Source of the DNA: a virus
Taxonomy: Duplodnaviria > Caudoviricetes
Virus record (IMG/VR): IMGVR_UViG_2917791510_000001
Coordinates: 1 to 64,000 of that record
Reading direction: 5' to 3' (one strand)
Length of the DNA: 64,000 nucleotides
Shown here: positions 1-64,000 of the stretch, piece after piece
How the letters are laid out: each line of letters begins with the position of its first letter
How positions within the stretch are numbered: position 1 is the first letter of the stretch
Translations under genes and position numbers: made by a program
Notes under the pieces: generated by a model
The model's input: only the letters and a program-made list of their open reading frames with translations
Told to the model about the DNA's origin: nothing
Database searches by the model: none

Positions 1-66
1 CGCCAGCAGCTCGTCGGCGGCCTCGCGGGCGTGGGCCAGCATCGGCCGGCGGTTGGTGTCGTTCAT
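1..66 (-). CDS. Hypothetical protein, 3' part outside window (MNDTNRRPMLAHARE...)
   Basis: ATG at 66, downstream of the promoter/operator at 96-131 and the GACCAAGGAA motif. Confidence 0.6.
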   Translation of the reverse strand, partial: MNDTNRRPMLAHAREAADELLA

Positions 67-188
67 GGTCTCTCGCTTCCTTGGTCAACACTGCATGAAT
101 TGATTAAATCACCGTGGCGCCCGGTCGACAACCCCCGGGAACGAAGAAGCCCCGGAACCATACGGCTCCGGGGCTTCGTGACCGAACG

Positions 189-401
189 TCAGGCGTAGTC
201 GCCGTCCTCAGCGTCCGGGACGGTGTCGACGTACGCAGCTTTCGTCCGCCACACCGCACCGCACGTCCGGCAGCAGAGTTCCGAGTAGTCCGACGGGGTG
301 CGGTGGTAGCCGTTGAAGGCGGAGTAGTTGGCTCGCCGGACCAGCACTCGCCACGCGGGGCGGTGCACCCTCCGGTCACGACAGGCGGTGCCGCCGCTCA
401 T
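189..401 (-). CDS. Small Cys-rich phage protein
   Basis: ATGA overlap with the upstream gene; CCxxC motif; followed by a terminator hairpin. Confidence 0.6.
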   Translation of the reverse strand: MSGGTACRDRRVHRPAWRVLVRRANYSAFNGYHRTPSDYSELCCRTCGAVWRTKAAYVDTVPDAEDGDYA

Positions 402-610
402 GCCCGGCCCCATTGCTTGAGCAGGTCCACGCGGCTCACGTCCTTGCGCGGGTAGTGCGTCTCGTCCGTGTCGCCGTCGAACAGGACGTAGACGAAGCGC
501 AAGCCGTCCACGCGCTTGATCTCCCCGGTCCGGCCAGCCCTCGGCCCGGTCCACGCCTTCACACGCTGCCCGATCGGGCTGGTGAACCGGACTTCGTCCT
601 TGAGTGCCAT
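398..610 (-). CDS. Small SH3/KOW-like phage protein
   Basis: SD GAGGAA; IGQRVK..GP.AGRTGEI pattern. Confidence 0.6.
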   Translation of the reverse strand: MALKDEVRFTSPIGQRVKAWTGPRAGRTGEIKRVDGLRFVYVLFDGDTDETHYPRKDVSRVDLLKQWGRA

Positions 611-629
611 CTGTTCCTCTCTTCCTTGA

Positions 630-779
630 TCAGCGTTCGTCGGCCGCCGGAGTGCCGTATCCCTCGTGGTGGTGGTCGGTCCAGCAGCCCGAGCAGAAAT
701 CCTTGCGGCAGATCCGGCACTTCGTCCGGGACTGCTCCCAGGTGCACCGGGAGCAGGGTTCCGGGGTCGTCTCGGTCAC
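630..779 (-). CDS. Small zinc-finger protein (B-box-like CxxC-CxxC-CxxC-H)
   Basis: GTGA overlap with the upstream stop; CSRC..CRIC..FCSGC..HHH. Confidence 0.55.
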   Translation of the reverse strand: MTETTPEPCSRCTWEQSRTKCRICRKDFCSGCWTDHHHEGYGTPAADER

Positions 780-1210
780 TTGTCCTCGCACTTGGAGCAG
801 AAGGTGTACAGGTACGCGTACTCGGAGGACTCGATCTCCCGGCGGCTGCGCAGGTTCCCGTGGCCGACCAGGGCGCCGCTTACGCGGCCGGCGCCCCGGG
901 AACGGATGCGCCGGTTGCACAGGGCCTTCAGTTCGGCGTCGAACCGGTGGACGTGCGTGCCGTTGGAAGCGGTCCCGGACCACTCCTTCACGTCTTCGGC
1001 AGCCGTCTCGGCCGGGGCGTCCACGAGGGTGAGGCGCACAGACCGGCCGTCCTTGTAGTCGATCCAGTGCCGGTCGCGGCCGGAGGACATCTCGCGGACG
1101 TCGCGCTTGCCGTCCATCATCGCGTGGTTGACCTCGGCCATGGCCTCACGGATGGAGACGTGGGTGGTGACGCCGTCTTCGGTCCGCTCGTACATCTTGT
1201 CCGTGGCCAT
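776..1210 (-). CDS. Hypothetical early phage protein
   Basis: SD AAGGAG; first gene after the promoter/operator at 1243-1279. Confidence 0.7.
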   Translation of the reverse strand: MATDKMYERTEDGVTTHVSIREAMAEVNHAMMDGKRDVREMSSGRDRHWIDYKDGRSVRLTLVDAPAETAAEDVKEWSGTASNGTHVHRFDAELKALCNRRIRSRGAGRVSGALVGHGNLRSRREIESSEYAYLYTFCSKCEDK

Positions 1211-1258
1211 GTCCCGCTCCTTGTTTCCTTGGTCTGTCCCGATGAATTAATTAAACCA

Positions 1259-2182
1259 TCATCCCGGGAGCGGTGCAACCCCCAGCGCGCGGCGGATTCC
1301 GCCCTCCAGCGAGACCTTCGGCGCGTAATACCGCAGCATCCGCGAGGGGTCGCCGACGCGGTACGCCACGCCGGCCGGCTTGTCCGCCAGCGGCCTGATC
1401 TCCGGCACGTATCCGGCGACTGCCGCCATCACCCGGGCCAGCTCCGTGAACGGGGTCGCCACGCCCGTGCACAGGTTCACCGGGTCCTCGGTGCCCGAGT
1501 CGGCTACGGCGAGCGCCCCGGCCACGAGGTCGTCCACGTGGATCCAGTCACGCACCTGCTCGCCGGACCCCCAGATCTCGAGCGGATCCTCACGGCGGCG
1601 CACCCGCTCGAGGATCGCGCGGAACGGGTACGCGGCGTCCTGGTCCTCGCCGTAGCCACTGAACGGCCGGACGACGGTCACGGGCACGCCCGCCTCGCGC
1701 AGCCTGGCCGCCAGCAGTTCGCCGGTCACCTTGGACCAGCCGTACACCTGGTCCGGCATGTCCAGTCCTTCGGCCAGGTCCACGAAGTCCTCGCGCAGCC
1801 TGTACTCGTAGCCAGGGACTTGGAGCCGAACCGGGTATGCCGCGCTGGAGCTGAAGTAGAGCACCCGGCCGGGCCTGGCCACGGCGGCCCACCGGAACAT
1901 CTCCGCGTCGATGCTCAGCGATTCGGCCGTGGCGAGCGGGTCGCCGTCGATGGTCTCCCGGCCGCCGACCACGGCGGCGCAGTGCACCACCAGGTCCCAG
2001 TGGCCTGCCAGGATCTCGCGGTACTCCCGCCCCCGGGACAGGTAGGCCCGGAAGTAGCTCCGGCAGTCCTGTGCGGGGGAGGCATTCACGTCCAGGCCGT
2101 ACACCTCGTACCCGCGCGCCCGCAGCTCCGCCGCGAAGTGCCTGCCGAGGAAGCCCCGGTCACCACTGACGAGCGCTCTCAT
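1259..2182 (-). CDS. NAD-dependent nucleotide-sugar epimerase/dehydratase (extended SDR)
   Basis: MRALVSGDRGFLG Rossmann motif, YFSSSAAY, YGWSK catalytic YxxxK, RDWIHVDD; ATGA overlap gives start 2182. Confidence 0.9.
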   Translation of the reverse strand: MRALVSGDRGFLGRHFAAELRARGYEVYGLDVNASPAQDCRSYFRAYLSRGREYREILAGHWDLVVHCAAVVGGRETIDGDPLATAESLSIDAEMFRWAAVARPGRVLYFSSSAAYPVRLQVPGYEYRLREDFVDLAEGLDMPDQVYGWSKVTGELLAARLREAGVPVTVVRPFSGYGEDQDAAYPFRAILERVRRREDPLEIWGSGEQVRDWIHVDDLVAGALAVADSGTEDPVNLCTGVATPFTELARVMAAVAGYVPEIRPLADKPAGVAYRVGDPSRMLRYYAPKVSLEGGIRRALGVAPLPG

Positions 2183-2817
2183 GCCCGCACCGCCATCCAG
2201 AGTTGGTACGTGTAGGCGCCGGGCATGTGCTGAGTGGAGACAGGCTTCAGCAGCTTCAACTCCAGGGGGTCCCAGCCGCTGGCCTGGAGCATTCCGTGGA
2301 TATCCGCCTGTCCCCAGCCCCAGTAGTGCTCGGGGTTGCCCTCGCGGGGGCTCTCGTCCAGGGGTGTGGACAGGAACAGGTACCGGGCACAGCCGCCGAT
2401 CCGGCGCAGCAGGTCGTCCGGGTCGTCGACATGCTCCAACGTCTCGGAGAGCACGAAGAGGTCGACCTGGCCGTCCAGGTGCTCCAGGGTCGCCGGAAGA
2501 AGTCCGTCCGGTACAGCATGCGTCCGCACCCTCCGCAGTCCCCAGTCGGCCGTGCCCGGAGCGCCGTTCAGGTCTCCGAGGTACGCGACCCGGAAGCGCT
2601 TCATCCCGAGCAGACCCCGGATGATCGCTCCGTCCCCGCACGAGAGGTCCGCCACGGAGACGACCTGGTTGTGGTACTGGCGGATCATGTCCACCGAGGC
2701 GGCGACCCGCTCCACGTGGTCGGGCCAGCCGTCGTGCCGGTAACCGTCGGGGTAGCGGTCGGCGTAGAACGCTGCTTCACCTTCGGGCCGTGCCGCACGC
2801 AGCCGAATCCGCGTCAC
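2179..2817 (-). CDS. Class I SAM-dependent methyltransferase-like protein
   Basis: VADLSCGDG motif I; DLFVLSETLEHVDDP; translationally coupled in the sugar operon. Confidence 0.8.
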   Translation of the reverse strand: MTRIRLRAARPEGEAAFYADRYPDGYRHDGWPDHVERVAASVDMIRQYHNQVVSVADLSCGDGAIIRGLLGMKRFRVAYLGDLNGAPGTADWGLRRVRTHAVPDGLLPATLEHLDGQVDLFVLSETLEHVDDPDDLLRRIGGCARYLFLSTPLDESPREGNPEHYWGWGQADIHGMLQASGWDPLELKLLKPVSTQHMPGAYTYQLWMAVRA

Positions 2818-3518
2818 AGCCCCGCCTCCCGCGCCCCGTACTCATCGCGCACCCGGCGCAGCGCGGCGGCGAATCCGTAGCCGTGCCGGAACTCCAGCCA
2901 CGCCCGGCGGTCCAGCGCGTCGGCCTCGCTCGAGTTCACCGCCTCGTACCGGGCGTCCATCGCGACCTTCCCGGCCGCCGGGTGGATGTGCTCGATCACG
3001 ACGTCCGGCAGGTAGCGCAGCCCGCCCAGCGCCTGTCCCAGCTCCAGCCAGAAGTTGTCCACGTACAGGTGGCGGAGCACGGGCGGGGCCATGAAGCCGA
3101 GCGCGCGCACGAGCCGGCTGGGCAGGAACGCGGCCGTCGGCAGCGCGCCGCCCTGGAGCAGGTCGTTGCCGTATACCACGCTCGGTTCCTCGCGGTCCAG
3201 CGCGCCGAGCACGTGGGCGTCCCACCCGACCGTGCGCGGCAGGTGGTCGTCGCCCATGAATCCGAGGTGGTCGTAGATGCCGTCATACAGCCCGGCCGCC
3301 CAGTTGAGCGCGGCGGTCATGCCCTGCCCCGTGCCGTCCCGGTGGATCAGCAGCCGGGGCGCCGCCTCGTGGTAGGCGGGCAGTTCGGGGTCGTCATGGT
3401 CGGCGACGAAGACCAGCTCGGCGTTCAGGGAGTCGGTGTCCTCGAAGGCCTGCACCAGCCGGGCCGCGTTCTGCGGGCGGCCTCGAGTCGGGACGATGAC
3501 CAGCAGCGGTGCCGTCAC
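2814..3518 (-). CDS. Glycosyltransferase family 2 (GT-A fold)
   Basis: LVIVPTRGR N-terminus, FMGDD acidic motif, VIEHIHP; GTG start after SD AAGGA. Confidence 0.85.
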   Translation of the reverse strand: MTAPLLVIVPTRGRPQNAARLVQAFEDTDSLNAELVFVADHDDPELPAYHEAAPRLLIHRDGTGQGMTAALNWAAGLYDGIYDHLGFMGDDHLPRTVGWDAHVLGALDREEPSVVYGNDLLQGGALPTAAFLPSRLVRALGFMAPPVLRHLYVDNFWLELGQALGGLRYLPDVVIEHIHPAAGKVAMDARYEAVNSSEADALDRRAWLEFRHGYGFAAALRRVRDEYGAREAGL

Positions 3519-3553
3519 CGGCGGTCCTTTCCTTGGTCCGTCAGGTCGCCGGA

Positions 3554-3580
3554 AAGGTACCGGGAATCGCCGGAATCGCC
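3554..3580 (-). promoter_or_regulatory. Putative late promoter GGCGATTC-N13-TACCTT driving the GT/MT/epimerase operon
   Basis: Same motif and 13-nt spacing as sites upstream of portal, capsid, holin, Rpf and rmlB. Confidence 0.65.
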
Positions 3581-3660
3581 GCACCGCTCGCTGCGCTCAC
3601 GGGTCCACAGCATGCCGAAGCCCCGGGCCCTGAGGCTCCGGGGCTTCGGGGTCGGGTGGG

Positions 3661-3873
3661 TCAGCGGCCGTGGATGCAGAACTCCCGACGGAACCGGGAG
3701 ATGGTGTACCCCGTGCGGGGCAGTTCGGCGGCCGTGGTGTCGATGACGTACCAGCGCCTCGGACCCCGGCCGCGCGTCACTTCGGTGTCGTCGTTGTACG
3801 GCTCCAGCCGGTAACGGCCGTCGTTGGTCTCGTACACCCCGCCACCGAGGCGCTTGAGGGTCCGGGCGGTCAT
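3661..3873 (-). CDS. Hypothetical protein (MTARTLKRLGGG...)
   Basis: TGATG coupling with the upstream gene; ends at a hairpin cassette. Confidence 0.6.
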   Translation of the reverse strand: MTARTLKRLGGGVYETNDGRYRLEPYNDDTEVTRGRGPRRWYVIDTTAAELPRTGYTISRFRREFCIHGR

Positions 3874-4112
3874 CAGCCAACCCTCATCGGGCGGGCGTTG
3901 CTCTCGTCGGCCTCCGTGGCGTTCCTCTCCACACGTTCCGCGAGGTGGTGCGCCATCTCCGGGTCGATCTCGATGTAGACCACGCGGCCTTCGTGCGTCT
4001 CGGGATCCACGATGCGCGCCTGGAGATAGACCACCCTCTTGCCGCTGGTGGCGGAGAGACGGTTGCCCCATCCGGTCAGGCGCGCGGTCCACGGTTTCAT
4101 GCGTCCGGCCAT
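3873..4112 (-). CDS. Hypothetical protein
   Basis: Fills the operon; SD-like GAGGA upstream. Confidence 0.6.
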   Translation of the reverse strand: MAGRMKPWTARLTGWGNRLSATSGKRVVYLQARIVDPETHEGRVVYIEIDPEMAHHLAERVERNATEADESNARPMRVG

Positions 4113-4114
4113 CG

Positions 4115-4333
4115 TCAGTCGTCCTCATCTTCCTCGGTGAAGCACTCCTCACAACCGTCCTTGGGCTGCTCCTCGTGATCCGGGCACAGCTCCTTGACGG
4201 TCAGGTCGTCGGCTTCCTCGCCGTCCTCGGTGATGAGCCGCTGGCGCTCGGTCTCAGTCTCGCCGGTGGAGTAGCACGGGGCGTAGATGCAGCCGCCGGC
4301 GGATTCACTGAAGATCCCGTATTCAGCGCTCAT
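4115..4333 (-). CDS. Small acidic Cys-containing protein
   Basis: GACCAAGGAA plus GAGGA SD upstream. Confidence 0.7.
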   Translation of the reverse strand: MSAEYGIFSESAGGCIYAPCYSTGETETERQRLITEDGEEADDLTVKELCPDHEEQPKDGCEECFTEEDEDD

Positions 4334-4354
4334 GGTCGGTTCCTCGTTCCTTGG

Positions 4355-4915
4355 TCAGCGGGTGAAGCGGTCGGCGACGGCCCAGCGCAGTTCCTTCAGG
4401 GCCTGCCGCTTGTTGGGGATCGGGTCGCCGTAGCTGAGTCCGCCGCCCGTGCTCACGACCCACCCGGAGAAACTGGCGCCTTCGCTCTTGTAGAAGCGCG
4501 TTGCTTCCCCGATCAATTCGACCTCGTACGGCAAGTCGGTGCGCAGGATGTTCTCCAGGGCTTCGGCCGGGTCCACGGTCGGGTCGGAGCACCACACGGC
4601 GGTGACGAAGTTGCCCTCGTCGACGTACTGCACGTTCTCGGCGTTGTACGAGCGGCGGGCGGGCTTCTCGGTGACGATCCTGCGGACGTCGCGGGAGTGC
4701 CATTCAACGACGTCCTTGCGCAGGACAGCGGAGTCGGGCTTGTAGGAGGCCGGGTCACCGCAGACCACCCGGACCGTCTTCGCGGTGACCTTGGTGACCA
4801 CTCCGGTGCGCGAGTACAGGCCGCGTCCGTTGAACCCGGTTTCCCGGGTCATGAATTGGAGGCGGTCGCCCACGTGCACGTTGCTGGGGTTGACACCCTC
4901 GTAGGTCTCGCTCAT
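4355..4915 (-). CDS. Hypothetical early protein
   Basis: ATG at 4915 after SD GAGGAA and the promoter/operator at 4949-4985. Confidence 0.7.
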   Translation of the reverse strand: MSETYEGVNPSNVHVGDRLQFMTRETGFNGRGLYSRTGVVTKVTAKTVRVVCGDPASYKPDSAVLRKDVVEWHSRDVRRIVTEKPARRSYNAENVQYVDEGNFVTAVWCSDPTVDPAEALENILRTDLPYEVELIGEATRFYKSEGASFSGWVVSTGGGLSYGDPIPNKRQALKELRWAVADRFTR

Positions 4916-5042
4916 GGTCGGTTCCTCGTTCCGTGGTCTCTGTCCCGATGAATTAATTAAACCATAGTCCCGACGAACGTGCAACCCCGGAACACAGCGA
5001 AGCCCCGGGCCGTGAGGCTCCGGGGCTTCGGGGTCGGGCAGG

Positions 5043-5339
5043 TCAGTAGGTCTCCAGCTCACTGACCGCCTCGTACAGCGTGTTGTCGATGGTCCCAAGG
5101 ACTTCCTGTGCCTTGGGGCTGTCCCCGAGCAGGTCGACAGCGGTGAGGTGGTTCGCCGCCTCCTCCAGCCACTCGCAGTTCGGGTCAAGCGAGCTGAGCT
5201 TGCCCGAGGTGTCCCGCAGGAGGGACGCGAGACCGGCGAACGTGGCGCCGTACTCGGTCACGTCGAGGCCTACGACGGCAGTGAGCCGCCCGGCGTACTC
5301 GGCGTGCAGGGATTCGGCTGAGGTCGTCTTGGTAGCCAT
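5043..5339 (-). CDS. Hypothetical helical protein
   Basis: GACCAAGGAA plus GAGGAA SD; ends at a hairpin cassette. Confidence 0.7.
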   Translation of the reverse strand: MATKTTSAESLHAEYAGRLTAVVGLDVTEYGATFAGLASLLRDTSGKLSSLDPNCEWLEEAANHLTAVDLLGDSPKAQEVLGTIDNTLYEAVSELETY

Positions 5340-5388
5340 GGTTCCTCGTTTCCTTGGTCGGGTGGTGCGGGGCTTCGGGGTCGGGCGG

Positions 5389-5487
5389 TCAGATGTTGCA
5401 GTTGGCGCACTTCCCACCGCTGGCCGGCTGCTTGCAGAAGAAACAGATCCAGGCGAGCCGGGCGAGACGGTTGACGGCGGACTTCAT
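5389..5487 (-). CDS. 32-aa zinc-ribbon-like micropeptide (MKSAVNRLARLAWICFFCKQPASGGKCANCNI)
   Basis: Not in the ORF track; own promoter/operator at 5519, SD GAGGAA, CxxC..CxxC. Confidence 0.6.
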   Translation of the reverse strand: MKSAVNRLARLAWICFFCKQPASGGKCANCNI

Positions 5488-5620
5488 GGGTTCCTCGATT
5501 CCTTGGACAGAGTTCCGGTGAATTAACTAAACCAAGGATCCGTCGGGTGCGCAACCCCAGGAACGCCAAGAGGCCCGGATCCGTTGGGAATCCGGGCCTC
5601 TTCCAGGCTGTGCCATGACG

Positions 5621-6037
5621 TCACCGCCTCTTGCGCCCCAGCGCCTCCGCCTTGGCCGCGTCCATCGCCGCCTTGCCCCGGGCCGCGATGGCGCCGGTCT
5701 GCGAGTTGATGACGTACGCGATCACCAGCCCGAGCAGGGCCAGAGCCGCGAGCACCGCCACCACGACGACCAGCACCGTGGCCAGCACCGCCGCGCAGAT
5801 CGTGAGGACGACGCAGGCGAGCAGCGCCGTCCACAGATACGGGAGGATCTTGTGCGCCATCGACTGCTGCGGACCCTGGTGGACGATGTGGTCCGCCGGG
5901 ATCGGGGCCGCCGGCGCGTAGTGGTGGTGCACGTGGACGTGGACTCCGCCCTCTGCGCCTTGCGGCGGCGTCGGGTTGGCCCGCAGGTAGTCCAGCAGCT
6001 CGCCGGGGACGGGGGCATGCCTCCGTTCTATCTCCAT
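5621..6037 (-). CDS. Membrane protein, possibly Spd-like spread protein
   Basis: Long hydrophobic hairpin, HVHVHHH motif, basic tail; near traB. Confidence 0.6.
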   Translation of the reverse strand: MEIERRHAPVPGELLDYLRANPTPPQGAEGGVHVHVHHHYAPAAPIPADHIVHQGPQQSMAHKILPYLWTALLACVVLTICAAVLATVLVVVVAVLAALALLGLVIAYVINSQTGAIAARGKAAMDAAKAEALGRKRR

Positions 6038-6181
6038 GATCTCGATTCCTTGATTCCTTGGACAGTCGGGGCCCTGATGGACCCTCGAATTAGTTGTACC
6101 ACGGCCGTGGCCAGGTCAACCGCCTGCGAAAACGACGAAGCCCCGGGCCGTTTCGGCTCCGGGGCTTCGGGTCGGGACGGG

Positions 6182-6388
6182 TCACCTCTGGGATTGTTCC
6201 TCCGCTTCGTCGGCCTTACGGAGCAGAACGGCTGCGAGTTCCCGCGCCTGTGCGGGGGTGTGGCGTGCGGTGGACGGCGGGGCGTAGTCCCCAGCGTCGG
6301 TGAACACCTGCACCTCCCCGTCTTCGGCCGACACCGTTGTGTCTGTGTTGTCGTGGCCTTTGATCGTCGTCATCTCGGAGTTGCTCAC
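6182..6388 (-). CDS. Hypothetical protein (TPAQARELAAVLLRKAD motif)
   Basis: GTG start after GAGGAA; flanked by hairpin cassettes. Confidence 0.6.
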   Translation of the reverse strand: MSNSEMTTIKGHDNTDTTVSAEDGEVQVFTDAGDYAPPSTARHTPAQARELAAVLLRKADEAEEQSQR

Positions 6389-6464
6389 CGGAGGTTCCTC
6401 GTTCCTCAGTCGATTCGGGTGAAGCTCCGGGCCGTTTCGGCTCCGGGGCTTCGAGTCGGGGCGG

Positions 6465-6656
6465 TCAGGCTCCGGAGACCAGACGCACCTTGCGCTGGAA
6501 CAGGCGCAGCGCGTCGCCCCGGCTGCGGGTGGCGTGCGAAACACGGTCACCCCGGCGAACCCTGTACCACGTGCCCGGGGTGCCCATGGTCCCGAAGTCG
6601 TCGGAGGCGACCTCCAACGCGATCCCGGCGCGAAGCGTCTCGGTGGTCCAGGTCAT
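6465..6656 (-). CDS. Hypothetical early protein
   Basis: SD GGAGG; promoter/operator at 6682. Confidence 0.65.
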   Translation of the reverse strand: MTWTTETLRAGIALEVASDDFGTMGTPGTWYRVRRGDRVSHATRSRGDALRLFQRKVRLVSGA

Positions 6657-6722
6657 CAGTTCCTCCAGCGGTCGGTCTCAATGAATTAACTAAACCATCA
6701 ATCCGGCGACCGCGCAACACCC

Positions 6723-7172
6723 CTACGCGGCGAACCGCCAGACGGCCTGTCCGCCCCGGGAGTCGTCCACCAGACGGCCCTCGTCCACGAGGGTGCCGAG
6801 CACCATGTAGATCCAGGGGCGGGACCGCCCTGTCATCTCGGACAGGTCCCGGAAGTGCTGGACCGTCATCCGCTCGATTCCGGCGGCCCGCAGGGCCTCC
6901 AGACGGGCCTCCACGAGACGGCGTGCCTCGGCCTGTGTGGGGCGCGGACGGCCCCGGGCGGCGGCCAGATCAGGCGCCGTGGCGACGGCCTCCAGGCGGG
7001 CCGTGGAGCGGTGTGCGGCGGCCTCCCGGCGGGCCAGGCCGAGGGAGCCCTGGAGCACCCCAGGGACGACTTCCTGGGCCACCTCCAGGCCGTGCAGGGC
7101 GCACAGCGGGACGGGCTTGGTGATGACGGGGGCGGCGTCGCAACGGGCGGCGCAGGTCAGTTCCTTGCTCAT
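6723..7172 (-). CDS. Protein with N-terminal Cys/His motif and C-terminal winged-HTH resembling the TraB C-terminus
   Basis: GRSRPWIYMVLGTLVDEGRL resembles TraB GRSRVWVYDELERLEEIGVL; SD AAAGGA. Confidence 0.65.
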   Translation of the reverse strand: MSKELTCAARCDAAPVITKPVPLCALHGLEVAQEVVPGVLQGSLGLARREAAAHRSTARLEAVATAPDLAAARGRPRPTQAEARRLVEARLEALRAAGIERMTVQHFRDLSEMTGRSRPWIYMVLGTLVDEGRLVDDSRGGQAVWRFAA

Positions 7173-7261
7173 GTCAGTGGTCCTTTGTCAGAGTTCCTTG
7201 GTCGTGTCGGAGGACCGGCCGGACGGGAGAGAACCAAGGCCAGGGGCCCGCTGGGCTCCCG

Positions 7262-7400
7262 GCCGACAACCGACTGACGGTCCGACAACGTCAGCCAAGA
7301 TCGCCGAATGACGCTCCGACAGGCGGCTGACGAGCCGACACCTTCAGTGTGCCCCACCGAATGACGTTTCTACACACGACTGACGTGCCGACAAACGTCA
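7262..7400. repeat. clt-like array of short direct repeats (CCGACA and CGA(C/A)TGACG units) downstream of traB
   Basis: Non-coding; CCGACA at 7263, 7282, 7316, 7335, 7388, interleaved with TGACG units. Confidence 0.6.
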
Positions 7401-7456
7401 GGGCGGGCACCCGGTTGACTACCCGGATGCCCGCCCTGACACGTTGCCGTTGATGC

Positions 7457-9442
7457 TCACCCCACAGCGGCGGCTTCCTCGTACACCGACCCGGTGATCT
7501 CGTAGACCGCCGCCCTCGTGTTGGGCGGTGTGAGCCGACGCAGCACGCCGATCTCCTCCAGTCGCTCGAGCTCGTCGTACACCCAGACACGAGAGCGCCC
7601 GACCAGCGTGGGGAGGTCCTGAAGCGCCTCGAACGTGACCTCGGTCGCCTCCCCGGACGCCAGGATCCCGATGCGATTGAGCATCTCCGCACGGGCGTCC
7701 TCGGTGGTCATCCGCGACACCAGCGGCTCGGCGAAGGTGACCAGCGGACTCCTTCCCCTTGGCGAAGCCAAGGGCTCGCCCACGTCGATGCCGTCCACGG
7801 AAGACAGCGACACGCCGCTGACCTCGGCAAAGTCCCGGTCCACGTCGTCCTCCTCGTCGGCCTCCACGGCGCCTTCGTCCACGATCCCCGCCGACAGGAT
7901 CTCGTAGGAGCCCTTGTCCAGCTCCGCCCAGAACGGCCGGGTGACCCGGATCATCTCCTCACGGTCGGTTGCCTTCACGCGCGGCGCCCGGCCATCGATC
8001 GGCCAGTGGCCCTTGTCCGTGCCCGTGACCTCGGCATACAGCGAACCGGGGGCGTTGTTGGCCCACTTGGTCGGGTCCGCGCCGGCCTCCAGCGTCTCGG
8101 CCTCCAGGGAGTACCGGGCGTCCTGGTATTCCTTCTGCCCGTGGGCCAGGCTCTGGGCGAACTGACCTCGGGTTTTGCGGGGGATGTTGTCGTGCGGCAT
8201 GGTCTGCGCGGACGCGCAGAAGTGCACGCCGACCGACCGCAGCTTGCGCAGCGCCTCATCGGCTTCCTCGTCCACGACCGGCAGTACGTCGGTGGCTTCC
8301 TCGATGTCCAGGAAGATGGCCGGGATGCCGTGCCGCGTGTACAGCTCGGGCACCCACTGCTTGTAGCCCTTGCCGCCGTCTGACCTGGGAAGAACCCCGA
8401 ACAGGCCCGCCCGGTACTCGATGAGCGGGATGAGGTTCCGCACGAGCTGCTCAGTGTGCTCCCGGGTCTTCGCGGCCAGCCCCAGCACCTCTTCGATGTC
8501 GCCGAAAGACTGCTGGAACTTGGCCGGGTCGCCGACCACGGGGACGATGTCGACGCGCTCGCGCATCTGGAGGATGGCGGTGCAGATGGTCTCCGTCTTG
8601 CCCGCGCCGGTCATGCCGGTGCACTTCGTGTGGGCCAGTGGCCTGGGGTTTTTCTCGTCGTCGGAGCCGACGATCCACCAGTCGATGTCCGAACCGTCGG
8701 TGCGCTGGCCGAGCCAGATCGGCGCGTCCGCAATCGACTTGCCGGGGTGCCTCGGGCCCGTCCAGACGACCGGCTTGGAGGCGCCCTGGCTGCGGGTGAA
8801 CACCACGTCCACCTGCGACGCGTCACCCTTGACCTTGAGCACCTTGACGTCGGCCGCGTCGACACCAGCGACAGAAGCGATCTGGTCCTTCACGTCCTGC
8901 GCGTCCTTGGAGGAGTTCGGCGGGTCCAGGTGGACCCGGGCGCGCAGCTCCTGCTCCGACTGCGTCACCTTGCCGACCTTGGCGTCCTTGAACGCCCGGA
9001 CCTTGGTCAGCAGGCCGTCGGTAACCTCGCTGGCCTGCGACTTGTCGACGTCCCGGACGCCCGACAGGGCCGCGTGCCGGATGCACCAGGCGACCGACAT
9101 GACGAGGCCGCCGATGGCCCACGCCTTGACGATGTCAGCCTGCCAGGGCTTGACCGCCACAGCGAAAAGAGTCCAGGTCAGAAGGGCGACTGTGAACGCC
9201 ATGACCATGTTCCGCGTCTCCTTGCGGCGCACAGCCCAGTTCTTCCAGGCGCTGTACGCCAGGTACACGAAGCCGAGGGCCATGAGCGCGACCCACAACG
9301 GATTGTCGCCGATGACGAGGTGAAGCACGGCAGCCAGCGGCCAGACGGCCACGGTGATGACCCACGGCAGAACGTACGAGACGATCCGCTCGGGCACGTT
9401 GAACAGGGCATATCCCCGCAGGCGGGGCGCGTGATCCGACAT
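7457..9442 (-). CDS. traB: TraB-like FtsK/SpoIIIE conjugative DNA translocase
   Basis: N-terminal TM helices, Walker A TGMTGAGKT, Walker B IFLDIEE, LRKLRSVGVH..SAQ, C-terminal wHTH. Confidence 0.85.
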   Translation of the reverse strand: MSDHAPRLRGYALFNVPERIVSYVLPWVITVAVWPLAAVLHLVIGDNPLWVALMALGFVYLAYSAWKNWAVRRKETRNMVMAFTVALLTWTLFAVAVKPWQADIVKAWAIGGLVMSVAWCIRHAALSGVRDVDKSQASEVTDGLLTKVRAFKDAKVGKVTQSEQELRARVHLDPPNSSKDAQDVKDQIASVAGVDAADVKVLKVKGDASQVDVVFTRSQGASKPVVWTGPRHPGKSIADAPIWLGQRTDGSDIDWWIVGSDDEKNPRPLAHTKCTGMTGAGKTETICTAILQMRERVDIVPVVGDPAKFQQSFGDIEEVLGLAAKTREHTEQLVRNLIPLIEYRAGLFGVLPRSDGGKGYKQWVPELYTRHGIPAIFLDIEEATDVLPVVDEEADEALRKLRSVGVHFCASAQTMPHDNIPRKTRGQFAQSLAHGQKEYQDARYSLEAETLEAGADPTKWANNAPGSLYAEVTGTDKGHWPIDGRAPRVKATDREEMIRVTRPFWAELDKGSYEILSAGIVDEGAVEADEEDDVDRDFAEVSGVSLSSVDGIDVGEPLASPRGRSPLVTFAEPLVSRMTTEDARAEMLNRIGILASGEATEVTFEALQDLPTLVGRSRVWVYDELERLEEIGVLRRLTPPNTRAAVYEITGSVYEEAAAVG

Positions 9443-9456
9443 GACTCGCATCTCCC

Positions 9457-10041
9457 CTAGACCACGGAGAAGCCGTTGTTGCGGCCCCCGGGACGACGGA
9501 TTCCACCACGGCCGCCATCGTTCTCCAGCTCGTCCAGCAGGGTCTCGAACCGCCTCCATGCCTTGACCGCGTCGGCCGCGCCGCTCACGCAGGAGTTGGC
9601 CAGCTTGTCGAGATCCTTGCCCACCCGGCGCAGCGTGGTCGCCAGCTTGGCGGCCTGCATCGGGCCCATCCACCCGTCGTTGGTCTGCCGGGCCTGCGCC
9701 CGCGCAGCCGCCTTGAGCTGGCCTTCTGCCATCTTGGCGGACACGGCGAGGTAGTTGAGGACCGCCCGGTACGCCTCGCAGAAGGCATGCAGGTCGTCCT
9801 GGTTGGACAGCTCCAGGGAGCCGATGGAGTTGGCGAGCTGGGCGATGTTCTGGCCCCGCGTGCCAGCCGGCCGGGACGGCCGCTGACCTGCGCCGTTGGC
9901 CTGACCGTTCGCCGGCTGCGACGGCAGCGGGTGGCCGTTGGAGTCGATGCCCTGGCGGCGCAGGTCCGCCGCTGACTTGCCCGCTGCGCGGCCCTGCGCG
10001 CTGAACGGGTTGTCCGGGCTGTTCGTGCCGATGCTGCTCAT
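9457..10041 (-). CDS. TraA-like plasmid transfer accessory protein
   Basis: Directly upstream of traB; Gly/Asn-rich N-terminus, helical core; own operator at 10103. Confidence 0.55.
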   Translation of the reverse strand: MSSIGTNSPDNPFSAQGRAAGKSAADLRRQGIDSNGHPLPSQPANGQANGAGQRPSRPAGTRGQNIAQLANSIGSLELSNQDDLHAFCEAYRAVLNYLAVSAKMAEGQLKAAARAQARQTNDGWMGPMQAAKLATTLRRVGKDLDKLANSCVSGAADAVKAWRRFETLLDELENDGGRGGIRRPGGRNNGFSVV

Positions 10042-10130
10042 CTTCCTGGTTCCTCTTCCTTGGTCGGATGGGCGAAAGCTTCACCAGGGTTGTCCCCAGT
10101 GAGGCTTTACCTAAATCAATCGTCTCGCGC

Positions 10131-10721
10131 TCAGCGTGTACGCGCAATGGCCTTCTTCAGGCTGTCCGGCTTGACGCCCTCGTGTCCCGGCAGGGTGGGG
10201 ACGATGGTCTTGATCTCGTTCTCGGTCCGCCCGGCCTTTCGCAACTCTCGCACAGCGGCCGTCAGGCTTTCGCCGGCGAGAGCTTTCAGCGAGAGGTGCT
10301 CTTGCCTTCCGCTCTCGGGCTCTCGCCCCGGTGCCTTTCGTTCGGGGGTCTCTCGCCTCTCGTCCTCGGCGAGCGCAAGCGCAAGGGCTGCGGCCTGGCG
10401 GGGCGAAAGGTCCAGGGCGGACGCAACCGCAAGCGCCACGGCCCCGATGCGCAAGGCGAAAGCGTGCGGGGAGTCAAGGCTTTCGGCCTTGCGGCACTCC
10501 GGGCAGTTGCCGAGGTAGAACGCCTCCTTCGGCGTCGGCACGGCGGTTCCTGCGTCCAGGACTGCGAGGCGGGAGTTGCACGACCCGCACAGCAGCCCGC
10601 GAGAGTATCCATGCACGTGGCAGTGGTCCACGACCAGGTCAGTACGGCGGGAGCCGCAGCGGACGCACGTTTCGTCGCGCCCTGCTGCGGCTCCCTTGAT
10701 GTAGCGGTACGGCACCGTCAC
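10131..10721 (-). CDS. Endonuclease VII-like (His-Me finger) domain protein with C-terminal HTH-like tail
   Basis: CVRC..LVVDHCH..G.SRGLLCGSCN signature; GTGA overlap. Confidence 0.75.
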   Translation of the reverse strand: MTVPYRYIKGAAAGRDETCVRCGSRRTDLVVDHCHVHGYSRGLLCGSCNSRLAVLDAGTAVPTPKEAFYLGNCPECRKAESLDSPHAFALRIGAVALAVASALDLSPRQAAALALALAEDERRETPERKAPGREPESGRQEHLSLKALAGESLTAAVRELRKAGRTENEIKTIVPTLPGHEGVKPDSLKKAIARTR

Positions 10722-11740
10722 GATCCGTTCGCCCCCATGCTGCGCAGCGCCGAGCGGTGCGCGCGGATGCTGTCGCCGGAGACGGTGACGCCGACCAGCG
10801 CCAGCACCTCCGAGAGTTCCCGTGCGGTCAGGCCCGGGTTCACCAGGTCCGCTTTCGCGACGGCCTCCCGCTTCGAAAGGTCTCCCCACACCGGGGGTTC
10901 GTGCGAAAGCAGGGCGGCGGCGTACGTCGTCGCGTCGGCCGAAAGCTCTCGCTTCGGGCTTTCGGTCGCGTCCTTTCGGGCCTCTCGCTTCGGGCTTTCG
11001 GTCCTTTCGCTTTCGGCCGGAGCGAAAGCGAGAGCCGTCGTCCAGTCGTGGCGCGCGTCGATGGACGCCAGGCCGGTGACCGACTTCCGGCGCACGACGC
11101 GCGCGACGATGGCGGCCTCCGCCGCGCTCGCCTCGTCCGGCGAAAGCCCGTGACGCGCGGCGTCGATCTGAGTGGCGAGCTGAGCCGAGAGCCTGCGGTG
11201 CGCCCTGCTGCCCGACTTGGCGGCGGCTACCTGGTCCGCGAGGTTGACGGCGCGGTCCGCCGCCCGGCTGCGGGCGATGGCTGCGGAGTCGGCGCCCCGG
11301 CGGCCGATGCCGAGGAAGGACGCCAGCCGCTCACGGGCCTCGCGGAGGGCGGAGGCGAGCAGGCCCGTCGACTTCTCCCCGGACATGCGCAGTTCGAGGC
11401 CGAGCAGGAGGTGGAGCAGGACGGCCAGCAGGACGGGGCCGAGGATGACCCGGACCGGGCCGCCCGCCGCGCCGGACACCTTGAAGGCGGGGATGGACTG
11501 GACGAGGACGGCGGCGTACGCGAGGTACGCGGGTCCCTTGGTGCGGGTGGCCCACGAGTAGGTCGTCAGCGCGATGATGGCCGCCTCGGCGACGCCGCAC
11601 AGCGCGCCGCGCTCCACGTGGCCGGTGATCTGGAGCACCTGACCCAGGTAGCGGTACGAGGTGTCGGCGGACATGCCCAGCGCCAGGGTGGTGGGGATGA
11701 GCAGGCCGAACGTTGCGGCCCGCGTGCGGTTCACTGCCAT
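10718..11740 (-). CDS. Multi-TM Spd-like conjugal spread protein with C-terminal HTH
   Basis: About four TM segments, helical middle region, TESPKRE repeat, ARELSEVL HTH-like end; operator at 11768. Confidence 0.6.
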   Translation of the reverse strand: MAVNRTRAATFGLLIPTTLALGMSADTSYRYLGQVLQITGHVERGALCGVAEAAIIALTTYSWATRTKGPAYLAYAAVLVQSIPAFKVSGAAGGPVRVILGPVLLAVLLHLLLGLELRMSGEKSTGLLASALREARERLASFLGIGRRGADSAAIARSRAADRAVNLADQVAAAKSGSRAHRRLSAQLATQIDAARHGLSPDEASAAEAAIVARVVRRKSVTGLASIDARHDWTTALAFAPAESERTESPKREARKDATESPKRELSADATTYAAALLSHEPPVWGDLSKREAVAKADLVNPGLTARELSEVLALVGVTVSGDSIRAHRSALRSMGANGS

Positions 11741-11891
11741 GTCGATTCCTTGATTCCGTGGTCTGGATGATTTCCTTAAATCATCGTACCCCGTCTGCAT
11801 GCCCCGCCGCCACCCCGGTCATGCCTGAAAGCCCCCACGGATCGTCCCGTGGGGGCTGATTTCGTTCGGTATGGCTGTTTCTGGCCGTTCG

Positions 11892-12395
11892 TCAGACGGC
11901 CGGGGCACTCCCGGACTTGTCCTGTCCCGGGGCGGACAGGACCAGGTACTCACCGGGCTCCGCGCCGTCGGCGGACAGGTGTCCCGACTGAACCAGGTCC
12001 CGGATCTTCCCCTCGGCCCAGTCCCGGACCGCCTTCGTCCCGGCGTCCGTGTGCGGCGCCGCCAGGAGGACGAGGTCCCGGACGTCGGTCCAGTCGCTGC
12101 CGCTCGTGACACGGGCGCGCAGGTGGTCCCGGACGACCGTGTCCAGGTTCCCCCTCTCGTACGACGTCATCGGCTTCTCGGCGGCCCGCCACGCGCTCCG
12201 CTCACGGTTCTCGTAGTCGGCCTGCCCCTGCTGGCCGAGGCGCTCCAGTTCCCGGGCCCAGGCGATGAGCAGCGTGCGCTCCCGGAAGGACAGAGCTGCG
12301 ATGAAGCGCCGGGCCTCGAGCGGGTTGTCGCCGATCACCTCCAGCAAGGCGTTCACAGCGGATGACTCAGCGATCGTCAACTCGGGCTTGTCCAT
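11892..12395 (-). CDS. Hypothetical protein, possible wHTH C-terminus
   Basis: Operator at 12414, GACCAAGGAA, SD; ends at hairpin 11828-11858. Confidence 0.65.
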   Translation of the reverse strand: MDKPELTIAESSAVNALLEVIGDNPLEARRFIAALSFRERTLLIAWARELERLGQQGQADYENRERSAWRAAEKPMTSYERGNLDTVVRDHLRARVTSGSDWTDVRDLVLLAAPHTDAGTKAVRDWAEGKIRDLVQSGHLSADGAEPGEYLVLSAPGQDKSGSAPAV

Positions 12396-12514
12396 GGTCT
12401 TCCTTCCTTGGTCTGATTTCCTTAAATCACCCTACCCGGTGCCGGAGATCCCGAACCCAGGGGGCATGGAAGAGCCCCCACGGGTTGTCCCGTAGGGGCG
12501 TCCCTGTCCCGGGG

Positions 12515-12823
12515 CTACTTGTCCGGGACGTCGTGCGGGCTGAACGGGTCCACCGGCTCCGGGGCACCCCGGGGACTGAAGGGGTCGACGCACGGGTGCT
12601 GCACCCCGTCGTCCGTGACGAGTTCGCTGTACCAGAAGTCCGTGATCTCTATCCCGGCGAGCGGGACGTTCTCGGTCCGGGACAGATCCTGCACGGCCGC
12701 CGCGCGCAGCCGCACCTCGTCGCACCGGCCGTGGGCCCACGCGGAGCCCTCGATCTCCCGCGTCCTGCCGGAGAAGACGACGGTCCCTCCGTAGACGTAC
12801 CCGTACGTCCGTGGCCCCGTCAC
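12515..12823 (-). CDS. Hypothetical protein with two DPF motifs
   Basis: GTGA overlap with the upstream stop; terminator hairpin at 12472-12498. Confidence 0.55.
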   Translation of the reverse strand: MTGPRTYGYVYGGTVVFSGRTREIEGSAWAHGRCDEVRLRAAAVQDLSRTENVPLAGIEITDFWYSELVTDDGVQHPCVDPFSPRGAPEPVDPFSPHDVPDK

Positions 12824-13143
12824 CGCAGGTACCCCGAACCGGAGTTGACGCGCCACGCGCGCGCGCCCTCGTCGCTGACGGAGCGCAGGACCCCGAGGCC
12901 CTCCAGGACGATCAGGTGATCCCCGATCCAGGACAGCGGCCGGCCGGCCTGCTCGGCGGTACGGGTGAAGTCGTCCAGGATGAAGGTCCGCGTGCCCCTG
13001 TCGTGCAGGTACCCGATCCGCTCCCGTACGCAGGTCTCCAGGGACGCGTGCGATGGCGATACCCGTTGTCGTACGGTCAGTCCGTCGCCGGGGGCGACGG
13101 GAGATCCGGTCGTGGCGGTGGTGGGCGTCACGACTTCCTCCAT
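12820..13143 (-). CDS. Small winged-HTH protein (TraB C-terminus-like)
   Basis: AGRPLSWIGDHLIVLEGLGVLR. Confidence 0.55.
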   Translation of the reverse strand: MEEVVTPTTATTGSPVAPGDGLTVRQRVSPSHASLETCVRERIGYLHDRGTRTFILDDFTRTAEQAGRPLSWIGDHLIVLEGLGVLRSVSDEGARAWRVNSGSGYLR

Positions 13144-13149
13144 CCGTGA

Positions 13150-13800
13150 TCAAGTTGTCATAGAGGCAAGGCCCTTGCCGCCAGTGTTCCCCGCGTGCAC
13201 GTTCCACGTCCATGTTTTGGCGTCGAGGTGCTCGAACCGGGCGCCCGCGTCGAGCAGACGCACCAGGTAATCCTCGTCTTCCCCACGATAGCGACGGCCG
13301 ATTCCCTCGGTGGTCACATCCAGGCCAGGGCGGAACCCGCCGATCCGGCGGACCATATCAGTCCTGACCAGGTGCGTCATCGGGATGAACGACCCGAACC
13401 GACGCAGATGCGCCTCTTGTTCAGGGCCGAAACGCACGCCCCACGGGGAGACCCACTGGCCCTGGACGGACACGGCCGTCGGGTCCTGGCCGCCGACGAC
13501 GGCCGGCCTCGGGTAGACCAGATCCGGCTTGTCGGGGGACTGCTCGAGCACGCGCATGCACCGGCGGATATGCGTCTCGCGCAGGACGTCATCATCATCG
13601 AGCCAGGCGATCACGTCCGTGGTGACCCGCTCGAGGGCCCGGTTGCGGGCCTGGTCCGCCCCGGTGCGCAGCGAGTCGCGTTCCACGACGACCTGGTCCG
13701 GCCGGCGCGTCTGGGCTCTCACGGACGCGAGGGCGCGCTCCAGCATCTCCTCACGGCCCGGGATCGTAGGTATCACCACGGCGACGGTCAGGCGGGGCAT
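13150..13800 (-). CDS. Glycosyltransferase family 2
   Basis: VAVVIPTIPGR, ARNRAL, IAWLDDDD (DxD), EDEDY. Confidence 0.9.
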   Translation of the reverse strand: MPRLTVAVVIPTIPGREEMLERALASVRAQTRRPDQVVVERDSLRTGADQARNRALERVTTDVIAWLDDDDVLRETHIRRCMRVLEQSPDKPDLVYPRPAVVGGQDPTAVSVQGQWVSPWGVRFGPEQEAHLRRFGSFIPMTHLVRTDMVRRIGGFRPGLDVTTEGIGRRYRGEDEDYLVRLLDAGARFEHLDAKTWTWNVHAGNTGGKGLASMTT

Positions 13801-14441
13801 GACGGGGTCTCCTCTCCTTCGGAAGGCGGGCTCCAGCGCATACCGTCTTCCAGCGGCATGTCGTAGTCGTGCGGGTCCTGCGCGAACTCTGCGCGGGTGG
13901 AGCGGATCAGCTCCTCGTTCGCGTCCAGGTCCGGGGCTAGGCCGAGTTCCCGGCGCAGCTCGGACTCGGTCATGCAGGACTGCGCGTACAGGCGTGCCAC
14001 ATCGGCTTCGGTGAAAAGGGCCCCCGCCGGGATTCCGTACAGGTCGGCCACCGCGCGGGCGTACAGGCCGTCCGATGCCGACCGGCCGGTGGCCATTTCG
14101 CCCGTGAACCGGTCAGAGAACGTCTGGCCCTCGTCCTCGGGGAAGGTGGCTCCGGTGACGCGGTCGGTGAAGACCCCGGCGTCCGTGGACGGATCGATGC
14201 CAACACGGACCCCGTGGCCGCGCCACCGGTAGTTCTCCAGAACCATCTGGCCGATTCCCGTGAGGTCCGTTCGACGCCGGGCAAATTCCGAAATAGCTTC
14301 GCCCAGCCGCTCGTGATCGACAGACGGCGGGATCACCTGCATGATGCCGTAGCCGCCGGAAACCACGGAGCCCGCATCCCCGGCGTCTCCGCTGGATACG
14401 GGCTCGTCGTCCCGGGCGGCGTTCCCGGGCTGCTGCATCAT
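13788..14441 (-). CDS. Hypothetical protein
   Basis: ATGA overlap with the upstream HTH gene; the start could instead be 14342. Confidence 0.5.
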   Translation of the reverse strand: MMQQPGNAARDDEPVSSGDAGDAGSVVSGGYGIMQVIPPSVDHERLGEAISEFARRRTDLTGIGQMVLENYRWRGHGVRVGIDPSTDAGVFTDRVTGATFPEDEGQTFSDRFTGEMATGRSASDGLYARAVADLYGIPAGALFTEADVARLYAQSCMTESELRRELGLAPDLDANEELIRSTRAEFAQDPHDYDMPLEDGMRWSPPSEGEETPSCPA

Positions 14442-14719
14442 GACTCCCCGGTGGCGACCCACAGGGTGTCCTTGTCGGCCTGCGACGTCTCGGGGCTGGT
14501 CTTCTCGGCCAGGCCCTGCTTCCGGAGCCGGTCGAGGCTCAAGTAGGTCTTGCTCTTGTTCAGGCCCATCATCTCGGCGATGTCGTTGCGCATCAGGCCG
14601 CCGGGGTTGTCCCGCAGCAGTGCCAGGATCGTCTCGTCGCGGCGCCGGGTCTCGGCAGGCCGGGGACGCCCCCGCACCTGGGAGCTGTCCCCGTAGACGC
14701 TCTCGGTCATGGTGGTCAT
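14438..14719 (-). CDS. Winged-HTH DNA-binding protein
   Basis: ILALLRDNPGGLMRNDIAEMMGLNKSKTYLSLDRLRKQGL; operator at 14755. Confidence 0.8.
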   Translation of the reverse strand: MTTMTESVYGDSSQVRGRPRPAETRRRDETILALLRDNPGGLMRNDIAEMMGLNKSKTYLSLDRLRKQGLAEKTSPETSQADKDTLWVATGES

Positions 14720-14792
14720 GATTCCTTCCTCGGTGGTCGGCAGGGGCTCGATGATGATTTATCTTAATCGATATGCCCGCCCCTGTCACCGT

Positions 14793-15074
14793 TCAACCGC
14801 CCGCAGAGGTCAACAGGCCCGTGTCGCGCACCAGCTCGCAGGCCGCCTCCACGTCCATCGCCTCGCGTGCCGCGCCCCACGCCGTCTGCCGCATGGGCCG
14901 CCACAACTCCACCTCGGTGGACGGCTGCGGCTCGGGCAGCCGCAGCAGGAGGTCGCGGTGTTCCGCCTCGAGTTTCCGGTGGTCGCGCAGCAGCCGTCCG
15001 TAGGCCTGGAGCAGCCGGGTGTAGTGGCCGCGCAGTCCACGGAACGGCAGCCTCTCCGCGCAGTGCTTGCCCAT
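14793..15074 (-). CDS. Hypothetical coiled-coil protein
   Basis: SD GAGGA; fills the operon. Confidence 0.5.
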   Translation of the reverse strand: MGKHCAERLPFRGLRGHYTRLLQAYGRLLRDHRKLEAEHRDLLLRLPEPQPSTEVELWRPMRQTAWGAAREAMDVEAACELVRDTGLLTSAGG

Positions 15075-15146
15075 GTCGTCCGTCCCGTCCTCGGGCCCCC
15101 GCCGGCCGAGGACGGTATCAGCGACCTGCGGCAGCACCGAACGGGA

Positions 15147-15623
15147 TCACTTCACGGTGCGGGTGAGCCAGGCGTCCCGCACGCCCGCGTCGTACTCGGC
15201 GGCCTGCGACAGGGTCCGGGACGCCGTCGGGGTCAGGAACACGTCGCTGCCCCGCCGGGTGGTCAACTTCTCGAGCACTTCGTGGCCGGTGAGCAGCCAC
15301 TCCCACTCGATGAAATCCTTCTCCTCGGGGACGATGGACGCGCCCCGCTTGAGGAACAGGTACTGACCCAGCGCCTTGCCGTCGGCCGGGTCGGTGCCGA
15401 AGATCCTGATCTCTGTCCAGCGGCACGTGGAGCAGTGTGTGCGCTGCGGGGCGTACTCGGTGGTCGGGTGGTTCTGGTGCCGGGGCCGGTAGGTGGAGCC
15501 GAGTCCCAGCAGTTCGCCGGTGACGGTGATGGACTCGCCGTACTCGTTTGTGATCGTCCAGGTTCCGGGTTTCCCGACTGCCTCGCGTCCGGGCAGGGGC
15601 ATAGGGCTCGTCATTGGTCTCAT
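15147..15623 (-). CDS. Hypothetical protein (CxxC, RWTEIRI motif)
   Basis: SD GAGGAG; GC3-rich codon usage. Confidence 0.7.
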   Translation of the reverse strand: MRPMTSPMPLPGREAVGKPGTWTITNEYGESITVTGELLGLGSTYRPRHQNHPTTEYAPQRTHCSTCRWTEIRIFGTDPADGKALGQYLFLKRGASIVPEEKDFIEWEWLLTGHEVLEKLTTRRGSDVFLTPTASRTLSQAAEYDAGVRDAWLTRTVK

Positions 15624-15772
15624 ACTCCTCAGTCCGTGGTCCTGCTCCGAGCGTACCCACCGGGTAAACCGGCATAAAGCCGAGTCCGGGTCGCGTCAGG
15701 GGCGTGGCTGATCACCCTAGCGGGTATGCCTGATTTAACGAAATGACAGGGTATGGGGCGGAGGACCAAGGA

Positions 15773-16354
15773 ATGCGGATCATAGGACTGGACCTGTCGA
15801 TGTCGGCCACCGGCGTGGCCTTCCCGGACAACACCACCGCAGTGATCAAGCCTAGGGGTCAGGGGTACGCCCGGCTGCTGAGCATCGAGGACCGCATCGG
15901 CGCGGCCCTGCGCATCGGCCGCCCGCAGCTCGCCGTCGTGGAGGACATCCGCGCCGGGCTGAAGGGCGACGCGGCCAAGGTCATTCCCATGGTGCACGCT
16001 GCGGCTCTGCTCCCGCTCCTGCGGTACGGAATCCCGTTCGTGCTCGTCAACGCGTCCACACTGAAGTTGTACGCCACCGGCTACGGCGCTTCCGACAAGG
16101 CTGCCATGGCCGTGGCCGCGTTCACCTACGCGGGGCGGGAGTTCACCGGCGACAAGGGCGGTGACCAATGCGACGCGTGGTGGCTGCGGGCCGCCGGTCA
16201 CGCCGCCTACGGCGAACCGGTGGTCAGGGTGCCGGAGGCCAACATGGACGCCCTGCGTGGGGTGGTCTGGCCGCGCATAGCCGGCGCCGGCGAGCCGATC
16301 GCGCAGGTGGCGAAGAAACCGACGGGCCGCCGCAAGCGAGCCGTGGCGGCCTGA
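15773..16354 (+). CDS. ruvC: RuvC-like Holliday junction resolvase
   Basis: IIGLDLSMSATG, VVED, LKLYATGYG.SDK, DQCDA acidic residues. Confidence 0.85.
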   Translation: MRIIGLDLSMSATGVAFPDNTTAVIKPRGQGYARLLSIEDRIGAALRIGRPQLAVVEDIRAGLKGDAAKVIPMVHAAALLPLLRYGIPFVLVNASTLKLYATGYGASDKAAMAVAAFTYAGREFTGDKGGDQCDAWWLRAAGHAAYGEPVVRVPEANMDALRGVVWPRIAGAGEPIAQVAKKPTGRRKRAVAA

Positions 16355-16391
16355 CATGATGCGGGACGCGGCCAGTGGCCGCGAGCACGGG

Positions 16392-16427
16392 GAAGCCCCT
16401 GGGAATCACCACTTCCCAGGGGCTTCC
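16392..16427. terminator. Bidirectional hairpin between convergent ruvC and ssb-like genes
   Basis: GGAAGCCCCTGGGAA...TTCCCAGGGGCTTCC inverted repeat. Confidence 0.75.
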
Positions 16428-16448
16428 TCTATGGTGCCGTAGACCGGA

Positions 16449-17036
16449 TCAGCCGCCGAACGGGTCCGGCGCCTCACCCCCGTCGCCCTGGGCGAGGAAG
16501 CCGGCCGCCTGCTCGCCGTTCGCCTCGGCCTTGGTGTACTTCGCGGCGAAGGTGTAGCTGAAGTACTTGCTGCCCGGCCGCTTGGTGTCCTGTCCGCGCT
16601 CGGCCCGGATGTAGCCGCCGATCTCCGGCGCCCGGACGCTCGCGTCGCGCAGGGCCTTGCCGACCGCCGCCGCCAGGGCTCCCTTGATGTACCAGGTGCG
16701 CACACCGTCGTCGTCGGGGAGCTGCTTCTCCACGTACCGGTTGGTCTCCCAGGTGATGCCGGTGGGCTCGCCCTGGGTCTCGATGATGAGCTGCTCCACC
16801 GGCTTGGCGGTGGCGGGGAACTTGAGCTTGGACTGCTCGACCCGCTCCTTGCCTTCCCAGAACAGCAGCTCGCCCGACTCCATGTCGGTCTGCTGACCCA
16901 TCCGGAAGGACAGGATGGTCCCTTCCACGACGGACCCGGGCGTCGGCCACTTCGCGGCGACGGTGCCACCGCCGAGGAAGTGGGCCGCCGCTGCGGCGTC
17001 GGCGCTGAAGGGGTCGGTCTGCGGTGCAGTGGTCAT
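16449..17036 (-). CDS. Putative single-stranded DNA-binding protein (OB-like)
   Basis: Beta-rich core, acidic tail ending DPFGG, next to the exonuclease. Confidence 0.6.
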   Translation of the reverse strand: MTTAPQTDPFSADAAAAAHFLGGGTVAAKWPTPGSVVEGTILSFRMGQQTDMESGELLFWEGKERVEQSKLKFPATAKPVEQLIIETQGEPTGITWETNRYVEKQLPDDDGVRTWYIKGALAAAVGKALRDASVRAPEIGGYIRAERGQDTKRPGSKYFSYTFAAKYTKAEANGEQAAGFLAQGDGGEAPDPFGG

Positions 17037-17113
17037 GCCTGTGTCCTGTCTTCTGTGATCCTGTGTGACCCGCCACCTGCGGTGGACGGGAAGGAGCCGG
17101 CTGTGCGTGGCTC

Positions 17114-17210
17114 CGGTGCGCGGACGGGACTCGAACCCATGTCTCTCGGCGCTGTCCGGCACGGGGGTGACCGGGACACCGAGGCTCTTGGCCAGTTGAG
17201 CTACCGCGCG
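17114..17210 (-). ncRNA. tRNA-like RNA with an extended hairpin replacing the anticodon loop
   Basis: Acceptor GCGCGG/CCGCGC, U8A9, D arm GCTC-AACTGGCCAA-GAGC, stem CTCGG/CCGAG enclosing 29 nt, T arm ATGGG-TTCGAGT-CCCGT; no encoded CCA. Confidence 0.7.
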
Positions 17211-17450
17211 ACCAGCGTTTTACGGCCGCCGCCAGACCACCCACCGACCGCCGGTGTGAGCGTTTCGCCAGAGGGCTACTTGCTGCACGACGGTGCGGTT
17301 TAGGTCTTCTAGGGCCCCGGGGCCGGGGGTTAGCCCCGGGGCGGTCTCTGTGGAGTTGTGACGCTTCGTCACCAATGCGTGTGTCGCCCGGAGTTGAAGC
17401 GTTCCGTGTGCTTTTATGATACCCCTGATCTTGGATTAATTAAACCCAGA

Positions 17451-20400
17451 TCAGCCGCCGGGTTCGGCGAGTTTCGCGAGCCTGGCCTGCATGAGCGCCA
17501 CCAGCTCGTCCACATCCGACTCGGGCAGGCCCTGCTTCGTGGCTTCCTTCCAGACGGCCGACGCCTCGCCCTTGGACGTCACCTGCTCCGCCCTGTCCTT
17601 GAGGGTCGGCGGACGGACCGTGGTCCGGGTGACGACGGCCGGTGCGGGACGCGACGGCGCGAACGTCTCCGCCGCCTCGGACACCATCACCGGCGAGGCG
17701 AGGTTGCGCACCTTTCGCCACTCCCTCACCCGCTCGCACAGCACAGCCGCGTTCCACCCGGACTCCAGGTCGATGCCGTACACCGCAGGCTGCTTCTTCC
17801 CCGACTTGTCCACCGGCAGGTGCACGACGATCCCTGCGTCCGTGCGGACCTTCGCACCGTTCAGCGGGTCCGGGTGCCACTTCTCCTCGTGGCGGTCCCA
17901 CACCCCGGCCGTGTTGATGCCCTGCGCGTAGAGCCCGATCTGGATAGCAATCTCCTGCCACCCGTAGTCGAGATCCTTACCGGTCTTCAGGTCGCCGACG
18001 ACGTACTCTCCGGGTTCCAGTCGGACTTCCGCCCGCCCGATCTTCAGCACGAGCGGCTTGGTCACCTTGTAGCAGTTGTCCGAGGTTCCTGCGATCCCGT
18101 ACTGCTTGACCACCGTCGTGAACTCGACCAGGTGCGGAACAGGCTCCAGGCCCAGCTCATCCAGCATCCGGATGTACGTCTCGATGTCCTCACGGCAGTC
18201 CGGCGGCACCTGGTCCATGACCGAGCGGGGACCACCGGGGGAGTGCCACGCCTTGTCCGCCAGCTCCTTGAAGCTGTGCATGGACGTGCCGAGGTTGGCG
18301 GCGACCTTGTCACCGGCCGCGTTCTTCAGGTCAGCCGTGAGTTCGTCCAGCAACTGCTTGTCTGCCTTGACGTGCTTGCCGTGCGCCCGCTGGACGATGT
18401 CCGGCCGGACCGTCGCGCCGAGCAACGCCATGCGCAGGCCCCACTGGGACAGGGCGTAGGTGTCGCTGATCGACTTGGCGAACGTCGTCGCCCGGGTCCA
18501 CGCCTGCTCCTCGCCGGTGTCCGGGTGCGGGATCAGGTACCGGCCGAAGCGGTCGCGCTTGGTCTCCTTCTCCCCGTGCGCGCCCGACCCGCCAGCGAGG
18601 AACTGCGCCGCTGCCGCGCTCTGGTCCGTCGGGCCCGGCTGGGCAGGCACCGCCGGACGGCTGCCACCGAGGAACGCCGCCGCTGCCGCGCTCTGGTCAG
18701 TCATCCCCGCAGCACTCCTGCCGTTCGTACCCGCCTTCGCCGTCGGCGCGGATGAGGTCGCCTTCGTCGATGGGCTCGCCGCAGGTGCATTCGCCGCCGT
18801 AGGACGCCTCGAACCAGGGGCCGGGGCCGTCGTTGCCGGCGCCGCCACCGCTGAGGAACCGGGCCGCCGCGTCGCTGTCCTGTCGTCCGTGCATTCCGTG
18901 GTCTCCTGTTCCTTGGCCTCCCGGTCGTGCACCCCGCAGTAGTCGCAGAACCGGCCGTTGTAGTCGTACTCGTGGCGGCAGTACGTGCGCTCCACCGTCT
19001 CGTGGTTGTCCGGCAGTACGCCCTCACGACCCTTCATCGGGCCCTCCACGACGACCGCGTGGACGTCGCCGCTGAGGGTGTTCGTGACGCGCATGACCGC
19101 GCCCCGCCGGACGAAGTGCTCACCCACCTCCAGTTCACCGAGGCGGACGAGGACGTCCGGCTTGCACTCGTGGCCTCCGTTGTCACAACTGAGAGAGCCC
19201 GCGTGCTGAGCCGGCTCGCAGACCCACAGCACGGCCTTGGCCTTGCCGTACAGGTCGAACGCTTCCACCAACGGCGTCACCGGGTGGCCGCACGTGCGGC
19301 AGTTGAGCCGCAGCGCGTCCAGGCCTCGGATCTCCTCCGACATCAGGGCCAGCCCTTCAGCCGGGGTGCGCCAACCGTCGTCGGCGTCCGGCCGTTCGTC
19401 TCCGGGATCCACGGTGCCGCAGAGCGCGCAGGTGAAAATCAGGCCCTCACCGTCGTCCTCGGGATCGTTCTCGGTGAAGCCGTCGGGGTGCGTGCACGGC
19501 GTCCCGCAGGCGACGCACACGAGCTGGTCGCCCTCCACGCCGAACACGGCGTCATCGTGGTAGCACGGCCGGCCGTCCTCGGTTTCACCCTTGGGCAGCC
19601 GGTTCGCCATCACCCGGCGGTCGCAGTCGGTGCAGGCCGTGGTGCCGTGGGGGACGGCCTCACCGCAACCGGGGCACCGGTGGTTGTCGGTGTTGCACTC
19701 CCCGCACTTCGGGTCGAACCCCTCGGGCAAGCCCTGGCGTAGCACCGTGCAGTCCGGTGCCGGGCAGGTCTCCGCCGGGCCGTTGTGGTCCCAGACAATG
19801 CCCGACGGGTCGGTGTACTGGTGGTTCAGCGCCGGGTCGAGCGGCAGACCCAGGGCGGCCGACGCGGTGCGGTCCATGCGGGCCGCCGTCTCCGCCTTCT
19901 CCTCCGGGCTCCGCTGCTCCAGCACCGCGATGGCCTCGCGGGTCAGCCGGGACGTCTCCGCGTCGTGGGCCTTCTGCTCGGGGGTGCGGTGGTCCTTGAA
20001 CACGGCCGGGTCGATGCGGTCCAGCACGGTTCCGGGGTTTCCGACCTCTCGCTGCATCAGCTCCGTGAACCGCGACGCCTGCGGCCGGTCATCGTCGGAC
20101 GGGGCGCCGTCGACCATCCGCTCCGCGTCGGCGAACTCCTGCATCCGGCTGCCGTACGGCCAGGCGACGTGTTGCTGATGCTCGGTGCACCACAGCTTGG
20201 CCGGGGACGGCTTGGCCATGAAGACCGGGCACTCTGTCCCGTCCTCATGCTTCCAACCGCCCTTCCAGCCCTCCAGCGGCTGCTCGTCGCCTGCGGCCTT
20301 GAGCTGGTCGGCCATCGTCGGCGCAGCCGCCACGGCAGCCGTGTTCGTCCCGGTGCGTGTGATGGTCTCGACCGGCTCGGACCTCGGCTCGGTGCCGTCC

Positions 20401-20864
20401 CCGTCGCCGACCAGTTCGGCCGAGACGGCCACCCCGGCGCAGTCGTAGCAGGCGCCGATCTCGCGGTGCTCACAGTCGAACGCGAGCGTCGCGACGAGCC
20501 CGTCCGTCGTACCGGCGATGTCCGGGTACACCCCGAGCGGGAAGTCGCTTCCGGCGGGGCACGGCCGGGGCGTCTGCTCGGGAGTCAGGTGGCTGCGCAC
20601 CCGGCCGTTGCCGTAGAGCTGCACCGGGTGCCTGCACAGGCGGCACTGCGGGCCATCTGCGGTCATGTCCTCGGCGAGTGCGACACCCGCCGGGGTGACC
20701 GGGGGCCGGCCAACGCCCTTGCACTTGCGGTTGTCCGGGTCGGCCGGGTCGGCCTGAAAGTCGGGGTTGTCGGTGAAGTGGGACCGCATTCCGCCGGCGG
20801 CGGTGACGGTGTACTCCTCGCCGCACGTCCCGCACGGCTTGCGCTCAGGGGATGACTGAGTCAT
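17451..20864 (-). CDS. Long ORF: multi-CxxC N-terminal region in frame with a C-terminal PD-(D/E)XK (RecB/Cas4-like) exonuclease; the exonuclease may start separately at 18704
   Basis: RDRFGRY, TRATTFAK, GTSMH, IAGTSD, VGDLKTG, QIGLYA; many CxxC pairs upstream. Confidence 0.75.
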   Translation of the reverse strand: MTQSSPERKPCGTCGEEYTVTAAGGMRSHFTDNPDFQADPADPDNRKCKGVGRPPVTPAGVALAEDMTADGPQCRLCRHPVQLYGNGRVRSHLTPEQTPRPCPAGSDFPLGVYPDIAGTTDGLVATLAFDCEHREIGACYDCAGVAVSAELVGDGDGTEPRSEPVETITRTGTNTAAVAAAPTMADQLKAAGDEQPLEGWKGGWKHEDGTECPVFMAKPSPAKLWCTEHQQHVAWPYGSRMQEFADAERMVDGAPSDDDRPQASRFTELMQREVGNPGTVLDRIDPAVFKDHRTPEQKAHDAETSRLTREAIAVLEQRSPEEKAETAARMDRTASAALGLPLDPALNHQYTDPSGIVWDHNGPAETCPAPDCTVLRQGLPEGFDPKCGECNTDNHRCPGCGEAVPHGTTACTDCDRRVMANRLPKGETEDGRPCYHDDAVFGVEGDQLVCVACGTPCTHPDGFTENDPEDDGEGLIFTCALCGTVDPGDERPDADDGWRTPAEGLALMSEEIRGLDALRLNCRTCGHPVTPLVEAFDLYGKAKAVLWVCEPAQHAGSLSCDNGGHECKPDVLVRLGELEVGEHFVRRGAVMRVTNTLSGDVHAVVVEGPMKGREGVLPDNHETVERTYCRHEYDYNGRFCDYCGVHDREAKEQETTECTDDRTATRRPGSSAVAAPATTAPAPGSRRPTAANAPAASPSTKATSSAPTAKAGTNGRSAAGMTDQSAAAAAFLGGSRPAVPAQPGPTDQSAAAAQFLAGGSGAHGEKETKRDRFGRYLIPHPDTGEEQAWTRATTFAKSISDTYALSQWGLRMALLGATVRPDIVQRAHGKHVKADKQLLDELTADLKNAAGDKVAANLGTSMHSFKELADKAWHSPGGPRSVMDQVPPDCREDIETYIRMLDELGLEPVPHLVEFTTVVKQYGIAGTSDNCYKVTKPLVLKIGRAEVRLEPGEYVVGDLKTGKDLDYGWQEIAIQIGLYAQGINTAGVWDRHEEKWHPDPLNGAKVRTDAGIVVHLPVDKSGKKQPAVYGIDLESGWNAAVLCERVREWRKVRNLASPVMVSEAAETFAPSRPAPAVVTRTTVRPPTLKDRAEQVTSKGEASAVWKEATKQGLPESDVDELVALMQARLAKLAEPGG
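18697..18894 (-). CDS. Small Zn-binding protein overprinted within the long ORF
   Basis: Own GCCAAGGAA plus AGGAG SD; GC3-rich codons; WFEASYGGECTCGEPIDEGD; its stop overlaps ATG 18704. Confidence 0.65.
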   Translation of the reverse strand: MHGRQDSDAAARFLSGGGAGNDGPGPWFEASYGGECTCGEPIDEGDLIRADGEGGYERQECCGDD

Positions 20865-20938
20865 GGGCTGTACCTTCCTGCTTCCTTGGTCAATGGCCTA
20901 ACGGCCTGGTGGGAAGGGGTCCTTGGCCCCTCCCGGGG

Positions 20939-21340
20939 TCACTCGGGCTCGGGCCGCTCGCAGTGCACGCAGCACATCTGGCCGGCCTCGCGGACCCACG
21001 CGTACTCGTGCTTGTGGGGCTGACCGGCGCCGCAGTTCTTGCAGGTGTTCGACCACGTACCGTCGGGGTTCCTCGGGTAGAAGTGGTCGCAGGACGCGAC
21101 GTCGGGGGCCTCACCGGTGAACGGGTCGGTGAGCCGCTTGCGCTCCCCGTCCGTCCACTCGCACATTGCCTTGTACTCCGTGTGGAAGCAGTCGACGGCG
21201 TTGCCGATGGCCCGCAGGGCGGAGGACTCCAACTCCCCGGTCTCGTACGGCATGTCCGCCCGGTCGGCCGCTTCCTTCAGCGCCTTCATGGCCAGGGCGA
21301 TCTCCTCCCGGATGACCGCCCGGAGCCTGGTCTCTTCCAT
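20939..21340 (-). CDS. Hypothetical Cys/His-rich protein
   Basis: SD GAGGAA before ATG 21340. Confidence 0.6.
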   Translation of the reverse strand: MEETRLRAVIREEIALAMKALKEAADRADMPYETGELESSALRAIGNAVDCFHTEYKAMCEWTDGERKRLTDPFTGEAPDVASCDHFYPRNPDGTWSNTCKNCGAGQPHKHEYAWVREAGQMCCVHCERPEPE

Positions 21341-21372
21341 TCCGGGTTCCTCGTTCCTTCCGTCGTTGGATG

Positions 21373-21576
21373 TCACCGGTGCCCGCCTGCCCAGCAGAGC
21401 GGGCAGATGTCCCGCCCGCTGCGCATGTGGTGCCAGCCGTTCGACCGGAGCTGGGTACGGAGCGCGCGCAGCGTGGTGACGTCCGGCAGTGCGGCCGGTG
21501 TCATGCAGGGCGGCGCCTGCGGCCCGTCGGGCTCTGCATCGCAACGGACCTGTACGAACACCTGGCCGCTCACCAC
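21373..21576 (-). CDS. Small Cys-containing protein (GW..DICPLC)
   Basis: SD GGGGAGG; operator at 21600. Confidence 0.6.
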   Translation of the reverse strand: MVSGQVFVQVRCDAEPDGPQAPPCMTPAALPDVTTLRALRTQLRSNGWHHMRSGRDICPLCWAGGHR

Positions 21577-21621
21577 TGCCTCCCCGAAGACGGGACACTA
21601 GGATTAACTAAATCATACCCG

Positions 21622-24291
21622 CTAGGACCGGGGAACGAAACGGTCCAGCTTGCGCGAAGCGATGGTGACCGCGAACAGGTCCGAGGCGAGGCCCGCGCGG
21701 ATCCCCTCGGGCACCTCCTTGCCCGCGTACCGCAGCAGGCCGACCAGCTTCGTGGACGCAGGCTTCTTCCGCCAGGACGCCGACTTGGTCATGTTCAGGC
21801 TCGAGCGGTCCGAGGCCTCCGTCTCCGCCCACGCCATCGCCATGCCGAGGTCCAGGCCCTCGTGCAGCCGCTCCCACGTCCCGCGCGGCGGCGCATAAGC
21901 CACGTCCCACTTCTCCTCGCCGCCCTTGGACGGCCAGATCACGATCTCGCCGCTGTCACCCAGCGGGATGAACTGGACGCCCGCGTTGGTCCGCAGCCAC
22001 GAGTACGCGGCCGACGCCTTGAAGAGATCGATGTCCCGGTGCTTCAGCTCGAACCGCAGCGAGCCGGCCGGGACCTTGGACTCCTTCCGGGATTCCTCGC
22101 GCTCGTACGCCTCGGCCAGCGTCTCGCCGTCCTCCACCACCTTGCCTTCGAGACCGGGCTCCAGGTCGACCAGCGTGCACAGCGATCCGCCCTCGCCGGC
22201 GAGGATGAGCACCAACGCGTCGCTCTTGCCGGTGGCGGGGGAGGGGCGCAGCACGCGGCCGACCATCTGGATAAAGAGCGGTTGGGACTTCGTCGGACGG
22301 GCGATCACCGCGCAGTCGCTGTGGGGGAAATCCGCACCCTCGGTCAGCACCATGCAGTTGACCAGGGTTCGGACCTCGCCCGTCCTGAACTTCCGGTAGA
22401 TGTTCAGCCGTTCTTCGCGAGGCGTCCCGCCGTGTACGTACGCCGCGTCCGGCAGGGCCTCGGCCGTGGCCCGCGCGACCTCCACCGTCGGCGTGAAGAC
22501 GATGGGGCTACGCCGGTCGGCCGCATGCTCCTCCAGAACCTTGTGGATGATCTGCGGGCCGCCCGCCTCCATCATCGCGTCGCCGAGGTCCTTGGCCTGG
22601 TAGTCGCCCTTCGAGCGCTTGACGTCGCCGAGGTGCAGGGTGTCCACGTCAATGATCTTGGACTTCACGTCGACCAGGTGGCCCCGGGACATCATCCACA
22701 GTGGGGAGCGGGTATAAACCGCGTCCTCCCAGACATCCCCGAGTCCCTGGCCGTCGCCCCGGGCGAGCGTTGCGGTGAAACCGGCGGCTCGCGTCGGGTC
22801 GTCCTCGCCCTCGGCGACGTCCATGCCGCTGTAGCAGCCGAGTCCCGCCAGGATGCTGACGTAACTTTTGGCACTTGCGTGATGACATTCGTCGACGATC
22901 ACCAGGCCGACCTTGCCGCACGTCTTCTGCGAGTCCAGCAGGCGGTTGAACCGGGTCTCCCGGGCCAGGGTCTGCACCGAGCAGACCATGACGTCGGCGG
23001 CTATGTTGTCGTCTGCCGCCTTCACCTTGCCGATGAACAGGCCCGGCTCCGTCTGCTTCAACTTGCTCAGCGTCTGGTCGGCCAACTCGTCGCGGTGCAC
23101 GAGGATGACCACGCGGGTGCCGTGCTCCGCAATGTGCTCAGCCGCCATGCGGGAGAACACGACCGTGTTGTGCGTGACAATGTGGTGCCGCGTCACTTGG
23201 TACAGGCTGTCCGGTGCGGCCACCCGGATGCACCGGATCTCCTGGTCCTCCACGCGCTCCACGGCCACGATGGTGCGCCGGGGTTCGAACGTACGACGGG
23301 GTCCGTTGGTGCGGGTCTTCCTCGGTGTGGAGATGGCCGGAACGTCCGACGGCATGAGGATGCGCACCGTCAGGCTCTCGTACGCCTTGCCGTTGGACGG
23401 CTGGACCCGTTCCGATGACCCTACTGTGGCCGTGCCGCCGAGGGAGCACACCAGCTCCCGGACGTCCTCGGCCAGTTGCGGAGAGGTGGTGTGGTAGAGC
23501 ACCGACCGACGTTCGTCCCGGGATGAGCCGTCGTTGTCCATGAGGCCCTGCAACAGCGCGACGCGTTGCGCCGTACCGGCCTCCAGGTACCGACGCGGGA
23601 TGAACTTGTCCGCGCTGACCACGCCCAGACCCATCGAGCGGATGTGACGCTGAATGCCTCGGACGACGAACCGGGGGCAGTACCGCGTCTCGTCCACGTG
23701 CGCCCGGGTCACCTCGTGCTCGGTGCTGACCCGCTCGGCCACGTGCTCGTCGGGCGTGGTCAGCATCGGGCTGGTGTGGGCCAGGTAGCCATTGGCGATC
23801 AGTGACCCCAGTGTGTACGGGCCCACGGGAAGGTCCACGTCGGGCGTAACGGTGCCGGACACCGGGACGGCCCACCGGTTGCTCCGTTCGTACCGCAGGC
23901 CGAGACTGGCGATGTCCGCCGTGCTGAGCGTGCGGACCTCCTTGGACGTGCGCCGGTGCGCGTAGTCCCGGACAGTCCACAGGTGCTCGGCATCCGTGAT
24001 GACGGAGGATCCGTCGCTGAAGGTCACGCGGAACGCGGGCAGGACGCCACGGTCGTAGACGTCCGTGACCTCCGTGGGGCAGCCGTTGCTACCGAAGACG
24101 AGGTCTCCCGGCTGGAGGTCACCCCACTTGCGCAGGCCGTCCGGTGTGGGGATCTCGGTGTCCAGCGGGTGGCCTTTGCCGGCGCCGGTCGGGAGCACAA
24201 CGGCCGGCCGCTGCATGCCCTCGGCCCACGCGGCCTGTACGGCGTCGATGGCCTCGCGCTGGTACTCGCGGAGGGTCAATGTCTGGCTCAC
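21622..24291 (-). CDS. SF2 DEAD/DEAH helicase containing an intein
   Basis: LREYQ Q-motif, GAGK/T split by the intein, IVDECHH, GFTAT, LTEGAD, QMVGRVLR. Confidence 0.92.
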   Translation of the reverse strand: MSQTLTLREYQREAIDAVQAAWAEGMQRPAVVLPTGAGKGHPLDTEIPTPDGLRKWGDLQPGDLVFGSNGCPTEVTDVYDRGVLPAFRVTFSDGSSVITDAEHLWTVRDYAHRRTSKEVRTLSTADIASLGLRYERSNRWAVPVSGTVTPDVDLPVGPYTLGSLIANGYLAHTSPMLTTPDEHVAERVSTEHEVTRAHVDETRYCPRFVVRGIQRHIRSMGLGVVSADKFIPRRYLEAGTAQRVALLQGLMDNDGSSRDERRSVLYHTTSPQLAEDVRELVCSLGGTATVGSSERVQPSNGKAYESLTVRILMPSDVPAISTPRKTRTNGPRRTFEPRRTIVAVERVEDQEIRCIRVAAPDSLYQVTRHHIVTHNTVVFSRMAAEHIAEHGTRVVILVHRDELADQTLSKLKQTEPGLFIGKVKAADDNIAADVMVCSVQTLARETRFNRLLDSQKTCGKVGLVIVDECHHASAKSYVSILAGLGCYSGMDVAEGEDDPTRAAGFTATLARGDGQGLGDVWEDAVYTRSPLWMMSRGHLVDVKSKIIDVDTLHLGDVKRSKGDYQAKDLGDAMMEAGGPQIIHKVLEEHAADRRSPIVFTPTVEVARATAEALPDAAYVHGGTPREERLNIYRKFRTGEVRTLVNCMVLTEGADFPHSDCAVIARPTKSQPLFIQMVGRVLRPSPATGKSDALVLILAGEGGSLCTLVDLEPGLEGKVVEDGETLAEAYEREESRKESKVPAGSLRFELKHRDIDLFKASAAYSWLRTNAGVQFIPLGDSGEIVIWPSKGGEEKWDVAYAPPRGTWERLHEGLDLGMAMAWAETEASDRSSLNMTKSASWRKKPASTKLVGLLRYAGKEVPEGIRAGLASDLFAVTIASRKLDRFVPRS
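23167..24174 (-). mobile_element. Class 3 intein (336 aa) with LAGLIDADG homing endonuclease, inserted in Walker A
   Basis: Starts GHPLDTEIPTP, block B EHLW, block F RCIRV, block G IVTHN/T; LLQGLMDNDG. Confidence 0.88.
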
Positions 24292-24863
24292 GACGCCCCG
24301 CCTTCCGCGTCCGCGTCCAGCTCGGCGATGTACCGCCGCAGCTCCGAATTCTTGATCTTGTCGCGGCTGATGACGTCGGCTGCCTTCCGCACCAGATCGC
24401 CGTCGTAGTCCTCGGTGTCGTCACCGCCGTGGCGTCCTCCCACGCGGAAGTCCTTCGGCCAGTAGCCCTCAAGCAACAGGCCATTGGTGGCCCGCAGGAT
24501 GAAGTCGGCGACTTCGCGGGACATCGTCAGGTCCGGCGCGAACGGGTCCGCGTCGGCCGGCTCCGGCTGCTCGCTGTCCAGCGTGACGTCCACGCCGCGC
24601 TTCCAGGCCTCGTACACGCTGCGCGGAACGCCGTCGGCCCGCAGGTCGTCCGGCACCTCCACGCCCCGGTACGTCGGGCTGTAGCGGTCCTGCATGTAGT
24701 CCTCGGCCGCGCTCGCAGTCATGACGGATCCGACGGCGTAGTTCTTGGCGGCCAGGTCGCGCGCCCGGGAGTACGCCTGGACACGCGTCATGGCTCCGGT
24801 CACCTGCTCGTGTCCGTCGTGGTCGGTGTAGAGCACGCGGTACAGCTCGTCCGTGCCGCTCAC
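24288..24863 (-). CDS. Hypothetical protein
   Basis: GTGA couplings at both ends. Confidence 0.65.
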   Translation of the reverse strand: MSGTDELYRVLYTDHDGHEQVTGAMTRVQAYSRARDLAAKNYAVGSVMTASAAEDYMQDRYSPTYRGVEVPDDLRADGVPRSVYEAWKRGVDVTLDSEQPEPADADPFAPDLTMSREVADFILRATNGLLLEGYWPKDFRVGGRHGGDDTEDYDGDLVRKAADVISRDKIKNSELRRYIAELDADAEGGAS

Positions 24864-25111
24864 TGCTCCGCCTCCAGCGTTGTGTCCACTCCGCGAACGT
24901 CCTCTTCACGCACATAGCGCTGTGATTCGTCCCCGCCGCCGCAGATCTCGGCCGCCGGATCGTCCTCCAGCGGGTCGCCGTGCTCCGGGCAGTCGGGGTG
25001 CGCGTAGGCGATCATGTCCCCGTACTCGCCGACACCTATGTCCGACGCCGACAGGCAGATGCCGTTGCACTCAGCCGTCACGCGGGACGTCTGCTCGTCC
25101 GTGCCGCTCAT
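24860..25111 (-). CDS. Hypothetical acidic protein (AHPDCPEHG)
   Basis: ATGA overlap; starts MSGTDE like its neighbour. Confidence 0.6.
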   Translation of the reverse strand: MSGTDEQTSRVTAECNGICLSASDIGVGEYGDMIAYAHPDCPEHGDPLEDDPAAEICGGGDESQRYVREEDVRGVDTTLEAEQ

Positions 25112-25491
25112 CCCTCGTTCCTCGCTTCCTTGATGAACTCCTGGATCTCGCCGTCCGGGCAGGGTCCAGGCTGCGGCAGGCCGTGCATCTGGCAGTAGCC
25201 GTGGTGATCGAGCACGCACGGCTCATCGTTGTGCAGCTCGTCCAGCAGCGGCACGGCGATGTCCAGTGCCGCCTTGACGCCCTGGCGCCACCACGCGGCC
25301 TCCGGCTGGTCCCAGTTGTGGTGCAGGACCCCGGGCACCGGAATGCCCCTGTACGTCGTGGGGCCGTTCGTCGGGGGCGGCACCGGCTTGCGGGTCCTCG
25401 CGTCCACCAGGGCCTTGAGCCGGGCGAGCGCCACGGGGTCCTGGCCGTCCAGGAAGACCACCAGCGCGCGGTCGTTGTCGTCGGCGCTCAT
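25108..25491 (-). CDS. Hypothetical protein (C..DHHGYCQ.H motif)
   Basis: ATGA overlap. Confidence 0.6.
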   Translation of the reverse strand: MSADDNDRALVVFLDGQDPVALARLKALVDARTRKPVPPPTNGPTTYRGIPVPGVLHHNWDQPEAAWWRQGVKAALDIAVPLLDELHNDEPCVLDHHGYCQMHGLPQPGPCPDGEIQEFIKEARNEG

Positions 25492-25796
25492 GCGGCCATC
25501 ACCAGTACCGGGTGGCGCCATGCGTCGGTGGCCTCGGCGTCGGCCGTCCAGGCATCCAGGCCGTGGCGACCGGTCAGGTGGACGGCCAGTCCGGCGTAGT
25601 GCTCGTCGTCCGCCGGTCCGGCGTAGCGCACCGTGAACCAGCAGTGCGGGCAGTCCACGCAGGGTCCTGCCGAGTGCTCGGCGGCCCGGTGCTCCCGGCC
25701 CAGCGTCTCGATCAGCTCCGCGTCCCGGGCGGGGTCCGGCACGCCGGAGCCGAGCCAGTTGAGCATGGCCGCGTACGCAACTTGTTCCTTGGTCAT
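25488..25796 (-). CDS. Hypothetical C2H2-like protein
   Basis: SD GGGAGG; CPHC..H...H. Confidence 0.55.
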   Translation of the reverse strand: MTKEQVAYAAMLNWLGSGVPDPARDAELIETLGREHRAAEHSAGPCVDCPHCWFTVRYAGPADDEHYAGLAVHLTGRHGLDAWTADAEATDAWRHPVLVMAA

Positions 25797-25799
25797 GGG

Positions 25800-26010
25800 T
25801 CGTGATCCTCCCTGCGGGAGCGGGAATCGGCGAATCCGCACATCACGTGGATGATCGGATCTGCCTCGCCCCGGCCCTGCTCTGCTTCCTTGGTCCGTTT
25901 TCCTTGGTCGTTCCGCATGCTTCTACATGATGGATACGTACCCTCTGTATAAGCGTGTGTAAACCAGGGTATCATCGTGAGGCATACTTACGCACCGTCA
26001 AGGAGGAACA
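25800..26010. promoter_or_regulatory. Divergent control region between left and right arms
   Basis: Strand switch, AT-richer non-coding DNA, two GACCAAGGAA motifs on the minus strand. Confidence 0.6.
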
Positions 26011-26217
26011 GTGGAAGGCTTTCTGACCGTGGCACAGGTCGCCGGGCGGGCGGGCGTCCACACCGGGTCCGTCTACCGGTGGCTGGACGACCCGGACGTC
26101 CCGCTGACCCGGCACCGGGCGGGCAACGGCCGGGTGTGGATCCCCGAGGCCGAGGCGGACGCGTGGATCGCCACGCGGAACACGCTCACCGTCGTCCCGG
26201 CGCCCAAGGCGTCGTGA
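26011..26217 (+). CDS. Excisionase/Cro-like HTH protein
   Basis: FLTVAQVAGRAGVHTGSVYRW; SD AGGAGG. Confidence 0.8.
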   Translation: MEGFLTVAQVAGRAGVHTGSVYRWLDDPDVPLTRHRAGNGRVWIPEAEADAWIATRNTLTVVPAPKAS

Positions 26218-26699
26218 TGGGCGCCCCGGTGATCAAGGCGATCGAAACAAAGGTCAACGGATGCGTCTTCCGCAGCCGGACTGAGGCACGTTTCTCGATC
26301 TTCCTTCAACATGCCGGGGTGCCGTGGGAGTTCGAGCCCGAGGGTTACAAGCTGCGCAGCGGCTGGTACCTCCCCGACTTCCGCATACGGCCCGATTGGG
26401 CCCCTGACCAGGCGTGGGTGGAGATTAAGCCGCCCAGCGATACATTCGACGATCCGCGATGGGCGGAGCTGGCCGAGGGCAGCGGGGAGATGGTTCTGGT
26501 ACTGCGTGGACTGCACCGCCGGAACGACTCCTGCGGCCGGGACCACATGGTGCGGATCTGGCACCCCACGGGCGTCGTAGCCGACGTGCCGAAGCTGTGG
26601 ACCGGAGCCCGGTTCGCGCCCGCGTGGGATGCCGCCTCGGCGGCCCGGTTCGACAGTCGGCGCCCGGCCGGCCGGAAGGGGAGGAGACGACCATCGTGA
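26217..26699 (+). CDS. PD-(D/E)XK nuclease-like protein
   Basis: FRSRTEAR, WEFEPEG, YLPDF, WVEIKP; TGATG coupling. Confidence 0.75.
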   Translation: MGAPVIKAIETKVNGCVFRSRTEARFSIFLQHAGVPWEFEPEGYKLRSGWYLPDFRIRPDWAPDQAWVEIKPPSDTFDDPRWAELAEGSGEMVLVLRGLHRRNDSCGRDHMVRIWHPTGVVADVPKLWTGARFAPAWDAASAARFDSRRPAGRKGRRRPS

Positions 26700-26748
26700 C
26701 CACGCCCCCGGAGACCAAGGAATCACAGACCAAGGAAGCAGGAAGCAC

Positions 26749-29700
26749 ATGACCACCTACGTGGACACGAACCAGGGGCGGGTGTCCGACCACCACTCGG
26801 CGGAGCTGGACGCCAGCGAGATCAGCCCGGAGGTACGCGGAGCCCGGGGCTACGAGACCCTCTACGGCACGGACGAGGACCGGGCGCGGCTGCGCCAGGA
26901 GTCCATTCCCGTATGGGCCTGGCGCGAGGAAAGCGCCTTCCCCGGCCTGCTCATCCCGCTGTACCGGGTGACCGGCGAGCGTATCGGGGCGCAGTTCAAG
27001 CCCGGCCAGCCGCAACCGCACGGCGAGAAGCTGATGAAGTACGCCTCCCCGGTGGGCACCCGGCCGCGCCTGGACGTGCCGCCGGCGATGGCCGACAGCG
27101 TGCGCACAGTCACGTCCGCGTTGTGGATCACCGAGGGTGTGAAGAAAGCTGATGCCATCGCCTCCAAGGGCATCCCCGTAGTCAGCCTGTCCGGCGTCTT
27201 CAACTGGCGCAGCCGGCTGGGCACCCTGGGGGACTGGGAGGACATCCCACTCAAAGGCCGCACGGTCCTAATCTGCTTCGACTCCGACGCCAAGCACAAC
27301 CGCATGGTGCTGATGGCCATGCGCCGGCTCGGGATGTGGCTGGAGTCCAAGGGCGCGGCAGCCATCCACTATCTGATCGTCCCCGAAGAGGTGAACGGGG
27401 CCCCGGTCAAGGGTGTGGACGACTACTTCCACGCCGGCGGCACGCTCGAAAGCCTGCGGGACGTGGCCACCACGGAGATGCCGAGCGACAACACCCGGGA
27501 CGCGGCGTTCAGTGACGCTGTCCTCGCCGACACGGTGTGCTCGGAGGCACTGGACGGCTCATACCGCTGGGCGTACGGGCTCGGATGGATGCGCTGGACG
27601 GGAAAGGTCTGGCGCGAGTGCCCGGAGCCCGTCGTGCTGGAAGAGATCCGGCAGTGGGCGCTGGCCGGGTTCCAGCGGGTACTCGACAGGCAACGTGCCG
27701 AACCCAACAAGGATCTGCGCGCCGAGATGGACGGGTGGCGCAGTGCGCTCTCCGCTTCCAAGCTGAGCAACCTGCTCAAGCTGTCCCGGGGAACTCTCGT
27801 CACCCACGCGGACGAGATGGACTCCGACCCGGACGCGCTCAACTGCCAGAACGGGATCCTGGACCTGCGCACGGGCGTGCTCACTCCGCACGACCCCGAC
27901 CGACTGATGACGAAGATCACGGCTGCGGACTACGTCCCGGCCACCTTCCACCCCGACTGGAAACAGGCACTGGAGGCCATCCCCGAGGCCGTGTGCGAGT
28001 GGTTCCAGCTCCGCATGGGCCAGGGCATCACCGGCCACATCCCACCCGACGACCTGATCCTGATCCTGCAAGGCGGCGGGTCGAACGGCAAGAGCACCGT
28101 CGTGGACGCCATCGCCCGCGCGATCGGTGAAAAGGACGGGTACCACACGGTTGTGTCCCACAGGGCCCTTCTCGGCAACGCGAGCGACAACCACCCCACC
28201 GAAATGATGGACTTCATGGGGGCACGCCTCGCGGTGCTGGAGGAGACGCCCGAGGCGAAGAAGTTGGATGTCAACCGGGCCAAGGAGCTGGCCGGCACGA
28301 AGGCCATCAAAGCCCGCCGGATGCGGCAGGACCCGGTCACCTTCACCACGTCGCACACGCTGGTCATCAACACCAACCACCGGCCCCTGGTGGAGGAATC
28401 CGACCACGGCACGTGGCGCCGGCTCGCCATGCTCTGCTTCCCCTACACCTTCAGGAAGCCGGGAGAGGCGTGCACGGGGCCCAACGACAGGCCGGGGGAC
28501 GCCACGCTGCGCCAGCGACTGGCGACGGACGAGAGGGTCCCAGCGGCCGTACTGGCGTGGGTCGTGGAGGGCGCCCGCAAGTGGTACGCGGCCGACATGA
28601 TCATGCCGCCTCCGCCGAAAGAGGTGGAGGACGCCACGCTGGAGTGGCGCAAAGAGAGCGACCTGATCCTGTCCTTCATCGGGGACGTCCTGGAGTTCGA
28701 CTGGAACAGCCACGTCTATGCCCCGGAGCTGCGCGAGACGTTCAACAAGTACCTGGCGGACAAGGGCCACCGGGAGTGGACGGAACGGACGTTCGTGGCC
28801 CGATTCGGAAGCCATGACGAGTGCGCGCGGAACGGGGTCGCCCGGAAGCGGATCAAGACCCGCGACGGCCGCTCCACGCTGGTCCCGCTGGCCTCCGTAC
28901 CCAACCCGTACTACGCGTGGCTGGGTGTGCGCTTCCAGGACCCGGACGAAAATCCGCAGGTAAACGAGGGTGAGGACAACCCGGTACCGCCGGTACCCTC
29001 CACTACCTATAACCGTGAAATTGGCTCTCGTATAGGAGGAACAGAGCTACAGGGTACCGGCGGTACCGGCCCGGGAACCCACCCCGATGCGGACCCGTTC
29101 GGGGATGATCCTTTCGGGGAAACGGAAGCCGATCATGCGCCCGTGGCCACCGTCCCCGCCCCGGCGCCCGTGCCTGCGGCCGAGACCGTCCAGCGGGCCG
29201 GCGGCCAGATCGGGATCGACATCGAGTCCCACTCCGCCAAACGGCTGTTCACCCACACCGACCTCGGCGGCGACCCGTACACCAAGCTGTCCGGCTACGT
29301 CACCGAGGACGGCACCGAGGTGGTCGTCAACTCCGTCGCCGAGCTGATCAAGCGGCTCGAGGATGCGGACGAGATCTACGGCCACAACCTGCTCGGGTTC
29401 GACCTGATGGCACTGGCACGCCACCACGGCGCCGACTACGACAAGCTGGCCGCCAAGACCGTCGACACCCTGCGGTGGGCGCAGACCGAGGACCCGCCCG
29501 GTGCCGCGCACGAGAAGCCGTGGGCGACCAAGGGCTACTACGGCCTGGACGGCCTCGCGGCACGACTCGGCATGCCCGGCAAGACGGACGACCTGAAGGG
29601 ACTCGCACTCAAGCACGCGCCCGAGGAGATCGACGGCCGCAAGCTGACCGAGGCGGAGCGGCTGGAGATCGGCTTCGGCCGGATCCCCGCCGACGACCCC

Positions 29701-31089
29701 GAGTACCGCAGTTACTTCAGCGGCGACCTGAAGGCCACCCGAGGCGTGCGGCGCGCTCTCGGTGAGCCGACGGACTACGTCCGGCGTGAGATGCGCGTGG
29801 CCCACATCCAGCACCGGCCCACCCTGACCGGCTGGAAGGTCGACGTCCCCGTGCTGCGCGAGCTGGCGGACGCGGAGGCGGACAAGAAGCGCCAGTCCCT
29901 GGAGTGGCTGCACGAGAACTGCGGCGTGCCGCTGACGAAGGAGGTGAGCCGGGGCCGGGGCAAGAACAAGGTCACCACCGAAGAGTCCGTGCTCTCCCCG
30001 CTGTCCACCACCGTGGGCCGTGAGGCCGTCATCAAGGCCTTCGCCGACCGGGGTGCGGCCTTCTACCCCAAGACGGCGTCGGGGCTGATCAGCCTCAACA
30101 AGGACGCGCTGGGAGAGACCAGTTACTTCGTCGGCAAGGGAGCGGGCGCCAGGCAGGTGCCTGCCATGCTCAACCCCAACGTGCTACGCACCTTCGCCGA
30201 GCGCGGGGCCGACGTGGACGCGCTGCGCGAGATGTGCGGCCACATCGTCACCGTCACGTCGTCCGTGCAGAAGTACCGGGAGATCATGGACCACCTGGTC
30301 GGCGACCGGATCCACCCGCAGGTCGGCGACCTCCAGGGCTCCGGCCGGTGGGCGTACGTGCGCCCCTCGGTGACCAACATGGCCAAGCGCGGCGGCAAGG
30401 TGGCGCAGCGGCGCCCGCTCATCGCCGACGACGGATCACTGCTGATCTGCTTCGACCTGGACCAGGTCGACATGCGCGCCATCGCAGGGCACTGCCAGGA
30501 CCCGGCGTACATGCAGAACTTCGCACCCGGGGCCGACGCGCACAGCATGATCGCCGATGCGGTGTTCGGTCGTCACGACGGCGAATGGCGCGACAACGCC
30601 AAGCGGATCGGACACGGCTGGAACTACGGCATGTCCGTGAAGGGCATCGCCAACTCGGGTGTGGAGATGGAGCTGGCGCAGAAGTTCGACGACCAGATGA
30701 ACGCGCAGTACCCGGGGCTGTGCGCCTGGCGCAGCGAGGTGCGCGAACGGGGCGCGGCCGGTGAACTGCTCGACAACGGCTTCGGCCGCAAGATGCGCTG
30801 CAACCCGGACCGGGCGTGGACGCAGGCGCCGGCGCTGATGGGCCAGGGCGGCGCCCGGGACATCATGTGCTCGGCCCTGCTGCGACTGGTGGACATGATC
30901 CCCGAGGCCACCGAGTGGCTGCGCTGCGTCGTGCACGACGAGGTGGTCCTGTGCGTCCCCGAGCACATGGCGCAGGGCGTCACGGAGGCCGTGCTGGAGG
31001 CGTTCACATTCACCTTCAAGGGCGTGCCGATCACAGCCGGGGCCTCCAAGGCCGCGCGTGACTGGGCGTCCTGCTACAGCAAGGACTGA
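26749..31089 (+). CDS. Fused replicase: Toprim-like primase (DUF3854-like) + D5/P4 SF3 helicase + 3'-5' exonuclease + family A DNA polymerase
   Basis: WITEGVKK/ICFDSD/KGVDDY; GGGSNGKST, LAVLEE, INTN; ExoI DIE, ExoII GHNLLGFD, ExoIII YFSGD; PolA motifs DLDQVDMR, AKRIGHGWNYG, VHDE. Confidence 0.9.
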   Translation: MTTYVDTNQGRVSDHHSAELDASEISPEVRGARGYETLYGTDEDRARLRQESIPVWAWREESAFPGLLIPLYRVTGERIGAQFKPGQPQPHGEKLMKYASPVGTRPRLDVPPAMADSVRTVTSALWITEGVKKADAIASKGIPVVSLSGVFNWRSRLGTLGDWEDIPLKGRTVLICFDSDAKHNRMVLMAMRRLGMWLESKGAAAIHYLIVPEEVNGAPVKGVDDYFHAGGTLESLRDVATTEMPSDNTRDAAFSDAVLADTVCSEALDGSYRWAYGLGWMRWTGKVWRECPEPVVLEEIRQWALAGFQRVLDRQRAEPNKDLRAEMDGWRSALSASKLSNLLKLSRGTLVTHADEMDSDPDALNCQNGILDLRTGVLTPHDPDRLMTKITAADYVPATFHPDWKQALEAIPEAVCEWFQLRMGQGITGHIPPDDLILILQGGGSNGKSTVVDAIARAIGEKDGYHTVVSHRALLGNASDNHPTEMMDFMGARLAVLEETPEAKKLDVNRAKELAGTKAIKARRMRQDPVTFTTSHTLVINTNHRPLVEESDHGTWRRLAMLCFPYTFRKPGEACTGPNDRPGDATLRQRLATDERVPAAVLAWVVEGARKWYAADMIMPPPPKEVEDATLEWRKESDLILSFIGDVLEFDWNSHVYAPELRETFNKYLADKGHREWTERTFVARFGSHDECARNGVARKRIKTRDGRSTLVPLASVPNPYYAWLGVRFQDPDENPQVNEGEDNPVPPVPSTTYNREIGSRIGGTELQGTGGTGPGTHPDADPFGDDPFGETEADHAPVATVPAPAPVPAAETVQRAGGQIGIDIESHSAKRLFTHTDLGGDPYTKLSGYVTEDGTEVVVNSVAELIKRLEDADEIYGHNLLGFDLMALARHHGADYDKLAAKTVDTLRWAQTEDPPGAAHEKPWATKGYYGLDGLAARLGMPGKTDDLKGLALKHAPEEIDGRKLTEAERLEIGFGRIPADDPEYRSYFSGDLKATRGVRRALGEPTDYVRREMRVAHIQHRPTLTGWKVDVPVLRELADAEADKKRQSLEWLHENCGVPLTKEVSRGRGKNKVTTEESVLSPLSTTVGREAVIKAFADRGAAFYPKTASGLISLNKDALGETSYFVGKGAGARQVPAMLNPNVLRTFAERGADVDALREMCGHIVTVTSSVQKYREIMDHLVGDRIHPQVGDLQGSGRWAYVRPSVTNMAKRGGKVAQRRPLIADDGSLLICFDLDQVDMRAIAGHCQDPAYMQNFAPGADAHSMIADAVFGRHDGEWRDNAKRIGHGWNYGMSVKGIANSGVEMELAQKFDDQMNAQYPGLCAWRSEVRERGAAGELLDNGFGRKMRCNPDRAWTQAPALMGQGGARDIMCSALLRLVDMIPEATEWLRCVVHDEVVLCVPEHMAQGVTEAVLEAFTFTFKGVPITAGASKAARDWASCYSKD
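28981..29069. repeat. Perfect 19-bp inverted repeat around a 51-bp AT-richer spacer; putative replication origin inside the replicase ORF
   Basis: CCGGTACCGCCGGTACCCT (28981-28999) and AGGGTACCGGCGGTACCGG (29051-29069). Confidence 0.7.
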
Positions 31090-31094
31090 GGGCG

Positions 31095-31283
31095 ATGGCT
31101 GAGAGGTACGCGCGGGTGTCCCGGCGTCAGGTGCGCGCCGGGGACCGGCTCAAGGATCCCCGGGGCGTGCGCACCGTCGAGGCTGTCGCGTCGTACGGCT
31201 ACCGGCTGGAGCCGGATGCCCGGCATCCGTACGAGTTCATGAGGAACTGGCCGAAGGTCGGCCGGCTGAAGGTACTGCGCTGA
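31095..31283 (+). CDS. Hypothetical protein
   Basis: SD-like GAGG; follows the replicase. Confidence 0.55.
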   Translation: MAERYARVSRRQVRAGDRLKDPRGVRTVEAVASYGYRLEPDARHPYEFMRNWPKVGRLKVLR

Positions 31284-31395
31284 ACCGGCGCCGGGATGAC
31301 TGCGCGGAGGGGTTGTCCCGGCGCCCCGACCATGGTTTAATTAAATCGAATGGTCCGGCTCGTCTCCGGGCCACGACCAAGGAAAGCAGGACGGG

Positions 31396-31920
31396 ATGAA
31401 CGCAGACACGGACTACGAGGCCATCGCTAGCGGCATCGACCGCATCGAGCGTGCCCGGAAGACCCTCGACCGTCGGAAGTACACCGACCGCCTCGGCAAC
31501 GACTGGACCGCAGGCGAGATGGGCGACCGTCACCCGGAGGTCGTCGGCGTCTACGGCAAGGCCGTGCTGGACTACAGCGACGACGGCAGGCGGTTCCAGG
31601 TGAACGGCTACACCTACGCCGGGCACCGGCTGTACCAGCGGGAGTTCGCGTCGCTGGACGCCGCGCTGCGCAACGGCACCCGCGTGGCCAACGACGGCCC
31701 GACGCCGGCCGAGCGCGTGGACGCGTGGAACCTGACGCACCCCGAGGGCAAGGCCGTCCGCTTCTGGACCGGCGCCAAGGAAGGCCCCGGGCAGAAGGGG
31801 CGCACCCGCAGTGCTGCATGGGTGGCCGAGGGGCACACCGCCGTCGTCCAGGTCACCGGCCACGGAGCCTGGGTCGCCCTCACCCACGTCAAGCCCATCC
31901 CGGAGTCGGAGGCCGGCTGA
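31396..31920 (+). CDS. Hypothetical early protein
   Basis: Promoter/operator at 31313-31348, GACCAAGGAA, SD. Confidence 0.7.
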   Translation: MNADTDYEAIASGIDRIERARKTLDRRKYTDRLGNDWTAGEMGDRHPEVVGVYGKAVLDYSDDGRRFQVNGYTYAGHRLYQREFASLDAALRNGTRVANDGPTPAERVDAWNLTHPEGKAVRFWTGAKEGPGQKGRTRSAAWVAEGHTAVVQVTGHGAWVALTHVKPIPESEAG

Positions 31921-32117
31921 TGGCAGCGCAGCGCGAGGTGATCGGACCCCGCACGCATGAGAGCAAGAGCTGGCTGCGGAAGATCGGGCAGTCCACCTAC
32001 CGGTTCCGCCTGTTCGACAACGGCACGTACCGGCGCATCGACGTGGCTCGCTCCATCGGGGGCCGGGGCCGCCACTGGGAGATCGTGCACGACTGGATTC
32101 TGGACGAGAGGGGCTGA
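31920..32117 (+). CDS. Hypothetical protein
   Basis: TGATG coupling. Confidence 0.55.
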   Translation: MAAQREVIGPRTHESKSWLRKIGQSTYRFRLFDNGTYRRIDVARSIGGRGRHWEIVHDWILDERG

Positions 32118-32120
32118 CCG

Positions 32121-32345
32121 ATGAACGCGAAGACGATAGCCGAGCTGGACCTGCGCCGGGCGCAGCTTGCCGCGCAGGCCGCGAAGACGCGCCAGGAGTG
32201 GCGGACCCTGCCCACCGGCACCAGGTCCAGCATCCTCGGCAAGCGCGTCAAGGAACTGGAGCAGCAGGCCGCCGACTACGCGGCCATCCTGGCTCTCGTC
32301 ACGGCGCCGGTGGCCACGACCACGGAACTGAGGAAGGCGGGCTGA
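32121..32345 (+). CDS. Hypothetical coiled-coil protein
   Basis: Operon position; SD GAGGGG. Confidence 0.6.
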   Translation: MNAKTIAELDLRRAQLAAQAAKTRQEWRTLPTGTRSSILGKRVKELEQQAADYAAILALVTAPVATTTELRKAG

Positions 32346-32348
32346 GCG

Positions 32349-32609
32349 ATGGCGTACATACCGGGCAGCTACACGCGGGAGCTGAGGGAGTCCCACCAGC
32401 GTGGCGAGCACGCGCTGGACGCGGACGACAACTGCCCGGCGTGTAATTTCCAGGCGGTGCCGTCGGGCTTCGCCTCGCTCGCCGAGTACGACGCGGCCCT
32501 GCAGGAGATCGCCGTGGACCTTCAGGGCCACGTGGACGCGCACTGGCGGGGCGAGCACAAGCGGCGGCCGGTGGACGGGTGCATCGAGTGCGCACGGACG
32601 GAGGGCTGA
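32349..32609 (+). CDS. Small protein with a duplicated H-x-RGEH..CxxC motif
   Basis: HQRGEH..CPAC and HWRGEH..CIEC. Confidence 0.65.
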   Translation: MAYIPGSYTRELRESHQRGEHALDADDNCPACNFQAVPSGFASLAEYDAALQEIAVDLQGHVDAHWRGEHKRRPVDGCIECARTEG

Positions 32610-32612
32610 GCG

Positions 32613-32858
32613 ATGAGGTACGCCGCACGGATCCGGGAGAGCGTCCAGGCACTGCCTCCGCTTCAGGCTGAGCGACGTCTGCGCAATCGCCTGGACGCTC
32701 AGAGTCTCCGCTTGCTTGATGAATTGCTGGCCGGCGGTGACCCCGAGGTTCTGGACACCCTCCGGGGCCGTCTCGGCGAGTACGACGTGATGCTGCTCAA
32801 CCGGCTGCTGGAGAGCCCCACGGCTCAGCCCCGACAGACCGGGGGAGGGAGGAAGTAA
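32613..32858 (+). CDS. Hypothetical protein
   Basis: SD GGAGG. Confidence 0.55.
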   Translation: MRYAARIRESVQALPPLQAERRLRNRLDAQSLRLLDELLAGGDPEVLDTLRGRLGEYDVMLLNRLLESPTAQPRQTGGGRK

Positions 32859-33220
32859 TGGGTCACGCAAGCCACGGCGGGTCCTGCCCCTTGTGCGGCA
32901 ACTACGCCTCGTCCACGGCCACCGGGAAGTTGTACCGGCACAAGGGCAACGTGGCGAAGCTGGTCGCGGCCGGCCGCGTGGAGTGCCGGGCGTCCGGCGC
33001 CACGCGGAATGTCGCGGCCCGGCTGCGGGCCAACAAGGACGCCGGGCGTCACCCGCACCGCAACGAGGACGGGACGTGGCTGTACGTCTGCCCCCGGTGC
33101 GGCCGGGAGGCCGTGCCCCAGGACGTCGACCCGGGGCGGCGGTGCACGCCGAAGGGGTGGGAGTTCTGCCTCCGGCCGCCGCTGCAACTGCCGACCAAGG
33201 AAGCGAGGAACGAGGAATGA
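32858..33220 (+). CDS. Cys-rich hypothetical protein
   Basis: TAATG coupling; SD GGAGG. Confidence 0.6.
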   Translation: MGHASHGGSCPLCGNYASSTATGKLYRHKGNVAKLVAAGRVECRASGATRNVAARLRANKDAGRHPHRNEDGTWLYVCPRCGREAVPQDVDPGRRCTPKGWEFCLRPPLQLPTKEARNEE

Positions 33221-33702
33221 CCGTCAAGCTGGAGTGCGAGCGCTGCGGGAACCAGGAGCAGACGTCCGGTGTGATGCTGTTCGCCGGGCTCACGGGCCCG
33301 GCCATCCCGACCGCACGACCCGAACTGCCCTACGGATGGACCCGGCCCAAGCTGCCCCGTGAGGACGGCTCCGCCTGGTACACCGACCTCTGCCCGGCCT
33401 GCAAAGCGGACCTGCTCCGCTTCATGGCCGGTGCGGTGCTCGCGCTGGACGAGGCTGACGCGTGCACGGACTGCGCCCACCACAAGCACGTCAAGCCGTG
33501 CCGTGAGCTGACGATGCCCGGAGCACCGGGGGACGTGGACGAGTGCGGCTGCACGGAGGGGGTCCCGGAGCCGACGTGCCCCACCTGCGGCCCGGCCGCT
33601 CCGCTCGAACCGCACCCCAGTCTCCCGGTCCAGCGATGCAGCAACTGCAAGGAGCACCTGGCCGCCCGCAACGATCCGAAGGAGCTGGGCATCGATGGCT
33701 GA
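33217..33702 (+). CDS. Multi-CxxC hypothetical protein
   Basis: ATGA overlap; GACCAAGGAA plus GAGGAA. Confidence 0.65.
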   Translation: MTVKLECERCGNQEQTSGVMLFAGLTGPAIPTARPELPYGWTRPKLPREDGSAWYTDLCPACKADLLRFMAGAVLALDEADACTDCAHHKHVKPCRELTMPGAPGDVDECGCTEGVPEPTCPTCGPAAPLEPHPSLPVQRCSNCKEHLAARNDPKELGIDG

Positions 33703-34153
33703 ACCGAGGCGCACGCGGCTGATCGTGGACATCGAGTGGCGCGGCCACCCCGACGGCCGCGAGCCGTACTACGAGGACCGCGAGTTGCCCCACGTAACCG
33801 CCGGATGGATCGAGGGCGTGTTCGAGGACCGCGACGACGCACCCCACGTCACCGTGACGGAGGCGGGCGGTGCGTCGTCCGACCGTGGCCGGGACAGCGG
33901 CGAGGCGCTGACGTCCGTGCGCACGGTGCTGTCCCGGGCCGAGACGGCACTGGAGGAGCTGGGGCCCGACGGTACGAAGCTCGAGTGGCCGCCGAGGACC
34001 GGCGACCGGGAGCGGGACGATTACGACAAGCGCAAGGCAGCGAATTTCGAGGACCCGGATGCGCCGGTGATGCGTCGGGCTCTGCGGACCGTGGTCGAAC
34101 TGCTCGATCCCTGGCGGAAAACGGGGCGGACCACGCGATCCACCTGCCACTGA
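33695..34153 (+). CDS. Hypothetical protein
   Basis: Overlapping start; ends before a hairpin at about 34170-34205. Confidence 0.6.
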   Translation: MAEPRRTRLIVDIEWRGHPDGREPYYEDRELPHVTAGWIEGVFEDRDDAPHVTVTEAGGASSDRGRDSGEALTSVRTVLSRAETALEELGPDGTKLEWPPRTGDRERDDYDKRKAANFEDPDAPVMRRALRTVVELLDPWRKTGRTTRSTCH

Positions 34154-34274
34154 CCGACGGACCACCGCGCCCCGGCGGACCACCCGGTCCCCGGGGCTTC
34201 GTCGTGCTCTGGAACGATCATGCGTCCTTCGGACCTTAACATCGCGGCGACACCGGACCATGGAGGGCGCCGCG

Positions 34275-34949
34275 ATGCTCACGACCGTCGGAACCGAACC
34301 GGTCTCACTGGAAGACCTCGAGCCTTTTCCGGGCAACGCCCGGCGCGGCAACGTCGACCTGATCCTGGACTCCCTGCGCGCGAACGGCCAGTACAAGCCG
34401 CTCACGGTGCGCCGCCACGGCGAGACGTTCACGATCCTCGCCGGCAACCACACGTTCCTGGGGCTGCTGCGCCACGAGGAGGACGGCCGGGCCGGCTGCG
34501 CCGACTGGGAACTGTCCAACGACAGGCCGTGCCAGCTCTGTATCTCCGTGGACAAGGACGACCCGACCGCGCTCGCCCACCTCATCGAGTGCGACGACGC
34601 CACGGCCCGGCGCATCAACGTGGTGGACAACAAGGCTTCCGACGTCGGTGACTACGACCAGCAGGCTCTGGACGCCATCCTGGCGACGTTCGACGGCGAC
34701 CTGGTGGGCACCGGGTTCGCGCTGAGCGAGGCCGAGATCTTCACTGCGATGCCGCTGCCCGAGGGCACTCCGCAGGCCTCCGAGCCCGCAGAGCCGGCCG
34801 GGGATGTGCCTGAGCCGTGGACCGCGCTCCACCTGAGCGTGCCGCCCACCGTCCTGGACGACTTCCGCACCCTGACCGAGGAATGTGAGGACCCCGCCGA
34901 CAACAGTGTCCGCTTCATGTTTCTGGTCCAGCGCGTAAGGAGCCTGTGA
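34275..34949 (+). CDS. ParB/Srx N-terminal domain protein
   Basis: PFPGNARRG, SLRANGQYKPL, ILAGNH, VVDN; SD GGAGG. Confidence 0.8.
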   Translation: MLTTVGTEPVSLEDLEPFPGNARRGNVDLILDSLRANGQYKPLTVRRHGETFTILAGNHTFLGLLRHEEDGRAGCADWELSNDRPCQLCISVDKDDPTALAHLIECDDATARRINVVDNKASDVGDYDQQALDAILATFDGDLVGTGFALSEAEIFTAMPLPEGTPQASEPAEPAGDVPEPWTALHLSVPPTVLDDFRTLTEECEDPADNSVRFMFLVQRVRSL

Positions 34950-35494
34950 TGGTGAACCCGGGACCCACGGAGCCCTACCAGCCGAAGCCCGGGGACATCG
35001 GGCTCACGCGGATCAGCGGCTGGGGCGGCCGGGCGATCCGGGCCGGGCAATGGGCGCTCGGAGACGGGTTCGCCGACTTCGAGCACGCCTACGTCGTGAC
35101 CGGGGTGGACGCCGACGGCACGGTGTGGATCGTGGAGGCGATGCCCGGCGGGGCGCAGCACGTCCGCCAGTGGCACACGGTCAACCGGTTCCTGGCCTGC
35201 CCCGACGAGTACCGGGCCGGTGTGGCGGCCACGGCCCTCAAGCAGGCGGAGCGCAAGGTCCCGTACTCCGGTCTGGACTACGGGGCTCTCGCGCTGCACC
35301 GGTTCCACATCCCGGCGCCAGGCCTGCGGACGTACATCGAGTCAAGCGGGCACCAAATCTGCTCCCAGCTCGCCGACTACTGCGCGGCCAAGGGCGGCTG
35401 GCATCTGTTCGCCGACAACCGTTGGCCAGGGTTTGTCACGCCGGGCGCGCTCAACCGGTTGTGGTCGACCCTGCCGGAAGGAGCACGAGCGTGA
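34949..35494 (+). CDS. Permuted papain-like NlpC/P60 amidase/peptidase
   Basis: PGDIGL, HAYVV, IVEA, PYS, ICSQLADY (His before Cys). Confidence 0.7.
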   Translation: MVNPGPTEPYQPKPGDIGLTRISGWGGRAIRAGQWALGDGFADFEHAYVVTGVDADGTVWIVEAMPGGAQHVRQWHTVNRFLACPDEYRAGVAATALKQAERKVPYSGLDYGALALHRFHIPAPGLRTYIESSGHQICSQLADYCAAKGGWHLFADNRWPGFVTPGALNRLWSTLPEGARA

Positions 35495-35760
35495 GCGACG
35501 TACGCGATCCCGAGCGGGACCAGCCGCTGCCAGTGCCGGGCCGTCTGCCGGTGCAGGCGATCCTCGTTGCGGCCATCCGGGAGCGAGCCGAGCACGGCCG
35601 CCGCAAGTACGGCACGGTGCTCCAGACCGACAACGGGCGGGACGCGTTGACGGACGCCTGGGAGGAGGCCCTGGACCTGGTCACCTACCTGACGCAGATG
35701 CGGCTGGAGCGCGGTGACCGGCTTCCCGGGACGGACGCGCCGTCGGAGAACAATCGTTAA
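35491..35760 (+). CDS. All-alpha NTP-pyrophosphohydrolase-like (MazG-like) protein
   Basis: R...G..KYG..L...NGRD..DAWEEALDLVTYL pattern; GTGA overlap. Confidence 0.55.
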   Translation: MSDVRDPERDQPLPVPGRLPVQAILVAAIRERAEHGRRKYGTVLQTDNGRDALTDAWEEALDLVTYLTQMRLERGDRLPGTDAPSENNR

Positions 35761-35780
35761 CCGGATCGGGAGGTTAAGCC

Positions 35781-36416
35781 GTGCCCAGAGGAGATCCTCC
35801 GAGCCGTCAGCCCAGCCACCGGGCGCACGTGGCGAAGCGCCGGTCCCGTGCGGTGGAGCTGAAAAACAAGGGATTGAGCTGGCAGCAGGTCGCCGAACAG
35901 ATGGTCTCGGAGTACCCGGAGTATCTGGACGGGGAGGGCAGCGTGTCGGCCGCTTTCGCCTGCGTGGACGTCACGCGTGCGCTGAAGGAGGCCAACAAGG
36001 AACTGGCCATGGGCCTGGAGGAGTACCGCGAGGCCGCACGCATGCGGCTGGACGGGCTGCGCCGCCAGGTCTTCGCCGTCCTCGCCCGGCCGCACTACGT
36101 GCTGCACCAGGGCCAGTTCGTCATCGACGAGGACGGCAACAAGGTCCGCGACGACGGCCCGGTCCTGGCGGCCGTGGACCGGCTGCTCCGGATCGAGGAA
36201 CGCCAGGCGAAGATCGACGGCACGGACGCGTCGGAGAAGTTGACCATCGCGCTGGACCGCCGGGTCGACGAGGAAACCACGGTGGTCGTGGAGTCCATCC
36301 TGGCCGGCGCCAACGCAGTTGATTTGGAGCCTGCGCAAAGGCAGCGGATGCTCGAGGCCGCCGGCGCCCACCTGCGCACGCTGGAAGGCGAAGTAGTCAG
36401 CGAGACGGAGGAGTGA
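35781..36416 (+). CDS. Terminase small subunit-like protein
   Basis: N-terminal HTH (RAVELKNKGLSWQQVA), AVDRLLRIEERQAKIDG. Confidence 0.65.
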   Translation: MPRGDPPSRQPSHRAHVAKRRSRAVELKNKGLSWQQVAEQMVSEYPEYLDGEGSVSAAFACVDVTRALKEANKELAMGLEEYREAARMRLDGLRRQVFAVLARPHYVLHQGQFVIDEDGNKVRDDGPVLAAVDRLLRIEERQAKIDGTDASEKLTIALDRRVDEETTVVVESILAGANAVDLEPAQRQRMLEAAGAHLRTLEGEVVSETEE

Positions 36417-36643
36417 TGGTCCCGCAGCACATCGCAGACCCTTCCCGGGGCGCAGCGGAGTCCGAGATCAACGCCGGGATGGAGCGGGACGGCCTGGGGT
36501 TCCGTGTGTGCATGCACCCGGACCGGACGATCAGAGTGTGCGAGGAAGGGCTGGTCATCGAATGCGACTACTGCCCGGCGGCGCGGACAGTCGATCCGGG
36601 GCTGCGGACGGAACTGCCCACCTGGCTCTGGCGGACGACGTGA
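36413..36643 (+). CDS. Hypothetical Cys-containing protein
   Basis: GTGA/TGATG coupling. Confidence 0.5.
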   Translation: MMVPQHIADPSRGAAESEINAGMERDGLGFRVCMHPDRTIRVCEEGLVIECDYCPAARTVDPGLRTELPTWLWRTT

Positions 36644-36957
36644 GCGGGACGCGGCTCATCACCGTCACCGGCGGAAAGGTGCAGCTCCAGACGTGCGGGC
36701 TGTACGCGGGGCACAGGGTGCCGATCCTCAATGCGCACCACATCTGCCCGGAGTCGTGGTGGCTGGCGGCGGGCAAGCCGGTGGCCACCCCGTTCAAGAG
36801 CCTGTGCCCCAACTGCCATGAATCGGTGCATACGGCGATCGATGGCATTCTCGACGGCTGGGACGTCACGTCCCTGCCGCCCCGGTGCGTGGTCCTGGCC
36901 CGCCAGGCGTTCACCATCGCCGCCGACTTCGGCCTGACCCCGGCACCGACGCTTTGA
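36640..36957 (+). CDS. HNH endonuclease
   Basis: NAHHICP..LCPNCHESVH; GTGA overlap. Confidence 0.7.
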   Translation: MSGTRLITVTGGKVQLQTCGLYAGHRVPILNAHHICPESWWLAAGKPVATPFKSLCPNCHESVHTAIDGILDGWDVTSLPPRCVVLARQAFTIAADFGLTPAPTL

Positions 36958-36970
36958 AGGGACACCGTCC

Positions 36971-37828
36971 ATGACTGTCACTGTCCACCGCTACCAGCCG
37001 ACCGACCCGCGCCTGGGACGTCACGTCCGGCACGACTCCCGGTCGGCCAGGCTGCAATACGCCGTCGGTGTCCTGCCCAAGACGGCGATCAAGTCCGTCG
37101 TCTGGAACCGGCACATACCGATCCTCGATCAGGGGCCGGTCGGCAGTTGCGTGCCCAACACGGGCGTGGAACTGCTCGCCACGGACGCCACCGGATATAC
37201 CGGCGTCGACCACGTGATGATCCCCAAGGCGGACACGCAGGGGGAGTTCATAGCCGGTTCCATCTGGGACCTGGACGAGGGCTGCGCGCAGAACCTGTAC
37301 CGCCTGGTCACACGCATCGACGGTTTCCCCGGATCATGGGAGCCGGACGACACCGGCAGCGACGGCCTCACCCTGGCCAAGGCCCTCGTCATGCTCGGCC
37401 TGTCCGACGTCTACAAGCACGCGTTCAGCTACAACGCGGCCGTGAGCGCGCTCCAGAAGGGCCCGGTCGCCTTCGGAACCGTCTGGTACAACTCGATGTT
37501 CACGCCCAAGCCGGACGGCGAGATCGTCGTGGACCCGACGTCCGGCGTGGCCGGCGGGCACGAGTACATGTCCCGTCAGTTCGACGCCGACAACGACCGG
37601 GTGTGGATAGACAACCACTGGAACGAGTCCTGGGGTCAGAACGGCCGGGCGTGGATCAGCGGCAAGGGCATGACCACACTGTTGAAGGCTCAGGGCGATG
37701 TGACGGTGCCGCACCTGGTCAACATCGCCGACCCGGGCCCGACTCCGCCGGCGCCTCCGGCCGTGGTCTCGGACCAGGATCACTGGGCCAACACCAAGGC
37801 GTGGGCGGCGGCCAAGGGCTTCAACTGA
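36971..37828 (+). CDS. Papain-like C1 cysteine peptidase
   Basis: LDQGPVGSC (Gln, Cys), GGHE (His), DNHW..SWG (Asn). Confidence 0.8.
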   Translation: MTVTVHRYQPTDPRLGRHVRHDSRSARLQYAVGVLPKTAIKSVVWNRHIPILDQGPVGSCVPNTGVELLATDATGYTGVDHVMIPKADTQGEFIAGSIWDLDEGCAQNLYRLVTRIDGFPGSWEPDDTGSDGLTLAKALVMLGLSDVYKHAFSYNAAVSALQKGPVAFGTVWYNSMFTPKPDGEIVVDPTSGVAGGHEYMSRQFDADNDRVWIDNHWNESWGQNGRAWISGKGMTTLLKAQGDVTVPHLVNIADPGPTPPAPPAVVSDQDHWANTKAWAAAKGFN

Positions 37829-37885
37829 CCGTCGGGGCGTAGCAGGGCGGCCGTGCGGGTACACGGTCTGCGGGAGGTGGAACCC

Positions 37886-37957
37886 ATGGACTTGGGTACC
37901 GTCCTAGTCTTGGTCCTGATCGTCATCCTGATCGTGGTCCTTGTGCGCCGGGTCTGA
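37886..37957 (+). CDS. 23-aa single-TM micropeptide (MDLGTVLVLVLIVILIVVLVRRV)
   Basis: Strong SD GGAGGTG; not in the ORF track. Confidence 0.6.
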   Translation: MDLGTVLVLVLIVILIVVLVRRV

Positions 37958-38094
37958 CCTGCCGCCACCGCCTCACCACCTGGAACCGCCCGGCGCCGCA
38001 CCGGGCGGTTTCTGCGTTTTCCGGGCCGTTCGGCGATTTCCGGCTCCGTGGCTACCATCCGGCCATCGATCACAGACCAAGGAATGGGGTAGCC

Positions 38095-39141
38095 ATGCGC
38101 GTTCTGCTCACCGGGGCCTCGGGGTTCGTCGGGAGTCATGTCCTGCGCCACCTGCTGGCGAACGACGACTGCGAGATCGTCTGCCCTGTGTCGTTCCGGC
38201 ACAAGGGCCTGCCCGCCCGCATCGCCTCGGCCGTCTGCGAGACGGAGTGGCAGCACCGGGTCCACATCGTCCACTGGGACATGCGCGCGCCCGCCGACCC
38301 GCTGACCCTGCACGAGTTCGAGGGCTGCGACGTCATCATGAACGTCGCCTCCGAGTCGCACGTGGACCGGTCGATATCCCACCCCGCCGAGTTCGTGCAG
38401 AACAACGTCGCCCTGATGCTCAACGTGCTGGAGGTCGCGCGGGCCATCAGCCCCCGGCTGTTGCTCCAGATGTCCACGGACGAGGTGTACGGCCCGGCGT
38501 ACGGCGACCACCGGCACGCGGAGTGGGAGACGGTCATCCCGTCCAATCCGTACAGCGCGTCCAAGGCGGCGCAGGAGGCCATCGCGGTCAGCTACTGGCG
38601 AACTTTTGGCGTGCCCCTGGTCCTCACCAACACGATGAACATCATCGGTGAGATGCAGGACGGCGAAAAGTTCTTGCCGATGATCGTACGCAGCCTGCGC
38701 GACGGACTGCCGGTCACCGTGCACACCGCGCCGGACGAGACGCCGGGCTCGAGGTTCTACCTCCACGCGCGCAACCTCGCGGACGCGTGGCTGTACCTCA
38801 CCCGGAGGTACACCGACCCGTCGGGGCCGACCCCTTGGCCATCGTCATACGCGAACGGAGCGACCCGCCCCGACCGGTTCCACATCGTCGGCGAGCGCGA
38901 GGTCGACAACATCGAGATGGTGCACCTGGTCGGCTCGGTGATGGGCCTGGACGAGACCGCCGTGAGCAGCCTGATCCGGCCCGTCAGCTTCCACTCCAGC
39001 CGGCCGGGCCACGATCTGCGCTACGCACTGGACGGAACGAAGCTCGCGAACCTCGGCTGGACGGCCCCAGTGCCGCTGGAGAAGAGCCTCGAGCGCACCG
39101 TGCGCTGGACGCTCGACAACCCGAAGTGGCTCGCGCTGTGA
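38095..39141 (+). CDS. rmlB: dTDP-glucose 4,6-dehydratase-like protein
   Basis: TGASGFVG, ASESHVDRS, STDEVYG, PYSASK, RPGHDLRY. Confidence 0.9.
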   Translation: MRVLLTGASGFVGSHVLRHLLANDDCEIVCPVSFRHKGLPARIASAVCETEWQHRVHIVHWDMRAPADPLTLHEFEGCDVIMNVASESHVDRSISHPAEFVQNNVALMLNVLEVARAISPRLLLQMSTDEVYGPAYGDHRHAEWETVIPSNPYSASKAAQEAIAVSYWRTFGVPLVLTNTMNIIGEMQDGEKFLPMIVRSLRDGLPVTVHTAPDETPGSRFYLHARNLADAWLYLTRRYTDPSGPTPWPSSYANGATRPDRFHIVGEREVDNIEMVHLVGSVMGLDETAVSSLIRPVSFHSSRPGHDLRYALDGTKLANLGWTAPVPLEKSLERTVRWTLDNPKWLAL

Positions 39142-39362
39142 GCGGGCCGCAGCAGCCGTCCAAGGCTGAACTGGAACGCATGCGGCACGAGCTGTCGAAC
39201 GCCCTGCTCATCATGGCGGAGCAGACGGCGCCGGTCTTCGATGCCGCCGACGGGATACGGGCGGACCTGGAGAAGCGCGGCTGGTCCCCGACGGCGGCCG
39301 AACAGGTCGCGCTCACCTGGCTGCTGGGCGCCATGGGTTCGATTGCCAGTGGTGCGAGGTGA
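39138..39362 (+). CDS. Hypothetical protein (GWSPTAAEQ)
   Basis: GTGA overlap. Confidence 0.6.
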   Translation: MSGPQQPSKAELERMRHELSNALLIMAEQTAPVFDAADGIRADLEKRGWSPTAAEQVALTWLLGAMGSIASGAR

Positions 39363-39574
39363 GGCACGCATGCGAGTGGTGCGGGGTGACGCGGTCGTCA
39401 CGCTCGAGACTGCGCCTGTGCTTCATCCGCACGGTGGTCTGCCGCATGTGCCGGGACTGCCACCGCAGTCTGCACCGGAAGGGCCCCCACCGACTGCCGC
39501 ACTGGCCGCGCTGGTTCCGGGACGGCGAACAGGAGCGATGGTTTAACAAAACCATCTATGGGGGATTTAACTAA
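39359..39574 (+). CDS. Small CxxC protein
   Basis: GTGA overlap; CEWC..CRMCRDCH. Confidence 0.45.
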   Translation: MRHACEWCGVTRSSRSRLRLCFIRTVVCRMCRDCHRSLHRKGPHRLPHWPRWFRDGEQERWFNKTIYGGFN

Positions 39575-39686
39575 ATGAGAGTGTCCCGGCTGCACCGGTG
39601 GAACTGACCTGGGCGACGCCGGCCGACAAGGGCCCCGGGTCAGTCCACGTGACCCGGGGCCCACCCAATCTACGGGAGGTGTACCC

Positions 39687-41756
<2,070 letters not shown>

Positions 41757-41833
41757 CCTGGACACCGGAGCCTGCATCTCATCCCCGTGGTGCGGGCTCC
41801 GCCGTCTCCAGGAAGACCAAGGAACCGAGGACC

Positions 41834-42310
41834 ATGCCACAAACCACGATGGATGAGCTGGTGCGGTGGCTGCGCGCCCAGCTCGACGAGGACGAGCGGA
41901 TCGCGAAGGCGGCGAGCGGCAGTACGGTCTTCGGCGAGCCCGGCAGTTGGAAGGCGAAACCCGAGACCTACGGTCCCCGGGTCACAGTCGGCCCCGGCGA
42001 GAACGACTATTGGGACCGCGAGGCTAATCCGCAGGTCTGGCGGTGCGATGATCCCCAGGACGACTGCGGCGAAGTCAGCGCAGGGATGATGGCCGAAGGC
42101 GACCACATCGCCGAGCATGATCCGGCTCGGGTGCTGCGCGAGATCGGCGCAAAGCGGCAAGCCCTCGACCACTATGCCGAGTTCCGTAGGCTCGCGACGG
42201 GCGGCGAGCGGGCATACCGTCTTGCGGTCGGGGCTGTTGCCATGCAGATTCAGATCATGGCGCTGCCCTACGCCGACCGGCCCGGCTATCAGGAGACGTG
42301 GCGCCCGTAG
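41834..42310 (+). CDS. DUF6221-like phage protein
   Basis: WLRAQLDEDE, HDPARVLREI.AKR, ALPYADRPGY..WRP. Confidence 0.75.
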   Translation: MPQTTMDELVRWLRAQLDEDERIAKAASGSTVFGEPGSWKAKPETYGPRVTVGPGENDYWDREANPQVWRCDDPQDDCGEVSAGMMAEGDHIAEHDPARVLREIGAKRQALDHYAEFRRLATGGERAYRLAVGAVAMQIQIMALPYADRPGYQETWRP

Positions 42311-42357
42311 CCCCTGCTCCGGAAAGCCGGGGCCGCGAGGCGCCGCACAATGGCGGG

Positions 42358-44559
42358 ATGGTGGACGCGAGGCTGAGGAGCAGGGCGGCCGACAAGCTGC
42401 TGATGCACGCGCGGCTGGTCACCGAGCCGCGCTGGACGCCGCTGCCCCACCAGGTCCCGCCGGAGCCCGGGTTCTACGGCTGGCTGCTCATGGCCGGCCG
42501 TGGCGCCGGGAAGACGGACGCCTGCGCGAGGTACGTCCACGAGCACGTCATGGGGCCGCCGTGCCTGCCCGGCCCGATCCCGCACTGGGTGGGCATCATC
42601 GCTCCGACCCTCGGCGACGCGGCCACGTCCTGCTATGCCGGTCCGTCCGGCCTCCGCGTGCACAGCCCTGAGGCAAAGATGACGACCGTGCAGGGCGGAA
42701 CCGTCATCCGCTGGCCCAACGGCTCCGAGGCCAAGCTGTTCGGCGCGCACTCACCCGAGGACGTGGAACGCCTGCGGTCCGGTGGTAACCGTTGTGCGGC
42801 TGAGGGCACGCTGGTTCGGACTGAGCACGGCGAACGGCCCATTGAGACGATCCGTCCGGGGGACAGGGTGTGGACGCGCAACGGCCTGCGCGAGGTGTTG
42901 CACGTCTGGGACAACGGAGTCAAGGAGGTCCGGCGGTACGACCACGCGGCCGGTTCCACGCAGTTGACCCCGGATCACGAAGTATGGACCGATGAAGGCT
43001 GGATTCCCGTTTCCTCCGTCAAGCCAACGGGAACAGTCTTTACATGGGAAAACACGGAGAATCAGTCAGCTACGACGGCGTCTTATGGCACCCGCGCGAA
43101 GACGGTTATTACCAGAACAAGCACCGTGGCCTGCTGCACCGGCACATGTACACCCGCGAGGTCGGACCGATACCCAACGGGATGCAGGTGCACCACAAGA
43201 ACCACGTCAAGACTGACAACCGGGTCAGCAACTTCGTGCTGTTGCGGCCAGGGGAGCACTGGCAGGAGCACCACGGCGAGCGTGGCGAGGACTGGCACGC
43301 CAAGGGCGGCCGAGCGTCCTGGAAGGACGTCGCAGTCCGAGACTTCACCTGCCAGCGGTGTGGCGAACCCTTCCAGTCCCGCAGCCACCATGGCGTGGTC
43401 CGGTACTGCTCCAATGCCTGCCGTGACTATGGCTCACGACCACGGGAAGAACGGGTGTGCCGCGTGTGCGGCAACACGTTCAAGTGCGCGGTTCGTTCCA
43501 CGTCCAGCACCTGTTCGCGCAAGTGCACTGCGGACTACGTCGCACAGATCAAGCGTTCGCGTGTACGACCTGACGGTGGAGCATGACCACGAGTTCTTCG
43601 CGGACGGCCTGCTCGTCTCCAACTGTGTGAGCTGGTTGGAGGAGCTAGCAGCGTGGCGCTATCTCGATGACACGTGGGATCAGATCCGGTTCGGTCTGCG
43701 CTCCGGGCCGCGCCCGCACTGGGTCGCGTCGACCACGCCGAAGCCCCGGGCTCTGATCAAGAAACTGTCTGCCGGCGGTGTGGACAACGTGGTCATCACC
43801 CGGGCGACGACGTATGACAACCCGCACCTGCCCGAGGACATCCGCGAGGCGCTCGAGGATGCCTACGGCGGGACGCAGATCGGCCGGCAGGAGCTGTACG
43901 CCGAGGTCATCGACCAGGACGAGAACGCCCTGTGGAGCCGGGGAATCATCGACGCGGGCCGGCTGCGCCCGGACGAAGTGCCGCCGCTGGCGCGCAAGTC
44001 CGTCGGCGTGGACCCGTCGGGCGGCCGGGGCGAGCAGGGCATCGTCGTGGTGGGCAAGGCGATGGTGGAGCACCTGCGCACGGTCAACGGACGGGAACGC
44101 ACGGTGCAGCTCGCCCACGGCTACGTCCTCGCCGACCGCACGTGCCATCTCTCCCCGGACGGCTGGGGGCGGCGCGCCGTGCAGGCGGCCGTCGACTACG
44201 AGGCTGACGACATCTGCGTGGAGACCAACTTCGGCGGGGACATGGCGCTGAACACGATCCGCTCGGCGGCCGACTCGATGGGGATCAGCATCCCGATCAA
44301 GAAGGTCACGGCCACTCGGGGGAAGAAGGTCCGCGCGGAGCCGGTAAGCGCCCTGACCGAGCAGGGCCGCTGGCACATGGTCGGCACCTTCCCTGAGCTG
44401 GAGGACCAGATGTGCGAGTGGTACGACGAACTCGACTGGTCGCCCGACCGTTTGGACGCGATGGTGTGGCCGGCCTGGCACCTGCGGATCGTGAAGGCGG
44501 CGATGACCGGGAACACCACGGCGGGCGGGCTCGCGGCAGCGGGCCGTCAGATCGGGTGA
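42358..44559 (+). CDS. terL: Terminase large subunit with intein
   Basis: AGRGAGKT, WLEE Walker B, STTPK, TYDNPHL, VGVDPS, ETNFGG, PDRLDA. Confidence 0.93.
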   Translation: MVDARLRSRAADKLLMHARLVTEPRWTPLPHQVPPEPGFYGWLLMAGRGAGKTDACARYVHEHVMGPPCLPGPIPHWVGIIAPTLGDAATSCYAGPSGLRVHSPEAKMTTVQGGTVIRWPNGSEAKLFGAHSPEDVERLRSGGNRCAAEGTLVRTEHGERPIETIRPGDRVWTRNGLREVLHVWDNGVKEVRRYDHAAGSTQLTPDHEVWTDEGWIPVSSVKPTGTVFTWENTENQSATTASYGTRAKTVITRTSTVACCTGTCTPARSDRYPTGCRCTTRTTSRLTTGSATSCCCGQGSTGRSTTASVARTGTPRAAERPGRTSQSETSPASGVANPSSPAATMAWSGTAPMPAVTMAHDHGKNGCAACAATRSSARFVPRPAPVRASALRTTSHRSSVRVYDLTVEHDHEFFADGLLVSNCVSWLEELAAWRYLDDTWDQIRFGLRSGPRPHWVASTTPKPRALIKKLSAGGVDNVVITRATTYDNPHLPEDIREALEDAYGGTQIGRQELYAEVIDQDENALWSRGIIDAGRLRPDEVPPLARKSVGVDPSGGRGEQGIVVVGKAMVEHLRTVNGRERTVQLAHGYVLADRTCHLSPDGWGRRAVQAAVDYEADDICVETNFGGDMALNTIRSAADSMGISIPIKKVTATRGKKVRAEPVSALTEQGRWHMVGTFPELEDQMCEWYDELDWSPDRLDAMVWPAWHLRIVKAAMTGNTTAGGLAAAGRQIG
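42793..43623 (+). mobile_element. Intein (277 aa) in TerL
   Basis: C1 (CAAEGTLV), block B LTPDHEVW, block F VYDLTVEHDHEFFADG, terminal VSN followed by C+1. Confidence 0.9.
43044..43586 (+). CDS. HNH homing endonuclease with Zn-finger repeats, encoded in an alternative frame inside the TerL intein
   Basis: LHRHMY...GPIP.GMQVHHKN..KTDNRVSN; CQRCG..F..YCSNAC and CRVCG..F..TCSRKC; frame offset from TerL. Confidence 0.88.
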   Translation: MGKHGESVSYDGVLWHPREDGYYQNKHRGLLHRHMYTREVGPIPNGMQVHHKNHVKTDNRVSNFVLLRPGEHWQEHHGERGEDWHAKGGRASWKDVAVRDFTCQRCGEPFQSRSHHGVVRYCSNACRDYGSRPREERVCRVCGNTFKCAVRSTSSTCSRKCTADYVAQIKRSRVRPDGGA

Positions 44560-44571
44560 GAGGAGCAAGGC

Positions 44572-44823
44572 GTGGACGATCCGCTGCTCACTGCCGTGGC
44601 CGAGGCCCTGCGCGAGCACGGCGTCACCGACCCCCGGGCCGTCATCTCCGCTGCGGATGCAGCGACGCGCGTCCTCGGCCGGGACCGGTGCGTCTGCCGC
44701 CAGGCCGCGCATGTCCAGCACCACGATGTCCCGGTGGAGTGCTGCTCCTGGTGCAAGCCGGGCGCCGCGCCGAAGACGCGGAAGCGCGGGACGACCACCG
44801 TGCCGACGCAGGGCCTGCTCTGA
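44572..44823 (+). CDS. Hypothetical protein
   Basis: SD GAGGAG. Confidence 0.55.
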   Translation: MDDPLLTAVAEALREHGVTDPRAVISAADAATRVLGRDRCVCRQAAHVQHHDVPVECCSWCKPGAAPKTRKRGTTTVPTQGLL

Positions 44824-44885
44824 CGAATCGGCGATTCGGCGAATCCGCCCTACCCTGCCCGGGACGTCCCCATCAGGAGGAACCC

Positions 44886-45257
44886 ATGGGCAAGGTGTTC
44901 GGCCGCGAACCGGCCGTGATCCTGGGCGCGTTCAGCGCTCTCGTACAGATCGTCACCGCGTTCGGTCTCAAGGTGGACCCGCAGACGCAGTCCATCATCA
45001 CGGCCGTGGTCGCCACCGCCCTCGGCCTCTACGTCGCCGTCAAGGTCCACGACGGCCTGTACGCGGGCATCCTCGGCCTCGTCCAGTCGGGCACCGCGCT
45101 GGTGTCGTACTTCTGGCTGCACTGGGACACCGCGACGCAGGGCAAGTTCCTGGCGGCCGTCGCCGTCCTCGTCGGCGTGTGGGTGCGGGACAAGGTCACC
45201 GCGCCGGTCCCCGCCACCGTGTCCCCGGCGGGACGGCTCATCGCGCCCACCGCTTGA
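44886..45257 (+). CDS. Holin-like membrane protein
   Basis: MGKVFGREP, four hydrophobic segments, R..VT.P tail; late-type promoter at 44830; near the endolysin. Confidence 0.7.
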   Translation: MGKVFGREPAVILGAFSALVQIVTAFGLKVDPQTQSIITAVVATALGLYVAVKVHDGLYAGILGLVQSGTALVSYFWLHWDTATQGKFLAAVAVLVGVWVRDKVTAPVPATVSPAGRLIAPTA

Positions 45258-45373
45258 CGCAACCGGGGCACCAGGCGGAACGTCTTCCTCACGGCGGGGC
45301 GTTCGGCCTGGTGGCCACCTCCAATCGTCGCCCGACAGGGCGTCCCGACCACAGACCATGGAGATAAGGAAAC

Positions 45374-45802
45374 GTGCCCGTCTGGCTGCTCATCGCCTGC
45401 ATGGTCCTCGCGAACTACCGCGCCTCGCGATTGATGACCAAGGACGACTTCCCGCCGGTGCTCTGGCTGCGCGACCGCCTCGCCGGCGGCTGGCGCCCGC
45501 TGACCCCCAGGGAAGTGGAGCGGTACCCCGTCTCCGTCACGGACAACGACCTGGCCGTCTCGCACCCCCGGCTCGGCAGCATGATGCGCATCGACGGCCG
45601 GATCAATCGCTACGTGCGCCGCTCCAAGTGGTCCCCGTACTGGCTCGCCGAGCTGGTGTCCTGCCCGTGGTGCGTGTCCGGGTGGCTGGCCGCCGCGCTC
45701 ACCACCGCCGTGGCGTTCACCGTGGGCGTGCCCGCCCCGGTCCTCGTCTGGGGCGCGGTCTGGGGTGCCTCGGCTCTGCTTGCCTCGCGGGAGTGGGCGT
45801 GA
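45374..45802 (+). CDS. DUF1360-like membrane protein
   Basis: YR.SRL.T.D.FPP..WLR; ELVSCPWC.S.W. Confidence 0.7.
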   Translation: MPVWLLIACMVLANYRASRLMTKDDFPPVLWLRDRLAGGWRPLTPREVERYPVSVTDNDLAVSHPRLGSMMRIDGRINRYVRRSKWSPYWLAELVSCPWCVSGWLAAALTTAVAFTVGVPAPVLVWGAVWGASALLASREWA

Positions 45803-46008
45803 CGACCGCCGCTGATCTCCCGCCCCTGCCGCGCCGTCCGATCCCCACGGTCCGCCGCTCCAGCCTCAAGCGGACGATGGAGCGCTACACCAGCCTCCCC
45901 GAGGTGTGGGCCGTAGAACTGGCCCTGTCCGACGGAGAGGTCACCCGCCTGGTCGTGCACTGGGAGACCGGCCGCAAGACCGAACTGACCGTCACGGAGG
46001 ACGCATGA
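45799..46008 (+). CDS. Hypothetical protein
   Basis: GTGA and ATGA couplings. Confidence 0.5.
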   Translation: MTTAADLPPLPRRPIPTVRRSSLKRTMERYTSLPEVWAVELALSDGEVTRLVVHWETGRKTELTVTEDA

Positions 46009-46949
46009 CATCCATACCCGGCGTGGACTACGCCTGGTCGCACCCGGGCGGGGCGGCGCTGAAGGCGGCGGGCAAGGAGTTCGCGTGCCGCTACCTCAGC
46101 CCGGACTCGTCCAAGAACCTGACCAAGGCCGAGGCCGCCGACCTCGCCGCGCACGGCATCTGGGCCGTGGTGGTGTGGGAGGGAACGGCCGCACGGGCCA
46201 AGGCCGGCATGCCCGCCGGTGTCGCCGACGCCAAGACGGCCTCGGTCCAGGCAGCCACGGCGGGCATGCCGAGCAGCAGGCCCATCTACTTCGCCGTGGA
46301 CTTCGACGCCACCGAGGCGGACCAGACGTACATCAACGCCTATCTGGACGGCGCCGCGTCCGTCATCGGCCGGGACCGGGTCGGCATCTACGGCGGTTTC
46401 TACTCCGTCAAGCGCGCCCTGGACGGGGGTCACGCGAAGTGGGCGTGGCAGACCATCGCCTGGTCCGGCGGGCAGTGGGATTCCCGCGCCGTCATCCGGC
46501 AGGGCGCGCAGGCCACCATCGGCGGAGTCTCCTGCGACCTGAACGTGGCGACCGCCGACGACTACGGGCAGTGGATGCCCGGCAAGACACCTACACCCGT
46601 GGAGGTAGACGTGCCACTCACGAAGGCCGACCTGGTCACACTGGCCAAGACAGACGACGTCATCGGCGCGCCCGACGCAGCGGGCACGCCCGCCGGAAAC
46701 ACTTCCTGGACCCTGGAGTCGTACCTCCGGTACGGCTTCCTCCAGGACCGGGAGACCCATGATCTGGTCAAGGCGATGGCGACGAAGGTCGACGCGCAGG
46801 GCCAGACCATCGCCAAGCTGGTGCAGGCTGTGGCCACGCTCTCGGCGAACGTCGGCCACATCGACCCGGCGGCGATCGTCGCCGAACTGACGCAGGCCAT
46901 CGAGTCCATCACCGTGCATCTGGACGTGCCGCCCGCGCCGACTCCCTGA
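46005..46949 (+). CDS. Endolysin, DUF1906/Rv2525c-like glycoside hydrolase
   Basis: GVDYAW, CRYLS, VWE, IYFAVDFD, GIYG, WQTIAWS. Confidence 0.85.
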   Translation: MTSIPGVDYAWSHPGGAALKAAGKEFACRYLSPDSSKNLTKAEAADLAAHGIWAVVVWEGTAARAKAGMPAGVADAKTASVQAATAGMPSSRPIYFAVDFDATEADQTYINAYLDGAASVIGRDRVGIYGGFYSVKRALDGGHAKWAWQTIAWSGGQWDSRAVIRQGAQATIGGVSCDLNVATADDYGQWMPGKTPTPVEVDVPLTKADLVTLAKTDDVIGAPDAAGTPAGNTSWTLESYLRYGFLQDRETHDLVKAMATKVDAQGQTIAKLVQAVATLSANVGHIDPAAIVAELTQAIESITVHLDVPPAPTP

Positions 46950-47019
46950 CCTGCCCCACCGAAGGCGCCGTGCCCTGCGTCAACGGGGTACGGCGTCTTC
47001 GCCGTGTTCGCCGGACCGC

Positions 47020-47041
47020 TGTCGGTGGTGACCGATAGCGT
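47020..47041 (+). promoter_or_regulatory. RecA-NDp/PafBC-like promoter TGTCGGTG-N8-TAGCGT (leaderless gene)
   Basis: Matches TGTCRGTG-N8-TAnnnT; 7 nt before ATG 47049. Confidence 0.65.
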
Positions 47042-47048
47042 GCTGCGC

Positions 47049-47651
47049 ATGACGACCAAGTGGACTGACCAGCGCCTGGTGCGCTTGGACCGGACGTACG
47101 ACCACGAGCAGGCCAGCGACGGGTTCTCCCGGTTCGGTCAGTATTTGAAGCTGAACGCCAACCTGTTCCGCGATGCCTGGCAGGACGAGCCCGCCCCGGT
47201 CAAGGACCCGGCAGAGTTCGCCGCTCACGCCTGGCGGGTGGCGACCGCGCCTGTGATGGCCCCCGGTTACGTCCGGTGGCGGCCGGACCTGCACGGCGTC
47301 ACTCTGCACCGGGACGACTACGACGGAGCCCTGTACGCCGAGATCCGGGTTCCCCTTCAGCACCACTACCTGCACGTAGGTGACAAGAGGCTTCCGTACA
47401 CCTGGCAGGACTGGGAGCGGGAACGGTACGACGACCCGTTCACGGACCTGGAGGAGCCCCGCGACCCCAAGCGCCCGACCGTCCTGGCGTCGGCGGTCGT
47501 CCGTGTGCCGGGCCGGGAGTGGACCGGGCTGGTCACCCCGTCCGCCTACGAGGGCCGCAGGCTCACCAACGAGGCCATGGAGGCCGTGTCCATCGCGGTG
47601 CAGCACATCAACCGTGACGCAGGTCCGATCGTGGCACGCCTGCTGAGTTGA
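47049..47651 (+). CDS. Hypothetical protein
   Basis: GC3-rich ORF; leaderless start inferred. Confidence 0.7.
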   Translation: MTTKWTDQRLVRLDRTYDHEQASDGFSRFGQYLKLNANLFRDAWQDEPAPVKDPAEFAAHAWRVATAPVMAPGYVRWRPDLHGVTLHRDDYDGALYAEIRVPLQHHYLHVGDKRLPYTWQDWERERYDDPFTDLEEPRDPKRPTVLASAVVRVPGREWTGLVTPSAYEGRRLTNEAMEAVSIAVQHINRDAGPIVARLLS

Positions 47652-47659
47652 GCCACGTC

Positions 47660-47681
47660 TGTCAGTGGCAGCCGATAGCCT
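47660..47681 (+). promoter_or_regulatory. RecA-NDp/PafBC-like promoter TGTCAGTG-N8-TAGCCT (leaderless gene)
   Basis: Same geometry; 7 nt before ATG 47689. Confidence 0.65.
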
Positions 47682-47688
47682 GCGGGGC

Positions 47689-48264
47689 ATGACGACCGAG
47701 GAACCCCGGGGCGCACGTACCCACGCCATCCCGCTGCCGCAGGCCCGCCAGGTCAAACGGGCCATCAACTCCCTGGACACCGAGCTGGGGATCAGTCGGC
47801 CTCCCGGCGCCCAGCATCCGATGGGGGACCGGGGCTACGCGGCTCAGTACCTCGGGATGCTGAAGGCGATCGTTGCGCAGATGGAGGAAGGCCTGCGCGG
47901 CGGCCCGTTGCAGACCGACGTGCAGAAGGGGTGGTTCGGAGCCTACGAACGAGACCTTCCGTCGATGTTCGCCAACACCGCCGCGCAGCTCCGGGACCTG
48001 TCGGAGTTCGCCCGGCAGGGCATCATGCAGGCGCCGCAGGCCTCGCAGCAGATGGCCGTGGCGACGACCGCCCTGCTCGCCGCGTCGCGGGCCTTCGCCG
48101 CTGCTGCGGAGATCACCGTCGGCCCCGGCTCGCCCGACTTCCACGAGGGCGAGGTGATCCGGCTCTCCGAGGAGATGTACGCGGCGGCCGACATGCTTAC
48201 CGACTATGTGGCGAAGAAGCGGGCCGAGTTCGGCGAGGGTGTTGCGGACACGGCCAATGAATGA
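47689..48264 (+). CDS. Hypothetical helical protein
   Basis: GC3-rich ORF; leaderless start inferred. Confidence 0.65.
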   Translation: MTTEEPRGARTHAIPLPQARQVKRAINSLDTELGISRPPGAQHPMGDRGYAAQYLGMLKAIVAQMEEGLRGGPLQTDVQKGWFGAYERDLPSMFANTAAQLRDLSEFARQGIMQAPQASQQMAVATTALLAASRAFAAAAEITVGPGSPDFHEGEVIRLSEEMYAAADMLTDYVAKKRAEFGEGVADTANE

Positions 48265-48298
48265 TTTAATCAAATCAAGAACAGCGACCAAGGAAGGA

Positions 48299-48493
48299 AT
48301 GACCCTGCGAGAAGACGCAGCAATCGTGCGTGCTCAGGAAGTCTGGCCAGAAGCGGAAGGTTTCGAGCCCGCCCCCGGCGGCTGGACGTTCAGGGTTGGC
48401 GGCGGCTACGCCTGGGTCACGAACTCTGGCATCGTGTCCCCCGACCCCGAGGGCCTTCGGAGTCATGCACGTCAGCGTCTGGCAGTTCACTGA
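48299..48493 (+). CDS. Hypothetical early protein
   Basis: Promoter/operator at 48242-48277, GACCAAGGAA. Confidence 0.6.
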   Translation: MTLREDAAIVRAQEVWPEAEGFEPAPGGWTFRVGGGYAWVTNSGIVSPDPEGLRSHARQRLAVH

Positions 48494-48783
48494 TGAGCGC
48501 CCTGGAGCTTCGTGCGTACATCACCAGGGATGACTCGGACCAGCAGCTCCGCGTGACCGTCCATGAGGACTGTTCGCTCTACAGCCGAGGCGTTCCCAAC
48601 TGGACCCTGTCCTGGGCGTTCCCGATCGTGGACGATGGGGTGGACCACCTGTTCGGCTCGCAGTCCGAGAAGCCGTTCGAGGAGGCCGACCGCATCCTGG
48701 CCGAGCACGGCTGGACTCGCGAGGGCCGTTGGGCCGTTGGCGACGTCGTCACCGGCACGTACGCGCGCATCGCTCGCGCCTGA
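48493..48783 (+). CDS. Hypothetical protein
   Basis: TGATG coupling; terminator at 48793. Confidence 0.65.
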   Translation: MSALELRAYITRDDSDQQLRVTVHEDCSLYSRGVPNWTLSWAFPIVDDGVDHLFGSQSEKPFEEADRILAEHGWTREGRWAVGDVVTGTYARIARA

Positions 48784-48833
48784 CCACGCATCACGAAGCC
48801 CCGGAACCGCCTGGGTTCCGGGGCTTCGTCGCG

Positions 48834-49934
48834 TCACAGGAACCGGTCCACCAAACCCTCGTAGACCTTCACGGCCGCCGCCGCGTGCCGGCGCTTGAGC
48901 GCTTCGTCGTCCCGGCGCCGGATGTAGCGCATCGTCGTGGCGATGTGGGAGTGGTCGGCGTACCGGCGGATGTCGTCCACCGTGGGCTTCCCGTCGTTCG
49001 ACGCCTGGCCCTCGTCGTACATGTGCGTCAGCTTGGAGGCGCGCAGCACGTGCGGGGTGAGGTCCCGGCCGGGGAGCACACCGGCCTCACGGCCGAGGCG
49101 GTTCAGCAGCCGGTCCACAGCGTGCCGGTCCATCGCCCGGCCGTCGTCGTCCAGGAACAGCGGCCCGGAGGTGCGCCCCTCCCAGCACCGGGCGCCCAGC
49201 TCGCACAGCAGCGGCGGCAGAGTGAACTTCCGGCCCTTGCCGCCCTTGCGGGTCAGGTCCAGCTTGCACTCCCCGCCGACGGACGTCAGGTGGTGCATGC
49301 CGGCGGCGCAGCACTCGGAGACACGGCCGGCCAGCGTGTAGATGAGCACGGGCACGAACGCCTGCCGTGCCGTGGCCGCCTGCTCCACCACGGCCTGAAA
49401 CTCCGGGACCTCGAGGACCGGCGTCATCGCCGTCTCGTCGTCCTGGTCGATCCTCGGCCGGTCGTACTTGGTGACCGGGTTGATGATGTCCAGCCGGGTG
49501 CGGAACCTGGTGTACTCGATGAGCGAAGTCAGGCTGGACGCCAGGCGGTTGACCCGTCGCGCGCCGAGGCCGATGTCATCGGTCCACGCCCGCCACGCCG
49601 GGATCACGTCGGACGTGATGGCTCCGAGGTACCACGGCTCCGTGCCCGCCAGCTCCCGGCCGGCGCGAGCCCAGTGCCGCACGTCGTCCGCGTACTCGCG
49701 CCGCGTGCCGTCGGACGTCAGCCGCTCGGAGGACAGCCACCCGCAGACGTGCTCGAACGTCTGCGCCTCGCACAGCTCGTGCAGCAGGTCCAGGCGGTGC
49801 ACGCGCGGGCCGAGGCGCCGGGTCCTCGGGTCGCGGGGCGCGACGGTGCCCAGCCGCTCGCGCAGGCGCATCACCGTGCGCAGGGCCGGGTCGTCGGTGG
49901 CGAGCGTTCCGTGTTCCGTGGTCGTGAGGGTCAC
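48834..49934 (-). CDS. Tyrosine recombinase (integrase or XerC/D-like resolvase)
   Basis: GRVSE, RKGGK, TPHVLR, ADHS, TTMRY catalytic set; GTGA overlap start. Confidence 0.9.
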   Translation of the reverse strand: MTLTTTEHGTLATDDPALRTVMRLRERLGTVAPRDPRTRRLGPRVHRLDLLHELCEAQTFEHVCGWLSSERLTSDGTRREYADDVRHWARAGRELAGTEPWYLGAITSDVIPAWRAWTDDIGLGARRVNRLASSLTSLIEYTRFRTRLDIINPVTKYDRPRIDQDDETAMTPVLEVPEFQAVVEQAATARQAFVPVLIYTLAGRVSECCAAGMHHLTSVGGECKLDLTRKGGKGRKFTLPPLLCELGARCWEGRTSGPLFLDDDGRAMDRHAVDRLLNRLGREAGVLPGRDLTPHVLRASKLTHMYDEGQASNDGKPTVDDIRRYADHSHIATTMRYIRRRDDEALKRRHAAAAVKVYEGLVDRFL

Positions 49935-50113
49935 GGCTGAGGAGCCTCCCCGCGCTCGGCGTGCCGCTGCTCGCACCCTTCGCTGTGCTGATGAATCTCG
50001 TACCGCCCTTCAGCGGCCACGGCGCACTCGGCACAGCAGTACGCGACGTGCGGTTTCACCTGCCGGAAGCAGTCCGGCTTGTCGCATTCCTTCAGCATCC
50101 ACGAGAGGATCAC
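49931..50113 (-). CDS. Small Cys/His-rich protein
   Basis: C...DC..YCC..C..H..H...C; coupled to the recombinase; start could be 50098. Confidence 0.5.
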   Translation of the reverse strand: MILSWMLKECDKPDCFRQVKPHVAYCCAECAVAAEGRYEIHQHSEGCEQRHAERGEAPQP

Positions 50114-50316
50114 GGCTGGCCTCCCGAGTCATCGGCCCGGAGAACGGCGCTGAACTGCCGTAGACCGATGATGGCCGCCGCGACGGTGCCCGGCTTCGGC
50201 TGTACGCCGAACAGTTCATACTCCAGGACCGCGATGCGAGTGTGGTCCGGACGCGGAGCCGGCGACGCGGGGCGTGTACGGCGGGACCAGAGTCTCATGC
50301 GCACACGATGCCACAT
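50110..50316 (-). CDS. Hypothetical protein (PDHTRIAVLEYELFG)
   Basis: Coupled to the downstream gene; start uncertain. Confidence 0.45.
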   Translation of the reverse strand: MWHRVRMRLWSRRTRPASPAPRPDHTRIAVLEYELFGVQPKPGTVAAAIIGLRQFSAVLRADDSGGQP

Positions 50317-50437
50317 CCCAAGATCATTTAGAACACAAAGCGTGTGTTTTGAGCGGCCATGTTTTGCGCTTCTCCCAGAGCGATTCTGCGAGAACGACGA
50401 AGCCCCGGGACACCGCGTCCCGGGGCTTCGTCATGCC

Positions 50438-51103
50438 CTATGTCCGCGCCCGCACGATCAGCGTGCCCGGGTCCCCGGCGGCCGGGCTGGGCAGTACCTC
50501 CGCACGCACGTCGGTGAAGTTGTGCCGCTTGAGGATCCCCGCCCACTGCTCGGCGCTGTACTGCCAGCGGTGGACGACCAGTTCCGACTCGCGGCCCTCA
50601 AGCCACTTGCCGCCCATCTGCTGCGCCCCGTACTCGTCGCCGGCCGGCTCGCGGTGGGAGAACGCGAACACCCCGCCGGGCGCAAGGCGCCTGATGACGA
50701 GCGGGAACAGGCGCTCGGGGTCGGTGAACCAGACCGCGCCCCATGTCGAGTAGACGGCGTCCCACTGCCACGCGTCGTTGTCGAGGAACGCGCACGCCTC
50801 CGCCAGCACGAACTCCAGGCCGTCGGTGCCCTCCCACAGCGCACGGGCCCGTCTGACCTGGACCTCGGAGAAGTCGACGGCCGTCACCTGCACGCCGTGG
50901 CGGACCAGGAACGCGGCGTTCTCGCCTTCTGCCGGGCCGAGGTCCAGCGCAGTCTTCGGGTCGCCCAGCAGCTCCGCTCCGGGCCCGTGCCCGGGGATGC
51001 CGGTCCAGTCGAACCGGTCTGCCGCCGGCCGTGGCTGCGGCCCGTCTCCCCGGTGGGGCTTGTACGTGTCCCAGTACTCGGCGGCGGTCGTGGGTGCGGG
51101 CAT
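50438..51103 (-). CDS. Class I SAM-dependent methyltransferase
   Basis: ALDLGPAEG, VTAVDFS, WDAVYS, RLAPGGVF; SD GGAGG. Confidence 0.85.
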   Translation of the reverse strand: MPAPTTAAEYWDTYKPHRGDGPQPRPAADRFDWTGIPGHGPGAELLGDPKTALDLGPAEGENAAFLVRHGVQVTAVDFSEVQVRRARALWEGTDGLEFVLAEACAFLDNDAWQWDAVYSTWGAVWFTDPERLFPLVIRRLAPGGVFAFSHREPAGDEYGAQQMGGKWLEGRESELVVHRWQYSAEQWAGILKRHNFTDVRAEVLPSPAAGDPGTLIVRART

Positions 51104-51249
51104 CGGGGCCTCCAGTGACGGTGGTGGGCGTCAGAGGCGTCAAGCTACCCGTCTGTCACTCGGGGCATGTGGGAAGACCGGAATTGGCCCCAATGAGTGC
51201 AAAAGAGCCCGAAACCACCTTCATGGCGGTCCCGGGCTCTTCGCGGGTG

Positions 51250-51714
51250 TCAGTGGCAGTTCGAACCGGGGTGGCACGGCCCGCACTTGCCGAAGTCGGC
51301 CTCCCACAGCGACCAGTCCACCGGGAATCCGGCATCGGCGAGTATGTGCGCGGTGCGCTCGACGCTGCCGTCGTTCTTGAACGCGATCTCCGGGATGTGC
51401 TCGAGGAACTTCCCGTTGAAGTGCTCGGCACAGAACTCGCGGTAGTTCCGGGTGTCGAGGATGAACGTGTGGACGGCGATGTCGACGATCCGCCCGGCGC
51501 ACATCTCCAGCCGCTGGCCCCAGCGCTCCATGGCCGTGATGAGGTAGGAGACGGCCTGGCCGAACAGCCTCTCCGCCATCACCTTGTCGAACGGGTAGTC
51601 ACGCATGAGCAGGGTGACCTCGCGGTCCCACACCTCGGGGCTGACGTAGTCACGCGGGCTGCGCGTGGCCTCGTAGTCCTCGGGGTTCTTCTGGACGATC
51701 GCCGGTGCTGTCAT
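51250..51714 (-). CDS. Conserved helical protein, glycine-rich-domain (GRDP)-like family
   Basis: VDIAVHTFILDT..YREFC...FLEH motif; C-terminal CGPC...CH. Confidence 0.65.
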   Translation of the reverse strand: MTAPAIVQKNPEDYEATRSPRDYVSPEVWDREVTLLMRDYPFDKVMAERLFGQAVSYLITAMERWGQRLEMCAGRIVDIAVHTFILDTRNYREFCAEHFNGKFLEHIPEIAFKNDGSVERTAHILADAGFPVDWSLWEADFGKCGPCHPGSNCH

Positions 51715-52038
51715 GGTGCCCTCGATTCTGGCGGTTCAGGGTCCCGCCGGTGGCCTGTTGTGGGGTGCGTGCGGTCCGGCCGCGTCCGGCTACATCACGA
51801 ACAGCGGTCGGTACAGCGCGAGTTGGGGACGACGTCCCTCAGACAATCGTCCCTCCGCACCCGGCGCACGACAAGGGCGGAAACGGGGCGCACAGGGCAC
51901 AGTGGGGCGCTCCCTATGATACCCCGTCAAATCATAGGAATTTGTCCAACCGGCCTTCGCGGGCGCACTCGCTGACCGCAGACACGACGAAGCCCCGGAG
52001 CCACCACGCCCCGGGGCTTCGCTGCTGAGCCCGACCCG

Positions 52039-52419
52039 TCACACCGGCCAGTGCCGTCCGGTGGCCGGACCGAACGCGGCGGCGTAGGCCTGGTGGAGGT
52101 AGTCGCCCGGCTCCCACCGGGACCCCTCGGCCCCGTAGACGACGGCATGGCCGGCCCGCTCGATGACGCCGGTCAACTCCGAGAACTGGGAGACGAGCAG
52201 CCGCGCGGTGAGTTCCACGACCGCCGGCGCCGGGAGGGCCGCCGCGCCCTCGTCCTTGGTCTCCGCCAGCACGGCCGCCCGAATGGCGAGCACCCGCACC
52301 GCGTCCTCGGCGCAGCCTGCCACGTCGGGCATCTCCGGATCGGCCGTCCAGGCGGAGAGGATCCGGGCGGCGCGGCGGGCGGTCTCAACGGTGGCGGGCA
52401 GAGCGAGGGTCGCAGGCAT
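52039..52419 (-). CDS. Hypothetical protein divergent from the XRE regulator
   Basis: SD GGAGG; ends at hairpin 51988. Confidence 0.6.
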   Translation of the reverse strand: MPATLALPATVETARRAARILSAWTADPEMPDVAGCAEDAVRVLAIRAAVLAETKDEGAAALPAPAVVELTARLLVSQFSELTGVIERAGHAVVYGAEGSRWEPGDYLHQAYAAAFGPATGRHWPV

Positions 52420-52540
52420 GTCGTCCTCCGGGTGTCGGCTGGCTACGGGTACACCCTGCCCCGTGCCCAGGGGTGTCGTCGGCGCCCTAACGGGGTGTCA
52501 TTCCGGTGTCATTCCAAGCCCGTTCGGGTACACCACCGAT

Positions 52541-53251
52541 ATGGCTACCTCACCGAATCTGGCTCTGCGCGCGGTGCGCGAGGGCCTTCTGCTGAGTCAA
52601 GAAGAGCTGGCCCGTGCGCTCCAGCGGGCTGGGGCGTCCACCGCGTCCAAGCGGCTGGTGCAGCGCTGGGAGCACGGGGACATCGCCTGCCCGCAGGCGG
52701 CCCACCGCCGCGCCCTGGAGCGGGTCACCCGCCGGTCCGCCGAAGAACTGGGCTTCAGCGTCTCCGGGGCCGACGACGGAGGACTACCCACGAGCCCGGC
52801 AGAGCAGCCGGCCGCACCGCTGCACAGCCTGTCCGGCGTGTGGCTGTCCCGGTATGAGTACCCGTCGTCCGGCCGGGGTGCGACTCTCACCGGACTGCAC
52901 TACGTCGTGCTGCTCCAGCACGGGTCCCGGCTGACCGTGCAGTCCCTGCCCGGGGCGTCCCTGAACCCGGACTCGCCGCTGTCCATGGACCTCACCGTGG
53001 ACGGGGTGACCGTCACCGGGGCATGGACCGAGCAGACCGCCAAGGACGGCTACTACAAGGGCGCCCGGTATCACGGTGCGATTCAGCTCCTCGTGGACCC
53101 GACCGGCCGACGCCTGGAAGGCATGTGGGTGGGGTTCGGCAAGGACTTCAGCATGAACACCGGCCCGTGGTCCCTGTCCTTCCGCACCGCCAACCGGTCC
53201 CGGCAGTCCCTCGCCCAGTTCCACCGACCGCCCGCCTCCGATGAACGCTGA
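52541..53251 (+). CDS. XRE-family HTH regulator with a beta-rich C-terminal domain
   Basis: LRAVR..LLLSQEELARAL..VQRWEHG; GGTGTC repeats at 52471-52511 upstream. Confidence 0.8.
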   Translation: MATSPNLALRAVREGLLLSQEELARALQRAGASTASKRLVQRWEHGDIACPQAAHRRALERVTRRSAEELGFSVSGADDGGLPTSPAEQPAAPLHSLSGVWLSRYEYPSSGRGATLTGLHYVVLLQHGSRLTVQSLPGASLNPDSPLSMDLTVDGVTVTGAWTEQTAKDGYYKGARYHGAIQLLVDPTGRRLEGMWVGFGKDFSMNTGPWSLSFRTANRSRQSLAQFHRPPASDER

Positions 53252-53267
53252 TGGGAGGATGTGACCC

Positions 53268-53657
53268 ATGAAACCCCTGGACGTACGGCCCGACATCGAC
53301 GCGGCAACCGCAGCCCTGCCCAGCGCTCTCGGCGCCAAGCGAGAGATCCGCAAGCTCCCCGGGGTGCTGTGGGAGGGCGAGACGGTGGAGCGCCTGGCCA
53401 TAGGCCAGTACGGCGGCGGGCAGGGTCTGGTCGCCATGACGGACAAGCGGCTGCTGTTCTTCAAGCACGGGTTCCTGTCCCAGACGCTCGAAGACTTCCC
53501 GTACAACAGGATCAGCTCTGTGCAGTGGAGCGCCGGCCCGCTCATGGGCACGCTGACCGTCTTCACCTCGGGCAACCGAGCTGAGATCAAGTCCATGCCG
53601 AAGGACCCCGGCAAGACCCTGGCCGACAAGCTGCGCGCCCGCCTCGCCGGGATGTGA
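53268..53657 (+). CDS. Bacterial PH-domain protein
   Basis: L.EGETV..A.G..G..AMTDKRLLF..PY..ISSV. Confidence 0.75.
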   Translation: MKPLDVRPDIDAATAALPSALGAKREIRKLPGVLWEGETVERLAIGQYGGGQGLVAMTDKRLLFFKHGFLSQTLEDFPYNRISSVQWSAGPLMGTLTVFTSGNRAEIKSMPKDPGKTLADKLRARLAGM

Positions 53658-53853
53658 GCCGGCCCATAAGCCCCGGAACCGTGAGGCTCCGGGGCTTAGT
53701 TGTGCGAGTTGGTGCGAACACGCATCGGACGTACAGTGCGGCACGCGAGCCCCAAGACTTCCTCGGGTCGTGGGTGCGCAGGGGTGCGAGAGTCCCGCCG
53801 TTCGTGGTGGCCGGCGGGGCTCTCGCGCGAACGGCTACCGGTGGGAGGGCTGA

Positions 53854-54585
53854 ATGCCCCGGGACTGGCTGCTGCGGCAGAACAGCGAGCTTCGCCGCGA
53901 GGGGATCTTCAACTGGTCGTTGCCCGCGTGGGCAGGCCGGCTGCCGGACGGCCGGACGTACAACACGTGCCCCTCGGCGGGGGCCTGCGCCAAGATCTGT
54001 TACGCGAGGTCGGGGACCTACCGCTTCCGGAACGTCCTCGCCGCGCACGAGCGCAACCTGATGATGGTCCTGGACGACCTGCCCGGCTGGGAACGCCGGA
54101 TGACCGGGGAACTGGCCCACCGGCGGTACGCCGACCGGCACGTGCGCATACACGATTCCGGAGACTTCCTGAGCCCGGAGTACCTGGACGCCTGGCTGCG
54201 CATCATGCGCGCCACCCCGGCGACCACGTTCTACGCGTACACCAAGGAAATCGCTCTGTTCAAGGCCCGGGTGGAACCGGACCCGCCTGCCAATTTCAAG
54301 TGGGTCTACTCGCTCGGGGGCACCCAGGACCACCTCGTCGACAAGGACTCCGATCGGCACGCCGACGTCTTTCCCGACGACGAGTCCATGGAAGCCGCCG
54401 GGTACACCAGCCAGAACGAGTCCGACCTGCTCGCCGTCTACGGCCCACCGAAGGTCGGGATCCCGTCCAACAACATCAGGCACCTCCGCCGGATCCAGGG
54501 AGCGGCCAGCTTCGGCGAGTTGCAGGAGCAGCGGGACAACCGGCGACGCGGCCCCGGCAAGCAGTACCGGACCGACCGCCCGTAG
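53854..54585 (+). CDS. Phage Gp88-like protein (Cys-cluster, radical-SAM-like)
   Basis: TCPSAGACAKICYA, VRIHDSGDF, FYAYTK, SLGG. Confidence 0.7.
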   Translation: MPRDWLLRQNSELRREGIFNWSLPAWAGRLPDGRTYNTCPSAGACAKICYARSGTYRFRNVLAAHERNLMMVLDDLPGWERRMTGELAHRRYADRHVRIHDSGDFLSPEYLDAWLRIMRATPATTFYAYTKEIALFKARVEPDPPANFKWVYSLGGTQDHLVDKDSDRHADVFPDDESMEAAGYTSQNESDLLAVYGPPKVGIPSNNIRHLRRIQGAASFGELQEQRDNRRRGPGKQYRTDRP

Positions 54586-54664
54586 CGTCCTCGTTCGCCG
54601 TGAAAACGGCTATTCGGATGATCGCGGCTACCATGCCCCCGGATCCGAACCGGGGAGGTATGCC

Positions 54665-56479
54665 GTGCCGTGGTACGACGTGTTCCGGGGCCGTGCGACT
54701 GGCGAGCCCGCCCCGCTGCCGGTCCCGCCCGCCGATGCCCTGACCGCCGCTGCCGCGCCGCCGCGCAGCCCGGAGACGCAGTTCCTGCGCCACTCCGAGC
54801 GGTGGCAGAACGAGGTGTGGGCCTTCCACGACACCCTCGGAGAGTTCAACTTCGGCATCGGCTGGCAGGCCAACATGTTGTCCAGGATCCGGCTGCGCGC
54901 CGCCCGGCTCCAGGCGGACCAGGACGAACCGGAGATCGCCACCAGCGGCCCGGCTGCCGACCTGATGATGCGCCTGTCAGGAGGTGTCGGCGGTCAGGCG
55001 CAGCTCATGCGGCGCCTGTCGGTGCAGCTCTCCCTTCCCGGCGAGGGCTACCTGATCGGCGAGACCACCGGGAAGCTGGAGCAGTGGCAGGTCAGGTCCG
55101 TGGACGAGGTCCGCGTGCAGTCCGGCGTCTACCAGGTGATGGACGAGAACACGGTGACAACGGGCCAGGAGTGGCGCGACCTCGCCGACGACCACCACAT
55201 CGTCCGGGTGTGGCGCCCTCATGACCGCTACTACCACCTCGCCGACTCGCCGGCCCGGTCCGCCCGGGAGGTCATGCGCGAGCTGGAACTGATCAACCGG
55301 AAGATCACGGCCGAGTACTTGAGCCGCCTGGCGTCCGCCGGTGTCCTCGCCATCCCGGACGAGATCAGTTTCCCGGTGCGGGAGGAGTTCGCCGACGAGC
55401 CCAATCCGCTGATGGCCGAGTGGGTGGAGATCGCCGCCACGGCCATCAAGAACCCGGGCACCGCGTCCGCCGTCATCCCCATTCCGCTGACCGGTCCGGC
55501 CGATGTCATCGACAAGATCAAGCACATCGACTTCACGTTGAAGATCGATGAGAAGACCATCGAGCGGCGGGACTCGGCGATCCGTCGCCTGGCCATGAAG
55601 CTGGACATCCCCAGCGAAATCCTTCTCGGCATGGGCAAGTCGAACCACTGGAGCGCATGGGCGATCGATGAAGGCGCGCTGAAGGCCCACATCGCGCCGC
55701 TGGCGGAACTGATCTGTGACTCCCTCACGCGTGGCTACCTTCAGCCCCGGCTCGAGGCGTCCGGCGAGGACCCTGCACAGTGGGTCGTCTGGTACGACAT
55801 GAGTGAGCTGGCCCTGAAGCCAGACCGGTCCGGGAATGCCACGCTTGCTTACGACCGGCAGGAGCTGTCCGGGTCCGCATACCGGCGGGAACTGGGCTTC
55901 GATGAGGACGACGCCCCGCAGCCGGCCGACATCGAGGACATCGGGCTCAAGCTGCTGCTGCGCACCGTGCCGAACGCGGCACCGTCGGCCCTGGACAAGC
56001 TGGCCGGACACAAAGTGCTCGAGGTGGACGCCGGCTCCACGGCCGCGACGGGCGGGGGCGCGAGCCCTCCCGGCGAGGAACCTCCGCCGACGGCGGAGCA
56101 GACGGGGCCGCCGAAGCAGAACAGTCAGCCCCCGCCGACGGAGAAGACCCCGCCCGGCCAGGCGGCTGCCGAGGCGCGGGCGCAGCGGCTGGTGCAGCAG
56201 GCCCGGACGCAGCACATGCTCCGGGTCGGCGCGGCCGGCCGGTGGGATCTGCTCCACCCGGGGTTGTGCGGGGAGCACGAGTACTCGTGTCCGTTCACGC
56301 ATGCGGTCGCCACGGCGGCGCCGTCGGTGCGGCCCGGGTCGTCCGGCACGTACCTGTGCCACCTGGACGCCTTCGGCCGCCTGGTCCTCGACGGCCGCAG
56401 TCCGTACGCCGACACCACCTCCATGATCTCCACGTCCCTGGTGCCGAGGGCGGTGAACGGCCATGCCCCAGCCCACTGA
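54665..56479 (+). CDS. Portal protein
   Basis: First gene of the head module; R.SAIRRLA..LDIP.E.LLG..NHWSAW; late-type promoter at 54608. Confidence 0.85.
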   Translation: MPWYDVFRGRATGEPAPLPVPPADALTAAAAPPRSPETQFLRHSERWQNEVWAFHDTLGEFNFGIGWQANMLSRIRLRAARLQADQDEPEIATSGPAADLMMRLSGGVGGQAQLMRRLSVQLSLPGEGYLIGETTGKLEQWQVRSVDEVRVQSGVYQVMDENTVTTGQEWRDLADDHHIVRVWRPHDRYYHLADSPARSAREVMRELELINRKITAEYLSRLASAGVLAIPDEISFPVREEFADEPNPLMAEWVEIAATAIKNPGTASAVIPIPLTGPADVIDKIKHIDFTLKIDEKTIERRDSAIRRLAMKLDIPSEILLGMGKSNHWSAWAIDEGALKAHIAPLAELICDSLTRGYLQPRLEASGEDPAQWVVWYDMSELALKPDRSGNATLAYDRQELSGSAYRRELGFDEDDAPQPADIEDIGLKLLLRTVPNAAPSALDKLAGHKVLEVDAGSTAATGGGASPPGEEPPPTAEQTGPPKQNSQPPPTEKTPPGQAAAEARAQRLVQQARTQHMLRVGAAGRWDLLHPGLCGEHEYSCPFTHAVATAAPSVRPGSSGTYLCHLDAFGRLVLDGRSPYADTTSMISTSLVPRAVNGHAPAH

Positions 56480-59400
56480 GCACCGGTGCGGCCTGACGGC
56501 GGCCGGGGACGACCACACCTCCGGCGGGATGATCGCGCTGATGCCGATGGCCGAGGACGCTGCGCGCCTCGCCATCGACGGCGGGGAGCCGCCCGAGGAG
56601 CTGCACCTGACGCTCCAGTACCTCGGGGACGACGGCTCGCTGTTCACCCCGGAGGAGCGCACCGGGCTACTGGACGAACTACGGATGCTCAGCCAGGATC
56701 TGCCGCCGGTCGTGTCGAAAATTTTCGGCATTGCCCACTGGAACGGTGACGGCGACTCCCCGGCGTGGGTGTGGTCCGTCGGCGACAGCCCGGACGGCAT
56801 CGCACTGGACGCCGTGCACGAGATGGCCGAGGAGGCAGTGTGGGCCACGGCGCTGGACGTCCCGGACCAGCACTGCCCCTGGGCAGCCCGTATATGCGCT
56901 GCGTACACCGACGATCTGTCCCTGGCCCCGGAGCTGGAACAGCGCCTCGGCCCGGTGACGTTCGACCGGATCCGCGTCTCCTTCGGCGACGAGGACCACG
57001 ACATACCCCTGACCGGTGACCCGGTCACCGCGTCCGCCGCGTGGATGCCCCGCCGGGATCTGACCCCACTGGAAGTCGCGTCCCGGGCCGACTTCGCCTC
57101 CGTGCACCACCAGTGGGAGGCGGCGACGACCCGGGCCCTCGGCGCCCTGGCCTCGGTGACGGCCGCCTGGCGGCTGGACCTGCGCCAGCAGATCACCCAA
57201 CGGCTCGCGGCCGACGACCCCGGCGCCCTGCCTGATCTGACGCTGAACACGGGCGACGCGGCCGGCGTCCTGCTCAGCCTCATGGAGGAGTACGCGGTTC
57301 AGGCCGGGCGGGCCTGCCAGCGTGAGGCCGAGGCACAAGGCGTCACCGTCCCCGACTGGCACATCCCCGACGACGACGGTGAGGACGGGCCCCTGGTGGC
57401 GGCCGGCGGCCGGCGGCTGCTGCGCTCCATCGCCGACTTCACGTCCGACCTGATCGCCGGGTCCATGCTCCAGGCGGCCAAGCGGACCCTGTCCGGCTGG
57501 CTTCGCTCCAAGGCCACCCCGGAAGCGGTGGCCGGTGAGGTGGACCGCGCGCTCGCGGACGACAAGCCCGGCATGCGCGGGGCGGCCGGGTCGGCGATGA
57601 CGGCCGCGCAGAACGCAGGCCGGCTCGCGGTGTTCACGGCCGCCCCGGCGGCGAACACCTACGCAGCCTCGGAGGTCAACGACAACCGGACCTGTCGGGC
57701 CTGCAAGCAAATCGACGGCACCGAGTTCGCCAGCCTCGGCGAGGCCATGGATGCGTACCCGGTGATGGGTTACGCGAATTGCTCCGGCGCCGCGCACGGC
57801 AATGCGTGCCGGGGATTCCTGATCGCTCTCTGGCAGGAAGTGCGGGACCCGTCCGTGACGGCGGGTGCCGGAACTCAACTGGCCGCGTCAGGCGCGGCGA
57901 AAGGAGACACCATCGTGACGACCGCGACCGACGCGCAGACCGAGGGTCTGGCAGACAAGCAGTGCCCGCCGGGCATGGAGCCCGACCAGGACGGCAAGTG
58001 CGTCAAGGTGCAGGCAGCCGGCGACGCCGAGGCCCTGGCCAAGGGTGAGCCGAACCCGGGCACGAAGAAGGACAAGCGGCTGAAGGAGAACCGGCAGTCG
58101 GCCGCCGGACAGCCCGACTGCCCGCCCGGGATGAAGCCGGACCCCGACGGGGACGGCTGCGTACCCACCGGGCAGTCAGCCGCCGTGAAGTGCCCTCCCG
58201 GCTGGGAGCCGGACAGCAAGGGCGACGGCTGTGTCCCGTCCAAGAAGTCCGCCGGCGACGCCGAAACCCTGGCGCACGGCGCGGCGGCCGAAGCGCAGGC
58301 CGTGGAGGGCAAGCCGCTGGACGCGATGGACGGCGGGCAGACCGCGCCGTGGCGGGGGCCGCTGACCGTGGAGGGCATCGAGACCGGTGACGGCCGCGAG
58401 TTCAAGCCCGAGGCCCTGACGTGGGCGGACCTGCCGCTGCCGCTGCGCTGGAACAAGGAGGACTCGCACGGCGGGGAGCCGCACACCGTGGCGGTCAACG
58501 TCGGCCGGATCGACAACATCTGGCGTGAGGACGGCGGCCTGGTCATGGGCGAGGGCGTCCTGGACCTCTCCGACGAGGACGGTCAGCGGGTCCACGACAA
58601 GATCAAGAACCAGATGCTGCGCGGTGTGTCCGTGGACGTCGACTCCATCAAGGACGCCGACATGGAGCTGGTCTGGCCGAGCGACCCGGACGCCGACGGC
58701 GAGGGCAGCCCGTTCGACATGCTCTTCGCGTCCCCGGAGAAGGTCGTCTTCAACAAGGGCCGGATCAGGGCGGCCACCCTCGTGGACATCCCGGCTTTCG
58801 CCGAGGCGTACATCGCGCTGCTCGGCGAGGACGGCGCGGTCGTCGCCGGCGGCGAGCCCATCGGGGCGATGCGCGAGGTCCGCGTCCTGCGCGCCGCCGC
58901 CCTGACCGTGGACGCGCCGGTGCGTCCGCCGGCCGCGTGGTTCACCGACCCGCACCTGTCCGTGCCGACCGGCATCACCGTGACCCCGGAGGGCCGGGTG
59001 TACGGGCACGCCGCGCTGTGGGGCACCTGCCACATCGGCCAGGCCGGTGTGTGCGTGACGCCGCCTCAAGAGGAGAGCCACCCGTACTTCATGACGGGCA
59101 ACGTCTGGTGCGAGGACCAGTCCTCCGTCCAGGTCGGCCAGATCACGGTGGGCACCGGGCACGCGCCGCTGTCCTACGGCTACCGGGCCGCGTCCGACCA
59201 CTACGACAACACCGGCGCGGCGGTCGCCGACGTCGCGGTGGGCAACGACGGCCACGGCATCTGGGTGGCCGGCTCGATCCGGCCCGGGACGGACGAGTCC
59301 CGCATCAGGGAGCTGCGCGCCGCAGGTCAGGTGTCCGGTGACTGGCGCCGTATCGGCGGATCGCTGCGGCTGGTGGGCCTGCTCGCCGTGAACGTCCCCG

Positions 59401-59570
59401 GCTTCCCGGTGCCGAAGCTGCGCACCCACCTGGCGTCCAACCAGCAGCTCGCCCTCGTCGCGGCCGGTATCCCGCAGCTCCACGAGGCCGTCAGCGAGAC
59501 GGAGCTGGACCAGTGGGCCTACCGCCGCGTCCTTCAGACCCTGTCCCGCAAAGTCCACGGAGAGGAGTGA
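56463..59570 (+). CDS. Head assembly fusion: 2H phosphoesterase-like + MuF-like + Cys repeats + capsid maturation protease-like domains
   Basis: ELHLTL; TCRAC...DG..CRG; EGIETGDGR, H..A..VGRID, RGVSVD, ATLV.IPAF, SGDWR. Confidence 0.75.
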   Translation: MPQPTEHRCGLTAAGDDHTSGGMIALMPMAEDAARLAIDGGEPPEELHLTLQYLGDDGSLFTPEERTGLLDELRMLSQDLPPVVSKIFGIAHWNGDGDSPAWVWSVGDSPDGIALDAVHEMAEEAVWATALDVPDQHCPWAARICAAYTDDLSLAPELEQRLGPVTFDRIRVSFGDEDHDIPLTGDPVTASAAWMPRRDLTPLEVASRADFASVHHQWEAATTRALGALASVTAAWRLDLRQQITQRLAADDPGALPDLTLNTGDAAGVLLSLMEEYAVQAGRACQREAEAQGVTVPDWHIPDDDGEDGPLVAAGGRRLLRSIADFTSDLIAGSMLQAAKRTLSGWLRSKATPEAVAGEVDRALADDKPGMRGAAGSAMTAAQNAGRLAVFTAAPAANTYAASEVNDNRTCRACKQIDGTEFASLGEAMDAYPVMGYANCSGAAHGNACRGFLIALWQEVRDPSVTAGAGTQLAASGAAKGDTIVTTATDAQTEGLADKQCPPGMEPDQDGKCVKVQAAGDAEALAKGEPNPGTKKDKRLKENRQSAAGQPDCPPGMKPDPDGDGCVPTGQSAAVKCPPGWEPDSKGDGCVPSKKSAGDAETLAHGAAAEAQAVEGKPLDAMDGGQTAPWRGPLTVEGIETGDGREFKPEALTWADLPLPLRWNKEDSHGGEPHTVAVNVGRIDNIWREDGGLVMGEGVLDLSDEDGQRVHDKIKNQMLRGVSVDVDSIKDADMELVWPSDPDADGEGSPFDMLFASPEKVVFNKGRIRAATLVDIPAFAEAYIALLGEDGAVVAGGEPIGAMREVRVLRAAALTVDAPVRPPAAWFTDPHLSVPTGITVTPEGRVYGHAALWGTCHIGQAGVCVTPPQEESHPYFMTGNVWCEDQSSVQVGQITVGTGHAPLSYGYRAASDHYDNTGAAVADVAVGNDGHGIWVAGSIRPGTDESRIRELRAAGQVSGDWRRIGGSLRLVGLLAVNVPGFPVPKLRTHLASNQQLALVAAGIPQLHEAVSETELDQWAYRRVLQTLSRKVHGEE

Positions 59571-59575
59571 TCCCT

Positions 59576-59647
59576 ATGTGCGGATGTAACCAGCCCCCGC
59601 CCCCGCCGCCTCCGCCCCCGGCGCCGATCGGCGGGGAGCAGGGCTGA
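59576..59647 (+). CDS. 23-aa micropeptide MCGCNQPPPPPPPPPAPIGGEQG
   Basis: SD GAGGAG; lies between the protease and capsid genes. Confidence 0.5.
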   Translation: MCGCNQPPPPPPPPPAPIGGEQG

Positions 59648-59757
59648 GCAGCACAGACGGCCGAATCGTCCGGAGTCCTTGTGGCTTTTGGCGATTCGGC
59701 CGTTTGTATGTACCGTGCGCGCCGACTTGATCTCGGCCGCTTCCCACGGAGGTTTCA

Positions 59758-61551
59758 GTGCCGGAGCCGGAGCTTTTTACCGCACCTGACGACCTCTCCC
59801 TGGTGGGCGAGGCCGAGCTGCGTGAGCTGGAGACGAGTGCGGTCGCGGAGTTCGACCGCATCTCGGGACTCCAGCACATCACCCCCGACCACATCACCTA
59901 CTCCCAGCGCCTGACCCGCGACCTGGACCGGCTGCGCGCCGAGCTGCGCGTACGTGCCGTCCGTGCCGAAGAGCAGGCCGCCACCGCGCAGCAGGAGGCG
60001 ACCCGCCAGATGGCCCTCCTGCGCCAGTCCGTCCACGCCGGCGAAGGCGAGGGCGGCGACGGTGCCGGCGGCGAGGCTGCTGTCCCGGCCGTCACCGCAG
60101 GCGGGCGCCTCGACATGGCCGCGCTGACCGAGGCCATGGCCCGGGGCATGGTCACCGCGCTGTACGGCGAGGACGCCCCGGAGCCGGTGCGCCGCCGCGT
60201 CGCCTCCCTGTCGCAGGTCCGCGAGCGGGCCCCGCAGGCCAAGGTTCCGGACGCGACGATGGCCGTGACGGCATCCGTCGACATCCCCGGCGTCGCGGCC
60301 GGGCAGTCCATGCCGACGCTGGAGGCCCTCGGCGAGGCATTCCGTGCCAAGGCGAAGGCCATCCCCACCACGCAGTACGGCGAGCGGGGCGCCCCGCGTC
60401 ACCTGGTCGCGAGCGTCCGCAACCAGTTCGATCACACCGTGGACGACAGGACGTCGGCGAGCACCATCGAGGAACTGTGGCACTCGATGACGCAGGAGGG
60501 CGGCAAGGCTGAAGCCCTGCTCGCCGGTGGTGGCTGGTGCGCTCCGTCGCAGATCAGCTACGAGTTCTTCAACATCGCTGACGCCCCCTCCGGGCTCATC
60601 GACCTGCCGACCGTCGGCGTCAGCCGTGGCGGCATCCGCTACCCGGTCAGCCCCGCCATCGGTGACGTGTTCTTCCAGGCGGGCGGGTCCAACCCGGCCA
60701 CCGGTATGGGCGGCTTCGCGGCCACCTTCTCCAACGCGTCCGACCCGTGGCTGTGGACCGAGACGGACGACATCCTCACCGTCACCGGATCCGTCAACAA
60801 GCCGACCCTGCGCGTGCCGTGCCCCACGTTCAACGAAACCCGGCTCGAGGCCTACGGCATCTCGCTGACGGCGGGCAACCTGACGGACGACGCGTACCCG
60901 GAGGCGACGCAGAACTTCATCCGCCTGCTGCGCGCCGCGTACGCCCACACCATCAACGCCCGGAAGATCAGCCTCATGGTGGCGGCGTCCACGTCCGCGA
61001 TCACGTTCGGCGCGGGCACGTCCCCGGCCACACAGACGCTGCTGAGCGGTGTGGAGCTGGCCGCGATCGACTACCGGGCCAAGTTCGGCATGCGCGAGGA
61101 CGCGGTCCTCGAAGTCGTCCTGCCGGTATGGGTGCTCGCCGTCATCCGGGCCGACCTCGCATGGCGGACCAACGTGGAGCGCGAGTCGGTGTCGAACGCG
61201 CAGATCATGTCGTGGTTCACCGACCGGGCCGTGCGTCCTCAGTTCGTCTCCGACTGGCAGGTGCGCGGTGCGGGCCAGTTCGGCAACGTCGGATCGAACA
61301 AGACGTCCTGGCCCACCTCGGCGGACTTCCTCATGTACGCGGCCGGCACGTTCCTGCACGGCAACGGCCTCCAGCTCGACCTCGGCGTGATCCGCGACAG
61401 CGTCCTGAACGCGGAGAACGACTACACGGCGCTCTGGGCCGAGGAAGCGCACCTGATCGCCAAGGTCGGCCACGAGTCCCGCCGCTACACCGTCACCTTC
61501 GCGGTCGACGGCGCCGGTACCGCCGGTATCGCTGCCGCCGCGCAGATCTGA
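59758..61551 (+). CDS. Major capsid protein with N-terminal scaffold-like coiled coil
   Basis: ALLAGGGWCAPS..YEF, IDLP....RGGI; late-type promoter at 59690. Confidence 0.85.
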   Translation: MPEPELFTAPDDLSLVGEAELRELETSAVAEFDRISGLQHITPDHITYSQRLTRDLDRLRAELRVRAVRAEEQAATAQQEATRQMALLRQSVHAGEGEGGDGAGGEAAVPAVTAGGRLDMAALTEAMARGMVTALYGEDAPEPVRRRVASLSQVRERAPQAKVPDATMAVTASVDIPGVAAGQSMPTLEALGEAFRAKAKAIPTTQYGERGAPRHLVASVRNQFDHTVDDRTSASTIEELWHSMTQEGGKAEALLAGGGWCAPSQISYEFFNIADAPSGLIDLPTVGVSRGGIRYPVSPAIGDVFFQAGGSNPATGMGGFAATFSNASDPWLWTETDDILTVTGSVNKPTLRVPCPTFNETRLEAYGISLTAGNLTDDAYPEATQNFIRLLRAAYAHTINARKISLMVAASTSAITFGAGTSPATQTLLSGVELAAIDYRAKFGMREDAVLEVVLPVWVLAVIRADLAWRTNVERESVSNAQIMSWFTDRAVRPQFVSDWQVRGAGQFGNVGSNKTSWPTSADFLMYAAGTFLHGNGLQLDLGVIRDSVLNAENDYTALWAEEAHLIAKVGHESRRYTVTFAVDGAGTAGIAAAAQI

Positions 61552-61587
61552 TCCGTGACCGCACCGGCCGTGAAGGGAGCGTGACTC

Positions 61588-62490
61588 GTGGCAGGAATCC
61601 GGGACATAGTCGACGGCCCCGCCTTCGTCGCGCTCCCCAACGCACTGTGGGACGTCGCCCAGCATCCCGTGCCGGGCGGCCCGCACTGGCAGCAGGGCGT
61701 CACCTGGGAGGAATGGTGCGGCGGCGGCGGCACCCTCATGGACGAGTGCCTCGCCGTCACCGGCACCGGGGGCGCTCCCGCCCCGCAGACGTCGATGACG
61801 GGTGGCGTCACTCAGACCAACCGGGGAGCGACCGCGTTCACGGTGTTCGCCGAGTTCGACTGCTCGGCCGTCGGCCAGGATCTGGAGCGCAACCAGGCCG
61901 AGGAGGCGCTGCTGCGCACGGAGGCCTGGCAGGTGTCCCGGGCGTTCTGGACCGGCCAGGCGGGCACCACGGCGGGCGGGGCGGCCACCACGGTCTGGCC
62001 CCACCTGGCGGCGAACGCCGTGCTGAACGACCCGCAGGGCATCAAGCTCCAGACGGCCGCCAGCCCGATGGTCACCGGCGGGGACGACACGGCCGTGGTC
62101 CTCGGCGCGCTGGAATCGCAGCTCGCCGCCTGCTACGGGGGTGTGGGTGTCATCCACGTCCCCTACGCCGCGCTCCCGTCGTTCGCTTCGCGGATGCTGG
62201 TCAAGCAGGGCGATGACGGACTGCTGCGCACCACGGCGGGAAACGTCGTGGTCGCCGGGCAGGGGTACACCGGGTCCGGGCCCGACGGCTCGGCACCCGC
62301 CGCCGGCACGTCGTGGATCTACGCCACCGGCGCGCTGTTCGCGTACCGGAGCGACGTGTTCGTGAGGGACTTCCCCGGCACGCTCGACAGGACCAAGAAC
62401 ACCATCCGCAAAATCGCCAGCCGTACGTACTTGGTTGGTTTTGAATGTTGTCATCTCGCGGCACTCCTGAACCTGGGGGTGCCGACATGA
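61588..62490 (+). CDS. Second capsid-associated protein (possible pentamer capsid protein)
   Basis: Follows the major capsid gene; W..GV..C, T..GN.VV.G.GY, WIYATG. Confidence 0.6.
   Translation: MAGIRDIVDGPAFVALPNALWDVAQHPVPGGPHWQQGVTWEEWCGGGGTLMDECLAVTGTGGAPAPQTSMTGGVTQTNRGATAFTVFAEFDCSAVGQDLERNQAEEALLRTEAWQVSRAFWTGQAGTTAGGAATTVWPHLAANAVLNDPQGIKLQTAASPMVTGGDDTAVVLGALESQLAACYGGVGVIHVPYAALPSFASRMLVKQGDDGLLRTTAGNVVVAGQGYTGSGPDGSAPAAGTSWIYATGALFAYRSDVFVRDFPGTLDRTKNTIRKIASRTYLVGFECCHLAALLNLGVPT
62446..62490 (+). repeat. Recoded copy of the gene 3' end (CCHLAALLNLGVPT-stop), copy 1
   Basis: Same peptide as 63099-63143; 13 of 15 codons differ synonymously. Confidence 0.9.
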
Positions 62491-62495
62491 CAGCC

Positions 62496-63071
62496 CTACG
62501 TGGAGCGCGTCCTCCGCTGGCCGCTGCGAATCTTGCTGACCGTGGTGGGGTGGCAACCCAGGCGCGCGGCAATGGCCTTGTTCGTCTCGGGGCTGCTCCG
62601 GATCTCTTGGACAACCTCGTCCGGGATCCAGAATTGCGGAATTTGGGCTCCGTGTGCGGTCCGACCGTGCCGTTCTCGGTCTTCGGCATTCTCCTGCGCG
62701 GTCCCCGCCCGGATGTGAAGCGGGTTGACGCACGGCGGATTTCCACAGCTATGCCGTGTGTGGCCGCCCGGCGGGGGCAACTCGCGTCCGGTGAGGATCA
62801 GTACGGCCCGGCACAAGTACATCTTGTGCCCGTTGATCCTCACCGCGCCGTAACCGCCGTTCCCCGGATGGAACGGGTGCAGGACACACTCGTCAGTCGG
62901 GTGCTCGGCAAGGTGCTTGAGCGTTTCGCGCAGCCATTGCAGGACCGAGCCACGCCAAGGACCGCCCGCCAGGGGGTCCCCGTACTTGTGGTTCCGCGTG
63001 TAGTGCGGTTGGCAGAAGCCCTTGGCGTAGTACGCCCGGGTGCACCCGTTTATCGTGCAAGATCTCCCCAT
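62496..63071 (-). CDS. Free-standing HNH homing endonuclease
   Basis: C.INGC...AKGFC..HY Zn finger; RHSCGNPPCVNPLH..GT..EN; C-terminal HTH; TATAAT 6 nt upstream. Confidence 0.88.
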   Translation of the reverse strand: MGRSCTINGCTRAYYAKGFCQPHYTRNHKYGDPLAGGPWRGSVLQWLRETLKHLAEHPTDECVLHPFHPGNGGYGAVRINGHKMYLCRAVLILTGRELPPPGGHTRHSCGNPPCVNPLHIRAGTAQENAEDRERHGRTAHGAQIPQFWIPDEVVQEIRSSPETNKAIAARLGCHPTTVSKIRSGQRRTRST

Positions 63072-63098
63072 TCGCCCATTATAGCTAACGGCAAAGTG

Positions 63099-63143
63099 TG
63101 CTGTCACCTGGCAGCGCTGCTCAACCTCGGCGTTCCCACCTAA
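63099..63143 (+). repeat. Displaced 3' end of the upstream gene, copy 2
   Basis: Encodes CCHLAALLNLGVPT-stop and is followed by the SD of the tail gene. Confidence 0.9.
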
Positions 63144-63157
63144 GGGGTGAACAACTC

Positions 63158-63856
63158 GTGACTTCAACCGTGGCCTCTGCGGTAACCCCCATCAAGGGGA
63201 CGCACTACCGCATCATCAAACTCGACGCGTGCGGCAACCCGGTCACCGGAACCGGCAGCATGGTCGTGGTGTCCAAGGGCTTCGTCCAGGTGCAGATGGA
63301 CGCGCAGTACGAGGACGGCACTGAGTTCGTCGAGCGGACGGCGGACGGCACGCTGTGCGTCAACCAGAAGGACAACCCGGTCCTCAAGCGCATGCAGCTC
63401 CAGATCGACTTCTGCGAGATCAACAGCACCGGCGCCTCGTACCTCGCCTCCGCCCGTGAACTGACCGCCAACGCGGCAGGCATCACGGGTCTCGGCTTCG
63501 CCTTCTCCGAGGGCTCACCGACCAACCGGTACTCCCTCGAGGTCTGGCAGCGGGTGGCCGGCTCCGGAGCCTGCGACCCGACCGGCCTCCAGCGCTACAT
63601 CTACAACGCGTGGCCCAACTGCGGCGCCACCAAGGTGGGCCAGTACACGATCCAGAACGGGCGGTCCACGTTCCAGATCACGTCCGAGACACAGGCGGCC
63701 TCCGCCGCCCCGACAATCGGCTGGGGTGACGGCCCCGGATCGGGGGCGACCTGGCTGCCTACGGGCGAGGTAGTGCAGTCGCTGGACCACTGGCTGTGGG
63801 CCGTCACCACGACACCGCCGCCGAACCCGTCGACCAACCCGACCACCCTGAGCTGA
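63158..63856 (+). CDS. Major tail (tube) protein-like
   Basis: KLDACG.P, E.G.E...A.G.LC, SLEVW; position after the head genes. Confidence 0.65.
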   Translation: MTSTVASAVTPIKGTHYRIIKLDACGNPVTGTGSMVVVSKGFVQVQMDAQYEDGTEFVERTADGTLCVNQKDNPVLKRMQLQIDFCEINSTGASYLASARELTANAAGITGLGFAFSEGSPTNRYSLEVWQRVAGSGACDPTGLQRYIYNAWPNCGATKVGQYTIQNGRSTFQITSETQAASAAPTIGWGDGPGSGATWLPTGEVVQSLDHWLWAVTTTPPPNPSTNPTTLS

Positions 63857-63857
63857 C

Positions 63858-64000
63858 GTGATCCTGACGGGCGAGCAGCACTGGGTCTGCCCTAACTGTG
63901 ACTTGCAGGAGCGGACCCAGAATCAGGGCAACCGGTTCCACCCCTGTCCGGGGCTCGCCGGGCTGCTCGCTCCGATGGTCCTGGACGGGGTGCGCTGCCG
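63858..64000 (+). CDS. Partial CDS (W.CPNC..FHPCPGL), runs off window
   Basis: GTG 1 nt after the previous stop; frame stays open to the end. Confidence 0.5.
   Translation, partial: MILTGEQHWVCPNCDLQERTQNQGNRFHPCPGLAGLLAPMVLDGVRC

Follow-up and report, generated by a model that had tools for sequence, protein, structure and literature searches.

A conserved TraB-type module in a lineage of Streptomyces phage-plasmids that probably spread both as virions and from hypha to hypha

The block at positions 5621–13143 of the window (the whole 64,000-nucleotide stretch of DNA analysed) comprises traB, a traA-like gene, genes for Spd-like membrane proteins, a clt-like repeat array and several small genes with associated promoter-like sites (Table 1). 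The window derives from the 98,815-bp plasmid pS1D4-14.2 of Streptomyces sp. S1D4-14, in which the block is located between an exonuclease/helicase block and sugar-modification genes.

Table 1. Features of the transfer block of pS1D4-14.2, in window coordinates
Feature	Position	Strand	Details
138-aa membrane protein gene	5621–6037	minus	TM segment 88–106; 49–70% identity in 9 relatives
63-aa gene with promoter	6465–6697	minus	majority-class 16-mer (6682–6697), TGGTTTAGTTAATTCA on gene strand, precedes gene
149-aa protein gene	6723–7172	minus	Cys-rich N-terminus and wHTH paralogous to TraB C-terminus; NF041214 positions 554–631, E 1.7e-11
clt-like array	7266–7394	minus	four exact repeats and a degenerate fifth, TGTCGGnnCGTCA on gene strand; between traB terminator and next gene
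traB terminator hairpin	7397–7440	minus	18–19 bp stem; −50.9 kcal/mol, z −7.2; kept in all relatives
traB	7457–9442	minus	661 aa; membrane-anchored FtsK-like predicted dsDNA translocase, C-terminal wHTH
traA-like gene	9457–10041	minus	194 aa; 15 nt upstream of traB
Leader and degenerate 16-mer	10056–10118	minus	GACCAAGGAA at 10056–10065; 16-mer at 10103–10118, 12/16; upstream of traA-like gene
ORF with Endonuclease VII domain	10131–10727	minus	PF02945, E 2.5e-8
SpdB-like membrane protein, N-terminal part	10718–11740	minus	340 aa
Promoter/operator of SpdB-like gene (predicted)	11754–11783	minus	exact TGATTTAAGGAAATCA at 11768–11783 and leader variant GACCACGGAA
Hypothetical protein, 167 aa	11892–12395	minus	variable slot; present in 3/9 relatives
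Leader and exact tra-variant 16-mer	12404–12429	minus	TGATTTAAGGAAATCA at 12414–12429 abuts GACCAAGGAA at 12404–12413; upstream of gene 11892–12395
Hypothetical protein, 102 aa	12515–12823	minus	49–59% identity in 9/9 relatives; no family match
Small protein, ~103–107 aa	12820–13143	minus	faint likeness to TraB C-terminal wHTH: NF041214 positions 564–632, E 0.011

The initial annotation identified traB as encoding an FtsK-type ATPase with a wHTH domain, and profile and structural comparisons bear this out. The product matches the NCBIfam plasmid_TraB profile NF041214 over positions 4–624 of 639 (E 7.7e-85), scoring below the equivalog cut-off (285.7 vs 800 bits). By tblastn it is 24–28% identical to the annotated traB of pSN22, pWTY27 and pJV1, plasmids whose Tra proteins have been studied by experiment (PMC3583192). 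Judged on sequence, it is thus classed as a divergent member of the plasmid TraB family and not as an equivalog. An AF2 model contains four N-terminal TM helices (residues 18–127), an ATPase core (240–520, pLDDT >90) and a wHTH domain (580–650)—the NF041214 architecture of an N-terminal membrane anchor, an FtsK-like P-loop motor with Walker A/B motifs and a C-terminal wHTH—and in the PDB its fold comes closest to FtsK motor domains (E 2e-14). A Pfam scan returned no FtsK_SpoIIIE match; with this and a score so far under the equivalog cut-off, the function could have drifted. Across 31 homologues of 49–89% identity, Walker A (G276–T283), Walker B (F377, E381 and E382) and numerous further positions do not vary, and dN/dS is only moderately low (0.29–0.69), these estimates being unreliable given extreme GC3 bias.

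The gene directly upstream of traB has the position expected of traA, and to that extent its earlier designation as traA-like holds; its profile matches, however, are weak. The product scores 23.8 bits against NF041213 (E 3.9e-5; cut-off 80), and hhalign pairs it with TraA of pSN22 at a probability of 63% (E 7e-5) and with S. canus TraA at 5%. The counterpart gene beside a 40%-identical TraB matches PF28214, annotated TraA-like.

Directly behind the traB terminator hairpin lies the repeat array, in which TGACGNNCCGACA occurs four times, all at 7275–7393 and on one strand (0.12 expected). These are short direct repeats near the 3′ end of traB, the hallmark of a clt, consistent with the initial description of the array as clt-like. 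Relatives contain an array at the same position, composed of different repeat units, and the position corresponds to that of clt in pWTY27 and pSVH1 (PMC3583192). The neighboring 149-aa wHTH protein, found in 9/9 relatives, is a candidate clt-binding regulator.

Turning to the membrane proteins, residues 22–237 of the SpdB-like product are 76% identical to the product of a gene that follows traB by two ORFs on small Streptomyces plasmids, among them an S. canus plasmid, and likewise in L022 and L023, and its Atlas neighbors fall in DUF2637, SpdB and ‘conjugal transfer protein’ clusters at 0.88–0.93. The proposed Spd-like character is therefore upheld by context, namely a membrane protein gene in the transfer region near traB on conjugative plasmids, but not by homology: Pfam and hhalign searches found no relationship to characterized or Pfam-defined SpdB/DUF2637 proteins. 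The hhalign comparison with the pWTY27 DUF2637 protein was negative (probability 0.7%), and a Pfam scan of 26 SpdB-like family members gave no match; PF27079 and PF27080 appeared in no scan, and the Pfam copy used may omit both. The Spd assignment is accordingly a contextual one. In relatives the SpdB-like protein is encoded by one undivided ORF of 397–412 aa. The final ~45 aa of the EndoVII ORF (10140–10268) correspond to the C-terminal HTH that originally belonged to the SpdB-like protein, and so the EndoVII ORF looks like a gene-splitting insertion. The split form is itself widespread. For the 138-aa membrane protein a Spd role is unproven; an Atlas lead to DUF6251 was unsupported by the Pfam scan.

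Leader and promoter-like sequences connect the block to the rest of the element. The leader GACCAAGGAA is present in 20 exact copies in the window (0.04 expected), three of which lie within the block (7194–7203, 10056–10065 and 12404–12413), along with a one-mismatch copy at 11754–11763; the phage-type leaders noted initially are thus present. A 16-bp operator had also been described as shared at 10103, 11768 and 12414, and this requires correction. The 16-mer TGATTTAAGGAAATCA is exact solely at 11768 and 12414, the site at 10103 matches it at 12 of 16 positions, and elsewhere in the element ~20 promoter-like sites carry TGGTTTAATTAATTCA, with four positions changed relative to TGATTTAAGGAAATCA. 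The tra sites therefore form a sub-class and not the ‘same’ operator. The tra variant also occurs upstream of the SpdB-like gene in nine relatives, and such a conserved, module-specific variant suggests that the tra promoters are under control apart from the bulk of the early genes. The module can still be described as wired into the phage regulon insofar as it uses the element's leader and AT-rich palindromic promoter family, but not through an identical operator. Plasmid tra modules typically include a GntR regulator (TraR/KorA); this one has none.

The wider element has the gene content of a phage-plasmid, with virion, packaging, lysis and partition genes on an extrachromosomal replicon. 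pS1D4-14.2 is a circularly closed replicon of its own in the complete genome, and the end-to-start junction of the record is bridged by a 113-aa ORF that is contiguous in six relatives, which settles the earlier question of whether the contig is circular or extrachromosomal. Only pS1D4-14.1 is listed as a linear plasmid of strain S1D4-14 (Tidjani 2020). The virion module is intact (portal, capsid, tape measure, terminase and endolysin), and the element encodes a ParA and an integrase (tyrosine recombinase). The partition system is ParA-type only, and the terminase is annotated with an intein/HNH insertion. Among relatives, the MCP is 63–84% conserved and free of internal stops, and CheckV rates the records 92–100% complete; INPHARED contains no isolate phage of this lineage, the nearest isolated phage sharing ~34% MCP identity. 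Relatives were located in four further Streptomyces isolates, three on contigs of 92–96 kb (the size of the whole element) and a fourth on a contig of 54 kb. TraB homologues number more than 200 in metagenomes, none of the homologues lies on a contig >107 kb, and at least five cultured strains carry the lineage.

The module appears to have a long history in this lineage. Inspection of related IMG/VR records for traB, as the initial annotation had advised, revealed TraB together with the capsid gene in 8/8 records tested, the two diverging in parallel (TraB 74–78% with MCP 81–84%; TraB ~52% with MCP 63–66%). Synteny of the module is maintained down to 44% TraB identity, and the GC content of the block matches that of the remaining element. 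Searches for att-like repeats flanking the block recovered just genome-wide regulatory cassettes, and no integrase or Rep gene was found in or beside it. The att sites and integrase that would have marked a passenger are thus missing, and the co-occurrence, co-divergence and synteny indicate a module ancestral to the phage lineage, in keeping with the earlier view that it is not a passenger AICE.

An old, conserved transfer system in a phage genome implies that the element probably spreads both as virions and from hypha to hypha. We therefore propose, with somewhat better than even confidence in the account as a whole, that pS1D4-14.2 is a member of a widely distributed lineage of ~76–107 kb extrachromosomal Streptomyces phage-plasmids, in which a Streptomyces-type dsDNA transfer module forms part of the ancestral core, is driven by the element's own promoters and leaders, and would add conjugation and spreading to virions as a second horizontal route. 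TraB would enter the membrane via its four N-terminal helices and assemble into an FtsK-like ring, its C-terminal wHTH would recognize the array just downstream of traB, and the unprocessed double-stranded element would be pumped into a contacting hypha. The SpdB-like protein may then aid passage of the DNA across cross-walls within the recipient mycelium, possibly together with the 138-aa membrane protein. The small wHTH paralogue, in whose promoter region the array lies, probably adjusts the binding of clt or competes for it. A more specific version has, in our estimate, about an even chance of being correct: that the TraB/clt pump has been kept as core since before the 76–80 kb and 90–107 kb sub-lineages split, and supplies a virion-independent route of conjugation and intramycelial spreading, served by a dedicated, conserved promoter variant and a clt-gating wHTH paralogue.

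Of the competing explanations, one places the same machinery in the lytic cycle: TraB and the membrane proteins would pump replicating phage DNA across cross-walls into neighboring compartments, enlarging the productive zone without conjugation between strains. The leaders and palindromic promoter family shared with the phage replication and early arms, the location of the block in the genome and the lack of the plasmid-type GntR switch all suit this idea. It sits less well with the distinct, conserved tra promoters, which suggest control separate from most early genes, or with a ParA and stable presence in five cultured isolates, which point to a long-lived plasmid state where classical conjugation would pay. 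The sequence offers nothing that separates lytic-cycle spreading from transfer between hyphae, and we assign the former a low but appreciable probability. TraB might alternatively serve maintenance in the manner of FtsK/SpoIIIE, clearing or pumping the plasmid across septa as these close during sporulation or vegetative growth, or helping the tyrosine recombinase to resolve dimers, and so securing inheritance of the prophage-plasmid by spores. In favor of this, FtsK gives the best structural match for the motor, both systems have a wHTH that recognizes short recurring DNA words—with the oriented repeats recalling FtsK-gamma and KOPS—and the element has an integrase with no assigned role beside a solely ParA-type partition system. 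TraB, however, is plasmid-borne, has full-length homology to plasmid TraB and not to FtsK, and differs from FtsK in its N-terminal and linker architecture; its TraA-like and SpdB-like partners are typical of transfer regions, and its repeats are clustered at one site like clt, not dispersed like KOPS. We consider maintenance improbable.

Two further readings question the phage or the module itself. The element might no longer be a phage, its virion module being defective and the whole now a TraB-conjugative plasmid of phage ancestry; the distance to the nearest isolated phage and the terminase insertion could be read in this way, but the intact virion and lysis genes, the uninterrupted and conserved MCP, the completeness of the records and a narrow size range that fits a capsid constraint make it very improbable. 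Conversely, the module could have been captured recently as an AICE or plasmid fragment, or be a remnant in decay, in either case without a role in the phage. The ~76% identity of the SpdB-like N-domain to small-plasmid genes could mean recent exchange, and the SpdB-like gene of pS1D4-14.2 is split. Yet TraB is conserved, with invariant catalytic motifs, in more than 200 homologues, it co-diverges with the capsid gene within a syntenic module of matching GC content, and the split SpdB form is common elsewhere; the conservation data have already largely refuted this reading, which we regard as barely credible.

The proposed transfer module resembles the TraB/clt modules of small plasmids and AICEs (pSN22, pWTY27, pSVH1 and pJV1) in its full-length TraB homology with TM helices, FtsK-like motor and wHTH, in the TraA-like gene directly upstream, in the direct repeats at the traB 3′ end, and in a membrane protein common to plasmid spread regions; the order membrane protein, TraA-like, TraB, repeats is that of pWTY27. 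It differs in the low TraB identity, below the equivalog cut-off, in the phage's own promoter and leader in place of GntR control, in the extra stand-alone wHTH paralogue and EndoVII-split SpdB-like gene, and in its replicon, which is a 99-kb tailed phage instead of a 10–40 kb plasmid.

Phage-plasmids are usually regarded as movers by virion only, and conjugation is considered the dominant form of horizontal transfer in Streptomyces. Like the P1, N15 and SSU5 groups, pS1D4-14.2 is a tailed-phage genome that persists outside the chromosome at low copy number and carries partition genes; unlike it, those families lack conjugation machinery. A Streptomyces plasmid-phage, pZL12/pSLE1, was described by Zhong et al. 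in 2010 (J Bacteriol 192:3747). It is likewise a circular plasmid (~86–90 kb) encoding virion proteins, ParAB, integrases and a conjugal transfer locus. Membership of pS1D4-14.2 in a pZL12-type lineage was rejected: tblastn against pSLE1 gave clear matches only to the TerL C-terminus (36%) and the integrase (30%), with a marginal 49-aa ORF (E 0.004), and none for the MCP, portal, TraB or replication genes. The transfer ATPase of pSLE1 is a 774-aa T4SS coupling-protein-type gene product encoded behind a GntR regulator, with no TraB/TraA pair, and on these comparisons pZL12 is unrelated as a phage and differs in its Tra protein. Its transfer locus is reported as functional in two papers (PMC3583192, PMC4487206), and a 2025 review states that no phage-plasmid is known to be conjugative (PMC12282955). 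Against the single precedent of pZL12, with its different transfer ATPase, the new aspect here is a whole phage-plasmid family with a conserved TraB-type module; if the more specific version given above is correct, it would be the first family of truly conjugative phage-plasmids with a broad distribution. A working module would let a virus move as naked dsDNA where hyphae touch, free of the limits set by receptor specificity and capsid size and without killing the host. Models of host range, transduction and gene flow in Streptomyces would have to change accordingly, and the element would provide a simple system for studying arbitration among lysis, plasmid maintenance and conjugation. At the far end of the block, the small protein with a faint likeness to the TraB wHTH is 51–55% identical in eight relatives.

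The window derives from NZ_CP041606.1, the 98,815-bp plasmid pS1D4-14.2 of Streptomyces sp. S1D4-14 from French forest soil; an identical record is present as an IMG/VR virus with a CheckV completeness of 100%. The element encodes a full tailed-phage set together with replication and maintenance genes (see table), and no close isolated phage was found in INPHARED, where the best identity to the major capsid protein (MCP) is ~34%. ARAGORN also reported an over-long (96-nt) tRNA-Arg(CCG) at 17115–17210 on the minus strand. The GenBank/PLSDB record is labelled linear. A 113-aa ORF whose promoter and leader occupy 67–111 of the window crosses the end-to-start junction of the record (98540–98815 of the whole element plus 1–111 of the window) and is a single contiguous gene in six relatives; the record ends show neither terminal direct nor inverted repeats; only pS1D4-14.1 is given as linear in this strain (Tidjani et al. 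2020, PMC7205883); and the ends overlap in three out of four related IMG/VR contigs. On this evidence, pS1D4-14.2 is a circularly closed extrachromosomal replicon, its record being the circle opened within a gene, which answers the question of topology raised in the initial annotation.

Features of the proposed TraB conjugation region (tra block) and of the phage-plasmid that carries it; all genes of the tra block lie on the minus strand
Feature	Position	Strand	Description
Membrane protein gene	5621–6037		138 aa; conserved in all relatives
wHTH paralogue gene	6723–7172		149 aa; next after array
clt-like repeat array	7266–7394		4 exact and 1 degenerate repeats, beyond hairpin
Terminator hairpin behind traB	7397–7440		−50.9 kcal/mol, z −7.2
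traB	7457–9442	minus	661 aa
traA-like gene	9457–10041	minus	194 aa; 15 nt upstream of traB
SpdB-like membrane protein gene	10718–11740		340 aa; no family match
Structural genes			portal, MuF/protease-like fusion, 597-aa MCP
Other virion, packaging and lysis genes			tape measure, terminase, endolysin
Replication genes			primase-helicase-PolA replicase, SF2 helicase, exonuclease
Maintenance genes			ParA and partner gene, ParB-family protein, one tyrosine recombinase

The identification of traB as encoding an FtsK-like ATPase with a winged helix-turn-helix (wHTH) domain is borne out. Translation starts at the ATG at 9442, preceded by a GGGGAGA ribosome-binding site, and the 896-aa ORF of raw listings is upstream read-through. 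Because a Pfam scan gave no FtsK_SpoIIIE match (E up to 10) and a PDB sequence search returned nothing useful, family membership was established through NCBIfam, tblastn and fold search. TraB matches positions 4–624 of 639 of the NCBIfam plasmid_TraB profile (E 7.7e-85), with a score of 286 bits that lies below the equivalog cut-off of 800, and tblastn matches it, at 23–28% identity, to 44 further plasmid or chromosome records in PLSDB, almost all of them from Streptomyces; these include pSN22, pJV1 and pWTY27, whose TraB homologue is needed for transfer and binds clt, the cis-acting repeat site of such systems (PMC3583192). An AlphaFold model (31 homologues; mean pLDDT 73) predicts four N-terminal helices (18–127) followed by a beta domain, an ATPase core at about 240–520 with pLDDT above 90, a disordered linker (523–574) and a wHTH (580–650); Foldseek places FtsK motor domains at the top (E 2e-14), with TcpA, EccC and EssC next. 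TraB has more than 200 homologues, and among those of 49–89% identity the Walker A (G276–T283) and Walker B (F377, E381, E382) residues are invariant, as are a further ~130 positions. Values of dN/dS (NG86) for traB range from 0.29 to 0.69 in 28 pairs, but GC3 of ~90% and the disordered linker make them uninformative.

The proposed clt-like array, which lies behind traB, also holds: its core, TGACGNNCCGACA, occurs four times on one strand and in the array only, against 0.12 copies expected. Relatives retain a hairpin and repeat array at this site with other units, of the CTGAC[AG] or GTCACGGAC type; the keeping of position while the unit changes is the behaviour of plasmid-specific clt sites. 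The repeats fall in the promoter region of the 149-aa protein gene, whose product combines a Cys-rich N-terminus with a wHTH similar to the TraB C-terminus (NF041214 positions 554–631, E 1.7e-11) and was found in all nine relatives examined. Co-variation between the wHTH recognition helix and repeat type was considered and set aside, as it tracks clades and is inseparable from phylogeny. The mechanism appears to be of the TraB/clt type shared with Streptomyces plasmids and AICEs.

Assignments for the accessory genes fared less evenly. The traA-like gene is correctly placed immediately upstream of traB, but its profile match is weak (NF041213, E 3.9e-5; hhalign probability against pSN22 TraA, 63%); a counterpart gene adjoining a 40%-identical TraB bears PF28214, TraA-like. 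For the 340-aa membrane protein, a SpdB/DUF2637 identity is unsupported: a Pfam scan of 26 homologues found nothing, and a single hhalign comparison with the pWTY27 DUF2637 protein detected no relation. What stands of the Spd-like claim is the neighbourhood. Residues 22–237 share 76% identity with a protein encoded on a 17-kb S. canus plasmid, where its gene lies two ORFs after traB, and the order GntR, TraA-like, TraB, 172-aa gene and 340-aa-type protein recurs on other small contigs; Atlas neighbours, as a lead only, include SpdB, DUF2637 and 'conjugal transfer protein' clusters. We therefore assign it as a putative transfer-region protein by association. Its N-domain is ~76% identical to proteins of the small conjugative plasmids L017 (7228–8451), L022 and L023, whereas their TraB proteins are only ~25% identical to that of pS1D4-14.2; this contrast points to either unusually strong constraint, perhaps from a conserved host partner, or a recent one-gene exchange. 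A DUF6251 lead for the 138-aa membrane protein found no support in Pfam.

In pS1D4-14.2 the SpdB-like gene is split (10131–11740): an ORF with an Endonuclease VII (EndoVII) domain (10131–10727) follows the membrane N-part and has taken up the HTH that formed the original C-terminus, now fused to the nuclease, while the relatives L003, L007 and L015 have one intact ORF of 397–412 aa. The split form is probably tolerated, since the short form is widespread among relatives (proteins P0123–P0150). Homing-endonuclease-type insertions are abundant in the element, with a LAGLIDADG match inside the helicase (21622–24291 of the window), an HNH gene adjoining or within the terminase (42793–44559 of the window) and an annotated LAGLIDADG gene at 78898–81084 of the whole element, a pattern that the EndoVII insertion fits.

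Turning to regulation, the leader GACCAAGGAA occurs in 20 exact copies in the window (0.04 expected) and, with up to one mismatch, in 56 copies in the genome, nearly all of which directly precede a start codon in the non-structural arms. A near-copy, GACCAAGGAT, lies within about 89340–89440 of the whole element, at 89388 on the plus strand. About 20 genes bear GGGGTTGC, a spacer of ~17 nt and then TGGTTTAATTAATTCA, which reads as a −35/extended −10 promoter whose palindromic −10 region could double as an operator. Several intergenic positions (3616–3664, 4998–5046, 6137–6185 and 6420–6468) hold a repeated GC-rich hairpin cassette, GAAGCCCCGGGCC...GGCTCCGGGGCTTC, which probably belongs to a modular terminator-promoter-leader unit across the early arms. 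The initial annotation had the tra genes carry the same 16-bp operator as the phage early genes. The 16-mer TGATTTAAGGAAATCA is indeed exact at 11768 and 12414, but only there; site 10103 agrees at 12 of 16 positions, and the majority form differs at four. In nine relatives this tra variant is conserved ahead of the SpdB-like gene, and neighbouring genes have the majority form. The tra module thus uses signals from the element's own family, but of a distinct conserved sub-class, which argues for integration in phage regulation with separate control, a refinement of the claim that the block is wired into the phage regulon. No GntR repressor, a usual component of plasmid tra regions, is present.

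Several observations bear on whether the module is a passenger. No integrase, rep genes or att-like repeats bound the tra block, and GC content is uniform across it and the rest of the element; a passenger AICE was accordingly rejected, in line with the initial annotation. A linear invertron plasmid was likewise rejected, given the junction-crossing ORF, the lack of terminal repeats and the published list of linear replicons. Many TraB homologues lie on contigs of 89–107 kb or 76–82 kb and none on a contig above 107 kb, and relatives occur in four further Streptomyces species, in three of them on contigs of whole-element size (92,743, 92,184 and 95,726 bp) and in the fourth on one of 53,734 bp. 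TraB and the capsid gene occur together in all eight related IMG/VR records tested, with parallel divergence. A 44%-identical TraB on a 77-kb contig retains the flanking synteny (exonuclease/helicase, glycosyltransferase, 342-aa gene, 180-aa gene, TraB, methyltransferase, GT2, epimerase). The 45 records with TraB matches do not include the other Streptomyces plasmids with distant MCPs (99–104 kb). Co-divergence, synteny and the unbounded block together mark the module as ancestral to a broad phage-plasmid clade. Neither the block (megablast) nor the TraB ORF (tblastn) matched any of 50,697 phage records, so this TraB is carried by no isolated phage among them; its only phage-library trace is PHROG 24831, of unknown function (E 2e-51).

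The initial annotation was therefore largely right in observation, with the operator and Spd assignments corrected, and every available computational test supports its interpretation that the element may spread by transfer as well as by virion. We consider it somewhat probable that, while the element persists as a plasmid, its dsDNA is carried by the module from one mycelium to another or through a single one; the chief rival reading limits the module to spreading during the lytic cycle. The possibility of a phage-plasmid with conjugation has been largely overlooked by the field. The plasmid-phage pZL12, as described in papers that cite it, is the only precedent for such a combination. Its sequence proxy, pSLE1, has in common with pS1D4-14.2 only a terminase fragment, a weak integrase match and one marginal match to a 49-aa ORF, and its transfer ATPase is instead a 774-aa gene of T4SS coupling-protein type with a GntR regulator ahead of it. 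With few shared genes and an ATPase of a different type, transfer functions were gained separately by the two lineages. In the 14-kb conjugative plasmid pWTY27 (NC_013667.2), PGAP annotates a 'phage major capsid protein' at 10642–12102, directly after traB and the experimentally defined clt.

Follow-up and report, generated by a model that had tools for sequence, protein, structure and literature searches.

A conserved tRNA-shaped RNA with a rebuilt anticodon arm in the leader of an OB-fold-like gene of a Streptomyces phage-plasmid

The locus and the fold of the element

The stretch of DNA analysed here, referred to as the window, comprises 64,000 nt and represents the first 64 kb of one 98,815-bp replicon, the plasmid pS1D4-14.2 of Streptomyces sp. 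S1D4-14 (NZ_CP041606.1). The replicon, which has a G+C content of 69%, encodes a portal, a major head protein and further tailed-phage functions, and its genes from 1 to approximately 26 kb lie on the minus strand. Within the replication gene cluster, two genes enclose a gene-free leader of 414 nt, which runs from the stop codon of the upstream gene (17451) to the ATG of the downstream gene (17036), in agreement with an earlier sequence-only reading of this DNA, in which a non-coding leader of about 400 nt had been described. The same reading had placed an operator near 17432, and a palindrome with covarying arms was indeed found at the start of the leader (17426-17454). A consensus scan of positions 16900-17600 detected no sigma-70 consensus promoter. 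The element described here lies within this leader, 79 nt upstream of the ATG of the downstream gene and co-oriented with it:

16449..17036, minus strand: gene of 195 aa, downstream of the element, OB-fold-like, phrog_1911 (PHROG match 1.7e-20)
17116..17210, minus strand: tRNA-shaped RNA module, with C1 at 17210, A72 at 17117 and C73 at 17116
17451..20864, minus strand: gene of 1137 aa, upstream of the element, with a C-terminal exonuclease domain (phrog_466 exonuclease, 1.3e-62)

For the 195-aa protein, a protein search yielded 230 homologues, and its AlphaFold model has a pLDDT of 84. Structural comparison of the model using VIA-align gave weak OB-fold-like matches to the PRD1 SSB, RPA and gp32 with Z values of at most 5.2, while a Foldseek search with the model gave no match at E ≤ 0.001. 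Judged from the model, the label "ssb-like" given to this neighbour by the sequence-only reading is plausible, if weakly supported by matches of this kind.

When ARAGORN was applied to the window, a single tRNA-like gene of 96 nt was reported at 17115-17210 and named tRNA-Arg(ccg). A local scan with the Rfam tRNA model (RF00005) scored positions 17116-17210 at 37 bits as opposed to a gathering score of 29 and aligned all 71 model positions, with a 27-nt insert within the anticodon loop; the element was absent from the output of the whole-window run at the gathering threshold. By minimum free energy (MFE), the sequence folds into a cloverleaf whose anticodon arm is extended (−43.9 kcal/mol, z = −2.15), and the covariance model of the family, described in the next section, scores the window's element at 87.7 bits. 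The tRNA-shaped element is therefore confirmed at these coordinates. The position given by the sequence-only reading (17114-17210) was correct, and the strand, which had gone unstated, is the minus strand. In the entire 98.8-kb genome, ARAGORN found no canonical tRNA, and its tmRNA search found no tmRNA; an identity of the element as tmRNA was rejected, as ARAGORN found no tRNA-like domain combined with a tag reading frame. The RefSeq locus-tag numbering misses one tag exactly at the site of the element, where something, probably a tRNA, may have been annotated. The parts of the element, all on the minus strand, are listed below in 5' to 3' order of the RNA:

17204..17210, minus strand: 5' strand of the acceptor, C1 to G7, with C1 opposite A72 as a mismatch
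17184..17201, minus strand: D arm with a 4-bp stem and a 10-nt loop containing G18 and G19 (Rfam alignment and MFE fold)
17145..17183, minus strand: extended arm of 39 nt in the place of the anticodon arm (MFE fold)
17124..17140, minus strand: T arm with a 5-bp stem and the loop UUCGAGU (Rfam alignment and MFE fold)
17116..17123, minus strand: 3' strand of the acceptor (17123-17118), followed by A72 (17117) and C73 (17116), without a following CCA

In the MFE fold, the acceptor consists of a 6-bp helix and the C1·A72 mismatch, followed by C73, and the nucleotides that form the tRNA elbow are present (U8, A14, G18 and G19, and the T-loop UUCRA). The sequence-only reading had already recognised the C1:A72 mismatch, the tRNA-like acceptor, D and T arms, the CCCC apical loop and the lack of an encoded CCA, all of which are borne out by ARAGORN, the Rfam score, the MFE fold and the sequence itself. 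The 3' end reads A72 C73 C G G. Since the tRNA genes of the host do not encode CCA either, this feature is not decisive for the status of the element as a tRNA. From its base upwards, the extended arm of the window copy starts with an 8-bp lower stem, which a 1x3 internal loop separates from a CCGG/CCGG helix; after a single bulged U comes the 3-bp apical helix, and the CCCC loop (17163-17166) closes the arm. Here the sequence-only reading needs to be revised, because it had proposed an alternative 5-bp pairing within the arm, in place of which the comparative data favour the 8-bp lower stem and the CCGG/CCGG helix, and it had counted 29 nt enclosed by the 5-bp anticodon stem, where there are 27. 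Its statement that U33 is missing is wrong for the window copy, the loop of which begins with G32 U33 C C C G, and holds for the homologues.

The remainder of the leader is likewise conserved and structured. In an alignment of 11 relatives, the whole leader has a mean column identity of 70% with many invariant blocks, and RNAalifold predicted several helices over its full length. An AGACC/GGUCU helix covaries, with the pair 249:326 being AU in eight sequences and CG in three. The hairpin that starts 1 nt after C73 is invariant in 11 of 11 sequences and consequently cannot show covariation. The following leader features were distinguished:

17093..17114, minus strand: GC-rich hairpin with a 6-bp stem and a 10-nt loop, starting 1 nt after C73 (RNAalifold columns 465-470:481-486)
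17211..17255, minus strand: conserved 5' flank, comprising a near-invariant 28-nt block abutting C1 and a G-rich block at −45 to −20
17256..17450, minus strand: rest of the conserved structured leader, including the covarying AGACC/GGUCU helix (leader alignment, RNAalifold)
approximately 17313-17343, minus strand: GC hairpin (leader alignment, RNAalifold)
approximately 17395-17425, minus strand: conserved block containing TATCAT (leader alignment)

Conservation of the upper body and variation of the arm

The 195-aa protein and an alignment of its relatives were searched against viral, metagenome and genome collections, which resulted in more than 70 loci, including contigs of 92-96 kb in three Streptomyces assemblies. 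Neither megablast and blastn of the region nor tblastn of the 195-aa protein against GenBank phages gave a match, the search of a plasmid collection returned the window's own record as the sole match, and when viral contigs were scanned for an exact pattern, the two hits, L003 and L004, were unrelated contigs of low GC content. A covariance model was built on five close copies of the element, and matches were counted at E < 1. Among its 25 matches, 23 are located upstream of homologues of the 195-aa gene in viral, metagenomic and Streptomyces contigs, 22 of them credible and one (L028:1923) dubious, while the remaining two are the second tRNA-like RNA of the same genome and a match in one unrelated contig. 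The distance between the element and the homologous gene ranges from 40 to 235 nt, and the orientation is always the same. The constant partner of the element is the downstream OB-fold-like gene and not the exonuclease gene, and the comparison gave no support to the suggestion in the sequence-only reading of a structural RNA for the neighbouring nuclease. The element is not present in the relatives L016, L020, L023, L025-L027 and L029, and since it is missing altogether in these relatives it must be dispensable for the expression of the 195-aa gene. The distant relative L006 carries three different tRNA-like RNAs in tandem.

The pairing of the element is maintained across the family. Standard pairs make up 95.7% of the cells, compared with 74% in shuffles and 30-46% when the partners are slid, and 25 of the 30 pairs vary on both sides, although these counts were taken from an alignment fitted to the model and lean towards it; on each of five measures, all 500 shuffles fell short of the observed value. 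In the raw sequences, the lower stem of the arm differs among the window copy, L005 and L010 and pairs in all three. This stem (helix 3) changes on both sides in eight of its eight pairs, and the inner helix of the arm is kept in relatives of the window type. A compensatory change from G10:C25 to A10:U25 was found in the D stem of L005, and in the T stem, which includes a change from A-U to C-G, four of the five pairs vary on both sides with 100% of the cells paired. Covariation among homologues, which the sequence-only reading had named as a check on its proposal, is hence present, and the extended arm is preserved in homologues, contrary to what that reading would have expected of a decayed tRNA.

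The degree of conservation differs strongly between the parts of the element. Among 12 close relatives, the regional identities are as follows:

Acceptor strands: 98-100% (positions 2-7 of the 5' strand 100%, 3' strand 98%)
T arm: 86%
D arm: 73%
Anticodon arm: 45%
Neighbouring 195-aa protein: 60% amino-acid identity
Third codon positions of the 195-aa gene: 65%

This pattern suggests that selection acts on the upper body of the tRNA shape and leaves the anticodon side free to vary. Accordingly varied are the arms themselves, of which at least four designs occur among the relatives:

Window and seven relatives: long interrupted arm of about 15 bp
L011: plain 9-bp stem with an 8-nt loop
L012: 8-bp stem with a 14-nt loop
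L015: 4-bp stem with a triloop

In addition, L018 and L031 have an extra hairpin in the D loop. The members of the family are 65, 82, 87, 93-96 or 110 nt long, and because the arm lengths differ by non-multiples of three, a coding constraint or a small open reading frame is ruled out. Position 33 is A or C in the close homologues, so that U33 and a Gly anticodon are confined to the window copy, and the homologues carry either loops of between 3 and 14 nt or long arms, with no shared anticodon. In comparison with a canonical decoding tRNA, the cloverleaf is present; a 7-nt loop with U33 and a conserved anticodon is not, nor is there a Watson-Crick 1:72 pair with a discriminator base used by synthetases, the end being, in the close clade, C·A or A·A with C73 and without G-1. 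The comparison of the homologues therefore supports the view that the element is a conserved non-decoding tRNA-shaped RNA, and the proposal of a non-decoding tRNA mimic made from the sequence alone is upheld by the conserved upper body, the freely rebuilt arm and the lack of a conserved anticodon or U33.

The acceptor end sets this family apart. Of the 25 model matches, 19 have C (15) or A (4) at position 1 opposite an invariant A72, which is followed by C73, and this combination of a 1:72 mismatch and C73 occurs in all 19 members that lack an anticodon. It is also found in distant members with another acceptor sequence, namely L031, L021, L024, L028 and two of the L006 copies. The three members with a loop of 7-8 nt (L006:1423, L022 and L034), by contrast, have a normal 1:72 pair and A73 or G73. 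Comparing the 19 loop-less members with these three, the loss of the decoding loop goes together with the unusual acceptor end. Position −1 is A, U or C in the close clade.

An unpaired 1:72 position is the hallmark of initiator tRNA and blocks the binding of EF-Tu. The initiator gene of the Streptomyces host shares with the element the unpaired C1 as well as the identical pairs G2:C71, C3:G70 and G4:C69. The element differs from initiator tRNA (fMet) in that it has no CAU anticodon, U·G at 31:39, C11:G24, other D and T arms, and C73 instead of A73; an initiator identity was rejected, since there is no CAU anticodon loop and the U·G at 31:39 breaks the series of three G:C pairs at 29-31:39-41. 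In bacteria, C73 is an identity element for tRNA-His only, together with G-1 (PMC9976931). It may be inferred that the acceptor end evolved so as to prevent both the charging of the mimic and its delivery to the ribosome; alternatively, a specific partner might read the unpaired 1:72 position and C73.

Candidate functions of the element

Tentatively, and with slightly less than even confidence, we regard the element as an RNase P/RNase Z processing module in a conserved and structured leader. RNase P, RNase Z and the CCA-adding enzyme recognise the upper half of tRNA, and this explanation is favoured because it is precisely this half that is conserved in the element while the anticodon side is variable, and because the element keeps a constant place and orientation relative to one downstream gene, with structured RNA on both sides. 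The element would be transcribed together with the leader of the OB-fold (SSB-like) gene and, by keeping the upper part of the tRNA L-shape, with its acceptor helix, D/T elbow and T arm, and a hairpin in place of the decoding arm, would act as a substrate mimic for the tRNA end-processing enzymes of the host. A cut by RNase P on the 5' side would detach the structured upstream leader of about 200 nt, RNase Z or exonucleases would act after C73, so that the mRNA would begin at or just before the invariant GC hairpin, and a stable tRNA-shaped RNA might be released as a by-product. The unpaired 1:72 position and C73 without G-1 would keep this RNA from being charged by a synthetase and carried by EF-Tu. 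The sequence-only reading had proposed an RNase P/Z signal, a decoy for tRNA-targeting defences or a structural RNA for the nuclease, and the processing signal is the best fit of the three in view of the co-orientation, the fixed place and the structured leader, with cleavage being the step that this function would presuppose.

Some observations are more than a cutting signal alone would explain. For RNase P and RNase Z, the minihelix of acceptor and T arm suffices, and its sequence is not read; because of this, the near-invariance of the acceptor and of both flanks and the intact D arm exceed what cutting would require and hint at another partner. The tandem of three tRNA-like RNAs in L006 also looks more like a set of RNA products than like punctuation. 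For these reasons, a mimic acting in trans and a regulatory fold acting in cis both stay candidates. If the mimic acts in trans, which we consider possible though rather unlikely, the released RNA would accumulate and occupy a host or phage protein that binds the upper bodies or acceptor ends of tRNAs, as a decoy or scaffold, and candidate partners are a tRNA-modifying or tRNA-inactivating defence toxin or a factor specific for initiator tRNA. The sequence-level invariance of the acceptor helix with an intact elbow, the family-wide signature of the 1:72 mismatch and C73, the identity of the first four acceptor positions to the host initiator tRNA and the L006 array are in line with such a role, as are the stable tRNA-like RNAs with unknown role made by phages T4 and T5. 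However, a decoy would not need the strict linkage to one gene in the same orientation, without an anticodon loop it cannot bait anticodon nucleases, and the D and T arms are unlike those of the initiator, whose CAU anticodon and 31:39 G:C pair are absent. Alternatively, the tRNA-like module could form a single domain within a larger riboregulator of the leader, either as an autogenous operator for the OB-fold protein, for which T4 gene 32 and the ThrRS leader are parallels, or through pairing of the arm with the G-rich block 20-45 nt upstream; the conservation of the whole 414-nt leader with its covarying helices and the constant position beside the same gene agree with this explanation, to which we nevertheless give a small weight. 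Complementarity between arm and G-rich block, which is single-copy in each genome, is found in L011 with 8 Watson-Crick pairs (p = 0.003), in L018 with 10 (p = 0.001) and in L014 with 11 pairs including G·U (p = 0.014), and in all 11 of 11 sequences the duplex energy between arm and block places the block in the top 0-5% of windows. On the other hand, the complementarity in the window copy and six other relatives is no better than in composition-matched shuffles (p = 0.2-0.98; approximately 0.4-0.5 for the window), the arms pair with foreign blocks about as well as with their own, and the G-rich block is also predicted to pair inside the upstream domain. Pairing of arm and block was consequently rejected as a general rule, the window copy not exceeding composition-matched chance, and is kept as a lead only. 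A bolder version draws on two arms that were redesigned independently and have 8-10 perfect pairs: a riboregulator spanning some 300 nt of the leader, in which the tRNA module is the sensor or effector and the apex of the arm docks on the G-rich bulge 20-45 nt upstream, would gate the RNase P cut and thereby the amount of the SSB-like protein, with an acceptor end invisible to synthetases and EF-Tu. We hold this version to be doubtful, and a little more so than the general one.

The remaining explanations are weaker still. The apical C-rich loop could pair with G-rich sites in phage or host mRNAs, the tRNA shape serving as the scaffold of an antisense RNA. The genome contains a putative parallel, as the loop of its second tRNA-shaped RNA (89342-89438) has been read as antisense to the leader motif GACCAAGGAA, of which about 35 copies per genome were counted, and, despite four arm designs, 11 of the 12 close relatives have CCC or CCCC in the apical loop. 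Four to five C's are nevertheless too short for specificity at 69% G+C, and in five related genomes no complementary k-mer is enriched, while the positive-control motif stands out; with multi-copy targets of the arm rejected for these five genomes, we consider an antisense function improbable. Even less credence is given to a decaying tRNA pseudogene or a site acting at the DNA level, such as attP or an origin, without any function as RNA. Such a site would fit the position in the replication gene cluster and the relatives that lack the element, and RNA-based prophage origins exist in mycobacteriophages (PMC7157519). Yet compensatory changes keep all four helices, 23 G·U cells would turn into A·C mismatches if the opposite strand were the RNA, conservation of the acceptor exceeds that of coding DNA, and the element is not coding, given the differences in arm length described above. 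As for attP or another tRNA-derived integration site, the best match in three host genomes was 25 nt of tRNA-Lys, without attB-type identity, and this identity was rejected. Hardly credible, finally, is a tRNA-Gly(CCC) with a 20-nt intron at 37/38 that is spliced to a decoding tRNA, as drawn by the intron mode of ARAGORN. In the MFE fold of the window copy, something like one half of a bulge-helix-bulge can be made out in the form of a 3-nt bulge and a 4-bp helix, but this motif is not kept in L005, L010, L011, L012, L013 and L015, the close homologues have neither U33 nor the Gly anticodon, and their arms differ in length and shape. The 1:72 mismatch and C73 also contrast with the U73 and G1:C72 of bacterial tRNA-Gly (PMC9976931). 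Both the PF01974 endonuclease and the RtcB ligase (PF01139) are absent in the 98.8-kb genome, and in the controls PF01974 was found in archaea only. To our knowledge, bacteria do not splice introns of this kind. The spliced tRNA-Gly was rejected on the grounds of the homologues without U33 or anticodon and the missing splicing enzymes in the genome, which also answers the caveat of the sequence-only reading that the insert might be spliced to give a normal tRNA, as no bulge-helix-bulge is conserved.

Relation to other tRNA-like RNAs and significance

Non-decoding tRNA look-alikes are a known kind of RNA, represented by the t-elements, YrlA, mascRNA and the small RNAs of T4 and T5. In plant mitochondria, t-elements mark the 5' and 3' ends of mRNAs (Forner et al., 2007; PMC1920247). 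Like the present element, they are non-decoding tRNA-like structures beside mRNA ends, have been proposed as cis-signals for RNase P and RNase Z, and have a tRNA-like fold next to an mRNA, within what would here be a common transcript. The element differs from them in that it resides in a bacterial phage-plasmid, is far better conserved, and has a full elbow, an invariant acceptor and the 1:72 mismatch with C73; its cleavage is a prediction. The tRNA-like domains of YrlA serve as substrates of RNase P and acquire a CCA end (Chen et al., 2014; PMC4201824). The Y RNAs YrlA and Yrn1 are non-coding and mimic the upper body of tRNA as well, and YrlA also occurs in actinobacterial phages; however, in these RNAs the Ro-binding stem is made up of the two ends and the helix that resembles an acceptor is closed, whereas the present element has an open acceptor and is closed on the anticodon side. 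An identity as Y RNA was rejected, as there is no match to Ro60 (TROVE, PF05731) in the genome and none to RF02553 at 17116-17210, the sole RF02553 match (12.6 bits, E = 0.7) being at the other tRNA-like locus.

RNA C and D of T4 and the small RNAs of T5 are phage-encoded, tRNA-shaped and non-decoding, with unknown function. Compared by description, they share these three properties with the present element, but they lie in the tRNA gene clusters of lytic phages, whereas the element stands alone in an mRNA leader. The tRNA-like elements of mascRNA/MALAT1 and MEN-beta (RF01684) belong to eukaryotic nuclear RNAs. In mascRNA, too, a long structured RNA has a tRNA-like module at its junction, and cuts by RNase P and RNase Z, as proposed here, set the end of the adjoining RNA and give rise to a small tRNA-shaped RNA; apart from its eukaryotic nuclear origin, it differs in that there is no homology and no Rfam match at the element.

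Rfam 15 contains no family for the element beyond the generic tRNA model, and a literature search found no description of the family. What is new here is the signature of the acceptor end tied to the loss of the decoding loop, together with the quantified contrast in conservation between upper body and arm, the negative tests for splicing and antisense targets, and the lead on complementarity between arm and leader. The "tRNA genes" of phages called by ARAGORN or Rfam are usually read as helpers in codon usage, and the present family makes clear that some of these genes are conserved look-alikes unable to decode. As a family of more than 20 members that has four designs of the arm and can be recognised by its acceptor end, it offers a usable system for the function of phage tRNA mimics, and with Streptomyces as the host, assays with RNase P and RNase Z as well as phage-plasmid genetics are feasible. 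If the element is indeed a processing module, the organellar principle of "tRNA punctuation" would extend to bacterial mobile elements.

Leader upstream of the tRNA-like module

Two features of the leader precede the tRNA-like module, the non-decoding tRNA-shaped RNA of this leader:

17426-17454, palindrome overlapping the 1137-aa gene at its stop codon
17256-17345, structured domain upstream of the tRNA-like module

The centre of the palindrome is AT-rich and conserved (TTTAAYTAA), its arms vary in sequence among relatives while their complementarity is kept, and it is followed by a near-invariant block containing TATCAT; together, the palindrome and this block could serve as operator and promoter, or else form a hairpin. 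Within the structured domain, compensatory changes are seen in a GC hairpin, and an AGACC/GGUCU helix, which covaries, encloses about 70 nt; no match for this domain was found in Rfam. In the RefSeq record of the replicon (NZ_CP041606.1, window 16449-17451), there is a gap in the locus tags between FNV66_RS00745 and RS00755, where the module lies, so that some feature seems to be annotated there, although it is absent from the PLSDB table. The feature behind this gap is probably an RNA gene.

tRNA-like RNAs in relatives and on an unrelated contig

In a distant relative (L006, neighbouring protein identity 41%), a tandem of three unlike, odd tRNA-like RNAs lies upstream of the homologue of the 195-aa gene (L006:1423-1818): one has an 8-nt loop, another is class-II-like with an anticodon stem closed by a GAAA tetraloop, and the remaining one carries a 45-nt insert. 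In two copies of the module (L018:2302-2411, = L074, and L031:2252-2361), the D loop contains an additional inserted hairpin, and the anticodon arm is also rebuilt. A more distant phage has a tRNA of normal look at the position of the module (L034:2385-2462), with a 7-nt loop and the anticodon UAA, which reads UUA, a rare codon in Streptomyces; its short variable loop is unlike that of bacterial tRNA-Leu. A further tRNA-like RNA was found on an unrelated viral contig:

L003:2179-2253, minus strand, tRNA-like RNA on a contig of 49.6% G+C

Its acceptor 3' strand and T arm are the same as those of the module, its arm ends in a GGGA tetraloop, and a 79-nt tRNA-Met adjoins it.

Further features of the replicon

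21622-24291, DEAD/DEAH helicase gene, 889 aa
89342-89438 of the whole replicon (= L008:1501-1597), beyond the window, minus strand, second tRNA-shaped RNA, 97 nt

The helicase gene probably carries an intein, as its product shows an internal LAGLIDADG-type match (residues 242-293) and PHROG matches of the terminase-intein-like kind. The second tRNA-shaped RNA (Rfam tRNA, 42.2 bits) has a normal G1:C72 pair at 1:72, followed by A73, and its anticodon loop is replaced by a 17-nt loop atop a 7-bp helix. This loop is an antisense match to the motif GACCAAGGA, which is present in about 35 copies per genome (five related genomes).

Follow-up and report, generated by a model that had tools for sequence, protein, structure and literature searches.

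Nuclease genes lying out of frame within inteins have recently been described by Gosselin et al. (2025; bioRxiv 10.1101/2025.01.02.630785), who, as far as the accessible parts of the preprint go, found frame-3 genes for endonuclease VII-like nucleases in inteins, together with antisense LAGLIDADG and VSR genes, list HNH nucleases only in frame, propose invasion by a free-standing gene, and include inteins of this kind in terL in the supplement. Additionally, phage DNA methylases harbour hidden HNH insertions that are out of frame, the ShiLan domain among them (Arsenault et al., 2025; PMC11855218), and in fractured genes a free-standing endonuclease gene separates the two halves of a split intein (Dassa et al., 2009; PMC2677866). 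In the terminase gene itself, the mycobacteriophage inteins TerL1-a to TerL1-e splice, and cutting of intein-free terL was demonstrated for two of them (Kelley et al., 2016; PMC5050341). An earlier note on the DNA considered here, made from the letters alone, had suspected that related architectures were already on record, and the frame-3 endonuclease-VII terL inteins of the 2025 preprint bear this out.

The locus analysed here is best read, with a probability of roughly 0.8, as a homing unit of two proteins that would be expressed separately, namely a terL intein predicted to splice and an HNH nuclease, encoded inside it in another frame, predicted to cut. The window, meaning the whole stretch of 64,000 nucleotides, makes up the first 64 kb of a virus record 98,815 bases long. 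Since its intein is matched at 100% and at identical coordinates in NZ_CP041606.1 (plasmid pS1D4-14.2 of the soil isolate Streptomyces sp. S1D4-14), the element in the window is a phage-like plasmid. The terL start codon given in Table 1 is the likely one, with the frame already open further upstream, and a single Terminase_6C match in the 98.8-kb genome marks terL as single-copy. Public records expose an annotation blind spot, in that either the HNH gene or the full terL is missed: the PLSDB/RefSeq gene table (NZ_CP041606 42358-44559, locus L317) holds the HNH gene and a truncated terminase (43576-44559) with no N-terminal part, the full intein-bearing gene being overlooked, and the records of Acinetobacter phage Highwayman and Tetrasphaera phage TJE1, two cultured phages with the same layout in terL, annotate terL alone without the nested HNH gene. 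Upstream of terL, window positions 40522-41589 encode a fused Transglycosylase (Rpf-like), NlpC/P60 and LysM protein that is conserved in loci L002-L004.

Table 1. Features of the terL locus (positions in the window).
Feature	Position	Strand	Basis
terL, terminase large subunit precursor, 733 aa with intein	42358..44559	+	Pfam Terminase_6N and Terminase_6C
Walker A (GRGAGKT) of the N-extein	42496..42516	+	Sequence; kept in homologs
Predicted class-1 intein, 277 aa, Cys1 to Asn277, then Cys+1	42793..43623	+	Motifs, Pfam, Hint fold, intein-free alleles
Intein block B, TPDH	42967..42978	+	Invariant in alignment A2
Hexamer AACAGT resembling a -10 box (TACAGT in the family consensus), 6 nt upstream of the HNH ATG; candidate leaderless promoter	43032..43037	+	Family pattern (putative function)
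Nested HNH endonuclease gene, 180 aa, frame 3 relative to intein (WP_258320940.1)	43044..43586	+	ORF, Pfam
Intein-frame shadow loop (residues 88-237), stop-free, unstructured, drifting	43054..43503	+	pLDDT <50; pN/pS 1.10; 0 stops
HNH catalytic core; H50, H51, N59, N63, H72, H76 invariant	43134..43271	+	Alignment; I-HmuI fold match
Two Cys4 zinc-finger-like repeats of HNH (C103-C126, C139-C161)	43350..43526	+	Eight invariant Cys
Intein blocks F and G plus +1 Cys	43561..43626	+	Motifs, alignment, profile
Walker B-like WLEE of the C-extein, four residues past the splice junction	43633..43644	+	Sequence; kept in intein-free alleles

The reading of the terL insert as an intein with normal splicing blocks stands: blocks A, B (TPDH), F (VYDLTV..H) and G (SN/C) are present, profile searches return Pfam Hint_2 (E 1.4e-9) and TIGR01443 (27.4 bits, cut-off 15.6), and the residues of a class-1 intein are all in place (Cys1, TxxH in block B, Asp and His in block F, a terminal Asn and Cys at +1). 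The penultimate residue is Ser instead of His, which is a known variant. The comparison of terL alleles with and without the intein, proposed in the earlier note, shows that intein-free relatives join GGNR directly to C with a gap of 0 at the junction, placing the insertion just before the Walker B-like WLEE motif. In the AlphaFold model the Hint parts mostly exceed pLDDT 80 and, on this predicted structure, resemble RecA mini-inteins (Mtu RecA intein, E 2e-7, TM 0.8 by target), and the intervening residues 88-237 fall below 50. This middle part is 32% Ser/Thr and, as the earlier note had seen, holds neither an HNH nor a LAGLIDADG motif in the terL frame, so that the in-frame endonuclease of a canonical bifunctional intein is missing between blocks B and F. 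Class-1 protein splicing is predicted because the splicing motifs are present and terL is single-copy. Splicing at the RNA level was considered and rejected; the insert has no Rfam match, and such splicing is not needed because the terL frame is open across the whole intein. Two inteins each occur in the terminases of L018 (P0013) and P0034, whose second inteins are also Ser/Thr-rich in the middle.

The second frame holds, as claimed, an HNH nuclease with two finger repeats, and both frames stay open for 543 nt. The nuclease gene runs from ATG to TGA on the same strand, offset by +2 relative to the intein frame, with its stop codon inside intein block F. A Pfam search assigns its product to HNH_3 (E 3.7e-13) and returns no EndoVII match, which sets it apart from the endonuclease VII-like subtype; a match to a PHROG HNH family spans almost the entire protein. 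The best fold match of the predicted structure is I-HmuI (1u3e; Z 8.1, rmsd 2.2 Å over 72 residues); Foldseek likewise ranks I-HmuI first, at an E-value of only 0.1, and a profile sequence search of the PDB gave no HNH match. The beta-beta-alpha-metal active site is intact by profile, alignment and fold. The two Cys4 repeats, which weakly match YacG/FCS fingers, presumably form a DNA-binding arm. A second HNH gene lies elsewhere in the window (62496-63071, minus strand; 191 aa, weak HNH_3 match), with TATAAT exactly 6 nt before its ATG, an arrangement that has the leaderless geometry described below.

Two compensating sequencing or assembly indels could in principle disguise an ordinary in-frame HNH intein, a kind that does occur in other phages. 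No direct support for such an artefact was found, and the homologs make it vanishingly improbable: every full-length homolog at this terL site has the same frame offset, homologous TerL proteins lack an in-frame HNH motif, and the ten homologous loci first found with intein or HNH queries (34-67% identity), as well as later ones, keep both frames. The checks suggested in the earlier note, for compensating indels and for intein-frame stops, revealed neither among homologs at this site, and three public assemblies, a set that may include the source DNA itself, carry the stretch without indels or gaps. The artefact was rejected on the shared offset of independent homologs and on the gapless assemblies.

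The nested arrangement is real, kept by selection and widespread. About 40 distinct loci with both frames open span 34-69% GC and several terL sites and include cultured phages, and the same frame-3 HNH with fingers is found within Hint domains that unrelated terminases carry at other sites, most often at the C-terminal nuclease Asp. The family-wide spread of nested HNH inteins reaches far past actinophages; a scan of genome contigs found no relative. Searches with the HNH alone also returned DNA methyltransferase genes (L044, L050, L072, L096 and L097) with an HNH nested at the same offset and no Hint domain or intein motifs. Furthermore, the nested HNH genes of L083 and L047 have a long same-frame N-terminal extension and lie inside longer inteins.

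That the layout exceeds chance follows from the family-wide pattern and not from this single copy, in which an open shadow frame is moderately unlikely (P 0.0075 by codon shuffling, 0.08 by synonymous resampling). Across 34 nested loci, which are related and hence not independent, which came in many distant cases from HNH-only searches, and part of which are open by construction because the intein queries that found them require an open frame, the intein frame over the HNH gene holds 0 stops in 6072 codons, against 118 expected by codon shuffling and 120 by synonymous resampling. Among 45 relatives lacking an open frame around the HNH, 333 stops were counted against 325 expected, and none is free of stops.

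The per-frame comparison that the earlier note had called for places the selection on the nuclease. Over the overlap in 11 homologs at this site, the HNH frame retains 59% identity with a pN/pS of 0.55 (0.05/0.25 in the closest pair) and third positions the most variable, against 46% identity and a pN/pS of 1.10 in the intein frame; exteins and the N part of the intein lie at 0.32-0.45. The catalytic His/Asn and all eight Cys of the HNH protein are invariant across the alignment. The HNH frame is under purifying selection and the intein loop drifts. Because selection falls on the HNH frame, the loop is a shadow of the nuclease gene, constrained only to stay open, and it need only avoid stops because splicing would discard it. 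As a natural example of overprinting the locus is a clean one: protein selection acts on one of the two frames, and the other has only to avoid stops.

Sequence signals around its start suggest how the nuclease would be expressed. An ATG or GTG stands at the same position in 21/21 copies at this terL site, formed from the third base of a Thr, Ser or Met codon and the following Trp codon, and ACA makes up 5% of the Thr codons in this genome. Positions -12 to -7 before the start read nAnnnT in 21/21 and TAnnnT in 16/21 of these high-GC copies, a pattern partly fixed by the intein residues themselves, against a TANNNT background of 7/4935 positions (0.14%); the synonymous third positions of the box are A or T in 18/21 and 17/21 copies, where 5.7 and 5.2 are expected. 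A TANNNT motif some 12 bp upstream of the start codon is a mark of leaderless genes (PMC3160421), and about 21% of Streptomyces coelicolor mRNAs are leaderless (PMC4895711). Among the distant members Shine-Dalgarno (SD) pairing takes a larger place, reaching the top 10% in 11/14 of them against 2/18 high-GC members, in a comparison whose hand-picked starts may introduce bias. These statistical signals suggest that the HNH protein is made separately from its own start, probably from a leaderless transcript in most high-GC members and through SD-led translation in most of the distant ones, in line with the earlier note's view of a separate gene inside the intein.

For the present copy the mode of expression is less sure because its box reads AACAGT, a degenerate form missing the first T of TANNNT, and because SD pairing is weak (21st percentile). 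No -35 element is evident near the start in this copy, a sigma-70 consensus scan of the upstream region returned no promoter, and the region has no likeness evident by eye to the late-promoter sites noted in this phage. A hairpin at window positions 42992-43044, ending just before the HNH start, has a z of -2.96; it is not conserved in the high-GC set (mean z -0.45), and a longer 121-nt fold around the start is unremarkable. Hairpins over the SD occur in L039, L041 and L110 (z -2.4 to -2.7), and two other plus-strand genes in the window, at 47049 and 47689, also have leaderless geometry, with TAGCGT and TAGCCT, respectively, 7 nt before the ATG.

The HNH frame is also the -1 frame of terL, open for 16 codons upstream of the ATG in this copy, and a GGGAAA-type heptamer follows the ATG directly in 4/17 homologs, which raises the question of whether a -1 ribosomal frameshift might yield an N-extein/intein/HNH fusion with no start of its own. 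This is very unlikely, since a stop lies just 3-4 codons upstream in five homologs, no canonical slippery heptamer is present in this copy or most homologs, and rare Thr codons preserve the ATG or GTG in 21/21 copies, at a fixed distance from promoter or SD signals. A conserved -1 slippery site was searched for in the homologs and not found.

Separate expression of the nuclease is the reading carried forward, and the distribution of the element suggests that the unit moves. On a quick tree of 83 terL exteins with SH-aLRT support only, 14 alleles carry the intein and 69 have no insert, requiring 11 changes of state, 10 of them forced by strong branches. L013 and L018 are extein sisters (support 100/99; 87% identity) whose HNH proteins are 56% identical, and their pairing is rejected on the HNH tree (p-AU 0.006), itself poorly resolved; L006 and L013, by comparison, have exteins 66% and HNH proteins 76% identical. 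The element is thus distributed like a mobile one, as the earlier note's idea of a mobile unit anticipated, and the nested HNH intein is probably mobile. A patchy, horizontally moving distribution fits homing, and repeated precise loss or general recombination could also give patchiness. A search of the terL flanks for a co-conversion or immunity signal gave three weak columns of 120, unconvincing after multiple testing, and no clear target.

At the same terL site, 208-aa inteins without the catalytic core (L011, P0016, P0020) and mini-inteins of 121-126 aa (P0022, P0031) form a decay series, and in L011 (2001-2624) a 69-codon in-frame deletion removes the HNH core and leaves both frames and the TAGTGT-6-ATG signal in place. 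The core-less and mini-inteins might be taken to mean that both proteins are made and that the HNH no longer homes in this lineage, a decaying passenger whose patchiness stems from precise loss and phage recombination; the degenerate -10 box of this copy would agree with that, as would the failure to find near-identical inteins in divergent exteins and the large synonymous distances. A passenger is nevertheless unlikely, given the purifying selection on the HNH frame, catalytic residues that are invariant over deep divergence, the conflict between HNH and extein trees, and the many precise losses that 10-11 state changes would require.

HNH proteins can also serve packaging, as HK97 gp74 does in assisting terminase cutting. 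Residence within a packaging gene, together with related HNH genes between terL and portal in other phages (L034), would suit a domesticated packaging helper placed in terL for co-expression. Against this highly unlikely role, the insert is absent from 69/83 related terL alleles, the same HNH family is also nested in methylase genes, and the protein, an I-HmuI-like HNH_3 whose finger arm is long, matches the packaging-type HNH of GVE2 weakly in structure (Z 3.5).

The interpretation offered in the earlier note is supported at the level of sequence, none of the computational tests able to refute it having done so. In the homing unit favoured here, ribosomes would read terL straight through the intein, the middle 150 residues looping out of the Hint domain, and class-1 cis-splicing (Cys1, block B His, Asn277, Cys+1) would remove the intein and join the ATPase just before Walker B. 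The HNH protein would be made from its own frame-3 ATG, in most high-GC members probably from a leaderless transcript whose -10 box lies in synonymous intein codons, and in most of the distant members from a start served by a Shine-Dalgarno sequence. During co-residence it would nick or cut intein-free terL near the insertion site, and repair would copy the whole unit; the mobility pattern is observed, and cleavage of intein-free terL and the target are proposed. The unit may have arisen when a free-standing HNH gene invaded an intein, the shadow frame here being kept stop-free so that the intein stays in one piece, and elsewhere the same HNH family would have split the intein.

More broadly, we put at even odds that out-of-frame HNH inteins form a large, stable, cross-phylum class of terminase inteins. 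These would hold a nuclease set free from the late terminase protein and controlled by a promoter or ribosome site of its own, which is encoded within intein codons and suits the host, being leaderless in Actinobacteria and SD-led in other phyla. If so, one HNH family would span free gene, split intein, overprinted intein and mini-intein, rendering a 'splicing first' origin of inteins directly testable, and many inteins annotated as having a degenerate endonuclease would hide active nucleases. Moreover, the presence of the element in a sequenced Streptomyces isolate and in cultured phages makes splicing, start site and cleavage directly accessible to experiment.

Set against known systems, the nuclease shares its catalytic fold and HNH_3 assignment with I-HmuI, the intron-encoded enzyme of phage SPO1. 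The C-terminal arm of I-HmuI consists of NUMOD/HTH modules, whereas here it consists of two Cys4 fingers, and the carrier is an intein and not a group I intron. Like the TerL1-a to TerL1-e inteins (Kelley et al., 2016), the present one is inserted in the ATPase domain, next to Walker B as in TerL1-e; their endonuclease, in contrast, is part of the intein polypeptide. With ShiLan (Arsenault et al., 2025) the locus has in common a same-strand out-of-frame HNH, I-HmuI as best structural match, an open host frame and a proposal of leaderless translation, made here for most high-GC members of the family, but ShiLan has no splicing domain and its loop stays in the host protein, whereas here a complete Hint domain surrounds the nested HNH in an essential gene.

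Fractured genes (Dassa et al., 2009) likewise place the endonuclease as a separate ORF between the N and C parts of an intein, its 3' end overlapping the C part. In fractured genes the host ORF is stopped after the intein N part; here one continuous, predicted cis-splicing intein ORF is read through the nuclease gene. Fractured terL genes with a related HNH between a stopped intein N half and the C half are found in low-GC phages (L031:1560-2790, L033, L036:1000-2250, L045:900-2340), and in antisense orientation in L084; these low-GC HNH genes have their own -10-like box and SD, and in L045 the intein halves are in register with 12 stops between them.

Closest of all are the inteins of Gosselin et al. 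(2025), which, in the accessible parts of that source, share a contiguous class-1 terL intein, a same-strand frame-3 nuclease, an unstructured middle and the same proposed origin, and the intein of phage Vincenzo has the same +2 frame offset. The nuclease here differs in being HNH_3/I-HmuI-like with two Cys4 fingers, and the HNH profile does not hit the nuclease of Vincenzo, whose intein sits at another site. Those parts of the preprint yielded no account of per-frame selection or of start signals, and a search of the PMC open-access and bioRxiv literature returned no report of frame-3 HNH_3 terL inteins. Here a continuous intein ORF carries the endonuclease ORF inside it in another frame, an architecture that, judging from the accessible preprint, has been known since 2025 and that the frame-3 HNH_3 form extends to a different and much wider HNH family.

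Follow-up and report, generated by a model that had tools for sequence, protein, structure and literature searches.

A probable replacement-end homing cassette with an antisense HNH endonuclease gene at the 3' end of a phage capsid gene

In fungal mitochondria, mORFs enter near the 3' end of an essential gene, supply an in-frame substitute for the C-terminal coding segment and leave the native C-terminus displaced downstream. Examples are atp6 of Allomyces macrogynus and the atp6, atp9, cox2 and nad3 "gene hybrids" of Glomus sp., and the atp6 copies share 63.5% nucleotide identity and 91% amino acid identity (PMC3630166). WHO elements at the FBA1 gene of the yeasts Torulaspora and Lachancea consist of an endonuclease gene together with a resistance-conferring 3' part of this essential gene; the old FBA1 end lies downstream as a homology arm, and the target region is under diversifying pressure (PMC7282813; bioRxiv 10.64898/2026.08.13.744650). 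In phage T4, the free-standing Seg and Mob nucleases, the latter of the HNH type, spread by double-strand-break repair in mixed infections (PMC2988022), and neither a replacement end nor a duplicated terminus is mentioned in this review of T4 homing.

We here describe a locus in a metagenome-derived IMG/VR virus record of 98.8 kb, of which the first 64,000 nucleotides form the window. As in mORFs, an endonuclease ORF is associated with an in-frame substitute gene end, the native end is located downstream, and the two copies are similar at the protein level and diverged at the DNA level; as in WHO elements, the unit comprises a nuclease gene and the 3' part of a host gene, with resistance in the present case being a prediction. 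We consider it probable that the locus harbours a free-standing homing-endonuclease cassette of a replacement-end type, composed of a re-spelled gene end, an HNH gene and the promoter of the latter. A literature search for a phage account of homing by a replacement-end design returned no published example.

Host gene X and the antisense HNH gene

On the plus strand around the insertion, the major capsid gene is followed by a second gene, referred to here as X, and then by the gene for the major tail protein (Table 1). An AlphaFold model of X, with a mean pLDDT of 66.8 and a low-confidence N-terminus, gave 114 Foldseek matches in the PDB at E ≤ 1e-3. The matches were led by LME-1, HK97 and the Mycofy1 cap (C5 cap), and all of those listed were HK97-fold capsids or encapsulins. 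X was also found to be 28% identical (E = 7e-8) to the "major capsid pentamer protein" of the Mycobacterium phage Mycofy2, which is encoded beside the hexamer gene, and its relatives among INPHARED phages were distant only (identity of 32% or less). The model indicates that X is an HK97-fold capsid paralogue; X is a capsid gene of a Streptomyces-type phage and probably encodes the major capsid pentamer protein. The insertion had originally been predicted to lie in a structural gene, and both the fold and the phrog assignment of X agree with that view.

Table 1. Coordinates of the features of the locus, given as window positions
Feature	Position	Strand	Sequence elements or match
Major capsid gene, 597 aa	59758-61551	+	phrog_777, E=7e-118
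Host gene X, now hybrid: native body (codons 1-281), putatively cassette-borne codons 282-300 and stop	61588..62490	+	phrog_779, E=5e-40
Five recoded codons (LVGFE, including Val283) without downstream copy	62431..62445	+	
R', functional recoded last 14 codons (287-300 of X) and TGA stop	62446..62490	+	
HNH (predicted His-Me finger) endonuclease gene, 191 aa, C-terminal helix-turn-helix	ATG 63071, stop 62496-62498	-	
HNH promoter, -35 within R	63078..63107	-	GTGACA 63107-63102, TATAAT 63083-63078
R, relic: displaced native last 14 codons and TAA stop	63099..63143	+	match to uninterrupted alleles
Native SD GGGGTG (63144-63149) and major tail protein gene (GTG 63158)	63144..63856	+	phrog_792, E=3e-35
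Open frame antisense and in register to HNH, of doubtful function	62487..63143	+	open in three lineages

Within X, the first Cys of the C-terminal CC pair (62446-62451) is invariant among 36 aligned homologues. The related loci L012-L021, L053 and L057 have a C-A or C-V motif where X of the window has C-C, and their comparison with the region 59758-63856 gave an identity of ~80% for the major capsid protein and ~75% for the tail protein but only ~62% for X. These sequence comparisons indicate that the history of X differs from that of its neighbour genes, with mosaicism around X. We considered the possibility that the cassette is aimed at the single most conserved stretch of X and rejected it, as the 3' end is more conserved than the gene is on average without being its top window. 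A small ORF is present in a stretch of ~400 bp between the major capsid gene and X in L041 (positions 2698-2958, 86 aa), L005, L034, L036, L051 and L056 and is not found in the window. This extra DNA in L041 was considered as a second nuclease and was dismissed, with no nuclease similarity seen for the 86-aa ORF.

The last 14 codons of X together with the stop codon are encoded twice, with the HNH gene, in the opposite orientation, lying between the upstream copy (R') and the downstream copy (R). Each copy encodes CCHLAALLNLGVPT and ends in a stop codon. The spelling differs between the copies at 12 of the 14 sense codons and at the stop (TGA versus TAA), and every one of these differences is synonymous. 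R' continues the reading frame of X as an in-frame substitute 3' end, and its stop codon is separated by 5 nt from that of the convergent HNH gene. R, the displaced end, directly adjoins GGGGTG, followed by the GTG start codon of the tail gene, and the TAA-GGGGTG junction is also found in uninterrupted relatives. The duplication of 14 codons and a stop around an antisense HNH gene, the identical peptides encoded with 13 of 15 codons different, and retention of the tail-gene SD at the downstream copy had all been predicted originally, and each was confirmed by direct reading of the sequence or by comparison with these relatives. After one arginine-rich low-complexity pair was set aside, R'/R was the sole peptide-level direct repeat of at least nine residues with low DNA identity (19-20/27) in the 98.8-kb genome.

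The HNH protein matched phrog_59, "HNH endonuclease" (E = 1.5e-20). In an alignment with PF13392-bearing homologues, residues H107, C109, C114, N116, H119 and N128, which form the HNH_3 signature, were invariant, and this pattern predicts the beta-beta-alpha-metal motif of an HNH, or His-Me finger, nuclease (HNH_3, PF13392); the protein itself scored 16.4 bits for PF13392 (cutoff of 24.8) and 21.3 for PF05551 (cutoff of 27). The best PDB match of its structure model was I-HmuI (1u3e), with a moderate Z of 5.6 and an rmsd of 3.2 Å over 80 residues at 22% identity, and I-PpoI was the next-best fold, with Z ranging from 5.1 to 5.6 for these two enzymes. A PDB search with the sequence of the protein gave no meaningful match. 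Its C-terminal 50 residues resemble helix-turn-helix DNA-binding domains. The dN/dS ratio of the HNH gene was 0.30 in comparison with L077 and 0.19 in comparison with L041, two related loci described below; the gene is intact and under purifying selection.

Upstream of the HNH gene, GTGACA, a spacer of 18 nt, TATAAT, a further 6 nt and the ATG start codon form a promoter of leaderless layout, which matches the consensus at 11 of 12 positions (0.2 such matches expected in shuffled sequences). The counterparts of the -10 element are TATAGT in L077 and TATACT in L041, each located 6 nt from the start codon. The element had been proposed to be free of splicing, and a group I or group II intron or an intein can be set aside in its case: no intron RNA family was detected with Rfam at E ≤ 1 in the region 61500-63900, the HNH gene is antisense to X, and the frame of X stops before the HNH gene.

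Uninterrupted alleles and the origin of the two gene ends

We compared the locus with 57 related loci from IMG/VR. In 55 of these relatives, the stop codon of X lies ~10-50 nt from the tail gene and no HNH gene is present, so that uninterrupted alleles, on whose existence the original prediction depended, do exist. The same site is thus empty in these 55 and occupied in the window, in L041 and in L077. In L041, X and the HNH protein are 55% and 59% identical, respectively, to those of the window, and the order of elements is a recoded end, TGA, 5 nt, the convergent HNH stop, the HNH gene, a 27-nt spacer, the native end and the tail gene. The R'/R pair of L041 encodes CCLLATLINLGVPT followed by S or A, with 11 of 14 codons differing. 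L077 is a metagenome contig that ends inside the HNH gene (74% identical over 86 residues), and it contains the HNH promoter, the relic and the tail gene, with the 27-nt promoter spacer being of equal length in all three loci. The arrangement therefore recurs in three lineages, one of which is truncated.

Relatives of the HNH protein closer than 35% identity were otherwise rare, being limited to one cluster of identical sequences and two proteins (P0122 and P0123) at 64-66%; the identical protein is recorded from 4 contigs. Among INPHARED phages, only distant relatives were found (35% identity or less), and a profile search of the genome contigs with the HNH alignment gave no match. Scanning for DNA patterns of the promoter-relic and R'-HNH junctions yielded only the L041 contig and three unrelated low-GC contigs, and a peptide-repeat screen of other HNH loci yielded only the L041 pair. 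A repeat in L070 (3351-5357, minus strand) was considered as a nuclease-flanking duplication and was rejected, as it corresponds to two adjacent paralogous genes. The two products (376 and 242 aa) are homologous in their C-terminal domain (NGYYTWPRMG...KFDL..GSRSM).

Alignment with insertion-free homologues, which had been suggested as a check, distinguished the two copies. The closest uninterrupted allele, L002, whose X is 85% identical to that of the window, matched R at 38 of 42 nt and R' at 31 of 42. Mean codon identity to native alleles at sites with the same residue was 0.60 for R and 0.17 for R', and that of R' of L041 was 0.25, compared with 0.60 among the native alleles themselves. 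The codons GGG, CCG and ACA at positions 11, 13 and 14 of R' were found in none of 54 native loci. Given that R matches the native alleles and R' does not, we identify R as the native end in displaced position, R' having arrived with the insert. The altered block begins directly 3' of TAC (62428-62430).

The original prediction also described the five codons preceding R' (TTG GTT GGT TTT GAA) as AT-rich and unlike the rest of the gene. This description held for three of them; GGT and TTT also occur in L002, and only three of the five are therefore altered in the window. In L041, all five of the corresponding codons differ from those of its nearest relative. Val283, encoded within this block, is common to the cassette-bearing window and L041; it was found at none of the 54 native loci and, among the 120 homologues listed, only in P0001 and P0002, which are at least 97% identical to the window.

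A cluster of unusual codons, TAT GTA ... TGT TGT TTG CTG GCC, is present at the exact cassette site of the uninterrupted locus L030 (positions 3790-3880). The cluster resembles R', and beyond it the spelling is again that of the nearest relative, L037. From its sequence, the cluster could mark an allele that resists cleavage, or it could be what remained after recombination between R' and R removed a cassette.

Homing of the cassette and alternative explanations

The mobile unit would consist of the re-spelled last 19 codons and stop of X, the convergent HNH gene 5 nt further on and the leaderless HNH promoter, inserted between codon 281 of X and the native last 14 codons, which would have been pushed downstream. 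In a mixed infection, the nuclease would cut uninterrupted alleles near codons 282-288, and the break would be repaired from the cassette-bearing genome, with the body of X providing homology on the left and the native end and tail gene providing homology on the right; the recipient would gain the cassette through this repair. The capsid protein would remain full length because the cassette supplies its end. Maximal re-spelling would mean that this end is no longer a target of the nuclease and no longer a repeat able to recombine the cassette out. We infer the cleavage site, resistance and homing from the sequence, and the earlier interpretation of the locus as a homing element with a recoded terminus is supported in those of its parts that sequence comparison can address.

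The extent of re-spelling bears on the least improbable of the alternatives, which we regard as unlikely. In this explanation, R' is the ordinary 3' end of a divergent donor that carried the HNH gene between its capsid and tail genes, one-sided or illegitimate repair left the end of the recipient in place, and the synonymous differences reflect donor-recipient divergence rather than selection for re-spelling. The gene hybrids of Allomyces and Glomus are usually interpreted as such passive hitch-hiking (PMC3630166), and the derived states common to the R' copies of the window and L041 (GGG, CCG, ACA, Val283 and TGA, with GTG between GGG and CCG) would fit a single travelling sequence. The spelling of R', however, is unlike that of all 54 native loci, with the codon identities of 0.17 and 0.25 contrasting with the 0.60 of natives. 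The two pairs differ by 12 (window) and 11 (L041) synonymous codon changes without any change of residue at the 14 positions in common, whereas synonymous changes over this stretch reached a maximum of 8 in 1,431 pairwise comparisons of native alleles, and of 5 in the 71 comparisons in which the peptides were identical. In addition, both R' and R of L041 contain the residue combination LLATLIN, which is absent from every other allele of the data set and would not be expected from a distant donor. Each replacement end thus matches the peptide of its own host.

The number of identical codons was also compared with that expected from random re-encoding with phage codon usage. Two of the 14 codons are identical between R' and R in the window, compared with 6.9 expected (P = 2.4e-4), and 3 of 14 in L041, compared with 7.2 expected (P = 0.01). 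Re-spelling exceeds both random re-encoding and any natural divergence in the family. The proportion of AT-ending codons is 40% over the 20 terminal codons of X and 8% in the gene body; in X of L041, the two proportions are 38% and 15%. This codon pattern fits what would be expected if dissimilarity from the native end were itself selected, and the driving pressure may be nuclease resistance, repeat deletion or both. Given that the five recoded codons upstream of R' lack a downstream partner, they are not explained by protection from deletion alone, which argues for evasion of the target site; in sequence terms, they point to such evasion or to common descent of both R' blocks. The states shared by the two R' copies, each of which matches its own host peptide, may reflect common descent combined with tracking of the host peptide or independent local recoding, 14 codons being too few to separate the two.

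Divergence between the window and L077 bears on a further alternative, in which the insertion is old and immobile: it would have entered once in an ancestor and been inherited vertically with ongoing loss, the nuclease would be domesticated or idle, and the two copies of the gene end would have drifted apart in place. The dS values of 0.65 for the HNH gene and 0.52 for the tail gene are alike, so that inheritance by vertical descent, with losses, could account for some of the distribution of the cassette with no need for recent homing. The identity of the HNH protein to that of L041 (59%) is likewise near the 49-58% of the host genes. The relics of the window and L077, however, differ at only 6 of 42 nt, compared with ~16-18 expected if they were neutral at the dS of their neighbours (P ≤ 9e-4), with nearly all of the differences being synonymous or leading to residues present in native alleles, whereas decay would be expected of an idle remnant. 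Drift would also alter the unconstrained downstream copy and not, as found here, the constrained upstream copy. Moreover, the absence of the nuclease gene from 55 of 57 relatives shows that it has no essential role in the host, and the gene evolves under purifying selection. We therefore judge an immobile insertion to be very improbable. An assembly or chimera artefact, for which the metagenomic origin of the record might speak, is hardly credible, given that the same architecture is present in independent samples and lineages (L041 and L077), that the identical HNH protein comes from several contigs and that all frames are intact.

The displaced end is not decaying. If the locus is a homing cassette as proposed above, the relic may be renewed whenever the cassette homes into a fresh native allele; alternatively, it may be retained for a function as a homology arm, as the -35 element of the HNH promoter or as the leader of the tail gene. 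The relic provides the -35 element and would contain half of the nuclease target, so that bound nuclease could repress its own gene. I-TevI represses its own gene at its operator. An open frame that is antisense and in register to the HNH gene also spans the insert in the window and in L041 (positions 3861-4523), its start overlapping the stop of X and its end being the relic stop. The frame starts with ATGA in the window, 5 nt after a GGGGTG, and with TTGA in L041, with this spacing ranging from 5 to 8 nt. Recoding would have created the GGGGTG and the overlapping start, opening the frame through the whole HNH gene to terminate precisely at the native stop codon, next to the SD of the tail gene. 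A translational bridge of this kind would hold ribosomes on the late mRNA and shield expression of the tail gene from polarity across the 650-nt insert. The frame is open in the window, in L041 and in the available part of L077; the corresponding chances of openness are 0.36, 0.034 and 0.62, and these values lend weak support to a bridge. That both of these elements, the relic and the frame antisense to HNH, are functional rather than debris, the former mediating HNH autorepression and the latter serving as a translational bridge, is a doubtful proposal.

Comparison with known systems

The resemblance of the cassette to mORFs and WHO elements is one of design and not of ancestry, the nuclease in the present case being an HNH enzyme. 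The nucleases of mORFs are of the LAGLIDADG or GIY-YIG type, are mostly encoded in the same orientation as the host gene and often in phase with it, and reside in organelle genomes, whereas the present HNH gene is antisense, has its own promoter and resides in a phage. The duplicated piece also differs from that of mORFs in that it comprises only 14 codons, the peptides are 100% identical and synonymous change is near-maximal. WHO elements encode LAGLIDADG nucleases related to HO and VDE, are nuclear and undergo homing during meiosis; they replace one half of the host gene and form clusters of relics, whereas a single cassette was found here.

The locus shares with T4 intronless homing a free-standing phage nuclease, Mob likewise being an HNH enzyme. 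Elements of the T4 type, however, are located in intergenic positions or interrupt a gene so that it yields two polypeptides (nrdA, gene 39/60 and gene 43), whereas here a replacement end is provided (PMC2988022). I-HmuI of phage SPO1 similarly combines an HNH core with a separate DNA-binding module, but it is encoded within a group I intron, whereas the present enzyme is free-standing and only distantly related to it (the 22% identity noted above).

What is new relative to mORFs and WHO elements is the HNH nuclease, its antisense orientation, a leaderless promoter of its own that overlaps the relic, and unusually clean evidence of directed re-spelling. The locus suggests that phages, like fungal mitochondria and yeasts, host splicing-free homing elements that invade the ends of essential genes by means of a carried replacement end. 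It adds quantitative evidence that such an end is driven towards the greatest dissimilarity from the native end that the peptide permits, evidence of a displaced end that does not decay, and a compact antisense design in which a leaderless promoter is built in part on that end. The locus further draws attention to one way in which phage capsid genes come to be mis-annotated and evolve as chimeras, and it offers a small, clean system for measurement of target recognition and resistance for an HNH homing enzyme.

Synthetic "cleave-and-rescue" and "home-and-rescue" drives link a nuclease directed at an essential gene to a rescue copy of its target that is recoded and resists cleavage. These drives are engineered and RNA-guided, whereas the present cassette is natural and protein-guided, and its re-spelled gene end would be the natural counterpart of their recoded rescue copy.
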